The notes beneath the pieces were generated by a model. The model saw only the letters and a list, made by a program, of their open reading frames with translations. It was not told the origin of the DNA and did no database searches. DNA of 64,000 nucleotides, from NCBI RefSeq assembly GCF_009914755.1, contig NC_060936.1. One strand, 5' to 3'. The position numbers and the translations under genes are program-made. This document shows, one piece after another, positions 1 to 64,000 of this stretch (its first letter is position 1; each line of letters opens with the position of its first letter). The DNA comes from the human T2T-CHM13v2.0 reference genome, Homo sapiens.

Positions 1-724
1 GAGAATGACACAAAGAGCCTTTTACCTACTCATCACAGTCATGATGAACCACACATGATGATAGTGGCAACAGACTGAATGTTTACTCATAAACTACCAC
101 TACCTCTTTCATAGCCACAAAAATTAGTTTCACAGGTTGGAATCCCATGTGTTCGGGGTGGGAGAAAATCAAGTACCAGAAAGCAGAAGCTAGTAAAACA
201 TCAAAGCTGGTGCTGAATTCATCTCTTGGGGCTATCTGAAGAGAAAGTTGCCCAGGATATAACTCTAAAAGCATTGCAGCACAGCCTAGATCCAGTATGC
301 CACACATTGTGACAAGACAGCTCAATTATTCCTGGCTCATACTTGAGGAAGCAAATTATACAATCAAGAAGCTGAAGCTGCAGTTGGAGAAAAATAGCAC
401 CCAGGAGAAGCTGAGCAGCCTCAGCCCAGGCTCATAGCTGATGACAGCTTCATGACGCACACACAGCTCCAACTCCTTCGCCCAGCCCCAGCTCTACACT
501 GTTCCATGCCCTGCCACCCAAACAAGGTTAAACAAGTTAAACATTTCAAGGAAGAAAAAGTCTCCAACAATACTACAACAGAAAAAAAGTATTATGTTAA
601 AACAACAACCAAACAAACTGTTCATCAGGAAGAAACCAGGTTATCCAGAATAGTGTTGTCTTTTAAAACAATGCCAAAATTTGAAATGATTAAACTTTGT
701 ACAAGTTTAAAACTCTGTTCCTAC

Positions 725-897
725 CTTGTAACCACAATGGATTTCCAGCTCTTACTGTCAGCACCTTCAAGCTGTGGACCTCTGCTTTCTGCAAACTGCA
801 ATCTCTTACCAGTCTCTTCTAGTTGAACTGTCATCTTCTCATTTAATATCTCTAAATTATTCTTTGCTATCCGTAATTTCTCTGCAGCATCAGTTTC
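725..897 (-). CDS. CEP290: CEP290 exon 49 (173 nt)
   Basis: ETDAAEKLRIA...SIVVTR; tag|, |gtagga. Confidence 0.97.
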
Positions 898-1273
898 CTA
901 TCATTAAATGCTAATTAGTATTTTATGAGAAAACATAATACTGTTCTCATAGATTCAGTGTATTCAAAATTATCATTACAAATTGGAAAACAAAAATAAC
1001 CTGGGGCTCTAAATGCTGATTAAAATTTCAACAAATTCAACATCTCTCCTTTAAAGCAGCAATATGGCCAATAATAATTAGAACAACAGATCACGAAAAT
1101 GAGGTCAGAGGAATATATTTAGTTACTAGTGATTACTTTAAATTTGACACTTTGTTCCTCTATATTTTTAGAAAAATGGGATAGTTTATACCTTTACACA
1201 TGTAAAAGATTCTTTGTTTTGACTTCCTAATGCTTACGAGACCTAGCTATAAGCATAAGGTATGTGTAAGTAA

Positions 1274-1583
<310 letters not shown>

Positions 1584-1774
1584 TAAATGTATTAACTTTT
1601 ATTATCAATGTTTTTCATGGTGGAATGTGATGACAGCAGGCATAGAAACACAATTCCTCAATCTCTTAATATCTACCTTTACAGACACTCTCATCAAGGA
1701 TCTACTTTCAGTTTTTCCAAGAGGTATTAAGTAAAATAAAAATCAAAAGTTATAATCAGTCATAAAAGTCATAC

Positions 1775-1897
1775 TTTTTTAAGTTCTTTACGAAGCCTTT
1801 CATTTTCAGCAATAATTTTTTCTGTGCCTTTGGTCTTGGATTCATAGTGCATGCTCAACTGATGCCCAAGATGAGCTTTAAGTTTTTCTAATTCAGC
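1775..1897 (-). CDS. CEP290: CEP290 exon 48 (123 nt)
   Basis: AELEKLKAHLG...RKELKK; tag|, |gtatga. Confidence 0.97.
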
Positions 1898-2049
1898 CTA
1901 GTAAAAAAACAAACAAAATAAAAAGTATACATTATCAAAACAAGGAAATAAAAGATAATCTTATAAACTCATAAATCTTCAAAGTAGTTTTAGAAACCAT
2001 ATTTGATATGATTAGAATTAAAGTCTTCATTTGAATATTAGTGAGAACG

Positions 2050-2190
2050 AAGTTCCCAACGTTGGCTACATATTAGAATAAATTGATGACTTAAAATAAC
2101 AACAACATACATATCTGTGTCAGGACCCACCCTAAAATAATTAAATCAATTTCAGGGATGGGAGCTTGGGCATCTGTATTTTCACAAAGA
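2050..2190. mobile_element. MER5-like hAT DNA transposon fragment, interrupted by Alu
   Basis: ttggctacatattagaat...gggcatctgtatttt resembles MER5 consensus (by eye). Confidence 0.45.
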
Positions 2191-2196
2191 GACACA

Positions 2197-2451
2197 GAGG
2201 CCGCAGTGGGCGGATCACGAGGTCAGGAGATCGAGACAGTCCTGGTTAACATGGTGAAACCCCATCTCTACTAAAAATACGAAAAGTTAGCCAGGCGTGG
2301 TGGTGGGCACCTGTAGTCCCAGCTACTGGGGGAGGCTGAGGCAGGAGAATGGCATGAACCCGGGAGGCAGAGCTTGCAGTGAGTCAAGATTGCACCACTG
2401 CATTCCAGCCTGGGTGACAAAGCAGTACTCCATCTCAAAAGAAAAAAAAAA
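2197..2451 (+). mobile_element. 5'-truncated AluY-like
   Basis: gagaatggcatgaacccgggaggcagagcttgcag; TSD agagacacag. Confidence 0.93.
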
Positions 2452-2707
2452 GAGAGACACAGGTAATTAATCTATGCTGTCAGAGAGAAAAGTGAAAAGT
2501 ATTGGTCTTGAAATAACAAGAAAGATCAGGTAGACCTACTCTATAACCCTTAGCCTTGCCTCTCATAAGTTTTTTTCTATATTTATAAAATATGTATTGT
2601 ATTCATTAAAGCCATTTTATATAGTAATGAGCATATTTGAAATTTTCCTAAATAGTAACAAAACGTAAAATATTCCCCTAAAAATGATCACATTAAAAAA
2701 AAATTAC

Positions 2708-2872
2708 CTTCAATTTTTCATTTTCCTGCTCAATATTAGCCATTTTTTCACTAGTCAATATTCCTGATGCTTTTTTCAACTGTTCATTTTCTCTCTGGAC
2801 TTTTTCAACTACTTTTTTCATTAAACCAATGGTTTTTTCCAGTTCTGGGATTGTCTTTCCACTTCTACCAGA
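2708..2872 (-). CDS. CEP290: CEP290 exon 47 (165 nt)
   Basis: SGRSGKTIPEL...ENEKLK; the exon 46/47 junction forms the Walker-A-like GSGRSGKT. Confidence 0.97.
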
Positions 2873-3655
2873 CTACGAAAGAATATGTTAAATCTTTAAT
2901 CAAATATTTTAGTAAGTATAATACGAAGTACCAACAATACAACAGGCTTATTATACTCAATAATTCCTAATATTTGAAGTCAAAACTGTATTAATTCAAT
3001 TCATCCTTAAAACAATTCTATGAGATAGGAATTATAATTTCCATTTTAAATACAAGAAAACCAAGACTTAGGAAATTTGACATTCCTAAAATCATGCAGC
3101 TAATAAGTAACAGCTTAAATAGTCTAGCCTTGATGTCTGATCAAAATGATTAAGTCTAAATAGTCTATTTAGCTAATGTTCTCTCCAGTATATCAGAGTT
3201 TTTCTTTATATGAAATAAAACCACACAAGAGAAATTGTGTCTTTAAAGAGCTCATGAGTAATTAAATTTTAATTGCAACATAATAGAGGCAATTTTCTCT
3301 AAGAAATGCTATTGCTTAGAAATACAGTTTCTGTTTAATATAAATAGAAGAGTTATCTGAAATAAAAAACCTTGCATAAATATATCAGCAGAGATGAGTC
3401 ATCACTTAATAAGTTTAACTGCTTATCATTTAAAATAAAAATAATTTTTAACAGTTTAGCCAAACAGTATGCTTAATTTCTTTTTGCATTTTAGTTAATC
3501 ATCCATGAATAAGAATAATCCTGAAATATAAACTTTTACATCATTTTAGTATGCACTTTCATAATTAACTTAGATAGAAAAGGTCAAATTAACACATATT
3601 TTCATTGATGAAACAAATGTTGCTGCCAGCAAGATACTGTTCTGAATATTTTTCC

Positions 3656-3956
3656 TTTTTTTTTTTTGTTTTAAAAGATGGAGTCTCGCTCTGTCGCCCA
3701 GGCTGGAGTACAGTTGTGTGACCATGGCTCACTGTAACCTCCGCCTGCCAGGTTCAAGCAATTCTCCTGCCTCAACCTCCTGAGTAGCTAGGATTACAGG
3801 CATGAGCCACCATGCCCAGCTAATTTTCATATTTTTAGTAGAGATGGGGTTTCACCATGTCGGCCAGGCTGGTCTTGAACTCCTGACTTCCAGTGATCTG
3901 CCCGCCTCGGCCTCCCAAATTGCTGGGATTACAGGTGTGAGCCACTGCCCCCGGCC
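3656..3956 (-). mobile_element. AluS
   Basis: Full Alu; TSD tgttctgaatattttt both sides. Confidence 0.95.
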
Positions 3957-4569
3957 TGTTCTGAATATTTTTCTAATAACACATAATATTTTCACTGAAT
4001 CCATCATATATTTAATATTACTACCAGAATGACTCTGCATTATGATTGCTTCCATTTATGACACTCAGCAACATGAAATCAACAGGAGCTTAAGTCTTTG
4101 GCCTTGACCTCATAAGCAACATTTATTCATTATATAAAATGAATACAAAATAACATAGGGAGAAAATTACAAGAACACAAAAAAAGAGGGGGAGGAACAA
4201 TGTAATTATAAAACATTATACCAAGCTGGGAAGATATCATAACAAATGGTTACAAAATGGCAGCATTGGACCAAGGACCAGTTAGCAGTTACCTCCATAA
4301 ACAAAAGGATTCCTGGAAGTTAAATGTTTTCAAGGTATGGAGGCATATTCAATAAAAAGAGAGATGAAAGTATGTAAGGTATAACAGATGATAAAATACT
4401 TTGAGACACATAGAAATGCTTACTGTTTTATATTACAGATGCAGAATAAACACTGAAACTACAGGGCACTTGTAGAGGCATATCAGTACTTTTACAACAT
4501 ATCTAAACTTTTCATTTCTGGCTTATCACTGCTGAAACCAAAACAAATGTATGGTAAATTCTCACATAC

Positions 4570-4656
4570 CCCTCTAACATGGCCAAGTTTCCGCTGAACT
4601 TCTGCTTTTTCTTTCTTAAGAAATTCACACATTTCCTTCAAATCTCTGACTTGATT
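4570..4656 (-). CDS. CEP290: CEP290 exon 46 (87 nt)
   Basis: NQVRDLKEMCE...LGHVRG; cag|, |gtatgt. Confidence 0.97.
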
Positions 4657-5126
4657 CTGAAAGATAACAAGCAAACATGTAATAATTTAACATAGCTACA
4701 GCCATTGAAAAGAAAAGGCAAACAATTCATAAGAACCATCAATCTCTTCAACTGTATTGCCAAACCAAATAATAGGGTCTCTATATTAACAAGGAAGATT
4801 TTGAACTAAGACGTTAAATTAATACAAGAATATTGTGTATATGAAATGTCAAGGTATTTCCCACATTATTGCCTGATGCAATAATACAAATTTAGAATTC
4901 TGATTTTAACTGTCCCATATATTGCACATATAGATCCTTACCCAAATATACACAGCAAAAGGCAAATGAACGTCTAACATTGGTTCTATCAATGTAAAAA
5001 CCAGAATAAGAAGCAGTACCAAAAAAAAAAAAAGGAAAAAAAGTGCGAAAAAATGGCAGATTAGTGCCCTGAGTAAATAAATAAATAAAGTGTGAGAAGC
5101 AAGACATAGCTTAACTATATCATTAC

Positions 5127-5153
5127 CAGTGGAATTAACAGATTGCTAACATT
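5127..5153 (-). CDS. CEP290: Candidate 27-nt in-frame microexon (NVSNLLIPL) in intron 45
   Basis: ttttgttttctaatctag|AATGTTAGCAATCTGTTAATTCCACTG|gtaatg; phase 0; no stop. Confidence 0.4.
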
Positions 5154-5419
5154 CTAGATTAGAAAACAAAACTGAAGCAATTAGCTAGCCAAAAGAAAAA
5201 AAAGATTCCCATAAATAGGGTAAGACTTGGAAAACCAAAGATTAAAAAATCATTATTAATATCAGAATAAAGTAAAATTTCTAAAAGAAACAAATTATTC
5301 TTATATTTTACAGTGTGATAATTTTTAATGAAATATACCACGCATCCTCCCACCTTAGGACATCTGAACTTGCTATTTCTGTTGTCTGTAATTATTTTTC
5401 TAGTATCTGTATGACTCAC

Positions 5420-5710
5420 TTCCTTTACCCCTCCTTAGCTCTCTGTTCATATATCATCTTATTAAGGAAGACCTCCCTTACTACTCTATTTTCAGTTACA
5501 CCCCTTCTCTCTCCCCATACTCTTTACACCAATCATGCTTTATTTCTCTCCTTAGCACTAACATCAGATGACATACTATTTAGTGACTTGTTTATTGTCA
5601 GTCTTCTCCACTAGAACGTAAGTCCTATGAGTATAAGGAATTTTTTGACTGCTGTTTCCCAGCATCTGGAGGAGTGTTTAATATAAAGTAGGCCTTCAAC
5701 AAATAAATGC
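5420..5710 (+). mobile_element. L2 3' end
   Basis: ccactagaacgtaagtcctatgag...tagg...aacaaataaatg typical L2a tail. Confidence 0.6.
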
Positions 5711-5857
5711 TAAAGAGCAAATGTATAAAGTATACCATCACCATGATATATTAGGAATATGCATTTTTGACTTCTTAATAAGCTAATAAAAGTAAACATA
5801 ACAACTAAGGAAGGAGTTTTAGGCATTAGATTTCCTAATAAAAAACATTAAATTCAC

Positions 5858-5992
5858 CTTTAATCTTGGCAAATCTTTATTTGCTTGTTCAAGCTGAAAT
5901 TTCAGTTCAATATTTTCAGATGACAACTTCAAGTTTTCCTTCTGAAGCTCCTGTTCTCTCTGACAATGATCATCTGACTCTATTCCTGAAAT
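5858..5992 (-). CDS. CEP290: CEP290 exon 45 (135 nt)
   Basis: ISGIESDDHCQ...DLPRLK; uncommon aag| acceptor, |gtgaat. Confidence 0.95.
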
Positions 5993-6328
5993 CTTCAGGG
6001 AAATGAAATTAGGAATATTTTTAAAGTTTAATAAATAAAAGCCATAAAAGACATACTGGATAAGAAAATACTGTCAAAAGGTAACTTTTTTTCCTCAAAG
6101 GAATATGAGAAAATCGGAGTGTTCTGGTGAAAGCCAAAAATAAATAAGTTAGAATACAAAACTTGCAGAACAAAAGGTAGTATGGTTTGTTTTAATTACA
6201 ATGGAAGCAAAGCAAGTATGACTTAATAATGTCCATACATATAATGCCTTCATGTATAATTTCATAATGGTTAAACTGATCTATGGTGGTTTTACTAGTC
6301 CAAAATAAAGCACGATTGTTATCTAACC

Positions 6329-6758
6329 GTTATGGGTTGAACTGTGTTCCCCTTACCCTCCACATTTATATATTAAAGTCATAATTTCCAGTACCTCAGA
6401 ATGTGACTTTATTTGGAGACTGGGTCTTTACAGAGGTATTCAAGTTAAAATGAGATTTCAGGGTAAACCCTATTCGACTGTGACTGGTATCCTTATGAAA
6501 AGAGAAAATTTGGGGATTTAGACACAGAGACATGTACAGAAGGAAGATGATAAAAAGAAACAGGGAAAACATGGACATTTATAAGCCAAGGAGAGAGGAT
6601 TGGGAAAGATCTTTCCCTCTGATTGTGCAGAGGAAATCAACCCTGCTGATGTCTTGATTTTGGACTTCTAGGTCTCCAGAACTAAGACCATAAATTTCTA
6701 TTGTTTAAGCCACCAAATCTGTAGTAGTCTGTTACAGCCACCTTAGCAAATGAATACA
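6329..6758. mobile_element. MLT1 (MaLR) solo LTR
   Basis: gttatgggttgaactgtg...agtacctcagaatgtgac...gcaaatgaataca. Confidence 0.85.
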
Positions 6759-8169
6759 CTAGGCTACAAAAGAACTGCCATAATTCTTTACTCCTTTGGA
6801 AAGCCCTCCTTCATTCTTTGAGCTAAAGTAATGGTTCCCTCTTTGAAAACCATTAATATTATATTTTCATTTCTTTTGACCTGAATCTACATTGGGTCAT
6901 TATTTATGTTGTTACTTCTCATTCTAAACTTTATTTTTTTTAACTGTGCTTAATTATATTTTTCTATGCATTTTTTCTATAAATTAGAATACCACCTACC
7001 TCATAGGACTGTTATAAGCATCATAGGAAATAATTTTTTTTAATTATTCAGCACAACTTTCATTTTTTTCTCCTTTCTCTCTCTATTGGCTTGATGGGCT
7101 GTAAAGTCAGTTACTCCACCGACATTATGGGTCTTAAAATATATTATTATAAAATACCTATTATACACAACTTTATAACATCTTTTAGATCCAATGACTG
7201 CATGTGTCCATCTGATTTTTGAGGAGATGTGTGTGCACATGCACATATGTCGTAGCAAAAAAAAGAAGACAAACATTTTTGTTGATATATGTAAATCACA
7301 GGAATACATTTCCACTTAATAAGAAAGCCCAAGTATACATTCAAATCTACCACTATTAGGTTAATACTAGGCAAATTCTACCACTACAGTTTATAAGTGA
7401 AGGCACTAGACAGGATAACTTTTAAGGTTATTTCAGATATGGACATCTGTGATTTCCTGTCCCTGAGCTCTTCTATCTCCCAAACTTCCTGTCTTCTGTT
7501 GTACCTATTTGATTCAGCAAATGATAAACACCTATGAATATCACTGATTGGTAGATATAAAATATATTAAATATTAGAGTAGAGGGTAATTCTATCTAAT
7601 GAAGATCTCACATGAGGATATTTTTAACACATTTCTCACTAAAATATGATGCAGTTACTATTAGTGATTATGGCTCATTTTTTCCCTTGCATTTTGAAAT
7701 AATAAAACTAAAGGTATTCGTTGAGATAGTCCAAATTTCTGAAAAACAAATTCTAATGTAACGCTCTCTTGTAAACAGAATTCTTGTATAACGAACTTCA
7801 CGAGACTTCCAAACTCTTACAGAAGAATAATCCGGTTAAAAGCCATCAACTACTTAAAATCAAATTCTTAGTGGATAGGAGTTAGAGATAATGCCTAGTG
7901 GAAGTCTCAAACTCTTATTTATTAGCATGTGAAAAAAAGTGTTATGAATTCAATCACTTTCAGCCATTTTCTCTTAACATAGATATTTAATTTTAGTTGA
8001 TGTTTCCATGACTTAGGTGACTGGAATATCTCAGGTGGACAGTATAAAGAAAAAAACGATAAATGCTATGAACAAACTTTTATTCTGTATCTCAATGTAA
8101 GCTAGCCAAAAGTAGTACGTACATAAAAAGTCCATAAACTGTAGAGTTAGACTGATATTCTGCAAAGTG

Positions 8170-8473
8170 CTTTTTGTTTGTTTGTTTTTGTTTGAGACAG
8201 TCTTGCTCTGTTGCCCAGGCTGGAGTGCAGTGGCACAATCTTAGCTCACTATAACCTCAAACTCCTGGGCTCAAGTGATCTGCCCACCTCTGCCTCCCGA
8301 GTAGCTAGGACTACAGGTGTGCACAATCACACCCAGCTAATTGTTTTTTTTTTTTTTTTTCTGGTAGAGATGGGGTCTCTCAAGGCTGGTCTTTGACTCC
8401 TGGCCTCAAATGCTCCTGCTGCCTTGGCCTCCCAAAGTGCTGGGATTGCAGGCATGAGCCACTTTACCCAGCC
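8170..8473 (-). mobile_element. AluJ
   Basis: Diverged Alu with ctcctgggctcaag. Confidence 0.9.
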
Positions 8474-8511
8474 TATGTGAAAAATATACTTAGGCACAGA
8501 GCCTAACACCA

Positions 8512-8797
8512 TTTATCATTATCATTATTATTATTTTAGAGACAGGTCTCACTCTGTTGCCCAGTCTGGAGTGCAATAGGGCAATGTAACATCAAACTCC
8601 TGGGCTCAAATGATCCTCCCACCACAGCCTCCCTAATAGCTAGGACTACAAATGTGTTCCACCACATCTGTCTAAATTTTTTGTAGAGACAGGGTCTGGC
8701 TATGCTGCCCAAGCTGATCTCAAACTCTTGGCCTCAAGCAATCTTCCTGCCCCTGCCTCCCAAAGTGATTAAATGAGTAAGCCACAGCATCCTGCCT
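8512..8797 (-). mobile_element. AluJ
   Basis: Diverged Alu; TSD gagcctaacac. Confidence 0.9.
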
Positions 8798-9909
8798 GAG
8801 CCTAACACAATATAGACAGCAACACATCCAAGTTTCCTTTTCTCATTATAACAAAATTATCTGTTATAAAACATGGCAAAAAAAGCCACTGAAGGAACTT
8901 AGTATACATCTTAGGACACTGCACAACACTGTAACAAAATTTTACTGATATAATTCGCTGTAGTGAGATCTTACTTCTAAATACAGCTGGATGGATTAGA
9001 AGTTTGTAAGGCAAAACAATCAACTCTAAAGTACCTTATTTTTGCTATTCATTTATCTAATATAACATTAAGTGAACACCAATTGTAAAAAAAAAAAAAG
9101 CACTAAATTAGAAAATGCATATTCACTAATTTTTGTAGGAACTAATCAAAAGTTAGAGCTTAAGATAAAGTTTACTAATAGTTAATGCTTTTTCTAAATC
9201 TTACACACTTTCCCATTTGCACTATATATGTACGTAAGCTACTTACTATAAGAAAATTCAGTTAACAAAGAAATAAAGGACGGCCACGTAGCCAAACCAG
9301 GGACGCGTCCTTTCTTGGCTGGACTGACGCATCAGTTTCATCGCCTGCCTGTGCATCACCCTCAGCTCACTAAGCCACGGCATCAGCAACTGTCACATAA
9401 TCACAGTCCTCCATAGCAGATTCTACGGATCTATGTAGTTGTTGTGACTCACATTTTCAGCTATGTGTCTCTTTCCTTTCTCACTCTTGCCTATCTTATT
9501 CTCTTCCTCATTTTTATCTTTATCATTTTGACAACATTCTTGATTAATTTTACCAACCTTAGGATCATGGTTCATTTTCAAAAAGGGAGTTAAAATCTGC
9601 CAACTTACCATTTGTTGACGTAAATTGACTTTATTTATTGTTTGGTCTTGACTCTGATTTATTTAACTCAATAGGATCTAAAATGTGTTCTAATTTGTAT
9701 TTTTCATCATTACTGTAATACCATAGAATATTTCTAGGTACCCAATTATGTAAGTCATCTTTGGCACCTAGTCTTTTACCATTTTTAATTCTGACTGTTG
9801 CCATGATCTTTTTTGGTTCTGAACAAAGTGTTTCTTTTGTGAAAAATATCATGCCCTTGTATTTATTAATAATGGTAACAAGGATAGAAAACATAGTTGT
9901 GTCACACAC

Positions 9910-9918
9910 CTGATTCTG
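9910..9918 (-). CDS. CEP290: Candidate 9-nt in-frame microexon (QNQ) in intron 44
   Basis: ~50-nt pyrimidine tract...ccaccttaag|CAGAATCAG|gtgtgt; phase 0. Confidence 0.65.
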
Positions 9919-10393
9919 CTTAAGGTGGAAGAATGAAGAAACATGGAAAGAAAAAAGAAACAAAAATAATACACTAAATATTTAAAAAATCCAACAAATA
10001 ATTTTACATTAATGATTAATGAGTTTTTATAAGCTAAAAATATAGCATAAATATTTGAATGAAAACAGTCTTGGAACATGTTTTCCTATTTTATTTAACT
10101 GTATACTGCTGCTACAGCAAAATACATAATGATAACTACATATTTAAAATTTCTAGAAATCATTTATGAGCTTTATGAAAAGCTTAAGAATCTTAAGTTT
10201 ACTGTTATTATGTTAAAAAGGATTAAATAAATTATTACACATCACTACCTGTTAAAAATAAAAGTTGAATTTACTGTATTACTATTAATGAGAAAGATGT
10301 AATGCTTTTGGCCAGATTAAGAAAGAAGTTGATTTCACTTTCATGCATTTTAACATGGAAAAAAGAAAAAAATAATAAAAGATATACACTTAC

Positions 10394-10517
10394 TGAAGGC
10401 TTAGAATATGTATCCTTTGAAAACTGTTTTTCTAAAGCATGAAGTTTTTCTTGGAGGTATCTATTTTGTAAATGTAAATCTTCTACAACAGAATCTCGAG
10501 GAAGAGCTTGGTGGGCC
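10394..10517 (-). CDS. CEP290: CEP290 exon 44 (124 nt)
   Basis: AHQALPRDSVV...TYSKPS; tag|, |gtaagt. Confidence 0.97.
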
Positions 10518-12099
10518 CTATGAACAACAATCACAGACTCTTTACTATTCACATTTCATCTTTTTTCTGTTGTACTATATAAAAATACAAGATAAAAAAA
10601 GAAAAGTTCAGTGTGTTTATTAACACTATATTTTAAATTCTTCAAACCTTCTAAACTTTATAACAAATAAATTAGGATATCAAAATTAGTATTATAAAAT
10701 AATCCTCTACAGAGCATTCACTGAAGGCCTCCTTTAAATGATGAGTCAAAAAGTATATTTTGATTTACTGAAATACATTAACATTTTTAAAGAACATGCA
10801 TCCATTTATATGGAATTACATAAGACAGTTAAACTAAAATACTTACTATTTTAAAACATTATATAATAACTGCATAATATCCATGGTCTTCTCAAGAAGC
10901 TCAAGGATCTAAAAAGACTCTTAATGATTTCAGATAATAATTTAACACTTCAAGTCTAAAAACATCCACTTGACCTACAAGACCCTCCATGGTTTGCCAC
11001 CTCCACATCTATCCAACCTTATTGTCCAGGGTCTACCTTTACTTAGGTAAATACAAATCCACTCTTACCCATACATGAAACATTTACTCTTGCCTCTTAT
11101 CTCTGCTAGGGTTCTCCTCTTTGATATGCCCCTCCTCTTTAATATCTAGATGATTCATAAAATTTAGAAATTCAAACTAGAGTTCAGAGAGAAGACAAAT
11201 TCAATCTTTTCTATAAAGTATTCCAATTACTTCAGCCCGCATGAACTCACATTATTAGAGAAAAAAAAAATGGCCTCTAAAAGTAATAGCAGGTTTCAAA
11301 ACTAAAAGTTGATCCTTGTAAAACCTGCAAAGAAGAATAAAAGTGTTTTGTTTTGAACATATGTTTAGACAAAGAAAAACATGGAGGGGAAATATCCACT
11401 GCTGGAACAAGAGAGTAACTATAAACAGATGTCAAGAGAAAGAAAAATTCCTCAATAATTTGTGTTTTCCCTATCAAGGAAACTTCTAAAAGATTTTTAA
11501 GAAATGGTAACTTAGAAGGAAAAGGAAGGAATGTGGATTAGAAGCCCATGAGAGTGTTCGTTTAAATAAGTTCAACTTCGTATGTTCACATCACATTCAT
11601 AATGACACAATAGTAAACAGACATTAACACAGACTAATGAATGGTAATTTTTGAAGATAAATAGAAAATGTGTATTTACAAAGGGTAAATACTGTCATAT
11701 CCAAATGTTGCAGGTAGATATTAGCCCTTTACAAAGATCAGTAATATGATCACAGATCATTTGTAAATGCAAAGAAGAAGAAATAGCAAATCACGTAAAA
11801 CCAACTGAAGTTTACCTTGGAAGAAATGAGCGAAACAGAAGATTAAATAGTTTTAGCTGTTGTCAGAATAAAATTAAAAAGTTTTAAATGTTAACACATG
11901 ATTTTATTTTGCTTTTCACGACCATGACTGTATCAGAAGATATAACTTGGAAAGAGATTGTAAAGCACACACACACAAAAATCTCAAAGGCTCTGCTAAG
12001 AAATGACATGGGGTGATGCAGGGCAAGGGCATCTGGTTCCAGGTACAATGGAGTAAATACATTCAATCTTCTCTCTCCTAAATGCATGGAGCAACCATT

Positions 12100-13070
12100 T
12101 GAGGACTTTGCAAAGGAGTAGAAGGCAGATTACAATAGAATACCAGGACTTAAAGTAGCAGCAAACAGGTGATGAATTTACCTTTTCTTTTATTCTGTTA
12201 CTGCCTGCCCTGAAGACAACATTATTTGAAACCTGAAGATGGGTGTCTGCACTGACAGAGAGAGCTCCAGGTAAACCTTCTAATTCTAGCTCGAGTAAAG
12301 AGAAAGGGAATCTTTTAACACTCAAGAGACAATATGAAAACACCTCACTTTTTTTTTCTTCTATCTGTTCTTTCATGCCCCAACCCTTAAGCCATCCCAT
12401 AGCAGTGGTAATAGAGGCTGCAATGGGAACTCACAGAAGCTAATATTTTTTGGGAGGGAAATCTCCAATTGGTAGAGCTATGATACTAAGAGGGTAAGGT
12501 AAAAGTCGTTTTTTTCTTCCTCTTTCTACTCTCCTCTTGCTTGCTTGGCTGCAGAAGTGTGCAATTCCTGAAGTACATGGCATCACTGGGTAACTAAAGC
12601 CCCAAATGGAAATCCCTAGGGAAACAAAGTATCAGAGAGATGGCAAAGAGGGAGGAGCTCAAGAAAGGGACCCTATAAAGTTGTTTATGAACTTCTGGGC
12701 TCACTCTTGAGCTGCAAATGTATGGATCGATCCTAATCAGAATACCAAAGTTTCTAAGAACTGAACTAATGGTACATAGCTCACATACCAGATCACCTAT
12801 TGTGAGGTACACAGGCAGGACAGATCTGAAGAGTATTGAAAAGGCTTTGAAAAATGGAACCACAGCCCAAGAAATGAGGTTGGAACTTGTGGCCTGAACC
12901 TAATTAGACCGATTGCATGCTAAAACAAAAGTATCTACATTTTCCCATAGAATTTAAACAAGAACCAGAGTCTCACAATATAATATTCAAAAGATCAAAA
13001 ATACACCAAAATTATGTGGCATATGAAGAACCAGGAATATCTCAATTCACATGGGAAAAGAAAACATAAC
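12100..13070 (+). mobile_element. Old L1M 5'-region fragment
   Basis: agagtctcacaatataatattcaaaa...atatgaagaaccagga resembles old L1M 5' ends; boundaries approximate. Confidence 0.5.
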
Positions 13071-13165
13071 CCAAGCTTAAGACAACACACATTTATTATT
13101 TCAATTTCTAGGGGTCAACCAGTTTTTCATTACAATGGGTGGCACATTTCCACATAATAGCTTAC

Positions 13166-13321
13166 CTCATATACAATATATCATTTTCTAAGTCAAGATT
13201 TCTCTTTTTTAATTCTTCCAATTCTTTTTCTGACTCCAAAGCTCGTATTCCCAAAACCTGATCAACAGTCATGCCAGTTGTTTTTAGTTTCCTCTGCAAA
13301 GTAAGTTTCTCTTTATCGGCT
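13166..13321 (-). CDS. CEP290: CEP290 exon 43 (156 nt)
   Basis: ADKEKLTLQRK...DILYMR; cag|, |gtaagc. Confidence 0.97.
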
Positions 13322-13652
13322 CTGTGGAATTTAATATAGAATCATGAAATATACCATTCAGTGTTTGGCTTTTCAATTGCATACTCATTACCAAACCAAA
13401 TTACAATAATTGTAACACCCTATATTTGTCATAAGCTAATTTACAACGAGATCACAGGAAAATCCATCTATAATTGTTACAATATATTTAAAACAGATTT
13501 TAAAGAAAATAAAAAGTAAGTAAATCATAGATAATAAATGATCATTTAAACTAGACCATTTCTCATATTATCAACTATGATAAAGCTATATAATTTCCAG
13601 GTCACTAAAGGATTTTACACATAATTAGTTTTATAATGATATTTAAACTCAC

Positions 13653-13798
13653 TTGGCAAAAAGATCCTTCAAAGTATTCAACTGCTTTGTTAAAGTAAAG
13701 ACTTCCCCCTCTTTCTCTTTTAACTTGTTTCGAATTCCTTCTATTTTGGCTTGCCACTTTTTACCTTCTTCCCACCTAATTAATTCTTCTTTAGCATT
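13653..13798 (-). CDS. CEP290: CEP290 exon 42 (146 nt)
   Basis: NAKEELIRWEE...KDLFAK; cag|, |gtgagt. Confidence 0.97.
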
Positions 13799-13937
13799 CT
13801 GTAACAATAACGAAGGAGGTAGGAAAATTACCAGTGTTATTTTAAATTTTCTTTATGATTTATCAATTATAATTTGCCTAGAAAAATTGTAAACTAATAT
13901 TTCCTAGAGAATATGTAAATATGTTCATTTTGCTATA

Positions 13938-14282
13938 CAGGTTGAGTATCCCTTACGAAACGCTTGGAACCAGCCGTGTTTTAGAATTTGGATTTTTTTA
14001 AAAAATATTTTTGGAATATTTGCATATACATAATGAGATATCTTAGGGATGGGTCCCAAGTCCAAACACAAAATTCACTTATGTTTCACATACACCTTCT
14101 ACACATAGCTTGGAGGTAGTATTATACAATATTTTTTAATAATTTTGTACATGAAACAAAGTTTTGACTGTGACTCATCATATGAGGTCACATCAGAATT
14201 TTCCACTTGTGGCATCATATTGGTGCTCAAAAAATTTTGTATCTTGGAGCATTTCAGATTTTTGGATTAGATGTTCAACCTG
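13938..14282. mobile_element. Tigger4/MER46-type DNA transposon
   Basis: TIRs caggttga...tcaacctg flanked by TA duplication. Confidence 0.88.
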
Positions 14283-14554
14283 TATAACTCCTAGAATCTT
14301 TGGGCATGCCGAGCTATTAGGAAAACTGCTCTTTAGGCTAACTATGCTTTATTCTATCACAAGACAAATAAAATTCTGGGAGACAGTTCTGACTAATGCC
14401 AACACCCTTCAGGAGCCTTTAAATGAAGATTCTAATACAATCATGACTAGAGTAAGCTTCTAACAAGAATCCTCTGTACAAACGACCAACCTCATCTATT
14501 ATCCCATGACAATTTCCTAGCATCAGAGCCCCTTCAAGTCTTCAATGCACATTA

Positions 14555-14900
14555 CTTCACTCATTTGACAGGTACTTATTTAGTGCTAACCATGTGCCAA
14601 GTACTACTCTAGAGGCAATAGGAATAGAACAAATGAATAAAATCAGATAAAAAAGTGTATCTTCATGAATCTTACTATCTAGTTTATACTAGTTGGTTAG
14701 ATAGATTGGGGAGAAGGGAGCAAACGATACAGATAACAAAACAAGAAATAAATCTAAATCTATTTTGTAGTAAGTTAGCTAGTTTTAAGTGCTAAAAAGA
14801 AAAAAGAAAAAGAAACGGAAGGGAATTAGGGCATTTCAGGGGTAGGTGTCATGGTTTATTATAACTATGATAAAGGAGCCAAAGAAAGCCTATCCAATGC
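14555..14900 (-). mobile_element. L2 fragment
   Basis: tcactcatttgac...catgtgccaagtact. Confidence 0.55.
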
Positions 14901-15511
14901 AGAATAGTCTCATGCACTGAACAACTTTCAAATGTTCTACTGGATATTAATACAGTAAAAAATTCTGCTTACACTGGTCTGAGCTAAGAATTTATCTCCA
15001 ACTAACATATTCACACTAAGTAATTTTTTAATGGTTTTACTATACACTAAGTTTTCTAGGAATACAACAGTCTTATAAAAGGTAAGATTATAGACATTGT
15101 TTTGCTGAGAACTGCACCAACAATTTGTTTACCATTTTGGAAATCAAATTACAAATGGCAATACCATCATGACCCATCAGTTGCCAATAGAACACATTTG
15201 TGTCAGTCTGCAATCGTAGCTTTGAACTCACATTAATGAAGGTGCAAGCACATGACTAGTTCATTATATTTTCCAATGGAGTCATGCCAAAGCATTTACA
15301 TGTTGAAATATGAATATTCCTTTTATGTTCCCCCTATATATTTCATTTAGGACATTCATAATGACATTTTTGAAATTATGTAAGTAGGTAGAGTTTATGT
15401 TAACTATGCATTTCAATTATAATAGTAAAGGGGAAATTATGAAACATTATATTTTTTATTAAAGGGAATGTTGAATCTGAAAGGGTTGAGAACCATGGTT
15501 TAAAGTCAAAT

Positions 15512-15642
15512 TCCTGGGGAGATGGCTCATGCTTATAATCTCAGCACTTTGGGAGGCCGAGGCAGGAAGATTGTTTGAGCCCAGAGTTCAAAGACCAGCC
15601 AGGGCAACATAGTAAGACGTCATCTCAAAAAATTAAAAAAAT
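15512..15642 (+). mobile_element. FLAM / Alu monomer
   Basis: Single Alu arm ending in A-rich tail. Confidence 0.85.
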
Positions 15643-15804
15643 ATGAAATAAAGCCAAATTCTCACTAAGATTAGTTGTCCTATCAAAACGACTTTCTCGA
15701 ATACTAGAGAACTATATTCTCCAATTCTTGTCTCTAATACTAGTCAATTTTTTACCTTATTTAATTCAGCTAATAAGTGCCCTTTAAAAAATGTAAAAAC
15801 TTCA

Positions 15805-16096
<292 letters not shown>

Positions 16097-16362
16097 GTAA
16101 AAACTTCACTAAGTGGTTGATAGTTATTAATTTCATTTTTTCTGAAATATGTACAAGAATTTTTCTGTACTCCCAGAAATGTAAATACTAGTGGGGGACA
16201 TAAGGTATGTCATTAAATAATCCTGCAGCACACAGTACTTTGTTGGGTTTGGGCAATTTTATCCCACCTGGCATTACTTGCTAAATTAAGATTAAGGGAA
16301 CCAAGACTGAAAGAACAATTGAAAAACAGAAAAACAACAAACGTGAATGGTACCATGGGTAT

Positions 16363-17150
16363 TGTGGTGTTATTACATATAGGCTTTTTTCCATGGTTCC
16401 TGGCTTATAACTCTCATAGCCCTTGTCCTCATCTTTAGTTATAATATTGAGTGTGTTAGGCCTTCCGAGCACACCTCAGAAAAGAGTCTCTCTGACCTTC
16501 TCCCATCCTCCTTTCACCTGCCCTAAGGCAGGACTGTAATCTTCCCCTGCCTTTCTGACTGTGGGTCTTAAAACCCTAATACAAGGGGGTCCTGCCCCAT
16601 ACCCTAGGAGAAGAAATACTGATGTCATGAAGCTTCCCTAAAAACCAAGAGGACTGGGTTCAGAGAGGTTCTGGAGAACTGAACATGTGGAGGTTTCTAG
16701 AGGAAGGTGGCACCCCAGAAAGGCATGGAAGGTCCACACCCCTTCCCCCATATCTCTTCTTACACATCTCTTAACCTGTATCCTTTGTAATAACCTTTAT
16801 TATAAACTGGTAAATGTAAGTAAATGTTTCCCTGAGTTCTGTGAGCCACTCCAGGAAATTAATCAAACCCAAAGCTGGGGGCTGGGGATGTGGGAACTTC
16901 GGAAGTCACGGAGGCCTGGACTTGTGATTTGATCGAAGTAAGATATCTGTGGGATCTGACACTATCTCCAGGTAGATGATGAATTGAATTGGACGACACC
17001 CAGTTGGTGTCTGCTACAAAACCAACTGCTTGCTTGCTGATGTGGAGAAATCCCCACATATTCTGGGGGTCACAGAAGTCTTTTGCATTGATTGTTGTTA
17101 TGGTTTGAGGGCAAGATAAACATATGGTTTGAGAACTTTTTCCAAAACAG
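16363..17150. mobile_element. MER21-like ERV LTR
   Basis: ggttcctggcttataactc...ccctgagttctgtgagcc...gacacccagttggtgtc. Confidence 0.75.
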
Positions 17151-17284
17151 GTATGTTCTAGACTGAATGAGAAGAGGGAAGAAGACTGGATGATAAGGCA
17201 GTAGTTCTCTTTTCATGTTTTCTGTACCAAAAGCTTCGTATGCATAGATTTCAGAATAATATTATTATAACATTTAAAAATTTA

Positions 17285-17480
17285 TATTCATTCAACAAAT
17301 ACTGAGCATCTACTATGTGCCAGCGATTGTTCTAGGTGCTGGGAATACAATAATAAATAAAATAGGCAAAGTTCCTGCCATCAAAGTTTATGGTCTAATA
17401 AAAAAAGAAAAAAAAAAGATGAACAAAAGACAAGTACATGTCTAGTATGTTAAGATAGTAATAAATGCTAAGGAGAATGA
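17285..17480 (-). mobile_element. L2 3' end
   Basis: attcattcaacaaatactgagcatctactatgtgccag. Confidence 0.7.
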
Positions 17481-17906
17481 AATGCAAGGCACAGGGGTGG
17501 GTTTTGTTACATAGGTAGACTACAAATTCTGTTTACAGAGAAAAGGGTACTAAAATTTCCAAACAATATGAAAGCATTTCTTGAGTATAAATTAGAAATG
17601 CCCAAGCAATGAACCTGAAAAAATATTCTCACTAGATTCCTGAATGCCAATTTTAATACTGGGCATAGACCCCTGTTTTCTCTTTCTAGTTAGTAGTAAT
17701 ATCTTATACTGCTATGGATGTGATGGCTTACAAAAGACTTCCGCATATCATATCATTTTATGTAAAATAATCCTGAGAAACTGGCAATACAGATAGTATT
17801 ATTCCCACTTTAAGGAGGAATAAACTGAATAAATAAACTAAATAAACTGTAGCATAGAAGAGTCCAGGCAAAGCCACAAGGCTCTTAAAACATTCTGATA
17901 GGAATC

Positions 17907-17965
17907 AGGTTAGAAACTGGTATAGAAACACACCAGTTAGGAACAAACATACCAGTTTCTAACCT
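17907..17965. repeat. Perfect 17-bp inverted repeat, 25-nt spacer
   Basis: aggttagaaactggtat ... ataccagtttctaacct. Confidence 0.95.
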
Positions 17966-19085
17966 ATCCCCATTTAGGGATAAGATCAGGCCTATCCCCA
18001 ATTAGGGAGTTAGAAAGATGGAAATCCAAAAGATTAAGGACACTTTGATCTTACAGTTTTCACCAGCAAAGCTTCTGACAGCAAGCATGTTGTGACTCCA
18101 AGCAAATAGTGTCAATAAATTACACTGACATTAATGAATTTTCATAGAAAATAATTTTGGGAGCATACTCTATTAAGAAATTTGAATTCCATTACCTATT
18201 TTCTATTCAATGCCTTTAAAGACAGAATTTTCTTTTCCATTTTCATGTGATTGAAATTATTTTATAGACATTAAATATTTTCTGGGTAAATTTTATAATA
18301 AAAATTTTCCTAACCATAGCTCCTCCATACTGATTTTCTTCAATGGCAAATATTACTGCTAACATCAACATTTCCCAGTTCACTTTCGATATTTTGAATG
18401 TTACCAACAAGTTATCTCCAATTTATTGTCCATAACAAATTTAATTACACGCATTTTAGCCAATTTTAGTTTTTTTTGGGGTTGATTATTTCAATCAGTA
18501 ATTTTTATTACAAAACAGTTTACTATGAACTATAAAATTTTAAGCAATTTCTCCCACAGAATTAATCTATGAGCAGATTGGTTACTGATTATTACTGCAA
18601 ATACTGAAGATATTCCAAATAACTTTGCTATCTGAAATAACAGCCTAGTCTCCTGAAGGATTAAAAAGGACCTATTTGGGTCAAAGTGGGGTATCTTAAA
18701 ATGTCTATCTTTCTGTCCCAAAAGTCAAAAGCACCAACCTGTGTAAATGATTACTTTGGAGAGAAATGATACACAGTTGAATATGTTAAGGTGTGAAGGA
18801 ACTTCAGAGGTACTCTAATGTCAGAAAGATGAATGAAATTGATGTAGTAATTTCCAAATAAGAGTTACATTATAGGTATCTCCTCAAGTAGACTCTAAAT
18901 TCCTACAGAACAGAAACTTAGACTTTTCTACGTTATTCAATACTGCTTATAGTCCTCAAAATTAATACAGAATTAATACAGCCAGGTCATCAAATTAAGG
19001 CAGTATATTAACTGTTAATCAGCTATGTATTTAACTTACTCTGTCACTACCTTAAGCATATAAGTCAGTATGTTTCTTCACATAC

Positions 19086-19208
19086 CTTTTCTTTCATAGG
19101 TTTTAGGTCTACTTCCTCCACCTTTCCCTCTAATTGGTTCTCTAGTTTTTTAACTTTCCTTTGGAGTTCTTCAATTAGACTTTGTTTATTATCTGTCAGG
19201 GGTTTGCC
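19086..19208 (-). CDS. CEP290: CEP290 exon 41 (123 nt)
   Basis: GKPLTDNKQSL...KPMKEK; tag|, |gtatgt. Confidence 0.97.
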
Positions 19209-19560
19209 CTAAAAAATAAAATGTAACTTTATATTTTTACAAATAAATGTAAAACAAAATAGACAGTAAATATTTCAATTATATAATAGCAACTTTCTGA
19301 AGCTATCACTGACCATACTTTCTAAATGACACTTAATACATAAGATAATCTGGTAGCTGCTTCTGCATTTTAATACAACATACTAATATGCTACTCTAGA
19401 ACTATAAACACAATAGAAGTCACAAAAGAAATTAATTACATTAATCAAAGTGATTTGAAAGTCAGTTTTAACAAATACCATAGATAAAATGATAAAGTAG
19501 AAATAAACTACTACCTCTATATTGTAAATCAGACATTATCAGAGTTAAATATAAAATTAC

Positions 19561-19782
19561 CTGTAATCCACTGGTTAGTCTTTTAATTTGCCTTTTCAGT
19601 TCATCATTCTCTTGATCAATTTCCTCTTTCTCTCTAAGTATTTTATTATAGGCTTTTTGTTTCTTTTGCAGTTCATTATTTAAGTCATTCAAATTATCAG
19701 TTAGTGAGTTTTCTCTGTTTTTACTTGTTTTAAGTGCTTCTTTCAATTTTAAAAGATTTTCATTTAAATCTTCAACTTGTGT
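19561..19782 (-). CDS. CEP290: CEP290 exon 40 (222 nt)
   Basis: TQVEDLNENLL...LTSGLQ; tag|, |gtaatt. Confidence 0.97.
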
Positions 19783-20289
19783 CTAATAAGAGAAAAAGAA
19801 AGGTATTATTCATGACTCTTCAAGAAGTATCAATGATAAAAGGAACATAAAACAGAAAATATACCATTATAAGAAAAATTCAGTCTGAATTTTTAAGTAC
19901 ACAAGAGAAAAAAAATAACCACAAACTACATATATTTTTCCATATTCATGTCAAGTCTACCTTGAGGAAAAAAGTCGACTTTGAGAAAAAAAAAAAAAAC
20001 TAGTGTAAAGCAATTCATCTTCAACAAACACCCACAAACAAAATTTTATCAAATATGCACGTTTCATTTTGGCTGAATTAATTAAACAAACAAGTATATA
20101 ACAATATATATGACAACGTTTTAAACACTATGAAGCATAAGAGTAGTACAGAACAAATCTCTGACTTGAAGTAATTTCTAACCTAGTTTACAAAGATAAG
20201 ATATAAAAGGGTAACTTACAATACTAGACAATATGTATGCCACTAGAAAGGAGTTCCTAGCTGTCCTATGGTGAGAATGATGGGGACAC

Positions 20290-20685
20290 ACTGTATGTTT
20301 CCATCTATAACATATTCTGGAAAAGGTGAAACTATGGAGACAGTAAAAAGATCACTGGTTGCCAGGGGTTTGGTGAGGTGCAGAGGAAGGAATGAAGAAG
20401 AGAGGCACAGAAGATTTTTAGGGCAGTGAAAATACCCTGTATAATACTATAATGATGGATACATATCATTATACATTTGTCTAAACACACAGAGTGTAAA
20501 ATACCAAGAGCTAAAATAGAGGTAAACTTGGACTTTGGGTGATTATGATGTATCAATATAGGTTCATCAATTTTAACAAATGTACCACTTTCAGGGTAGG
20601 AGATATACAGGAAATCTCTGTACCTTCCTCTCAATTTTGCTGTGAACCTAAAATTGCTCTAAAAAAATAATAAAGTCTTAAAAAA
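20290..20685 (+). mobile_element. L1MC-type 3' end
   Basis: ttctggaaaaggtgaaactatggagacagtaaaaagatc...gctgtgaacctaaaattgctctaaaaaa. Confidence 0.85.
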
Positions 20686-20955
20686 AATCCTAAGTAAAAT
20701 ATTTCTTAAATTTAATTTCATTAGAAACAGTAGTTCATAATGGCCTATCCTTTCCTAATCCCCAAGATGATAATCAGTAAATGAGTATCATAAAGAGACT
20801 TATTGTTGAAAAATGCATGTGTGTGTCTATGTCTAGCCACCAACAGTGCATTATAAATTCCCTATTCATCAACAAAATTACTATATATCATAGTGAATTC
20901 TCTTCCAATAGGAATTATCAGAAATTTTGTTACATTAACACGTGTTGATGTTCAC

Positions 20956-21093
20956 CTTTAGCTCTCTAGTATGTCGATCAACGATTTGTTGAACATTGAG
21001 ATGGGCCTCTTTTTGAGAAGTTGCAGAAATAATACGTTCTTCAGCAGCTGCTGTCATTTCTGCCCGGAGTTCTAAAAGTGCCCGACTAAGTGC
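20956..21093 (-). CDS. CEP290: CEP290 exon 39 (138 nt)
   Basis: ALSRALLELRA...HTRELK; tag|, |gtgaac. Confidence 0.97.
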
Positions 21094-22045
21094 CTAAAAA
21101 TTAACCAAAAAAAAAATGTAATTTTTAAAGGAAAATTGACATTTTATATGAATATATGATATAAAAAATAAACAAGCTTTATTACTTCCTACTATTTTTC
21201 TAAAATATTATGAGTTTAATGGAACATATTTCACAAATTAACAACTCAACTTTTTCAAATAAATCTTTTGTAATTACACTCAATTCTTTCCACATTGAAT
21301 GTGAAAGTTCAAAATCTTAATAATGATTTTGAGAACTCAGCATTAAATCAAGCTATTACAAAAAACAGGTATGTTTTGTTTTCAAACATCCAATTTTAGA
21401 TATTTATATTACTCACTTACTACATCCTTCCATATGAAATTAATTGAATTTAGGTAGACAACAAAAGGACTAGGAAAGGCTTAAAGTTTACCCATAAATT
21501 TCATAGCTAGCACAGAAAAACACCAGCATCTTCTAAAACAATTTAAATAGATCAAATCTGAGATAAACTAAAAAAAACCCTAATAAATCAGAATACACTG
21601 ACCAACTCCTTCTCACAAAAACATCTCTATGACCCCCTTTTTTCATCCCTTTTTGTCATTATCATACTTCCCTCAATCCCTCAAATTGTTCAAAATTGTT
21701 CATTTGTTAAAAATAGCCTCAGTAGCATAAAATTCCAGTAGAAAAAAAGAAAATACAATGTAATATATATTATATTTTTGTAATGTACATTAAGATTTTT
21801 CCTAACTTCATATAGATAATTCACAAATCAGATTGACGAAAACATAAAAAGATAAATTGGACTATATCTGCCCACAAAAACAGCATTGTCTAAAATACCT
21901 TGTTTAACAGCGTAAGATAAAGCTCATACTTTTTATTACAACACGGAGATTTATACTACCATCTTTTATAAATTTACAAATCTTCTCTAAAAGCAATCTA
22001 CCACATATTTTTCCTAAATGTTGATAATTTTCTGTTGTTACTTAC

Positions 22046-22259
22046 TTTCTGTTGTTTCTCCTTCAAGGCTAATTGGCTCTTTAGCCGTTCTACTAGATTT
22101 CTCATTGTAGTTGTTGGAGCTCTTGAATTTGCTTCTTTTTGAGCCTGAAGTTCAGATTTTAAACACTGTGACTCCTTTTGTGACTGGTCCAGAAGATACT
22201 TTAAATCCTCTACTTCCGCTTTTACTTTTTTCACTTCATCTTCATGGTTTTCTTGAAGC
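22046..22259 (-). CDS. CEP290: CEP290 exon 38 (214 nt)
   Basis: LQENHEDEVKK...KEKQQK; cag|, |gtaagt. Confidence 0.97.
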
Positions 22260-22289
22260 CTGATGTAAATAAACATATGTGTGTGTGTG

Positions 22290-22592
22290 TTTTTTAATTT
22301 TTAATTTTTTTGAGACCCAGTCTCACTCTGTCACCCAGGCTGGAGTGCAGCAGCGCAATCTCGGCTGACTGCAACCTCTGCCTCCCAGATTCAAGTGATT
22401 TTTTTGCCTCAACTTCCTGAGTAGCTGGGACTACGGGCGTGCACCATCAGGCCCAGCTAATTTTTGTATTTTTAGTAGAGATGGGGTTTCACCATGTTGG
22501 CCAGGCCAGTTTGAACGCATGACCTCAGGTGATAAGCCCGCTTTGGCATCCCAAATTGCTGGGATTACAGGTGTGAGCCACCACACCTGGCC
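22290..22592 (-). mobile_element. AluS
   Basis: Full Alu; TSD aaacatatgt; ~30 nt upstream of exon 38 acceptor. Confidence 0.95.
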
Positions 22593-22908
22593 AAACATAT
22601 GTAATTAATAGAGTGGTTGCTGCAATTCATACCTTGATTAATACAAATTTCATATAGAGCAAATGTTCAGTCCTAAGTATCCTTACAATCTAAATCTTGA
22701 TGCAGGCATCCAAATCCAAAGAAGAATAATTCTTTATTTCATTTAACTACTCTTAAACTTAACAACACATTTTTCTTCTAGTTTCTAATATTTTTGGCAA
22801 CAATCTTATCAAGTTATTTTGTGACTCTAGTCAAATATACAGAGAATGAACAAAAAGGCATTTTAAATATTATGGCTCTTGTAAAATGTGATTGCTTCCT
22901 CTATATGA

Positions 22909-23133
22909 TAGTTTCCTAACCATACTACTAGTAACATTTTTGACTGGATAATTCTTTGTTGGTGGTGGGGCTGCCTTGTGCATGATAGGATGTTTAGCAG
23001 CATCTTTTGATTCTACCCACTGGATACCAGTAGCACCCCCGAGCCATGACAATCAAAAATGTCTCCAGACATCGCCAAATGTCCCCAAGAGGGACAATGG
23101 TGAAAAACTGATCCTCTATATTTGAGAAATACT
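22909..23133. mobile_element. MER20 hAT DNA transposon
   Basis: ggataattctttgttg...aggatgtttagcagcatc...aaaaatgtctccagacat. Confidence 0.85.
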
Positions 23134-24264
23134 GCCCTATATTGACATATTGAAAAGACTAATATAAATTTTCACAGAAATCACATGTATTATTAATTTG
23201 TTTATGGTTCAAATTCACTAGCATTATATCTATAACTATATATATGGAAGTGGATACTATCAAAAGATTTAGTTAATTCAATTAATCTTATTGCTTATTC
23301 AGCATTAAGTCTGTTAAACTGAATTAATATATTGTTGTGCATATGGACACTGCATCCATACTGAGATTCTGACCAATAAGAGGGAGATAGTGTTAAGACA
23401 TGAACAAATGTTACTCTTTGAGGCTTCTTGCTTTTGGCAAAACTTAAGTCTAACTTTAAAGAGTCATCATCAAATTGTGAAAATATCAGGATTTACTTAA
23501 GAAATCACACAGATCCATAATCTCCTAATACATATCAAAATATGCACACAGAGAACACAAGTATAATTTTGGACTAAAATGACGTAAGGTACACAACAAT
23601 AACTTCAAGTATTTCCTGTGGCAAAAAAATGTATTATATAAGGTATTTCAAAAGATTATGATTTTCTACACCCACAAATTAGATGCAAAAGCACAAGTAA
23701 TTTTATACTCCAAAACATGACAGAAATTTACTAGACCAAAAATAACATCTCTTGTACAAAATTTAATAGAGTGAGGAAAAGAGACTGAAAATACACATAT
23801 GCTGTTGCCAATTTTCTTTCTTTTAGAGAGTAATTTCTTAACAGTGGCAGCTCCTTAGCAAAGCAAAAATAGTGTTAATTCTGTCAGAGGCATTTGAATA
23901 AGTGAGTAAAGAATCAAAGACTCTAGCAGGGGCTTGAGAGCTGAAATGGAATTATAAGTCAAGCAGTTCAATTTTCTCATGTTTTTTCAGATAATAAAAT
24001 TTAGGCCCATAGAGATAATATTATAATGATTAGAAACTACCTAACTATAAACCTATTTTGAGTTTAAAATCTACGTTCTGATAAAGTGGTTGAACAATGT
24101 TTAGAATCTCTATTATATGACAGACACTCTTATAAGTGTGTAATCAAAAGTTTTCTATCTGTATGTTATTTTACAGTTTTCAAATTACTTTCATACACGG
24201 TATAATTTGACCTTCATATAACCACCCTGAAAGGGCCAGGGTAAGTATTATTATTTCCATTTTA

Positions 24265-24727
<463 letters not shown>

Positions 24728-24894
24728 TTAAAATGGGGAAAATGATAACATATGTAACCAGCAGTCCTGAGGATAAAAATGAGACAATATACTTAAAAGT
24801 CTTAGAACAGTGCCTGGCATAGCAAACACTTATGTTTATCTTCATTATATCACTTATCATTTGCCTATTTTTACAATACATTTCGAAGACTTAC

Positions 24895-25094
24895 TGTAAT
24901 TTGATATTTTCAAATTCTTTTACTTTTAATTCAGTGATTTCTCTTTGTCTCTCCAAATCTTGTGATACTTTCTTTAGTTTGACCAAGAGTGAGGAAAGAG
25001 AGTCATCTTGTTCTGCTACTGTCTGTTCCATCTCAGCCAGACGAATAAAATGCTTGTTGGTAGGAACTGGAGTGGGAGACTGTTTCATTAAATC
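24895..25094 (-). CDS. CEP290: CEP290 exon 37 (200 nt)
   Basis: DLMKQSPTPVP...ENIKLQ; tag|, |gtaagt. Confidence 0.97.
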
Positions 25095-25710
25095 CTATAA
25101 AATATGAATATATTAGCAATAGGCATGTATAATTCAATGCCATACTTATTCCATATTTTTAATTTGGTTCCTCAAATGATCAAAATATAATATCTAATCT
25201 AAAATGTAATGATTTAATAGGCAATGAAGGCTTAAAGAAGACAGGAAATGCAGACTTTATTATTTGTATTTACAATAGCTAGCAAAATGTCTGCACGTAG
25301 CAGGAGATCAATAAGTGTTGACCGAATTAACGAGGTAATGCTCAAATATGCTAAGGTTACACATTAAAAGATGAAAGACATGTCATTTCATACATATGGA
25401 ACAGAATGGTCAAAAGAGGCAAATATGAGCTGAATTCTGGAAGTTAGATATAGCTAAACTCACAGTGAGTAGAATTTGAAAAGAAAGGCAGGTAGGTTCA
25501 TAGCAGATTGAGTACATGGCTAAGAATTATAAATATAATTTTGTGAACAGCGGTGAGCTACAGGAGGAAGAATGATCAGAGCTATGTTTTCAGAAGATTA
25601 TTTTGGCAACAAAAAGGGTAACTTCCATTCCAAAAAAGAAGAGAGCTGAATTTTAATTTACATGGTCACAAAAATCAATAAAGAATGGAACAAAGTTCTT
25701 AGAATCTTAC

Positions 25711-25818
25711 CCAAGCCGTTTGTTTGAATTTATTTAGTGAACTATCAGCCTGTAGTTCTAATCTGTGATGAAGAATATGAAGGTCTTCCTCATGTTTCTT
25801 CACAATTTCTCTTTGCTC
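25711..25818 (-). CDS. CEP290: CEP290 exon 36 (108 nt)
   Basis: EQREIVKKHEE...FKQTAW; cag|, |gtaaga. Confidence 0.97.
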
Positions 25819-26447
25819 CTGTTTTACAGAAAATCGAAACTATATCTTAAATTGTGATTAAAACAAATTCACATTTTGAAGACCTTATATATTTTCTCTT
25901 CAATCTTCTAAAATTCCTTTGAGATGAGGAAGAAACAGTATCTCCATATATGTATGTATCTAGACTGGTATGCATGTCCCCTCAGACAATGTTCAAGTTG
26001 ACAAGCCCAGCCTCAGTTCATAATTTATTCTTAACATTAGAATGACATGTATCTATCATCTTTTAACTTACTTCTAGAAAAAATTAAATGTTAGCTTTCC
26101 CCCACGAAGTTCTAACAAATCTGATTTCTACTGATTACCGGTGTGATATATTTCATTCCACCCTATTGTCTCAATCCTCACCTATAACTCAATTAAAATA
26201 TTTTTCAAAATCATATGATTTCACCATGATAGCTACTCGTGGTTTAGTCAGTGTATAATAGAAAGATACATGTACACAAACTTCCAGTTTTACTGACAGA
26301 GGTGTAATCCAATCACATGCAAGTAACAATTCTTAAATAGAATCATTTGAAAGCAAGAAAAGAAATACCACTTTAGGGTAAAATAATATTTAGCATTTGC
26401 TTAAAAAACTAATGGATAACAGCATAACTCATAATATAATAAAATAC

Positions 26448-26714
26448 CTCTCTGGCTTTTTCTAGAAGACGTTGATACTTCTTTAATACTTCTTCTTTTT
26501 GATTTAACCTTGCTTGCATGTTTGCAATGGTTTGATGAGCAATTTTCAATGTGTGGTGAGATTTTGGTTCCATCTCTTTTCTGCCTAGCTCAGCTATGAG
26601 CTTTTCTCTTTCTGCAGTGGCAGGCAATCGAAGCCTCAGTTCATTGATTACTTTGTCTCTTGACAGTATATTTTGTTCTGCTAACCTTAAAGCAGATTCT
26701 TTCTCTTTTAGTTT
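26448..26714 (-). CDS. CEP290: CEP290 exon 35 (267 nt)
   Basis: KLKEKESALRL...LEKARE; cag|, |gtattt. Confidence 0.97.
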
Positions 26715-27900
26715 CTGCAATGATTAAATTATAATAAATCATTAAAGTATCTTTTTCCCTTTAAAATGCTTCATCTGAATTTTAGATTAGTTATTAGCCA
26801 AAAAAAATTCACTTTATTTTTCACATCATATGTACAATAGCCATTTGATACTTAATAAGGTTAAACTGACTAATTCTAATTGACAGCAGTTATTTGCATG
26901 CTTATTTATAAGACTATTACATATGCTAGAAACTTCATTGTTATGATGAACATAAAATTTAATTAAGGTACTTTATTGAGATATTACAGTTTAGAATTAT
27001 ACATGTATGGTGGTACTAGATTTAGGAAGAATATGTAATAAATTATTTCTTTTATTTTGGTCCATTGACTAGCAGAGCATTAGGAGACTAATCTATAAGT
27101 CAGTTAAGTACAAAACTGGAATTTTAGAGGCCCAACTCAATAAATTACGAATATAAAATCCGCAGCTTATTAAAACAAAGAGAAAAAAACAGAAAAATTT
27201 TTACTCTTCAAGAGGATTAAGGTGAGTATTTTAAATTAAGTAATTCAATGGCAATTCACATAAATGACAAATCTTAAAATTACTGAAGAAAATCTACGTT
27301 TCCTGAAATGATTAAAAATGTACAGTTTTACTTGAAAAACTTCTTTATGTATATTTTAAATGTATTTGCAGTTTATTTAGATGAAAACTAAAATGAAAAC
27401 ACATTCAGTTTACATTATTTTCTGAATAATTTAATGAAGATGACAGATTTGATCACCTACTAATCAAATTCAAGATCTAGGTTAAAACAGAAAGTAATTT
27501 CTAATTTACCTTCAACCCTTTAACCATGCATTAAAGGCAATGAACTGAAAATTGATTCATAGATTATGTAACATGCACTTCAAAATAAAACCAAAAAAGT
27601 AAGAATAAAGAGATCATATAAGAGAATATATTGCTCATAGAACTACAATTAAATGCTTTTTATTTCCTTTCATATTCAGTGTACCGAAAGGTACCAACTA
27701 ATAATTAAATAGTGAATTCAAATTAACTATATCTGCTGTTCATTATTGGCTATTAGAAACATTATAGGAGAATAGAAAAATAGTGAAATTAGCAATAGAT
27801 TCATCATTCTATGCATTGCCCTCATAAAGAAATATTATTTAGAAAGCCCCCCAAACATACCAAATAATACACTAATCAAAATGCAAATTCTTCTAATTAC

Positions 27901-28035
27901 CTCTTCTAGTGATTTGCAAGTTGCCCGTGTTTCTAGAATTATTCGAATGTTCTCCTTAATTTTCCTTAGAGCGATCTCAAGTTGATTTGGAAGGGGCAAA
28001 CTAGGGTCAGGGATTGATCCTGTAGCTTCTTCAAA
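27901..28035 (-). CDS. CEP290: CEP290 exon 34 (135 nt)
   Basis: FEEATGSIPDP...CKSLEE; tag|, |gtaatt. Confidence 0.97.
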
Positions 28036-28252
28036 CTATTAAGAAATAGTATGTTTTTTAAAAAAGCAGTTGCAGCATTGAGAGTAACTATTAATTTTTA
28101 CAGCTGTATGATAAAACATAGATTAAACCCCTCTTATATTTTAAATATACAATATAACATCAATTAAAATTACATCTGATACAGGAAATATTTCTGTGAG
28201 TTAACACTCTAGACTATGCTACAGAGTAACAAACAAGATTAATCATTCATAC

Positions 28253-28360
28253 CTTTTGTGCCGCATTTAGTATTTCATTTTGCTGACGGTCAAAAATGTC
28301 TAGTTGGCGTTCCAGGTCAACTTCTCTTTGATCCCAGGCCATTTGTCTTTCTTCATGAAA
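28253..28360 (-). CDS. CEP290: CEP290 exon 33 (108 nt)
   Basis: FHEERQMAWDQ...LNAAQK; tag|, |gtatga. Confidence 0.97.
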
Positions 28361-28566
28361 CTAAAAAAAGGACAATTTGTGTCAGACACATACACGAAGA
28401 CATCAGGCACATAACAGGCATTTTATATATATTTTCTTATCTAATCCTCACAACACATTGAAGAAACTGTAATTATTTTCCTTTTATGGAAAAAAATACA
28501 AACTCAGAGAGGTGAAGTAACTTGTGTAAGATCACAAAGGCAGATGTGAAGTAAGGATTTCAGTCT

Positions 28567-28614
28567 ATCCATCCATCCATCCATCCATCCATCCATCCAT
28601 CCATCCATCCATCC
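28567..28614. repeat. (TCCA)n microsatellite at an L2 tail
   Basis: ~12 tandem tcca units. Confidence 0.95.
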
Positions 28615-29328
28615 GTTCAGCTATACGAAAGATATTTGATGACATATATTATGTGCCAAGCATCATTCTAGGAAATACAAACATGGCAGTAAACAAAACC
28701 AAGTCCGTGTCACCACGGAACTTACATTCTGGCGAAGGAAAGACAGTCAATAATAAACCAGTAAGTATGTAATACGTCAGAAGGTTACAAGCACTTTGGA
28801 GAAAAATTAAGTTAATTAATCTCTATTTAGGAATCTGGATAGTAGGATTTACTGTTGTATATTAGGTGGCTGGTGAAGGATTCACTGATAAGGTAAGACA
28901 TTTGAGCTAAGACCTGCAGGCACTGACAGTGTAAATACCAAAGGTATCTAGGGTAAGAACAATTTAAGCAGGGGGAACAATCTCTGAGACAGTCATATGT
29001 TTGACGAATTTCATCTGTCTCTGAAGCATATACTTTATTCTATAAGAAGCTGACTTCTTACTCTATCAGTGAGAGCCAGTAGAAACGTGGAACTGTGAAA
29101 AGTCAAATAACCAATATCAAAATAAAAATTAACTTACCAAATGAGGTTGCTTATGTATTGCCGTTTTTAAGATTAAGACTACTGTTATAAAAGCTAAATA
29201 AATATGAATTTTTAGAATAGTTTAGAAAATAAAAAACAAATTATTATATAATCAATTAGTAATGGAAGGTGCACTTAATTAGAAGGATAACATAGTCATT
29301 TGTGCAATATTCTTGTTTAAAATCTTAG

Positions 29329-29822
<494 letters not shown>

Positions 29823-30589
29823 CTAAGATTTACAATTTATATACACAAATATAAATGCTATATTAACAAATAACATTCCTCCATTGATGATAATGATTTT
29901 AATTGAAAGTAATGGCCATTCTAAAATAAAATAAGACACAATGTTATCTTTTGTCAAACTACATGACAAAATCTTATTTAGGATTTCCATAGACTTTTCT
30001 ACAAATATGTGGGATTTTACAATAAAAATCTTCAAATTATGTTGGAATGGACATCACTAATATTCACTTTCATTTGTTATACGTTTATTGAACACTGACT
30101 ATAAGCAGGTCATTGGAACTTTGGTATTACTTTCAAAAACAGAAATCCTAAATGTTTCTAGCCTAGAGAACAGGATGTAGTTGCAAGATAATTATTTTTC
30201 ATTTAATTCTTTCTAAATGAAGATTAAACCATATTAAAAGTAAATGTGGGCCCACTACTTGTAGATCAAAGATAATTATGAACAGTAGAAATCAACTGAT
30301 AACTACTACAATGTTTAAATATAATAATTAGTGTTTAATTAATATAAATTTTCCTATAGTAATTAAAATTCTTTGCTATTATACAATCTGAACATTCCCA
30401 CTAAAATCTTTGGTTAGAAAAGCCTAATTTTATTTTTACGTATAATAGACATTCAAATAGCCAACACTGCTAAGTTATAAAATCTAAATTAATGAATCAT
30501 AATTGGAATTTGTATCTTAAGCATTTTTCATATAGGCATATATTAAGAAATTATCATGTAACTCTTTTGAAGATAATGAATTTAAAATT

Positions 30590-30892
30590 GGCTGGGCACA
30601 GTGGCTCATGCCTGTAATCTCAGCACTTTTGAGAGACCAAAGCAGGAGGATTACTTGAAGCCAGGAGTTCAAGGCCAGCCTGGGTGACAAAGTGAGACCT
30701 TGTCTCTACAAAAAAATTTAAAAATTTTAAAAAATTAGGTAGGTATGGTGGTGTGCACCTGTACTGCCAGCTACAACTACTCAGGAGGCTGAGGCTAGAG
30801 AGTCCCTTGAGCCCAGGAGTTCCAGCTATGTTTGCACCACTGAACTCCAGCCTGGGAAACAGATCAAGATACTGTCTCTTAAAAAAAAAAAT
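30590..30892 (+). mobile_element. AluJ
   Basis: Diverged Alu ending ~18 nt from exon 31 donor. Confidence 0.92.
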
Positions 30893-30909
30893 CAAGTTTA
30901 AATGTTTAC

Positions 30910-31365
30910 CTTTTGGGCTCCTTTGGTATCCTTTAAAGTGCTTATTAACTCTTCCAGGCCCTTTAATTTTAATTCCATCTCCAATGTTTTGTTCTCCATA
31001 TTTCTATGTTCTTGTTGAGAATTTTTCATTTCTTGCATTATCTTAAGTTTGTCATTTTGTAGTTGAATCATTGTTTTGGAGAACTTTTCCTGTTGTGCCA
31101 AGGGTAAAGCTCCACTAAACTGTCGTCGTAGAGACTGAATTGTTTGGCGCAGATGTTTTGCTCTGTTTCTTCCCTCCAAACGAGCATAATAGAGAGCCTG
31201 TTCTTTTTCATCAAGTTTCTGCTCTAAGCGCAAGTTGTAGGCCTCCATCTTCTGCAGTTTAGATGTAATTGACTCCAACTTACCAAGAGCAGTAGCCTCA
31301 CTCAGTTGAAGAGAGACATTATGTTGGTGCAACTTGGCAATGAGCGACTTTTCATCAGACTGTGC
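30910..31365 (-). CDS. CEP290: CEP290 exon 31 (456 nt)
   Basis: AQSDEKSLIAK...DTKGAQK; cag|, |gtaaac. Confidence 0.97.
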
Positions 31366-31579
31366 CTGATATTAAAAAAATATATATTTGTAGTAAGTTT
31401 CAAATTTTTCCAGTGAAAGTTATCACAGATTTAAAATTCACAATTTACTAAGCAAAGTTTTAACACAGTGGCACATGAGATCTACAAAAATGTAACTTTG
31501 CTTTAATACAAATAATTACCAAAGAACTGTAAAAGAAAAAACCTAGAATCAAACAAACTTAAAATCCAAATGTAACTGA

Positions 31580-31900
<321 letters not shown>

Positions 31901-32226
31901 TGTTACAGTTTTTTTTTAACCTCCATTGCAAGTAACATAATACTGATCAGGACAATGTGTATGTTTTTATAATTCCCAACATATATAACGTAAGAATATG
32001 TAAAAAGTTACATATAAATACAAGAGAAAATATTGTTATTAAAGATTTACTAACTACAATTCTCAGTGTCCTAATTTTGATCAGCAGCATAATTCATCTA
32101 TAGGCATTTAAATGCTGTACTGGATTACTGAACAATATTTCAAATTAAAGAGCTTTCTAATCAGGTTCCAACTAACAAGAATAACAGCCTCTGGTTGGTA
32201 TATCTTTTGATTAAAAATGTAACAAT

Positions 32227-32520
32227 GGCCCAGCATGGTGGCTCATACCTGTAATCCCAGCATTCTGGGAAGTCAAGGTGGGCAGATCATTTTAACCCAG
32301 GAGTTTGGGACCAGCCTAGGCAACATGGTGAAACCCTGTCTCTACAAAAAATGCAAAAAAATTAGGTGTGGTGGCACGTGCCTGTAGTCCCAGCTGTCTA
32401 AGAGGCTGAGGTGGGAGGATCACCTGAACCCAGGTGGTGAAGGCTGCAATGAGCCTTGAATGTACCACTGCACTCCACCCTGGGCAACAGAATGAGACCC
32501 TATCTCGAAACAAACAAAAA
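32227..32520 (+). mobile_element. AluJ
   Basis: Full diverged Alu. Confidence 0.92.
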
Positions 32521-32604
32521 GTATAACATATCCCACTCCCAACATCTAATGTAAATTTAGGGAAAAAAGTGGATTCTATGTAGAAGAGCCAATACTGCAC
32601 ATAC

Positions 32605-32716
32605 CTGATAGTCTAGCAGTTGCATTCTGAGGGACTCTACTTCCTTGTCCCTAGATTGTTGTTGTGCATTCAAAATTTCAACTTGTCTTCTGGCAATATC
32701 AGAAATCTCTCTCAGT
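32605..32716 (-). CDS. CEP290: CEP290 exon 30 (112 nt)
   Basis: LREISDIARR...QLLDYQ; tag|, |gtatgt. Confidence 0.97.
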
Positions 32717-33729
32717 CTAGGAAATGATAAGGTATTTCAGGAACAATTAAGTACACTTTCTAAGTAAATGCCAAAATTCAAAATTTCTAGACCCTTTTTC
32801 AAAAAGCCATTCGTTTTCAGCATCTATCTCTTCTTTGTATGAAATATTAAAACAGGATTTCCTAAACTGTTTCATGAAACATAATTCCATCAGAGGTTAT
32901 CATGTTTGCTATATAAAAAAAACTTCATTCTCAACATCCCTCCTCCCTCTTGAATATTCCTAACATATATTCAGTGCTCCCAGAGGTTCTATCATATATA
33001 ATTATCTCAAATCATACTTACTATATAGTATTTTCCAAATGTATATAGCCAAAGAACTTCTGTTCCCATACTTTTTTCCATAAAACATTTATTGTCATAA
33101 TTTGGAATATGCTAGGATAAGGTATTTAGTACATTTATCTAAGACCATCACACAGTTAAGAACACAGAAATGTAAAATTTCTAGGATCCTTAGATGGATT
33201 AATGCATGTTTTGATTTGTTTTAATCTACAAGTTATCAGTAATGTGAAAAGAAACAAAACATGCATTTAATAAAATTACAAAAAAAAAAAAAAGAGATAG
33301 CCTAATGGTAATAAGTCCTTCAAATTCCCTCATGAATACTGTGATAAGCTAATACAGGCAAAGCAAAATGTAAAGTTTCTTTGCTTTGGGTTAGAATAAT
33401 TTTAGTTCAGTATTATAGATAAGGCAGGTTTCCTCATACTGATGAGAGGCTCTCATTGCCAGTTGCATGATTAACAAAATATGATTAAAATGAACTATTA
33501 TAAGTTAGTTTATATCAAAAGAGGTCCATGAGAAGAAAGGATCAATTTTTTTAAAAAAAAGGGTCTTTCATAGTGAAAAAGATGTCAAAAACTGATATTC
33601 CCAAGAGAACTATCAAGGCTCCAAAGGAATGGTTATATTTTTATGAGTAGGCCATAAAATATTTTTACTATTTATGCTTGACAGATTAACTAAGTGCTCC
33701 TTATACTTTTCTACTGAAATATCACCTAA

Positions 33730-33996
<267 letters not shown>

Positions 33997-34556
33997 TAGC
34001 TGGGCATATTTCTTCATGTAAAATGAAAACAAAAATATAACCTCAAGGTTAAGTATAATTGTACAAGTCAATATATGTTTAATACCTTGCACCGTGACTA
34101 GTACATAGTAGATGCCCGATAAATGTAAACTAAATCAAAATCTGAATTTTTTATTATATTCTTACAGCAACCTTATGAAACAGGTAGAAGAGGTACTATT
34201 ACTCCCTTATTAAAATGAAGAAACTTAAGTTTAAATACAATAAACAACCATTCCTCCTCCATCACCCCTTCCCCAAAAAATCAATATGTGGAGGAACTGG
34301 ACCTTTCTGCAATAATATTCCTGAACTCTAAAAAATGCAAATCTTGAGAGGTCACTTCCTCTTTAACAATATTATTCTCGTCAATATTATTATTTAACCC
34401 TGTTAAAACCGATCTTAATATTACTTAATCCTGTTCTTATAAAAAGAAATCAGTATCAATTACTACTAAGAATTGTATACCTGTAATTGGGTTTCTTAAA
34501 GACAAATTAAAGAAGATACATCTAGTCAAATGGCTAAAATGCTTATATGCACTTAC

Positions 34557-34708
34557 TTTGACACTTCAACTTTTAGTTCCATTTCATTCTTCTCTAATTC
34601 TAGAATCCGTTGCCTATCAGCATCACTTACTGCCTTGCTCACACTATCAGCTAATTCATCTCTTAACATCTGTTCCACCTTCTGTGCATCCAAATTGATT
34701 TTGGTAAG
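34557..34708 (-). CDS. CEP290: CEP290 exon 29 (152 nt)
   Basis: LTKINLDAQK...KVEVSK; tag|, |gtaagt. Confidence 0.97.
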
Positions 34709-35645
34709 CTAAGGAAATGTAACAAAAAATGTTCAGATACATCAATTTTTGGTGAGGTTTTCTTTGTAATTTAGCTTTTAAAGTACTGCAATCCTCTTTA
34801 CTTGGCCTTAGTTCACATATTATATTAAGTGTGAAGTGTTAAGAACAGACTGAAGGAGGGTAAAAAATATGAAAGAATCAGAAACAAACTATGGAAACTC
34901 TGGTTATATTCCAATCCACCAAAAGTCATTTTTATTAGGCAACTCATTATCTAATAATATCTGAACTTGCAATATTCTTACTTTGCTTAGAATGCAATCT
35001 GCTCATTATATTTTACTTCAATTGTATCATCTATAAATAAATCCAAATGAGTTAATAAAATCTTACTCATATAGATTTAGTGACATAGTTAAAACAAAAA
35101 TGATATAAATGCTTTGAAAATATATTAAATCTCAAGGTAAGCAAACACTGTAAGAGTTGTGTTTAATCATAAATTGTTAAATACTTGCAAACTATATTTA
35201 CTGCCACACAGTTTAATGATTCTGACCACATCAAAAATATATAAAACCACCAATTAGAATGTAAAGTCCCTGAAAGTAGAGATTATTGTCTATTTTGTTT
35301 CTTGCTATACTGCCAGTCCCAACACAGGGTCTGACATGTAATAGGCAATGAATAAATATTTGTTAAATGAAGGGATGGTGGTGAAAGGCAATTCCATTGT
35401 TTAGTAAATAACATTTCATAAATTAAATCTAATAATATAACATTGGTGAGAAAAACTTACAGAAATATCTGCTTTCCTTTTAAACAATTCAGATTTAAAT
35501 CTTTTATTTATTTATTACACAAAACATAGGCACTATATTAATAAGATATTTCAGAGATCCAGACAAACCACTTAACAATAATACAATGTCTACCAAAACT
35601 AATTCTTTATTCTATAATTGTATGATAAAACTTATAATATCAAAC

Positions 35646-35851
35646 CTCAGCAAATTTGGTTTCCAATTCAAAATTACGTTCCTCCATTTGCTTTAACGAA
35701 GTCCGTAAGTGTTCATACATTTTTTGACAATGTTCAGCCCGCTGCCTTTCATTTAATTCCTTCATTTCCAGCATAGTTATTTTTTTTGAAATGGAAACAA
35801 TGTCACTGTTGGTTATTGATTTCTTTGCCTTATCCATGCTAGATTCATTAC
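35646..35851 (-). CDS. CEP290: CEP290 exon 28 (206 nt)
   Basis: GNESSMDKAKK...ETKFAE; tag|, |gtttga. Confidence 0.97.
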
Positions 35852-37925
35852 CTACATGCAATAATATTTAAGTCAATCTCATGCTGTTTATATTAAAATT
35901 ACCTCAGATATTTTAGATGCTGTATATTAGAAAGCATTATAGTTCCATGGAAAGCACATTAGCTTTCTGAATTCCATCAGACCTGGACTCTAATCTTAGC
36001 TCTGTTACTTCCTGCCTGTGTGATGCCTGTACCATTTAATCTCTGTGGAACTTAATGTTCTTCATCAATCAAATGATTAAAAAAAAAAACCTATTCCTCA
36101 CAGAATTGTGGAACTAACAACATAAAGGACTTAGTGTAGAAGTGTCACATATAAGAAATTTTAAAAATGGCAAGTAAACATTTTACTGAAAGGAGATAAA
36201 CTGTATGAGAAGCAATGCAGTAAAGCAATGTGACTTTGTGAATATAAGTGCAATGACTTGATTTTTAAAGTCTCACAAAGCCAAGCTGAAAAGTAAAATC
36301 TGAAGCCATATGATGGATAGATTCTACCAAATATAATCTTGTCTAATCATGAGTATTATTTGGTCTTTGTACAGACCTAATATCAAATATTTTACATTCT
36401 TTTATTAGTAGTTATGCCTTAACCTTATATATGCAGTTACGCAGCTTGTCTTTGGACACAAAAGTCTGTGGCTAAATGGAAAGAGAACTAAAAGCCTCAA
36501 TTTACCATAAAAAGGCATCGCATAGGAGTGTCATTAGTCATTTTTTGAGGGGGGGGAAGAAAACATACTTTTGCTTTGTAAACATGGTCTAGAAAAAAAA
36601 CAAAATTTGGTAGAGTGTTTTGCTTTTCAGCAACTTAAAACTGATGTGTTTAGGGTAGCCAATTACTTAAAGGAACTAAGCAGCAACTCACTTTGTAAAT
36701 AGCCTTTTACAATACCAATAATGCCCCCTCCTGTTTTTCCAGCTTCATAAGTTCAAGTTTTATAACTGAGTTTTCTCAAAGTAATATACATTTCCTGAAA
36801 AAAAAATTGGTCTCTATCTCAGTTTTAAAAAGTACTTCATTATGTTCTGTATTTATCTTTAAAATGTATTATTTTAGAATAGCTGTGGCAAGCAGTAATC
36901 AAGTAACTAACAATAATGGATCACTAACAGGTGCTAAAAGCATTAGTAAATCAGTTCATTATGGAATAAAGACTCATTCAAGTAACCTTAGGCACCATGT
37001 AGAAAAATACTGCAATAAATACCAATATATAAAGGAGTCCTTCTCCATTCTGTATTGTGCTAAACTCTGATTAGAAGAGAAAAGCACATCACAAAGGCTG
37101 AAGCAGACTAGCCATCTTGTATGTTTTTGGGTTTGGAGTTTTCTTAAAGAGAGGGTAGAGCACAACAGCCCAACACTAACAAATTCCTAGATGAAAAAAA
37201 GCTAATGATGTGACATTTTTAAACAAAGATATAAGGGCAACAGGGAATAGGGAAACACTCTTAAAACTTCGGTGATATAAATCCATATATGAAAGAGATC
37301 AAGATATGTAAAAATTAAAGAATTTCTGTAGGGAATTCAGCATTTATTAAAAATAAAGATGATAAAATAAAAAGAACCTACTAAAATTGTACGTAATACT
37401 CTCATGTCTTCATTTAAATGGTACCTTCTTCCATGCAAATACTACACAAAAGTCAATTCATATTTAATCTCTTATTGAGCTAAAAATTACATTTCTAAAA
37501 GTAGCTTATGTAAGATTTCCCAGTGTTAGGCTTCTCTAAACCAAGTATCTCATTACCAATTTAAGAGAACAGCTCTATTTAGTAATAAAAACCTTGAATA
37601 GCTCTAACGTCTAGGAAACAAATACATGAAAATACATTATCGAAAGCAGCAAATTTATTTGAAAATTATGAAGCACAATATATGAGATAAAATTATGAAA
37701 ATCTTATAAACTATATAACTGTTTGAAAAATTAATATGGAAAACTCTAATGAGAGCAACAAAGATTTCAATACCTTCTGAGACAGTAATATCTCTGTTAG
37801 ATATACATGAAAATGTTCACTGTGGCACTATAAGCAATAGCAAAAATATAAAAAGCTAGTGATTTAATCACTCAAACACATTAGGCTATTGTATAAGTAT
37901 TTATAAGTATGATGAATAAAACAAA

Positions 37926-38217
37926 TTTTTTTTTTTGAGACGGAGTCTCACTCTTATCGCCTAGGCTGGAGTGCTGTGGTATGATCTTGGCTCACTGCAA
38001 CCTCTGACTCCTAGGTTCAAGCAATTCTCCTGCCTCAGCCTCCTGAGTAGATGGAATTACAGGCAACTGCCACCACGCCTGGCTAATTTTTGTACTTTTA
38101 GTAGAGATGGGGTTTTGCCATGTTGGCCAGGCTGGTCTCGAACTCCTGACCCCAGGGGATCTGCTCTCCTCAGCCTCCCAAGTGCTGGAATTACAGGTGT
38201 GAGCCACTGCGCCGGCC
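37926..38217 (-). mobile_element. AluS
   Basis: Full Alu. Confidence 0.95.
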
Positions 38218-38758
38218 ATAAAAATATTTTTGATATTACTATCTAAATACAGTATAAAACCATGTTTATAATAATTTAAAATATATAAAATATGTAAGCA
38301 TATAGGAGCAAAAATATACAGTAATATAGTAGTAAAACTATGAGAAATACAACTTCTTTTCACATTTTCTTTGCTGTTTCCTGGTATCTTTTAATTTAAA
38401 AATATCAAGTGATATATAACTAATATAACTTGCACTCAGTGAAAGAACTCATAATACCATTAATAAAATATCATCAGTTTTAATTGTTAAACGGTTCAAA
38501 GTAGCTAATACTTAGTCATAAATTTTTAACATATATGATTTCATTAGAAACAAATCTAACTTAAGGACTGAAAACTAAACTTTGGTGGGGTTAAGTACAG
38601 GATTATTCATCTGCCTAAGTTAAATTATTAGGCAGAAAGTTCTTTCTTTTTTTAGTCAAAATACTTCCTTTTAATCTAGCATAAAAAAGGAACTTTAAAT
38701 AAGAAATATTCATTATTAGATGTTAATCATTTTATATTATCAGAGTCATAAAACTTAC

Positions 38759-38870
38759 CTAATTTAGTTTCCTGTTCCCAGGCTTGTTCAATAGTGTGAA
38801 GTTTTTCCTTGGTAATCTCCAGTTCTTTATTTATAGACTCCACTTGTTCTTTTAAGGAGATGTTTTCACA
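38759..38870 (-). CDS. CEP290: CEP290 exon 27 (112 nt)
   Basis: CENISLKEQV...EQETKL; cag|, |gtaagt. Confidence 0.97.
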
Positions 38871-39071
38871 CTGAATAAAGGAAAAATATCACTAAGAAAC
38901 TACATTGTAATTCAGACCAATACCACAAAATGACATTGTCTTAACTTTATATAACATCTCCTTAAAACTCACAATCCAGTTTTTTACAAAATTAGAATTT
39001 CCTCCATATATAATACATGTATGCATACAAACACATACATATATATATAATACTTGTATACATATACATAC

Positions 39072-39446
39072 TGATATGGTTTGGCTGTGTCCCTACCCAA
39101 ATCTCATCTTGAATCATAGTTCCCATAATCCTCATATGTCATGGGAGGGATTTGGTGGGAGGTAATTGAATCGTGGGGGTGGTTTCCCCCACGCTATTCT
39201 CATAATAGTAAGTTCTCACGATGTCTGATGGTTTTATAAGGGGCTTTCCCCTTTGCTCGGCTCACATTCTTCTAATTCCGGCCACCATGTGAAGAAAAAT
39301 GTGTTTGCTTCCCCTTCTGCCATAACTGTTAAGTTTTCTGAGGCCTCCCCAGCTCTGTGGAACTGTGAGTCAATTAAACCTCTTTCCTTTATAAATTACC
39401 CAGTCTCAGGTATTTCTTCATAGCAGCATGAGAACGGACTAATACA
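39072..39446. mobile_element. THE1/MST (MaLR) solo LTR
   Basis: tgatatggtttggctgtgtcc...ggactaataca; 5-bp TSD catac. Confidence 0.92.
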
Positions 39447-39454
39447 CATACATA

Positions 39455-39474
39455 CATATATATATACACACACA

Positions 39475-39512
<38 letters not shown>
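39455..39512. repeat. (TA)n(CA)n microsatellite
   Basis: Direct observation. Confidence 0.95.
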
Positions 39513-39518
<6 letters not shown>

Positions 39519-39897
39519 CAATGTAAAATATTATTTTAAAATAATCATCCAAATCCTGTGTTATCCAATATACGGCCTCAATTTCTGAGTATTAGCTTCT
39601 GCCACTAAAGCTGTACATTCATTTTGGCCAAAACTCTTAGAATACTCAAGAGTTTTGCAGCCTTCACAAACTAGTGCTTACTTCCTTCATGCACACAGTT
39701 GCTGAGCATCCTAGTGTGCCATCAGTGACAGATGATGATGTTTATAGTGAAAAGAAATATAAAATTCTGGCCTTCAGAGTTCTGCCCATTCAGTGCCTAT
39801 GTGTGTGTGGGTGGGTGGCAGGATTTCGCCAGAGTGTGGAAGGCAGCAGATAATAAGCAAGTAAACAAACAAAAAGTCTACTAAAAATGTCAATGTT

Positions 39898-40192
<295 letters not shown>

Positions 40193-40200
40193 TCAGTATC

Positions 40201-40494
<294 letters not shown>

Positions 40495-40499
40495 GTTGA

Positions 40500-41260
40500 C
40501 ATTTAGAAAGAAAATAAAAACAGAGTACTGAGCCAGTGAATAATAGAAAGGAACATTTAGATAGAGCGGTTGAAGGATGTCTTAACCACCAAATAATTGA
40601 TATTTAAGCTGAACTGTGAGGTACGAAGTATTTATTAGTAAACCCAGATGCTCCAAAGGAAGAAAGCATTTGGAATACTATAAGATCTGAGAGGAAAAAA
40701 TGATTGAAATGATTGGAGCAGGAAATGATTTGGAGGACTGGAGCACCCAAGCAGAGTAAGCAAAAATAAGAGTCAATAGTAGTAAAACATGAAGTTGGAG
40801 AGACCATCAGGGGCCACACCAGGCAGGGCATGGCATGCCAAGACAAGGAACTGGAATTTAACTTAACGTATAAAAGAAAACAATTTAAAGATTTTAAGGA
40901 GGAAGTTTTAAACAATCATTCTGGCTGCACTGTGGAGAATAAAGGGGTCAATAGAGAAATCAGGGAAACTAGCCAGAAAGACATTGTGGAACTCCAGATG
41001 AGTGATGATGCTGGTTTGGACAAGGGTTAGAGCTGCGAGGATGAAGAAGACACACATAAATTACATTTGGAAAACAAAAATGGTAGGGAAAAAGAATGAC
41101 TACAGAATAACTCTAAAGTATCTGCCTTGACTAGCTGGTTAGGTAACTGAACATATATTGAAATAAGAATGACTAGGAGAGAAACAGAAATCAGGAGTTC
41201 ATTGTGGACACGTTAAATTTGAGATCCCCTTGAAACACAGGAATTGTAAAGTAGGTAATT
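40500..41260 (-). mobile_element. L2 body fragment
   Basis: gggccacaccaggcaggg...tcattctggctgcactgtggagaat; approximate bounds. Confidence 0.65.
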
Positions 41261-41870
41261 CTGTACAACAGAATAGAGCTGTGAGGAAAAAGGCTGGCGA
41301 TATAACATAAATATATATCTTAAGTTCCTTTATTTTTTATTTGAAAAAACAGAATGCCTATTTACTACATGCCAGGTACTCTAAGCAATGGATTTCAGTG
41401 ATAAATAAATTATATCCTAGAACTTATATTTGAGTGGAGTACCTGGAAAATAAGCCAATATATAATACAATGTCAGGTATTAAGTGTTATGAAGAATAAT
41501 ACAAACAGGGTAATGAGACTAAAAAGAGGACATGCTATGATTAAATAAGCACGATAAGGTAATAATAATATATTTTTTAAGTAAAGTACATAATTATAGT
41601 TTTATATACTATGAATACACAGGAGGGAAAACAGGAGGCTGAGGGTGTTTTAAATATCTTTCTATCCATTTTTTTCTTCCTTTCATCCTTTTTCACAGGA
41701 TAATCCTATTGTTTGTTACAAATCTCTTTTTCTCCCACCTACCCTGATATTTTGCTATTTCCCTTATTACCACTTTCATCTCTTATCTTCATCACTCTCT
41801 CCCTAGTAACTCTAAATTTTCTTTCCCTCCTCCTGAAACTTCACTGGTCTCCTTTAAAAAAAAAAAAACA

Positions 41871-42186
<316 letters not shown>

Positions 42187-43072
42187 TCAATCTACATCTA
42201 TTTCTTTTTTCTTCTACTATCAAATTTCAAGTTTTTCTTTTGCTTTATTACCCATCCAGTTTTTGTATTTCCTTATTATCTATTCCATTCTTCACACATG
42301 AAATCTGATTTTCGTGACCTCTAGTCTCATGAACCTTTACCTCTCAAAAAGCAACAATAATTTCCTAAGCACCATATTTGACACCACATGCACTGTGGCT
42401 CTCCACCACTAATCACTCTCATGTATTAGCTTGAACTCTGTGCCAAACAGGAGATACTCAACACACAGAAACAAATTAAATAGTTCCTTATATCAAAAGA
42501 CTTATATTCCATTAAGGAAGACAGATATGTAAACACATATAATTTGATGTGATATAAATATGTACTATGTACAAAACCTATGTATAAGATGCAGAACTAG
42601 TGTAGACAGGAGTGACTTTGTTCCATTAAAAAAAGTATGCTTAAGAAAAAAAAGGTAATGCCTGAACAAGTTTTGAAACAGGAATAGAAATTCACTGAGC
42701 AAAACAACTGGAAGAGAGAAATGGTTCCCTATATATAGAAAAGAGCACGTACAAAAGAACATACATAAGAAAGAACACTGTGGTCAGAAAACTCAGCTAG
42801 TTCATCTCTTGCTTTAGATGACATGAGGTAAGTAGGGGACTTGACTTTTACCCTTCAGGTAACCGGTAGCTTTTGACAGTTTTTAAGGCGGGGAGTCACA
42901 TGGGAGTCACAGGGTAGGATTCATGTTTAGAATGATCATTCTTGTGGCAGTAAGGAGGATGTAAGACTGGAGATAGAGACAGGAATAATGGCTGCCACAA
43001 TAAAGATAATAAAAAATAAAACTAAGACACTGCCAATAGGGATAGGTATGAGATATTCACAATTACAACTGG

Positions 43073-43548
<476 letters not shown>

Positions 43549-44513
43549 TCTTTAGGAAAGATGAAAAATACTCTTTGGGAAAATGATAACGTTAAACATC
43601 ACTCATTGATACATTATCCACAAGATGTCTCTTGCCTAGGACTTTCTAATGCTGGAGAGGATAGGACAGAGGACATGGAGAATGGAAAAAAATAAATTAT
43701 CACCACACTAAATAGGCATAATTTTCTATAAAAAGTAACATAATCACCTCTCTTTGGCAAAAGCAGCAGAAAGCAAACTGATTATGATTACTTCTAAATA
43801 ATATTGATAAACATGACTCATAATTTAGTAGGAATCCTGAAAGCTACTCAGAACAACGTTTTCATTTACTGAATGTGTCTCTATGAGCCAGCAAAAGCTT
43901 TTGAGCTAATAGAATTAGATCTTATTCTACTCCTGTGAAAGGATCTTAGATAAGAATAATCCAAAATCCATAAGCCTCTATTTCTGATGAGGAAGATGAA
44001 AAAATCAGGAGCTTGTTCTGTCCTCAGTAAAAGGTATAGAGTTCAAGTGGCTGTAAGATAACTACAAAGGGTCTGGTCCATATTCACAGATTGTAACTTA
44101 TGATATTCTACTCTAGTTTTTTTATTTTTTATTCTACATTAAATAAATTTATTCTACATTAAAATTCTACATTTATTCTACAATAAAAAATGATGAGAAT
44201 TTACAGAGTGCATCCATGGTCCAGGAAGAGCCCTTAATATTTCAGCTACTGTTGGCTACATCCATTCCAAGGAACAAAAGCCAGGGACCATGGGAGAATA
44301 GTTTGTTCTGGGTACAGGGGTAAGAGAAAGGGATGGGCACTTAATGAGTGCTTCCCTCCTTTGATTACAATATTCTACCTGTTTCATGCTCCTTTTTCTC
44401 TTAGATGTCTGGTTAAAAGAGGTTTGATTCAGCTAAATCATGCAAGTGACCTAAGGAGAATGATCTAGATAATCATTCAGAAGTCATTCAGCCACTATAA
44501 ATAGATAATATAT

Positions 44514-44529
44514 TGTGTGTGTGTGTGTG
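44514..44529. repeat. (TG)8 microsatellite
   Basis: Direct observation. Confidence 0.9.
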
Positions 44530-44707
44530 TTATGTGGGAACAAAATATTTATAACTAAACTGAATGAATAATATGGATAATTATATCTCTGTTAAATTTA
44601 TATAAATGCAGGCAAACTTTAATTAAAATCTGCCAAATCCCCCCAAACACAAAAATATTGAAGAAAAATGGCTAATTTCACAAGGTTCAAGAATCACACA
44701 AACTTAC

Positions 44708-44881
44708 CTCCAGGTGTTCCAAGTTACTTGTTCTTTGAACAAGCATATTATCTTTTTGCAAGATGTCCCTGTACTTAGCAGTCAGTTCATTGTACTGTTT
44801 ATTAGCCAGTTCTAGTTCAGACAAAGAAACACTATTATCTACAACTTTTTGGAGAGCTGCAATCTTGAAAATGGCCATTTC
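44708..44881 (-). CDS. CEP290: CEP290 exon 26 (174 nt)
   Basis: EMAIFKIAALQK...SNLEHLE; tag|, GAG|gtaagt. Confidence 0.97.
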
Positions 44882-45500
44882 CTATGTAAATAAAGATACA
44901 CTGAGTTATGCTGGTGTCTTTTTTTCTGGTGAAGCACTAGCCACTTTTGAGAAAGATAATACAACTTAAAGTAAAACGAATTTTAAAATCATTTTTAAAA
45001 TATATGATTTCCCATGTAAGAAAAACATGCATTAACATAATTTCTTTCATATAAGAAATGTTACTTTGAAAATCTTAATCATAATAAAAATAAAATACTT
45101 TAATAACTCCTGTCATTGTAAAATAAAACTCAATTAATTTGAGAAAACATAACAAACAGCAGGAATATATCACTCGGAATTTATCTTTGGATGGCTTTTC
45201 TAAATTTCTTATGATCGGAAAACAACTTGCCTTTTAATAAATGGGAAAATTAGCATTATCACAGGTAACTTTCACAGCTTAGCTATTTATGCTTATTGTA
45301 AGTTAAACGGACTAGCTTTAATAACAAGAAAACTTTTTGTACACATGATGGAAACATTAGCGGGAGAGCTTCTATTATAGTTCTCTGTAATAAATAACAT
45401 CAAGGACTTTAAGTTACTTGGTTCATGGTTCTACTCATCAACTATAGAACTATTCAAAGATATTCTATTATCAACACCAAAATGAAATGTCCAAACTTAC

Positions 45501-45515
45501 AGTTCTCTTAAGTTG
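45501..45515 (-). CDS. CEP290: Candidate 15-nt in-frame microexon (QLKRT) in intron 25
   Basis: tttgcctattatacag|CAACTTAAGAGAACT|gtaagt; TGC at -14..-12; ~50-nt AG-free zone; phase 0. Confidence 0.45.
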
Positions 45516-46249
45516 CTGTATAATAGGCAAACATTACATAGAAAAGTACAATAAAGAATGATGAAAGCTGAGAAGTGGTATAAGGAATAATCAAATTTAT
45601 GAATGAGGAAGTAAAAAAACTTACGGTTGTAATTCATTCTGAAGTACAGTAATGATGGAAATATTTGTAATAGCGCTTCAGATCTCATTTTGGCAGCCTT
45701 TCTTCTCCATCTAAGTTAAGTACACACTATTCTATCTTACCCTTAAGATTCAGTTTCACTGTTCTGAGGGAAACAGGGGTAGATGAGATTCTATTTCCCA
45801 TCTCTTAAGAATCTCCCTTTTTCTTGGCTCTTCAATTGTTGGGAGAAAAAAATCAAGTTCATGAGCAGGTAGAAGAGGAAGAAAACTAATTCTTTTCTCT
45901 TTCTATCTCAAACACTAACTGTATTTATAAAACTCTAACAAAAGTAGATTCTAAAAAAATCTAACACAAAAATAAGACATGAACATTTCCTTATTACACG
46001 TCTTAATAAATATCACTTATATTTATTAAAGAATTTCTTGATGCTCAGTATTAAGCTTTAGATCAAGCTGAAAATAGGTTTATTAGCCTGACATCACCCA
46101 TTACAACCTTTAAAGTGGAAAGTAAAGAACCCAAGCCCATTTTAATTTCACTTTGAATTCTGTGTTCCTATGATCCTGTCCAAATTTAGTCATGAACATT
46201 GAACATTTACATGCTTAAAAATAAACTACAAGGTAAGGTATAAAACTAG

Positions 46250-48450
46250 GTGCAGAAGGGTATACATGTCATGTAACCTGTCTTGTCTTTGTTTATGTTT
46301 CCAAAAAGGAAACATGAGAAAGATAATAAGTTACCTACAGAGGGTGGAGCAGAATAATATGAAAGGCGTAAGACCAGAATTAAGATTTCTCTGATTAAAT
46401 ATTTTGCATATATAAATATTGTATATATTAAAATTCAATAAAGGAAAAAAATCCCTAAAATAAAAAAAATGAAAAACAAATGAGCCTAACTAAATATCAA
46501 ATATATAACATAACCGCATGAAGACAATTATTTCAAGTAAGTGTAGAATACTTTGCCTATACATTCTCAGCAAGATATATTCTGAAGAAAATAAGACCTG
46601 AAATAAAACTTTAAACTATGTTTGGCAGCAGTGCTGTTGTTGTTACTATTAATATCAATTCAAGTATTATTTTTCAAATTATTGTATGTATATTGTAGGA
46701 TAAAACAAATATTTTAATGTTAATAATAAAGGTTTTCTATGTAAGAAAAAAATACAAGTGCAAAATCAAAGAAGCTTAGTAAAAATCCGATACTATTTAC
46801 TTACCCCATAATGTTATAATTAAACTGGAAATAACAATATGAACTCATGGTTTAAATATATACATATTTTTCTAACTTGTCTACTGAGAGACTAGTGGCA
46901 ATGATACTCTGAGAGCAATGATGCCCAGTGGCCAGTTTTTGGTATCTAAATGCCTTCCCCACTAAAAGGAACCTGGGCTCTTTAAAGAAATGGTTTATTC
47001 CAAGTATGGGCATGAAGTATGTAGGTAAGTCTAAGACATCTTATGGTAGAAAACAAGTCAAGCTTTGAGGCTTCGTTCAAAAGACTAATGAATTTTTGTC
47101 AAGACAATATAAGAGTCAACTTTAAAGGACTCTCTTTGGCTAAAGTTGAGACAAAAGAATATGACTCCAACTAAAACACATGGAATATTTAAAAATCTGT
47201 GAGTCTAATCTGATACTTAAAAAAGAGAAAGCGGAGGGGACAAAAAAAGCAGGTAGTGCAGAGTACACCAAGTGTGTATTCTGAAAACTGGTAATTAAAG
47301 AGAAAAGCATTTATCTTGCCTTTGTAGTAGGAGCTAAACTTCAAGATAAACAAATAGCCTGGGCTAATGAGGAAACGCTATTTATTTTACAAAAGCATGT
47401 CTGTTAATAAATGTAAGTGCATAATATAACTAGAAAATTATGATGTTTGCAACTTTTAATAATTGGGTTAGGCAACAATCATCAGCAGATGCTAAAATCA
47501 TTAGGACTGACAAATAATTTGTTATTTGTATGGTACCAAAATATCACCAGTTAGCTAAATTGCTTAATAATGGAGGTATATGGTTATCTTTTCTTCTTCT
47601 TCTTCTTCTTTTTTTCTTTTAAGAGAGAGACTCGCTCTGTTATACAGGCACATAGGCTGGAGATCAGTGGCACATGATCACAGCTCACTGCAGCCCCCAA
47701 CTTCCTGGGCTCAAGCGATCCTCCCACCTCAATGTCCCAGGTAGCTGGGATTACAAGCATGTGCCACTACACCAAGCTAATTAAAAACAAACAAACAAAA
47801 AAAAAAACATTTTTTGTAGAGACGGAGTCTCACTATATTGCCTAGGCTGGTCTGGGCTCAGGAAATTTTCCTGCCTGGGCCTTCCAAAATGTTGGAATTA
47901 TAGGCATGAGCCACCATACTTGGTCTGCTTGTCTTTTCCTTAACAGAGTAATCAATTACAAAACATGGAACAACCAGATACTCTTGAAGTGATGCAATAT
48001 AAAGTATAGAACACTACTTATGAAGTATTCTTGCCAAAAATGTTTAAACCTGAATGTAACTTAGGGTTCTGACCTAACTTTTAGTAATACAAGGGACACA
48101 GGAACAAGTAAAATGACACACACACAAAAGTTAGATACATCTTCAAACATTTTTTGGAGAAAAAGAAAACCAAGGGGATTCTATATTAAAAAGATTTATG
48201 AGATGTAACATCCAAATGCTTATTCTTTGATCAAAAAATGTAAAAAATGTGACTATAATCAGGGTATTAGGCGATATTAGAAAATTACTGTCATTTTGTT
48301 AGGTATAATAAAGTTACTATGGTTAGTTAAAGAAAAAAGCCTTTTTCAAAAGGGTACATTAAATATTTAGGGGAGGAATGTCTGCAATTCAAACATCCCA
48401 CAAAAATCAGAAGAAGCAATTATGACAAAATGTTAATAAATGTTAACTAT
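46250..48450 (+). mobile_element. Old L1MC-type 3' region, interrupted by AluJ
   Basis: ttccccactaaaaggaacctgggctctttaaagaaatgg and related motifs; bounds approximate. Confidence 0.6.
47588..47925 (-). mobile_element. AluJ
   Basis: Diverged Alu. Confidence 0.9.
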
Positions 48451-48544
48451 TAATTCAGGTGATGAGCATTATTGATACCATCCTATCTTCTGCATATTTG
48501 AAATTTTTCATAGTCAGAAAAAGCAAAATAAGAATCAGATGTAC

Positions 48545-48775
48545 CTTAAATCTTTGCAAACACCCAATTTTTTCACAAACTTCAGCCTCCATTGACAACA
48601 ATTCATTCTTTTGCTTCTCATTTTCTTTTCTAAGTTGTCGCTCCAATTCTACTAAGGTTGTATATTGCCTTATAAGTGATTTTTCATTCACTTGCAAAAC
48701 AGTAATTTTCCTACTATTTTCTGCAAGTATTTTTTTCATTTCATCCGAATCCATCTGAAGAGCATTGAGCAAATT
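48545..48775 (-). CDS. CEP290: CEP290 exon 25 (231 nt)
   Basis: NLLNALQMDSD...GCLQRFK; cag|, |gtacat. Confidence 0.97.
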
Positions 48776-48865
48776 CTGCACAAAGACACATCCATATTAC
48801 TTGTTGAATCTAGCTATCCTACTTTGTACAATATTGCATACTAATGTTAAAAATGTTTTACTTAC

Positions 48866-48968
48866 ATTATATTCTTTTACTTTTATAGCATCTTGTTGGA
48901 CTTGATCCTCAAGTTTTCTCTTTTCCTCTTTTATTGTTTTAGATTCTGTTTTCCAGGTCTCCTTTTCA
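48866..48968 (-). CDS. CEP290: CEP290 exon 24 (103 nt)
   Basis: EKETWKTESK...VKEYN; tag|, |gtaagt. Confidence 0.97.
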
Positions 48969-49510
48969 CTAAAAACAAAACAAAACAAAAAGACAATACT
49001 GTAAACCTAATAAAATGTTTATAAGAAAAGATAACTTCAGATTATGCAAATTTAAAGTTTTCTCAACACAAGAGGTATCATAGCTATTCAGTATCTGAAA
49101 ACACAAGAAGTTAAACTTTCATTTAAAAAGGGTTTAGCCTAGAATTAAAAATTTTTTAAATAAATGCAAGGCAACAAAGTTATCAAATTATTTTCATTCT
49201 TCCCTGATTCACCACTAAATGGGTTATAATATAATTGAAGCTGAATCTTATAAACATTTTATTGAACACAGAAAAAAAGTAGGAAAATAATACCCTATAC
49301 TAATTCTAGAAATCAAATTCCAACATTCTGACCCCACTCTCAAATTTGGGTGTTAAATGCTTACAAAATAATTTGAATACAAACACATCTTAAGTCTAAT
49401 TAAAATAGTGACCAAAGTTAATAACAGTATATTATATACTTTAAAATTGCTAAGAGAGTAAATTTTAAGTGTTCTTAGTGCAAAAAAAAAAAAAAATAAG
49501 AAGAAGTATG

Positions 49511-49789
49511 CTGTAATCCCAGCACTTTGGGAGGCCAAGGTGGGCAGATTGCTTGAGGCTAGGAGTTTTGAGACTAGCGTGGACAATATGGCAAAACTCC
49601 GTCTTTACCAAAAATACAAAAATTAGCCAGGCGTGGTGGCACATGCCTGTAATCTCAGCTACTTGGGAGGCTGAGGCAAGAAAATAACTTGGACCCAGGA
49701 GGCAGAGGTTGCAGTGAGCCAAGATAGCGCCACTGCACTCCAGCCTGGGTGACAGAGCAAGACTCTGTCTCAAGGAAAAAAAAAAAAAA
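49511..49789 (+). mobile_element. 5'-truncated AluS
   Basis: TSD aagtatgc. Confidence 0.93.
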
Positions 49790-49837
49790 GTATGCGAGGT
49801 AATACATATGTTAAGTAGCTTGATTTAGCCATTCCAC

Positions 49838-49948
49838 AGTATATACATATATAGAACACCATGTTGTATAGCATAGTATATACATATATAGAACACCATG
49901 TTGTATAGCATAGTATATACATATATAGAACACCATGTTGTATACCAT
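49838..49948. repeat. 37-bp tandem repeat x3
   Basis: agtatatacatatatagaacaccatgttgtatagcat, three near-identical copies. Confidence 0.95.
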
Positions 49949-50519
49949 AAATTCTTGTGAATTTAAAAAGTAATTTAAAACATATTTATATATAAATTAT
50001 TTTTTTGAAGTTGTGTAAGACACTGTTGTCTACACATGAGCATTCCACAAACATGTGTAATGTTCTTGGCATAAACCCAGTATAGCGGTATCATTCTCTT
50101 TGCAACTGAATGGTTCAGACTTGGACATGTGATCCAATTCTAGCAAATGAGATCGGAGTCAATGTCTGCCAGGTATCACCAGAAAAAAATGTTTATTTAA
50201 AAATAAAAGCTATGTAGAAAAAAATGCTCCTCTTCTTCAATGGGCACATCATCTTTCTTGAATTCATGCAGCTATTTTACAACCATCATAGGCGATAACA
50301 ACAACCTTCAAATATGACCTGCCCTACAACTAGCTTTGTGGTTCTGGTTAGGTCAGATAATAATTATTCTTAGTGTTTAAATCACCTTTGATTAGGTATT
50401 CTAATTCCTATTAAGGAAATCATTCTATTGATTTAGATGAGATGACAGAAATAAGGAGAAATATGTTAGTTCCCTATAAACATATATGAACAATGATGAT
50501 TGTGATGATGATGAATGAT

Positions 50520-50775
50520 GCTAACAACAGCTAACATTTACAAACTGTTCATATGTGCCACACACTAGTCCGAGCATTTTCATCTAATAATTCATTTACG
50601 TTTTACAATAATCCTATGAAAAGGGTATTACTTACAAAGTAACTTACAGATAAGGAAACTGAGACACAGATAGGTAAGATGACTTGCTCAAGCTCTTACA
50701 AAAAGCAAACGTTAAATGACTCAAACCCAGGCAGGATAATCCCAGGCTTAATGTAATCATTAAGCTACACTGTCT
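50520..50775 (-). mobile_element. MIR
   Basis: ttacagataaggaaactgagacacaga...gacttgctcaag. Confidence 0.75.
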
Positions 50776-50935
50776 CCATAAATAAGTTCCTAACAGTAGT
50801 TACCAGAGTAAAAAAAAATACAATTGCAAAGGAAGAAGAAGAAGGGAAGAACAAAACATAAATTATTCTTACGTTACTTTCACAATTAACAAGAATATAC
50901 TGCAATTATATTTATAGTTTTGCTAATACCTATAC

Positions 50936-51051
50936 CTTAGGTATTCTTTATACAACAAACTTTGTTGATGACGAATTACAGCAAATTTTCTGTTGTAATC
51001 TTCAAGAGAATCTTCTAAATTCTTTAACTTTTTTTCTTTATTTTCTAGTTC
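50936..51051 (-). CDS. CEP290: CEP290 exon 23 (116 nt)
   Basis: [12 protein letters not shown]...YKEYLS; cag|, |gtatag. Confidence 0.96.
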
Positions 51052-52298
51052 CTGAAAAGTGGTTTAGAAATAAGAATGCAAAAAAAAACACAATAGAATA
51101 AATGCTGAATTTGAAAGTATAAATTCATATTCTGACAACATTATAGGAAAGTTAAAAGTCACCAAATCTGTAAGCAACACAGATCATTTTTCCATGATAT
51201 TTTGAACACTTTAGTTTAAGGCATAAAAAAAGAGTACTATACAACAGGTAAAGTTATTTTTAGCACACAAATTACCAGATTACAAAGTTTTATTAGATAG
51301 AATAGTTATAAACTCGCCTCTAGTCACTCGGCCACATACCCTCTCTTATGAACACATAATTTCATACCCTCACTCAAATTATCCTTTCCAATTATTTCAT
51401 TTTAAAGATGAAATTGAAATTTAAATAACTTACTCAATATCCAAAAACTCATTAACACTACACTTGGCAATCATTTTTACCAAGTACATATGCTAGGCTT
51501 GTTGTCAGGTGCTTTCCATATACATGGATCCAACATTTGAGTTTGGGTCTGTCTGACTCCAAAGGTCTTGCCACGTTTATAGCTCTATACAGCCTTAGGA
51601 TTGAGAGTCTAAGTACCTGTTTTGCCACTTTGGACAGCTTTTCAGACTCCCAGTTGGTACTCTCTAATCTACTACAAACTTCTGATATATTTCTTATACA
51701 AAGATTAAAAATCATGAATTTTATCTCAAAAAATACGACAATGCCATACTACCAATATTTGCTGATAGTGTTCCTATACCTCAGGTAAATAAGAGAAATA
51801 ATAATGTTAAAATTATACATTTAAAAATAATAATATCACATATAAAGCAATATTCTAATAAGTAGTTAAGGCTGTCCTTAGACAACATAAAATAATAATA
51901 AAAATCCCAATATTGAGAAAAAGATGAATTACTGTAATTTCCAAAATAAAAATGAGTACTTAATAATTATAACTCAAGTATACTCACAAATGGATCACCT
52001 AGCAGAGAGAAATAGTGGCCCATATAATCAAAAATATATTTTCATTGATTCTGAACATATATTTGTAATTATATTTATAATGTATGTGATGTTATAGATA
52101 GTCAAATTTCAAATAAAATAATGAAAAGGATCTGTCATTAGGACATTCATAACGACCATTATATAGACAGCAAAACTGAGAAACCCAGGGCAGGTAGTAT
52201 AGTAGAGTACCCTTTCCTCTTTGGTGGTAGATTAACATTTTATTGCGTAAAGGGAAGACAAAGATGAAGAATAATTTGGTTTAGAAGTTTTTGCTTAT

Positions 52299-52587
52299 GG
52301 CTGTGTGCAGTGGCTCACGTCTGTAACCCTAGCACCTTGGGAGGCCAAGGCAAGCGAATCACTTGAGACCAGGAGTTTGAGACCAGCCTGGCCAATATGA
52401 CGACACACCATCTCTACTAAAAAAAAATACAAAAATTAGCCAGGGATGCATGCCTGTAGTCCCAGCTACTCAGGAGGCTGAGGCATGAGAATCACTTAAA
52501 CTCAGGAGGTGGAAGTTGCAGTGAGCCAAGATAGCGCAACTGCACTCCAGCCTGAGTGACAGAGTGAGGCTCTGTCTCAAAAAAAAA
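52299..52587 (+). mobile_element. AluS/J
   Basis: Full Alu. Confidence 0.93.
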
Positions 52588-53071
52588 GTAGTTTTTACTT
52601 GTGAATGCAAAAAGGGGAACAATTCTATCATGACACTAAAAAGCCTTGACAGACTTTATTCTTTTGTTTTCCACCCAGCAAGAAATAAAAGTGCTCATTT
52701 ACTTAACACTGCTTTATAATAGCTGCTTGTTGTTCTGCTTGTGAACCATATATTTCACATGAATGACAGGTGTGCGAACAAGATGTATGAACATGCTGCT
52801 CATGCAGATGAATGGAATGAATGGTATAAATTGCTTTTATTTATAATCCATCTAACATCAAAATCCATAAAAAATATATTTCACTGTTACTATTTTGAGA
52901 ACTCAGGAATACATGAAGACTAAATATTGAGAAAAGTACTATCTGCATGCTTTGGTGATGGAAAAATTAAAATAAAGTAAAATAAAAATAAAAACATAAA
53001 GAAACATACTACCAATGATTTTTGTTATTCACATGTAAAATTTTCAATACCTGTAACAAAATTTTCAATAC

Positions 53072-53221
53072 CTGTAACAAATGTATTAAATATTCATTCT
53101 GAGAATTAATGATACTGGCACTAGATGGTGCTATCCCATCAGGTAAGTCAATTCCTTTAAAAACAACATTCGATCCTTCTGATTGTCGTAAAAGACTAGT
53201 TTCTTTTTCAAGATGGTCTAT
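53072..53221 (-). CDS. CEP290: CEP290 exon 22 (150 nt)
   Basis: IDHLEKETSLL...YLIHLLQ; cag|, CAG|gtattg (donor duplicated 21 nt downstream). Confidence 0.96.
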
Positions 53222-53563
53222 CTGGAAAAAAAAATCCAGCAATGAGAATCACAACTCTTACACCCAAAGAAAGACAAATTGACAGATATGTGAATGCCCT
53301 GCCAGGAATTTTACCTCAACCATACTTCAGTTTCTGCTTAGAAATGCCTAGGTATGAGATTTAGAATTTTTGTATTCTTTTCAATCTTATAAGGCACTTA
53401 TTTTCCACTTATAATTTTATAAGAGAAATCCAGTTTCTTAATATTGAAAGAATTAATTCAAGGGGCATTTTCTCATAAAGCATTCTTTTTAAAAAATTAA
53501 AAATTTCCTATTAAATCTACATTCTTATGTTTAGCATTTTCTTTTATTTAATAAAATTCTCAC

Positions 53564-53728
53564 CTTTAAATTAGCTTTTGCCAACTGCTGTGAATAATTT
53601 ATAGCCTCTTTCCGAGATTCCCTGAGCTCCTGTCTTAATTCTTCATTTCTTCCGGTAAGCTGATCAACTTGGGCTTTCAAATGCAGACTCGCATCAAAGA
53701 TTCCTTCTGCATTCTTTGATTCTATAGC
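53564..53728 (-). CDS. CEP290: CEP290 exon 21 (165 nt)
   Basis: AIESKNAEGIFD...AKANLK; tag|, |gtgaga. Confidence 0.97.
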
Positions 53729-55779
53729 CTAGCAAATTTATATTATATATTAGAAATGTGGAGAAAAACAGTAAAATCATAGTAAAAAACAGTCTGTCTT
53801 TAAATAAAATGGACATTTAAGCATTTTCCTATTTTCATTGCCAAGCATGATAATAAAGTATGCCAATTCAAATTCTTATTTATGAATCTATAAAACTTTC
53901 ATTTACATTACCAAGCATAGTAATTACTTCATTAAAACAATTAAAAAACACCTAGCTAATCTTAATAGACTGGTAGACTAGAAAAACAACCAGACGGGAA
54001 TAAGATGACCAGGGTTCAAATTTTAATCAGTCACTTAACAGCTGGGCAAGTGACTTAAATTCTCTGTATCTTAGTTTTCTCGTCTCTAAAAGGGGAAAAC
54101 AATGTGAGCTCTGCTCCCTACATGGGGTTTTTGTACAGTCAAAATGAGGTATTTTTCTCTGAAATTATATAGCACCTGCATTCAAAGCATGCGCAAAGGA
54201 ATGGAATACAATATTGAACAATTGATCAATACAACATTCAATTAAGTGAATTTTTCAGTGCTTCCTCTCCACATAGTTGAAGCATAAATAAAAATAAAGG
54301 CAAGGTATCATAACATGATATTATCTAAGAATAATGAGTAAGCAAAAATAATATGTCAAATATTAAAATATTATCAGAGTGGCATCACTGGCCCGAAATC
54401 TCCAACAGTGGCATATCTAAGTATATACACACAATGCACACATCTAATAAATATATTTGGACTTTAGATGAACTGTATGGAAAAAACTGTTAAAGGCAAA
54501 GTAAGTCTTAAAAAGTGAAGGTAGAAGCCAAATAAGGTAAAATGAATAGAACCAAATGCAATCTCCTACTCAGGAAGGTGATCTGGGGTTTAACTCTAGG
54601 TAGTAGATTTGTAAAAGCCTTCCCCTGAAGGAGATTAGAGCAGGTCATGCAGAGTAATAACTTATACTAACTCAAAGAGGATATAAGGAAGATAAAAGTA
54701 GGTAGAGGAAGGTACTCTGACTGACAACAAGGTGGTCTAGTTAGTTGTCTCATTGAGGAATAGTGCCGTGTCTACATGGACTTTGGTAAAATGAGAATGA
54801 GTTAAGATAGCTGTTGGGGGCACTGAAAAATACCTTGTAGTAACAAAAAGTGAACTGAAGTGCATAATCCAGCATTGTCTGGTCTAAATTGTCATGGATT
54901 CTGAAGATTTCTTAGAGAAGTATTGCTAGGTGATTTGTGAATTTCAGATAGGGCCTATGAATCTGAAAAAACAATGACAATCCCGGATAAAAGTAAATGA
55001 AGTCTATGCAAACAGTGGCTTCAGGAAGGTCCAGAGATTGTCAACATAAATAGAAGTTAGGATTTCTTGGGCTATTCACTGTGTTTTCATTTGGTCACTA
55101 AGTAGAGCTGCCCTTGGAAAATTAAGTTTGATCTGGGACACAGTATCAGTAGTGGGCATCATCACGGACAAAAGATGTTCACATAAAAAAAGCATAAAGA
55201 ATCATTTTAGACATTCAAAGTGGCAGAGGCAAAACAAAATCACCAATCAGAGAAGGAAAGTCAGTATGAGAAAGATATAATGGGAATCAAATTATTTTCT
55301 TGCCTCAGGAAGTTTTTAACATACCAGTATCACTCTCATTCTCTGTTAACAATTATAGTGTTATTTTAAAAAGTATCCAATTACTGATTAATCATGATTT
55401 TTTTAAAAAAACAATTCAATAAATAATAAGAATTTTTTTCCCATTTGAAATCAAGCACAAATTTGGGAAATAATATGACAATGTACGCTAAATATGTTCA
55501 GATAACATAAATGACATATACTTAAATATTAACAATCTAAAATGTGTATATTATTCAAGTTTATATACAGATACTGAATCCTGTGAAATTCTCAAGTCCC
55601 TATATGGTAAATATATATAGAATATTAGTGATGGCTAAATCTTTCTTGTAGCAATGAGTAAATCTTTAAACATTTAGAATAAAGCCATTTCATAATACTT
55701 CTGATGGCATAAGTTCCTAAGAGATCTACACTCCCATAAATAAAAAATGAATGAAAAAAAACTACCTAGATGTTCTAGA

Positions 55780-56260
55780 AAATGAACAAAAGCAAGCAGA
55801 TTTTGGGAAAAAACCCCTCAAATATGGAAGACAGGACCAGCAAAGATTGACTTTGCCATTTTTAAAGATTTAGTCATAGGGCAGGGTGCAATTGCAGAGA
55901 TCTATCATCTTTCTCATCTAGAAAACCACAGGATACAGCCCAAAGCCATGGGATAAGTGAAAGGAAAATCCCAATAAGAAAAGAGTCAGCAAAAACGAGC
56001 TCCAAAGTCGGTGTAAAAAACTCCTCAAGGTCTCAAGCTGACCCTTGAACCAAAAGAACACAGATAAAGAGGAAAATGTCAGTGAACTTGAAGACAGATT
56101 AATAACAATTATCCAATTGGTAGAAGAAAAGTATTGAAAGCAGCTCAAGAAAAACTACACTTTACATACAGGGAAACAATGATTCAAATGACTAAAAATA
56201 TCTCATCAGAAACTATGGAGATCTGTACACAGCAGAAAATCTCTCTAAAGTGATAGGGGA
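55780..56260 (+). mobile_element. Old L1 ORF1 fragment
   Basis: tcagtgaacttgaagacaga...atctcatcagaaactatggag. Confidence 0.6.
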
Positions 56261-56289
56261 AAAACATTAACATGAAAAAAATAACTTAC

Positions 56290-56432
56290 ATTAACTAGTC
56301 TTTCAAGGCTAGGGATAATTAGAGATGTTTCTCCTCCTTTAACATCAGGATCTTTCTGCATTTCCTTAATTGCTTGCAATATTTCTTTCATACCTTCTTC
56401 AAGTTGCTTATTTTCTTCAACTAATTCTTTTA
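56290..56432 (-). CDS. CEP290: CEP290 exon 20 (143 nt)
   Basis: LKELVEENKQ...PSLERLVN; cag|, |gtaagt. Confidence 0.97.
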
Positions 56433-56967
56433 CTGTAATTACACAGTTTTCTCATTGGATGATCAGATCTTTTTCACAATTTACACTATGCTATACAGAT
56501 GACAAATATTTCACATATACCAAAGACATCATTGGAAAAATCCAAATGTAAATAAACATACAAAAAAATTCAACTATAAATCCAACGTGAATAGTTGAGT
56601 TAAATGACAGACCTATTTATATCACGTGCATATACACACGTATATAAGGCATACTTCTGCCTTAACTTAAACTATGCTTTATATTAAAGTATTTTAAATT
56701 TGGTGTTCTAACTTCATTTTGATTGAAGAACACACAAGAAAAAGGAGTTATATATTCTCACAAAAAATTCATATTAGTAACATTCTCTCACAATGAAAAC
56801 AGCAAGGCAAATCAACTGGATAGTGACAGACTGAAGTATATACAGTACAGAGGTAATTAGGAGTAAAGCAGATTAGAAAACAGAGAATGTGTTAACGCCC
56901 TTTTAGGCCCATGATTTTAAGTATAGGAAAAATAAGAACAGAAAAGTAAAAGATAATTGTAACTTAC

Positions 56968-57052
56968 ATTTATTCTGAAATTTGGCTATCACTGTCCTAC
57001 TCCTTTCTAAATCTCTTTCTTTTTCAATTAGTTCTCTTGAAAGAAATTCATT
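56968..57052 (-). CDS. CEP290: CEP290 exon 19 (85 nt)
   Basis: NEFLSRELIEKERDLERSRTVIAKFQNK; cag|, |gtaagt. Confidence 0.97.
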
Positions 57053-57347
57053 CTGAAAAAAGCAGAGAGAATAAAATTGATTTTTTTCAACAAAATATCA
57101 CAAGTCTATAATTTTCAAGTTAAGAAAAGTTTGATCAATTAAGTATAACAAAACAAAACAAAAAAAACGAGCTATGAAGACATAGCAGCAATCATAAAAA
57201 TAAACTAAAATCTAAACAGTAAAGCAGATGGTGATCTTAATCCCACTTTCTCCCTCTCCCAACATCCATGGTAAGAGGCAAAAAGATATAACGGTTTTTG
57301 TCTTTAGTACCACAATCATCTCTTTTAATGTTCTGCCTTTACACTAC

Positions 57348-57440
57348 CTGTTCTGCCTGGCTTCTGTGATGTTCAAGCTCTATATCTGCATTTCTACACT
57401 CTGCTTCTTTGATCAAGAATTCCTGTGCTATGATTTCATT
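57348..57440 (-). CDS. CEP290: Candidate non-canonical in-frame cassette exon '18b' (93 nt, 31 aa)
   Basis: NEIIAQEFLIKEAECRNADIELEHHRSQAEQ; ttttctttag|, CAG|gtagtg; phase 0-0. Confidence 0.8.
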
Positions 57441-57635
57441 CTAAAGAAAAATTTAATAAATTAGACAAGTCAATGAGTTCATATCAATGTACTGCATTTT
57501 AGATTTTAAAAAGTACAATGTGTATAACTGATGTTAAAGTGCAAACAAAAATATTCTAACTATAATTGTTACAGAACTTTGTTAGAGACGTCATAAAAGA
57601 ACAACCACAGAAATATAATTTGGAGAAAAACTCAC

Positions 57636-58403
57636 CTGAGATCTAAGAAATACTAGCTCTCTCCGTAACTGTTCTATAAGATTTTCAAGAGAATTTATCT
57701 GAGATAATTTTGATTGTGCAGTAATAGACACAGGGTCTGGAAGATTAACCTTAAGCTTATTTTTCAATATCTCTGTCTGTAAGGGTACTTCACTTTTTAT
57801 TATATCTTCTTTCAAATTGATATCAGCATACTTTACTTGGGAATGAACCTGTTCTTCTTCTAATGTTGCTACTTGTGATTTATCCATGTCAGCTCTATTT
57901 TCATGAATTTGTTGACAAAATATTGCAGATTTTTGCCTAAGTGATAACTTCTGCATTATGTCTGAAGCTGTTGATAAGCCATGAAAAGATGAATTGCTTT
58001 TTTGTACAAAACTAGTCTTCTCTAGTGCTTGATGGCTTCTTGACACCTTCTTCATACAGTCATCAGAAAAAAGGCATATGTCATTTATTTCTTCATGGCT
58101 TTCCCTACTAAAGGTGCTGACTAACGATTCTAGATTTCTTGAAGACTGCAGACATGGTGCTTTAAAAATCTCTCTTATTGTAATAGTTTCTGGAGTTGAA
58201 TTCTCTTTAACTTGCATGGATGAAGAAAGTCTAGTTAAAGGGACAAAAGGATGCATTCCACTTTCTACACTATGGTGAATTTCAGATAACATTCTTGATA
58301 ATGATCCTATGGTCATATTCTCTTCTGTCTCATTCTGATCTGACTGTGGGGTATTGAATGATGATCTCCTATGCAGCAGCTCTGCTTTATCTGAACTCCT
58401 AAT
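57636..58403 (-). CDS. CEP290: Candidate non-canonical in-frame cassette exon '18a' (768 nt, 256 aa)
   Basis: Stop-free IRSSDKAELLHRRSSF...ELVFLRSQ; acceptor tactctgaatacag|, consensus donor CAG|gtgagt; phase 0-0 matches intron 18. Confidence 0.85.
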
Positions 58404-58562
58404 CTGTATTCAGAGTAAATAATGTCTCATTAATCAATCTTTGAATCAACAGGTTAAATAAGCAAATATTTCCCTCTACTTATTTAACAACAATAATAAG
58501 ATTAGATGTTCAAGAATGAGATAAAGGGGGAAGACATGAAAACACAATAAAAATATTTTCCT

Positions 58563-59061
<499 letters not shown>

Positions 59062-59621
59062 CTACTATTCCAACACTTTAATTCTTAAAACCTACAATCA
59101 AGTTTTAATGCAAAGGTAGAATAATTGTTTCCAAAATCCCTCCAAAATTCTACATAGCCAATACAAGCTTCTCATTTAGCTCACTTTTAATGAACTATTA
59201 ATAATGTGAGAACCTAATTTTTGAATTTCATCTTCTCTACCATTCTTTGCCTATTCTATATTAAAGTGCTACTTAATAAGCACCAGTTAAAAGACATATA
59301 AAGTAAATATAAATGATGAGTAATGAGTAAACTGATTATTGTACTAATAAATCATGAAGTTTTTTCTTGAGAAAGTTTTGGATGTATTATAGAAATCATA
59401 ATGCTAAAAAGAACCACTCTGCTATTACTCATATACGTGCTTGGGGATTTGGGGCAAGTGAAAAAGACAGTCCTTCTGTGTGGTCTTCTTACAAAAAAGC
59501 ACTGCAATGGCTATTATAAAACTTAACCAACTGTTCTCTTTAGCTCAAGTAAAATAAACCCAAGAAAGATGTTAATTTATATTCAATAAAACATTACTTT
59601 CACTTAGAAAAGAATAATTTA

Positions 59622-59938
<317 letters not shown>

Positions 59939-60352
59939 CTTACAAGAAAAGCTTTTCAATGCATAGTCCTTAAGGAAAGGGAAAATGTTGAGTAACATAT
60001 ATTAACATAAAAACTACTAAGTTTTATTATTATTAATAACAACATATTGGTGCTGTCTAGAAATTAAAATACTATACTATAAAACTTTTCAAAAATTCCA
60101 TAATTCTAAGGTTTTTTTCTTTTTTGTTTGCTTGGTTTTTGTTATTTTGTTTTGTTTTGTTTTTGTCTATTTCAGATTCAGGACTGAACCCACTGACACT
60201 CACTTATCTCCTTCAGGTTATTATTGTCATTTATTAAATTTGTAGCAGATCCACAATAGAACAGCAAAAACAGCTAAGACACAAATAATTTCATATCCAG
60301 ACAACTCACTTATCAATAATTCTTTTTAAAGGTTTAGAATAACTGAGTATAC

Positions 60353-60440
60353 CTGAAGTTGCACTTCTTTTTCCTCTTTCTTGAGCCATTTGACGAATTT
60401 TTTTTTTCAGATCAAGTCGTTCTTCCTCTAGACTTTCAAT
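60353..60440 (-). CDS. CEP290: CEP290 exon 17 (88 nt)
   Basis: IESLEEERLDLKKKIRQMAQERGKRSATS; cag|, |gtatac. Confidence 0.97.
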
Positions 60441-60512
60441 CTGCAAAGTATAAATTATTAGTATTTCTCTATAGTTCAGCCAAGAAAATAATCAACTGAC
60501 TACCACACTTGC

Positions 60513-60613
60513 CTCTTTCAAAAGAATCTGGTTTTCAGCTCTGTACTGCTGCTGTTTTAAGTGTTTGCTATTTCTAAATTCAGTTAAATCAATCATTGTC
60601 TTTGGTTCAAGGC
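60513..60613 (-). CDS. CEP290: CEP290 exon 16 (101 nt), GC donor
   Basis: [10 protein letters not shown]...QILLKE; donor GAG|gcaagt. Confidence 0.95.
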
Positions 60614-60932
60614 CTACAATAGAAAGCAATATAATTAAAAACTTAAAAACATTCAAATAAGCTGCAAAAATGTCATATACCATCAAGCAACTGGTTATAA
60701 TTCACTTAGCCAGTATCACTGAAGAATGAGGTAACTTTCTGTGAAAGAATTTTCCAGATATTTAAACTGTAACCCAAGTTAAAATTTTATCACAATTATT
60801 AATGGAAATCCTAACAAAAACCTAAATGAAATTATAAACCAAGATTTGGAGCTTTTTAAGCACAGAAAATATGATGTCTATGACAGCTACCTAGACGGGC
60901 CAGAAGTCATCTTTAGGAACTTCCAGATTCTT

Positions 60933-60996
60933 GGCTGTGATCTGATAGTCCAAGTTGATCAGAAGGCTGTGATCTGATAGTCCAAGTTGATCAGAA
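60933..60996. repeat. Perfect 32-bp tandem duplication
   Basis: ggctgtgatctgatagtccaagttgatcagaa x2. Confidence 0.97.
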
Positions 60997-61373
60997 GTCT
61001 AATTTGGGGTCCTAGCACAACTACGGATCCAAGTTAGATACTTTTCACACATATATATCTGTATAAAATACTTATTTGTCTATTTGTCTTTTCTTTAGAT
61101 AATAGTTTTTACAAATGATCATTTTTAACTAAGAAAGCATTAAATGAAATTTAGCAATAATGAAATTGATATTTAGATATTTATTTTCATTTTAAAGCAG
61201 CAACTTAGTCTGCACTATCATAACACTCAAATTAGTAATATTAACTAATAGGCTATTTATTAAAATAAATATATAAACTCTCAAGCTATATTACTAATTA
61301 CTCCTTAAAATACTCGAACAAAGTAAAACGTAAGTAGTCTAAATTATAAAAATCAAGTACTTAAAAATCTTTA

Positions 61374-61600
<227 letters not shown>

Positions 61601-61983
61601 GTTTAAATATCTCATCTGTTACAAGAGCATTTTGCAAACAAACATGGGTAATACAGACCCTACTTTTGTTGGGAAAAAAAAAGGTTAATCTCTGATATGT
61701 GGTATTAATAAACTTTCATCTTTTTAAACAAGCAGCTATTACTGAGGAGATGCTAGACCAAATAAAGCAATGTTCCAGCCCTGCCCACCCACCACTCCAA
61801 CCCCATAAAATCTGATTCCACTTCAATCAGGTTAGCTCCACTTTTATTTGTATTAAATGTTTTATAAAAGCATTTGAAAAAAGCATTAAACTACTTAATA
61901 AATAATAATAAACAAAATTTAAATTAAAAAAAAAGACTTGTAAATCAGGTTGCGCAAACTATGTAACTTAAAACATGGCTTAC

Positions 61984-62146
61984 CCACACGCTCTCTAAGT
62001 GCCTCATTTTCATCAAGGAAATCACTGATCTTCAATTCAAGTTTATTGATTTCCTTTGTTAATATTTCAATCTCTCGATCTCTTATTTTAATTTGGTTTT
62101 TACAATTCTTTATTTCAACGACAGCATCTTCTAAACCATATACTCC
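61984..62146 (-). CDS. CEP290: CEP290 exon 15 (163 nt)
   Basis: [13 protein letters not shown]...ALRERV; cag|, |gtaagc. Confidence 0.97.
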
Positions 62147-62866
62147 CTGAAAAATATCCAATTTAATTTAAAATATAACATGGTTTACTTGAATAAATTT
62201 ATCAAGTTCATGATTTTTTTTTTACTAAGTCTAAAGGAAAATGTACATATGCCTATAATTTATATCATTACACTGGTTTTTTATTGTGCTTTTATAAACC
62301 AAATCCAGTAATAATAATGATGTAATATGCAACAGTTAAAACTTTCCAGTATAATATCCTAAAGGCAAAGTGACTCTGAATATGCATTACATATAAAAAA
62401 CACTTACCAAAATACTAAAAGAATTAGTAAAAGCAAATCAGCAATACCAGTAGAATAAGTAAGTCATTAGTTGCTTGAATTAGTTGTAACCAATGAAAAA
62501 GTATAAAAAGTGGAGAGCAGGTTGTATTGACACAGTATGTTCCTGTCATAAATTCTGTCAAATTGGCCAGTGGTGTCACATCTACATGGTGGCCCAATGA
62601 ACACAGATAATAAAAAAAAGTAATCCTGCTGCTTCACCAAAACTGATTATTTGGACAAATCACTGTGATCAAAAGTTTGAAAACAATTCTGGCAAAAAGT
62701 AAATGCTCAAAGGTTTCAATAGTTTAGTATAAATTAATGAGGATAATCTTTATCAAAAGATACTTATGGAATGTTTTTTAAATGGTATGCAGTAAATAGC
62801 ACAGAATAGTCTGTGAATGGCAAGAATAATTCTAAGCTCCTTGAATGACAAGATAAAAATACATAC

Positions 62867-63036
62867 CGATTCATAATCTTTTAACCTCTTCAGAGCCTCA
62901 ACTAATTCTTTATCCTTTTCCCTAGCATCAGCCTCAGCCAGTTCAGCTGTTCTCTCAGCCTCTTTAGTTTTCTCTTTTAAAATGTCTAACGTTGACTGAA
63001 TTTTCATATGAGTCTGTTGAGAAAGGGTTGAAGCAC
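62867..63036 (-). CDS. CEP290: CEP290 exon 14 (170 nt)
   Basis: GASTLSQQTHMKIQSTLD...LKDYES; tag|GT acceptor, TCG|gtatgt donor. Confidence 0.97.
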
Positions 63037-63304
63037 CTACAGAGTAAAAACAAAAATCATGAATTGAATTGACTACTTATTCCTTCAAATCAGTGATCCC
63101 AACATGGTGGCAAGAAAAGTGGTATGCCATTAAAAAAAAATCCTTTAAAGTTGTCATTTTATATTTGTAAGATGAAAGTTTTGTTTTGGTTTTACTAATA
63201 CAATTTACTAAAAAACTGAAGTTCAGTAAAACCTTCTTAGCTGAAGGGGTATGGATTTTAAAAGGTTGCAAAATACTGCTTTACAAAAAATGATCATTGT
63301 GATA

Positions 63305-63795
63305 CAGACTGCTAGCTGTTCCTAATATTTAACCTCCCTTTTGTCCACTGTACTAAAACTATGGATTTTTAGCTTGACACGTGGCCATTTGAAATAAAGA
63401 ACTAAATTTCCACTTACACACAAGCAGCTATGTGTGGTCATGTCAGTAATGGAATATAAACGCAAAGTTCATATGTGAATTTCAAAAAAAAAAAAAAAAT
63501 GTTTTTAAAATAAAGGAGTAATCTCTCTTCTCTTTCCTCCTTCCTGCTAGCTGAAATCCACATGGATATGAGGGTGGCAACTTCACATGAGTTAGAAACC
63601 ACATGTTGAGATAGGCACAGCAACAAGAGACAGGGTTCCTGATAGGGGATATTTGAGCATCTGTCACACAAATCCTGCCCTAGTTGCTTCAACTTTGTCT
63701 ATATTATAGAGAAATAAATTTCTATCTTGTTTAAATTATTGTATTATGCTTGATTTTTCTGTCACTTGCAGCTAAATTTAATCCAAACTAAGCTA
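63305..63795. mobile_element. MLT1/LTR16-like old LTR
   Basis: ttcctgctagctgaaat...gagaaataaatttctatcttgtttaa. Confidence 0.55.
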
Positions 63796-64000
63796 AAAAC
63801 TTCCTAAATGCCTACTTGTAATATCTTACTAAATTGTTAAAAGACCAAAACATAATATTGCTATCATTCCAAAATTGATTGACAGATCATTCTCACACTC
63901 ATTCATTATAAGCATTTACTAATATATAGGTTATATATTTAATATTGGACTTAGGCATAAAACTAGTACGTTTGAGATCACAAAAGTTTTTAAGAAATGA

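What the first reader, a model, noticed from the sequence alone, without database searches (positions are those of the whole stretch)
57348..57440. Second in-frame cassette exon (93 nt) in intron 18, resembling exon 19
Seen: ttttctttag|AATGAA...GAACAG|gtagtg encoding NEIIAQEFLIKEAECRNADIELEHHRSQAEQ, a helical/coiled-coil-like phase 0-0 exon 195 nt after the 768-nt exon. Its start aligns with exon 19 (NEIIAQEFLIKE vs NEFLSRELIEKE; 5/12 identical, same hydrophobic spacing, both begin AATGAA). Inference: an ancient tandem exon duplication; co-inclusion with 18a gives a 287-aa module.
Basis: partly seen in the sequence, partly recalled or inferred. Interest (0 to 1): 0.78.

Follow-up and report, generated by a model that had tools for sequence, protein, structure and literature searches.

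The report
Conserved alternative 93-nt CEP290 exon
This is a real, mammal-wide conserved optional exon of the cilia gene CEP290 that adds 31 helix-forming amino acids; it is already in predicted gene models, and the idea that it is an old copy of the next exon is suggestive but unproven.

Summary
On the minus strand, 57440..57348 is a 93-nt open, phase 0-0 stretch with an AG acceptor and a GT donor. It lies 195 nt after the 768-nt exon, between CEP290 exons 18 and 19. The human sequence alone is not beyond chance: 10 such open pseudo-exons pass the same crude criteria in this window's introns. Conservation is what makes it real. Of 84 public CEP290 protein models from placentals, marsupials and platypus, 66 carry a 31-residue orthologue. 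In 44 it follows exon 18a and in 22 it stands alone between exons 18 and 19. Horse-opossum identity is 25/31, above the whole protein's 74%. The exon is single-copy in the genome and is already in RefSeq model isoforms, including human X7, X10 and X17. I found no paper describing it. The duplication idea is undecided. The first 12 residues of 18b and exon 19 are reciprocal best matches within CEP290. But hhalign gives only P=0.022, gapped profile alignment ranks exon 19 fourth or fifth, and the DNA shows nothing. Tissue use and function remain unknown. The human branch shows an excess of changes in 18b.

The parts
57348..57440 (-). Alternative cassette exon '18b' of CEP290: 93 nt, phase 0-0, 31 codons (NEIIAQEFLIKEAECRNADIELEHHRSQAEQ). 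T2T chr12:88097348-88097440.
   Evidence: Orthologues in 66 of 84 database models. Listed by the hub's RefSeq table under exons of other transcripts.
57441..57460 (-). 3' splice site of 18b: pyrimidine-rich tract ending in tag (tttattaaatttttctttag).
   Evidence: 9 of 12 pyrimidines at -15..-4.
57342..57347 (-). 5' splice site of 18b (CAG|gtagtg). Matches 6 of 9 positions of MAG|GTRAGT, so a weak donor, as is usual for a regulated exon.
57441..57635 (-). 195-nt intron between 18a and 18b. Not open if retained: the frame stops after 14 codons beyond 18a.
   Evidence: One search shows the ORF 57591..58409 running 14 codons past the 18a donor.
57636..58403 (-). Alternative exon '18a': 768 nt, phase 0-0, 256 codons. 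Ser-rich, fast-evolving body with a highly conserved helical tail (ENLIEQLRRELVFLRSQ). Consensus donor (9 of 9), weak acceptor (7 of 12 pyrimidines).
58903..59015 (-). Constitutive exon 18 (113 nt), ends in phase 0 after residue 608.
   Evidence: Index 608.
56968..57052 (-). Constitutive exon 19 (85 nt, phase 0 to 1), NEFLSRELIEKERDLERSRTVIAKFQNK. The proposed parent of 18b.

Best explanation
57348-57440 (minus strand) is a genuine alternative coding exon of CEP290, kept by selection and lying in the intron between constitutive exons 18 and 19. Including it preserves the frame and inserts 31 residues between residue 608 and residue 609 of the canonical protein. By my arithmetic and the window coordinates this is c.1825-388 to c.1825-296. 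That assumes the N-terminus of isoform X7 is the canonical one. The exon is used in three ways in gene models: 18|18a|18b|19, 18|18b|19 and, with 18b skipped, 18|18a|19.

Inferred mechanism: the 31 residues are charged and free of Pro and Gly, so helix-forming. They extend N-terminally the heptad-patterned coiled coil that begins with exon 19. When 18a is present, they join 18a's conserved C-terminal helix to that coiled coil. The result would be a longer CEP290 rod, with 18a adding a disordered, motif-bearing loop.

The weak donor (6 of 9 consensus positions) fits an exon that needs tissue-specific activators. Which tissue uses it is unknown.

Shown here: the exon anatomy, the frame, conservation, presence in models and single-copy status. 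Inferred: the helix and spacer role and the regulated inclusion.
For: Anatomy and frame.

Conservation: one search found 66 proteins (E<=1e-3, of 101 candidates) with the 18a tail and/or 18b. One search found 57 (E<=1, of 1313 candidates).

Tally of all 84 models P0026-P0109: 44 have 18a+18b, 22 have 18b only, 16 have 18a only, and 2 were not classified by my patterns. Of those two, rat P0108 has both exons by eye.

In 64 of the 66 18b-bearing models, exon 19 starts exactly 31 residues after the 18b start, so there are no indels.

Species with 18b span primates, rodents, lagomorphs, carnivores, ungulates, bats, xenarthrans, afrotherians and three marsupials.

Identity horse-opossum: 18b 25/31 (81%), whole protein 74%, exon 19 71%, 18a 47%.

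UniRef entries for Papio, Bos and Canis also carry 18a, and Papio carries 18b as well. What pipeline made them is not stated in those outputs.

Single match in the human genome, and the hub table does not mark the stretch as a repeat.

No Pro or Gly in any of the 35 distinct 18b peptides.

My crude heptad scan finds a continuous a-g register from exon 19 onward and in the 18a tail, and none in exon 18.
Against: I could reach no transcript reads, junction counts or peptides. All support for use comes from predicted models, and those would not list species in which the exon is broken, which is an ascertainment bias.

I had no DNA from other species, so I could not separate synonymous from non-synonymous change.

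On the human branch, 4 of 30 resolvable sites changed, against 0 on the macaque branch. The rate elsewhere in the protein is about 0.011 per site. This fits relaxed constraint in apes, so the exon may matter less in humans.

The heptad scan did not score human 18b itself as a strong heptad segment.

The ESM Atlas's own model of the hedgehog protein is poor (pTM 0.16).

The platypus model has 18a joined directly to exon 19.

No paper describing the exon was found in nine literature searches.
Confidence: 0.82

Rival explanations
1. Origin by tandem duplication. 18b arose as a copy of the 5' part of exon 19, before the marsupial-placental split, and then diverged. This concerns origin and is compatible with the best explanation.
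For: Both exons start AATGAA in phase 0. The human first-12 anchored score of 29 is reached by 1 of 1863 CEP290 12-mers, and that one is exon 19 itself. With 20-species profiles, the start of exon 19 is the top ungapped window for 18b: 1 of 2708 at w=12 (z 4.8), 1 of 2692 at w=20, 1 of 2676 at w=28 and 2 of 2670 at w=31. Exon 19's first 12 residues find the 18b start as top hit (z 4.44). Anchored identity over the first 36 nt is 21/36, the highest among 36 canonical exons in the window; the next is 16.
Against: hhalign of 18b against exon 19 gives P=0.022, probability 2.2%, and only 12 columns aligned. Against the rest of CEP290 its best hit lies elsewhere (E 0.62). Gapped profile Smith-Waterman places exon 19 fourth to fifth among peaks at all four gap settings. 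With exon 19 as query at w=20 or 28, 18b is not in the top 5. 3.8% of 917 CEP290 12-mers have a best non-self match of z>=4.84, so the score itself is ordinary for this coiled coil. In the human-only local alignment, 1.9% of 2000 shuffles and 1.8% of 1847 windows reach the score of 30. DNA with 100-nt flanks gives p=0.11. Length and end phase differ. The window width and the anchoring were chosen after the similarity had been seen.
Confidence: 0.3
2. The exon is functional in most mammals but is drifting, or has changed role, in apes and humans. It remains open and spliceable in human, but under relaxed constraint.
For: Human-branch changes in 18b are 4 of 30 sites against 0 on the macaque branch. 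Other segments show 7 of 586, 6 of 234 (18a), 1 of 293 and 16 of 1442. Macaque-horse identity is 29/31, but human-horse is 24/31. The human models in the database carry the same peptide as the window, so it is not private to this assembly.
Against: The numbers are small: the human-versus-macaque binomial p is 0.125. The frame is intact, both splice sites are present, and RefSeq still models it in human. No other ape sequences were seen, so the timing of the changes is unknown. 18a shows no human excess (6 against 6).
Confidence: 0.25
3. It is splicing noise: a chance open pseudo-exon picked up by automatic annotation, with no function.
For: Ten comparable open AG..GT pseudo-exons exist in this window's introns. 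The donor is weak. Only predicted models carry it. No paper was found.
Against: The length is an unchanged 31 codons in 64 of 66 models. Horse-opossum identity of 81% exceeds that of constitutive exon 19 and of the whole protein. Neutral intron sequence would not keep that (inference from general knowledge).
Confidence: 0.06
4. The conservation reflects a non-coding role. One example would be an intronic RNA element that pairs with the exon 19 acceptor to tune exon 19 splicing.
For: Inverted repeat I1 pairs 57391-57424 (inside 18b) with 57042-57075 (exon 19 acceptor region): 34 nt, 74% complementary. Duplex energy is -34.3 kcal/mol, reached by 3.6% of 500 dinucleotide shuffles and by 0 of 50 other 93-nt windows of the intron.
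Against: The pairing is not part of the minimum-energy fold of 56968-57460. Part of the complementarity comes from a GAATTC palindrome that overlaps the codon of a human-branch residue change (my reading). No covariation data were available. Amino-acid-level conservation without indels fits coding better.
Confidence: 0.04

Closest known systems
RefSeq/Gnomon model isoforms of CEP290 that already contain this exon (human isoforms X7, X10 and X17, and models in dozens of mammals)
   Same: The same exon at the same coordinates. The hub table lists 57348-57440 among exons of other transcripts, and human models P0057-P0059 carry the identical 31 residues.
   Different: These are predicted models, not the selected transcript NM_025114.4. 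I found no experimental description in nine literature searches.
Tandem duplicated exon substitution events (mutually exclusive homologous exons; PMC8373072 and PMC9741552, seen only as search listing and abstracts)
   Same: Neighbouring exons that start alike, in the same phase, in a helical protein.
   Different: Per those abstracts, such events are mutually exclusive substitutions of a homologous region; that the paired exons usually match in length is my recollection. Here 18b and exon 19 are included together (64 of 66 models), differ in length and end phase, and their homology is not significant. CEP290 does not occur in either paper's text (0 occurrences).
Musashi-dependent photoreceptor-specific microexon of Cep290 (PMC9509328 and PMC4991804, passages read)
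   Same: A conserved, frame-preserving alternative exon in the same gene.
   Different: That exon is a microexon of 30 nt or less, traceable to fish. This one is 93 nt and was seen only in therian mammals. Its tissue is unknown.
Pathogenic CEP290 pseudo-exons (c.2991+1655A>G exon X; the c.2818-657T>G 37-bp poison exon, PMC12018183 passages)
   Same: Intron-derived sequence spliced into CEP290 mRNA.
   Different: Those need a mutation, break the frame and are not conserved. 18b needs no mutation, keeps the frame and is conserved.

Membership tests
Frame-preserving alternative cassette exon of a coding gene | AG acceptor with pyrimidine tract, and a GT donor | tested here: met
   tag acceptor, 9 of 12 pyrimidines; donor CAG|gtagtg, 6 of 9 consensus positions.
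Frame-preserving alternative cassette exon of a coding gene | Length a multiple of 3, open in the gene's frame, flanking exons in matching phase | tested here: met
Frame-preserving alternative cassette exon of a coding gene | Both inclusion and skipping forms exist | tested here: met
   In gene models only. NM_025114.4 skips it (hub table). 66 of 84 database models include it and 16 of 84 have 18a without it.
Frame-preserving alternative cassette exon of a coding gene | Direct transcript or peptide evidence in the organism | not testable with these tools
   No RNA-seq, EST or proteomics resource was available. PMC10111803 supplements list 15 retinal CEP290 transcripts (8 novel) without exon structure in the passages I fetched.
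Frame-preserving alternative cassette exon of a coding gene | Conservation at protein level across species | tested here: met
   horse-opossum 25/31; 9 of 31 columns invariant in 20 species; no indels in 64 of 66 models.
Tandem-duplicated exon (paralogue of exon 19) | Statistically significant sequence similarity to the neighbouring exon | tested here: inconclusive
   Top-ranked anchored ungapped profile match. But hhalign P=0.022, rank 4-5 with gaps, and DNA p=0.11.
Tandem-duplicated exon (paralogue of exon 19) | Same length and phase as the parent exon | tested here: not met
   93 nt phase 0-0 against 85 nt phase 0-1.
Tandem-duplicated exon (paralogue of exon 19) | Mutually exclusive use with the parent exon (substitution type) | tested here: not met
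   64 of 66 models with 18b have exon 19 directly after it.
Exonised transposable element | Overlap with a repeat family, or many copies in the genome | tested here: not met
   One match in the whole genome, itself. The hub's repeat list does not cover 57348-57440. The nearest listed repeat is the stretch at 58535-58879, which reads as an Alu.
Musashi-dependent photoreceptor microexon of Cep290 | 30 nt or less | tested here: not met
   93 nt. Definition taken from PMC9509328 passages.

The most novel reading that the evidence does not exclude
18b, alone or with 18a, is a cell-type-specific CEP290 module. It would lengthen and re-register the coiled-coil rod at residue 608/609 in one kind of cilium, for example sperm flagella, photoreceptors or multiciliated cells. 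If so, variants now filed as deep-intronic (c.1825-388 to -296, and the 768-nt exon upstream) could cause tissue-restricted ciliopathy that current exon panels miss. In this reading, 18b began as a partial copy of exon 19.
Probability: 0.12. Interest if true: 0.6.

Novelty: already known. Interest (0 to 1): 0.3.

Why it matters
CEP290 is a major gene for Leber congenital amaurosis, Joubert and Meckel syndromes (abstracts and passages). Diagnostic pipelines follow the selected transcript, so 861 nt of conserved optional coding sequence (18a plus 18b) is treated as deep intron. If an isoform with these exons is needed in some tissue, loss-of-function variants there would be overlooked. Exon-skipping or mini-gene therapies built on the canonical cDNA would also lack the module. 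For 18b alone the practical weight is modest. It is a short helical insert whose use in humans is undocumented, and it may be under relaxed constraint on the human branch.

Tried and rejected
- The genome search 'own' failed twice, then worked.
No model of the long isoform was made, and alignment A1 went unused.
- Pfam gave no family for 18b, 18a or the hedgehog 975-aa model.
- Rfam gave nothing in 56000-60000.
- PDB sequences gave no match.
- The ESM Atlas gave only generic vertebrate coiled-coil look-alikes (CDR2, CCDC13, SOGA3) at scores of 0.91-0.93 with low shared-feature counts. I took these as uninformative.
- A two-block alignment of 18b to exon 19 with a one-heptad gap looked attractive by eye. 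It was not favoured once the same freedom was given to every other part of CEP290.
- Non-mammalian 18b could not be looked for. They returned no non-mammal, and no vertebrate genome collection was available.
- Literature: nine searches and passages from twelve papers gave nothing on this exon. One search was badly designed and ranked papers without CEP290. PMC3784542 is not held.
- The plus strand has only an 82-codon stop-to-stop frame across the site, with no other feature.

Full report
**What is there**

Read on the minus strand, the window shows a pyrimidine-rich tract ending in tag. It is followed by 93 nt that begin AATGAA and end GAACAG, and then by gtagtg. The 93 nt translate without a stop to NEIIAQEFLIKEAECRNADIELEHHRSQAEQ.

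Joining the 36 annotated CEP290 exons of the window gives one open frame. In that frame exon 58903-59015 ends in phase 0 and exon 56968-57052 starts in phase 0. The 93-nt stretch ('18b') therefore keeps the frame, and so does the 768-nt stretch 195 nt upstream ('18a', 256 open codons). Counting from the window's exon list, these flanking exons are exons 18 and 19 of 54. In the human model P0059, 608 residues precede 18a, so the insert sits between residues 608 and 609.

**Is it more than chance?**

Not on the human sequence alone. I set crude splice-site thresholds at 18b's own values. With them, ten open AG..GT pseudo-exons of 60-300 nt whose length is a multiple of three occur in this window's introns, 18b among them. 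The case rests on other species.

**Conservation and use in gene models**

- A search of 1.84 billion representative proteins with 18a gave 22 hits at E<=1e-3.
  - Most are ORF fragments that run from 18a into the intron.
  - One, P0023, splices part of 18a to an 18b orthologue.
- Two word-indexed searches reached full-length proteins.
  - One search gave 66 hits among 101 candidates.
  - One search gave 57 hits among 1313 candidates.
- A first search gave a hedgehog model with 18|18a|18b|19 and a beaver model with 18a only.
- I tallied all 84 models P0026-P0109 with sequence patterns.
  - 44 have 18a and 18b; in 42 of them the order 18a|18b|19 is directly adjacent.
  - 22 have 18b alone between exons 18 and 19.
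  - 16 have 18a without 18b.
  - 2 were not classified. One of these, rat, has both exons by eye.
- Exon 19 starts exactly 31 residues after the 18b start in 64 of the 66 models with 18b.
- There are 35 distinct 18b peptides, and none contains Pro or Gly.
- The species cover all major placental groups and three marsupials.
- The one platypus model has 18a joined directly to exon 19.

In a 20-species alignment, horse-opossum identities are as follows:

| Segment | Horse-opossum identity |
|---|---|
| 18b | 25/31 (81%) |
| Whole protein | 74% |
| Exon 19 | 71% |
| 18a | 47% |
| Last 20 residues of 18a | 90% |

The peptide has a single match in the human genome, and the hub's repeat list does not cover it. 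I conclude that 18b is a real optional coding exon that is at least as old as therian mammals. It is already in RefSeq predicted isoforms, including human X7, X10 and X17, so the exon is not new to annotation.

**Literature**

Nine searches and passages of twelve papers turned up no description of this exon.

- The photoreceptor-specific Cep290 exon of the Musashi papers is a microexon of 30 nt or less, so it is a different exon.
- A retinal transcript meta-analysis lists 15 CEP290 transcripts, 8 of them novel. The supplementary passages I fetched give no exon structure.
- Supplements of bioRxiv preprints were closed and may bear on this.

**How it may work (inference)**

- My crude heptad scan finds a continuous register from exon 19 onward and in the tail of 18a. 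It finds none in exon 18, and no strong one in human 18b itself.
- The simplest reading is that 18b is a helical extension at the N-terminal end of the coiled coil that starts with exon 19.
- When 18a is present, 18b would link 18a's conserved terminal helix to that coil.
- The donor matches only 6 of 9 consensus positions, while 18a has a perfect donor and a weak acceptor. This fits regulated, separable inclusion, as the three model patterns show.
- No family, RNA motif or solved structure matched, and the Atlas look-alikes were generic.

**The duplication idea**

Evidence for:
- In human, the first 12 residues of 18b score 29 against exon 19's first 12. This is reached by 1 of 1863 CEP290 12-mers, exon 19 itself.
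- With 20-species profiles, the exon 19 start is the top ungapped window:

| Window width | Rank of the exon 19 start |
|---|---|
| w=12 | 1 of 2708 (z 4.8) |
| w=20 | 1 of 2692 |
| w=28 | 1 of 2676 |
| w=31 | 2 of 2670 |

- The first-12 match is reciprocal.
- The first 36 nt are 21/36 identical, the best of 36 exons; the next is 16.

Evidence against:
- hhalign gives P=0.022 and probability 2.2% over 12 columns. When offered the rest of CEP290 it picks another site.
- Gapped profile alignment ranks exon 19 fourth to fifth under all four gap settings.
- With exon 19 as query at w=20 or 28, 18b is not in the top five.
- 3.8% of 917 CEP290 12-mers have an equally strong best match somewhere in the protein.
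- DNA with flanks gives p=0.11.
- The exons differ in length and end phase.
- They are co-included in models, not exclusive.

What stands out is the position of the best match, exactly in register at the neighbouring exon's start. That anchoring was chosen after the similarity had been seen. I put duplication at about 0.3.

**Side observations**

- The human branch carries 4 changes at 30 resolvable 18b sites, against 0 on the macaque branch. The rate in the rest of the protein is about 0.011 per site.
- Macaque-horse identity is 29/31, but human-horse is 24/31. This hints at relaxed constraint in apes.
- 18a-like ORFs P0010, P0019 and P0020 are about equally distant (26-36% identity) from human, opossum and platypus 18a. 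So 18a is probably older than mammals. Whether 18b is also older could not be tested.
- A 34-nt imperfect complementarity links the inside of 18b to the exon 19 acceptor region. It is marginal and probably chance.

**Verdict**

- The exon is real and conserved, but it is already annotated in predicted models.
- The tandem-duplication origin is suggestive only.
- Tissue use and function remain open.

Noticed in passing
window 57348-57440 (-), human against macaque models P0059 and P0050: The human branch has 4 residue changes at 30 resolvable sites of 18b and the macaque branch has 0. The rest of CEP290 runs at about 0.011 per site on the human branch, and 18a shows 6 against 6. This could mean relaxed constraint or a change of role in apes. 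No other ape sequence was seen.
   Followed up: partly
window 57636-58403 (-); proteins P0010, P0019, P0020, P0105: Exon 18a has ORF-fragment homologues that are about equally distant (26-36% identity) from human, opossum and platypus 18a, so it is probably older than mammals. Platypus model P0105 has 18a. Its tail ENLIEQLRRELVFLRSQ is far better conserved than its body.
   Followed up: partly
window 57391-57424 and 57042-57075: A 34-nt inverted repeat (74% complementary) lies between the inside of 18b and the exon 19 acceptor region. Duplex energy is -34.3 kcal/mol, reached by 3.6% of 500 shuffles and by 0 of 50 other intron windows. It is absent from the minimum-energy fold.
   Followed up: partly
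window 60441-60512 (-): The canonical exon 60513-60613 is followed by a GC donor (gcaagtgt) and an intron of only 72 nt before exon 60353-60440.
   Followed up: no
window 60891-60983 (-): Another 'other transcript' exon is also 93 nt long, but it has no AG before it, though it does have a gt donor. It is probably an alternative first exon, not a cassette.
   Followed up: no
window 9910-9918 (-): A 9-nt (or 6-nt) microexon, CAGAATCAG, has an ag acceptor and a gt donor. It is a candidate for the conserved photoreceptor-specific Cep290 microexon of the Musashi papers (PMC9509328). Its identity was not checked.
   Followed up: no
window 58535-58879: A repeat that reads as an Alu (poly-T run and GGCCGGGCGCGGTGGCTCA-type sequence on the gene strand's complement) sits in intron 18 between exon 18 and 18a. 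The family name is my recognition, not a tool result.
   Followed up: no
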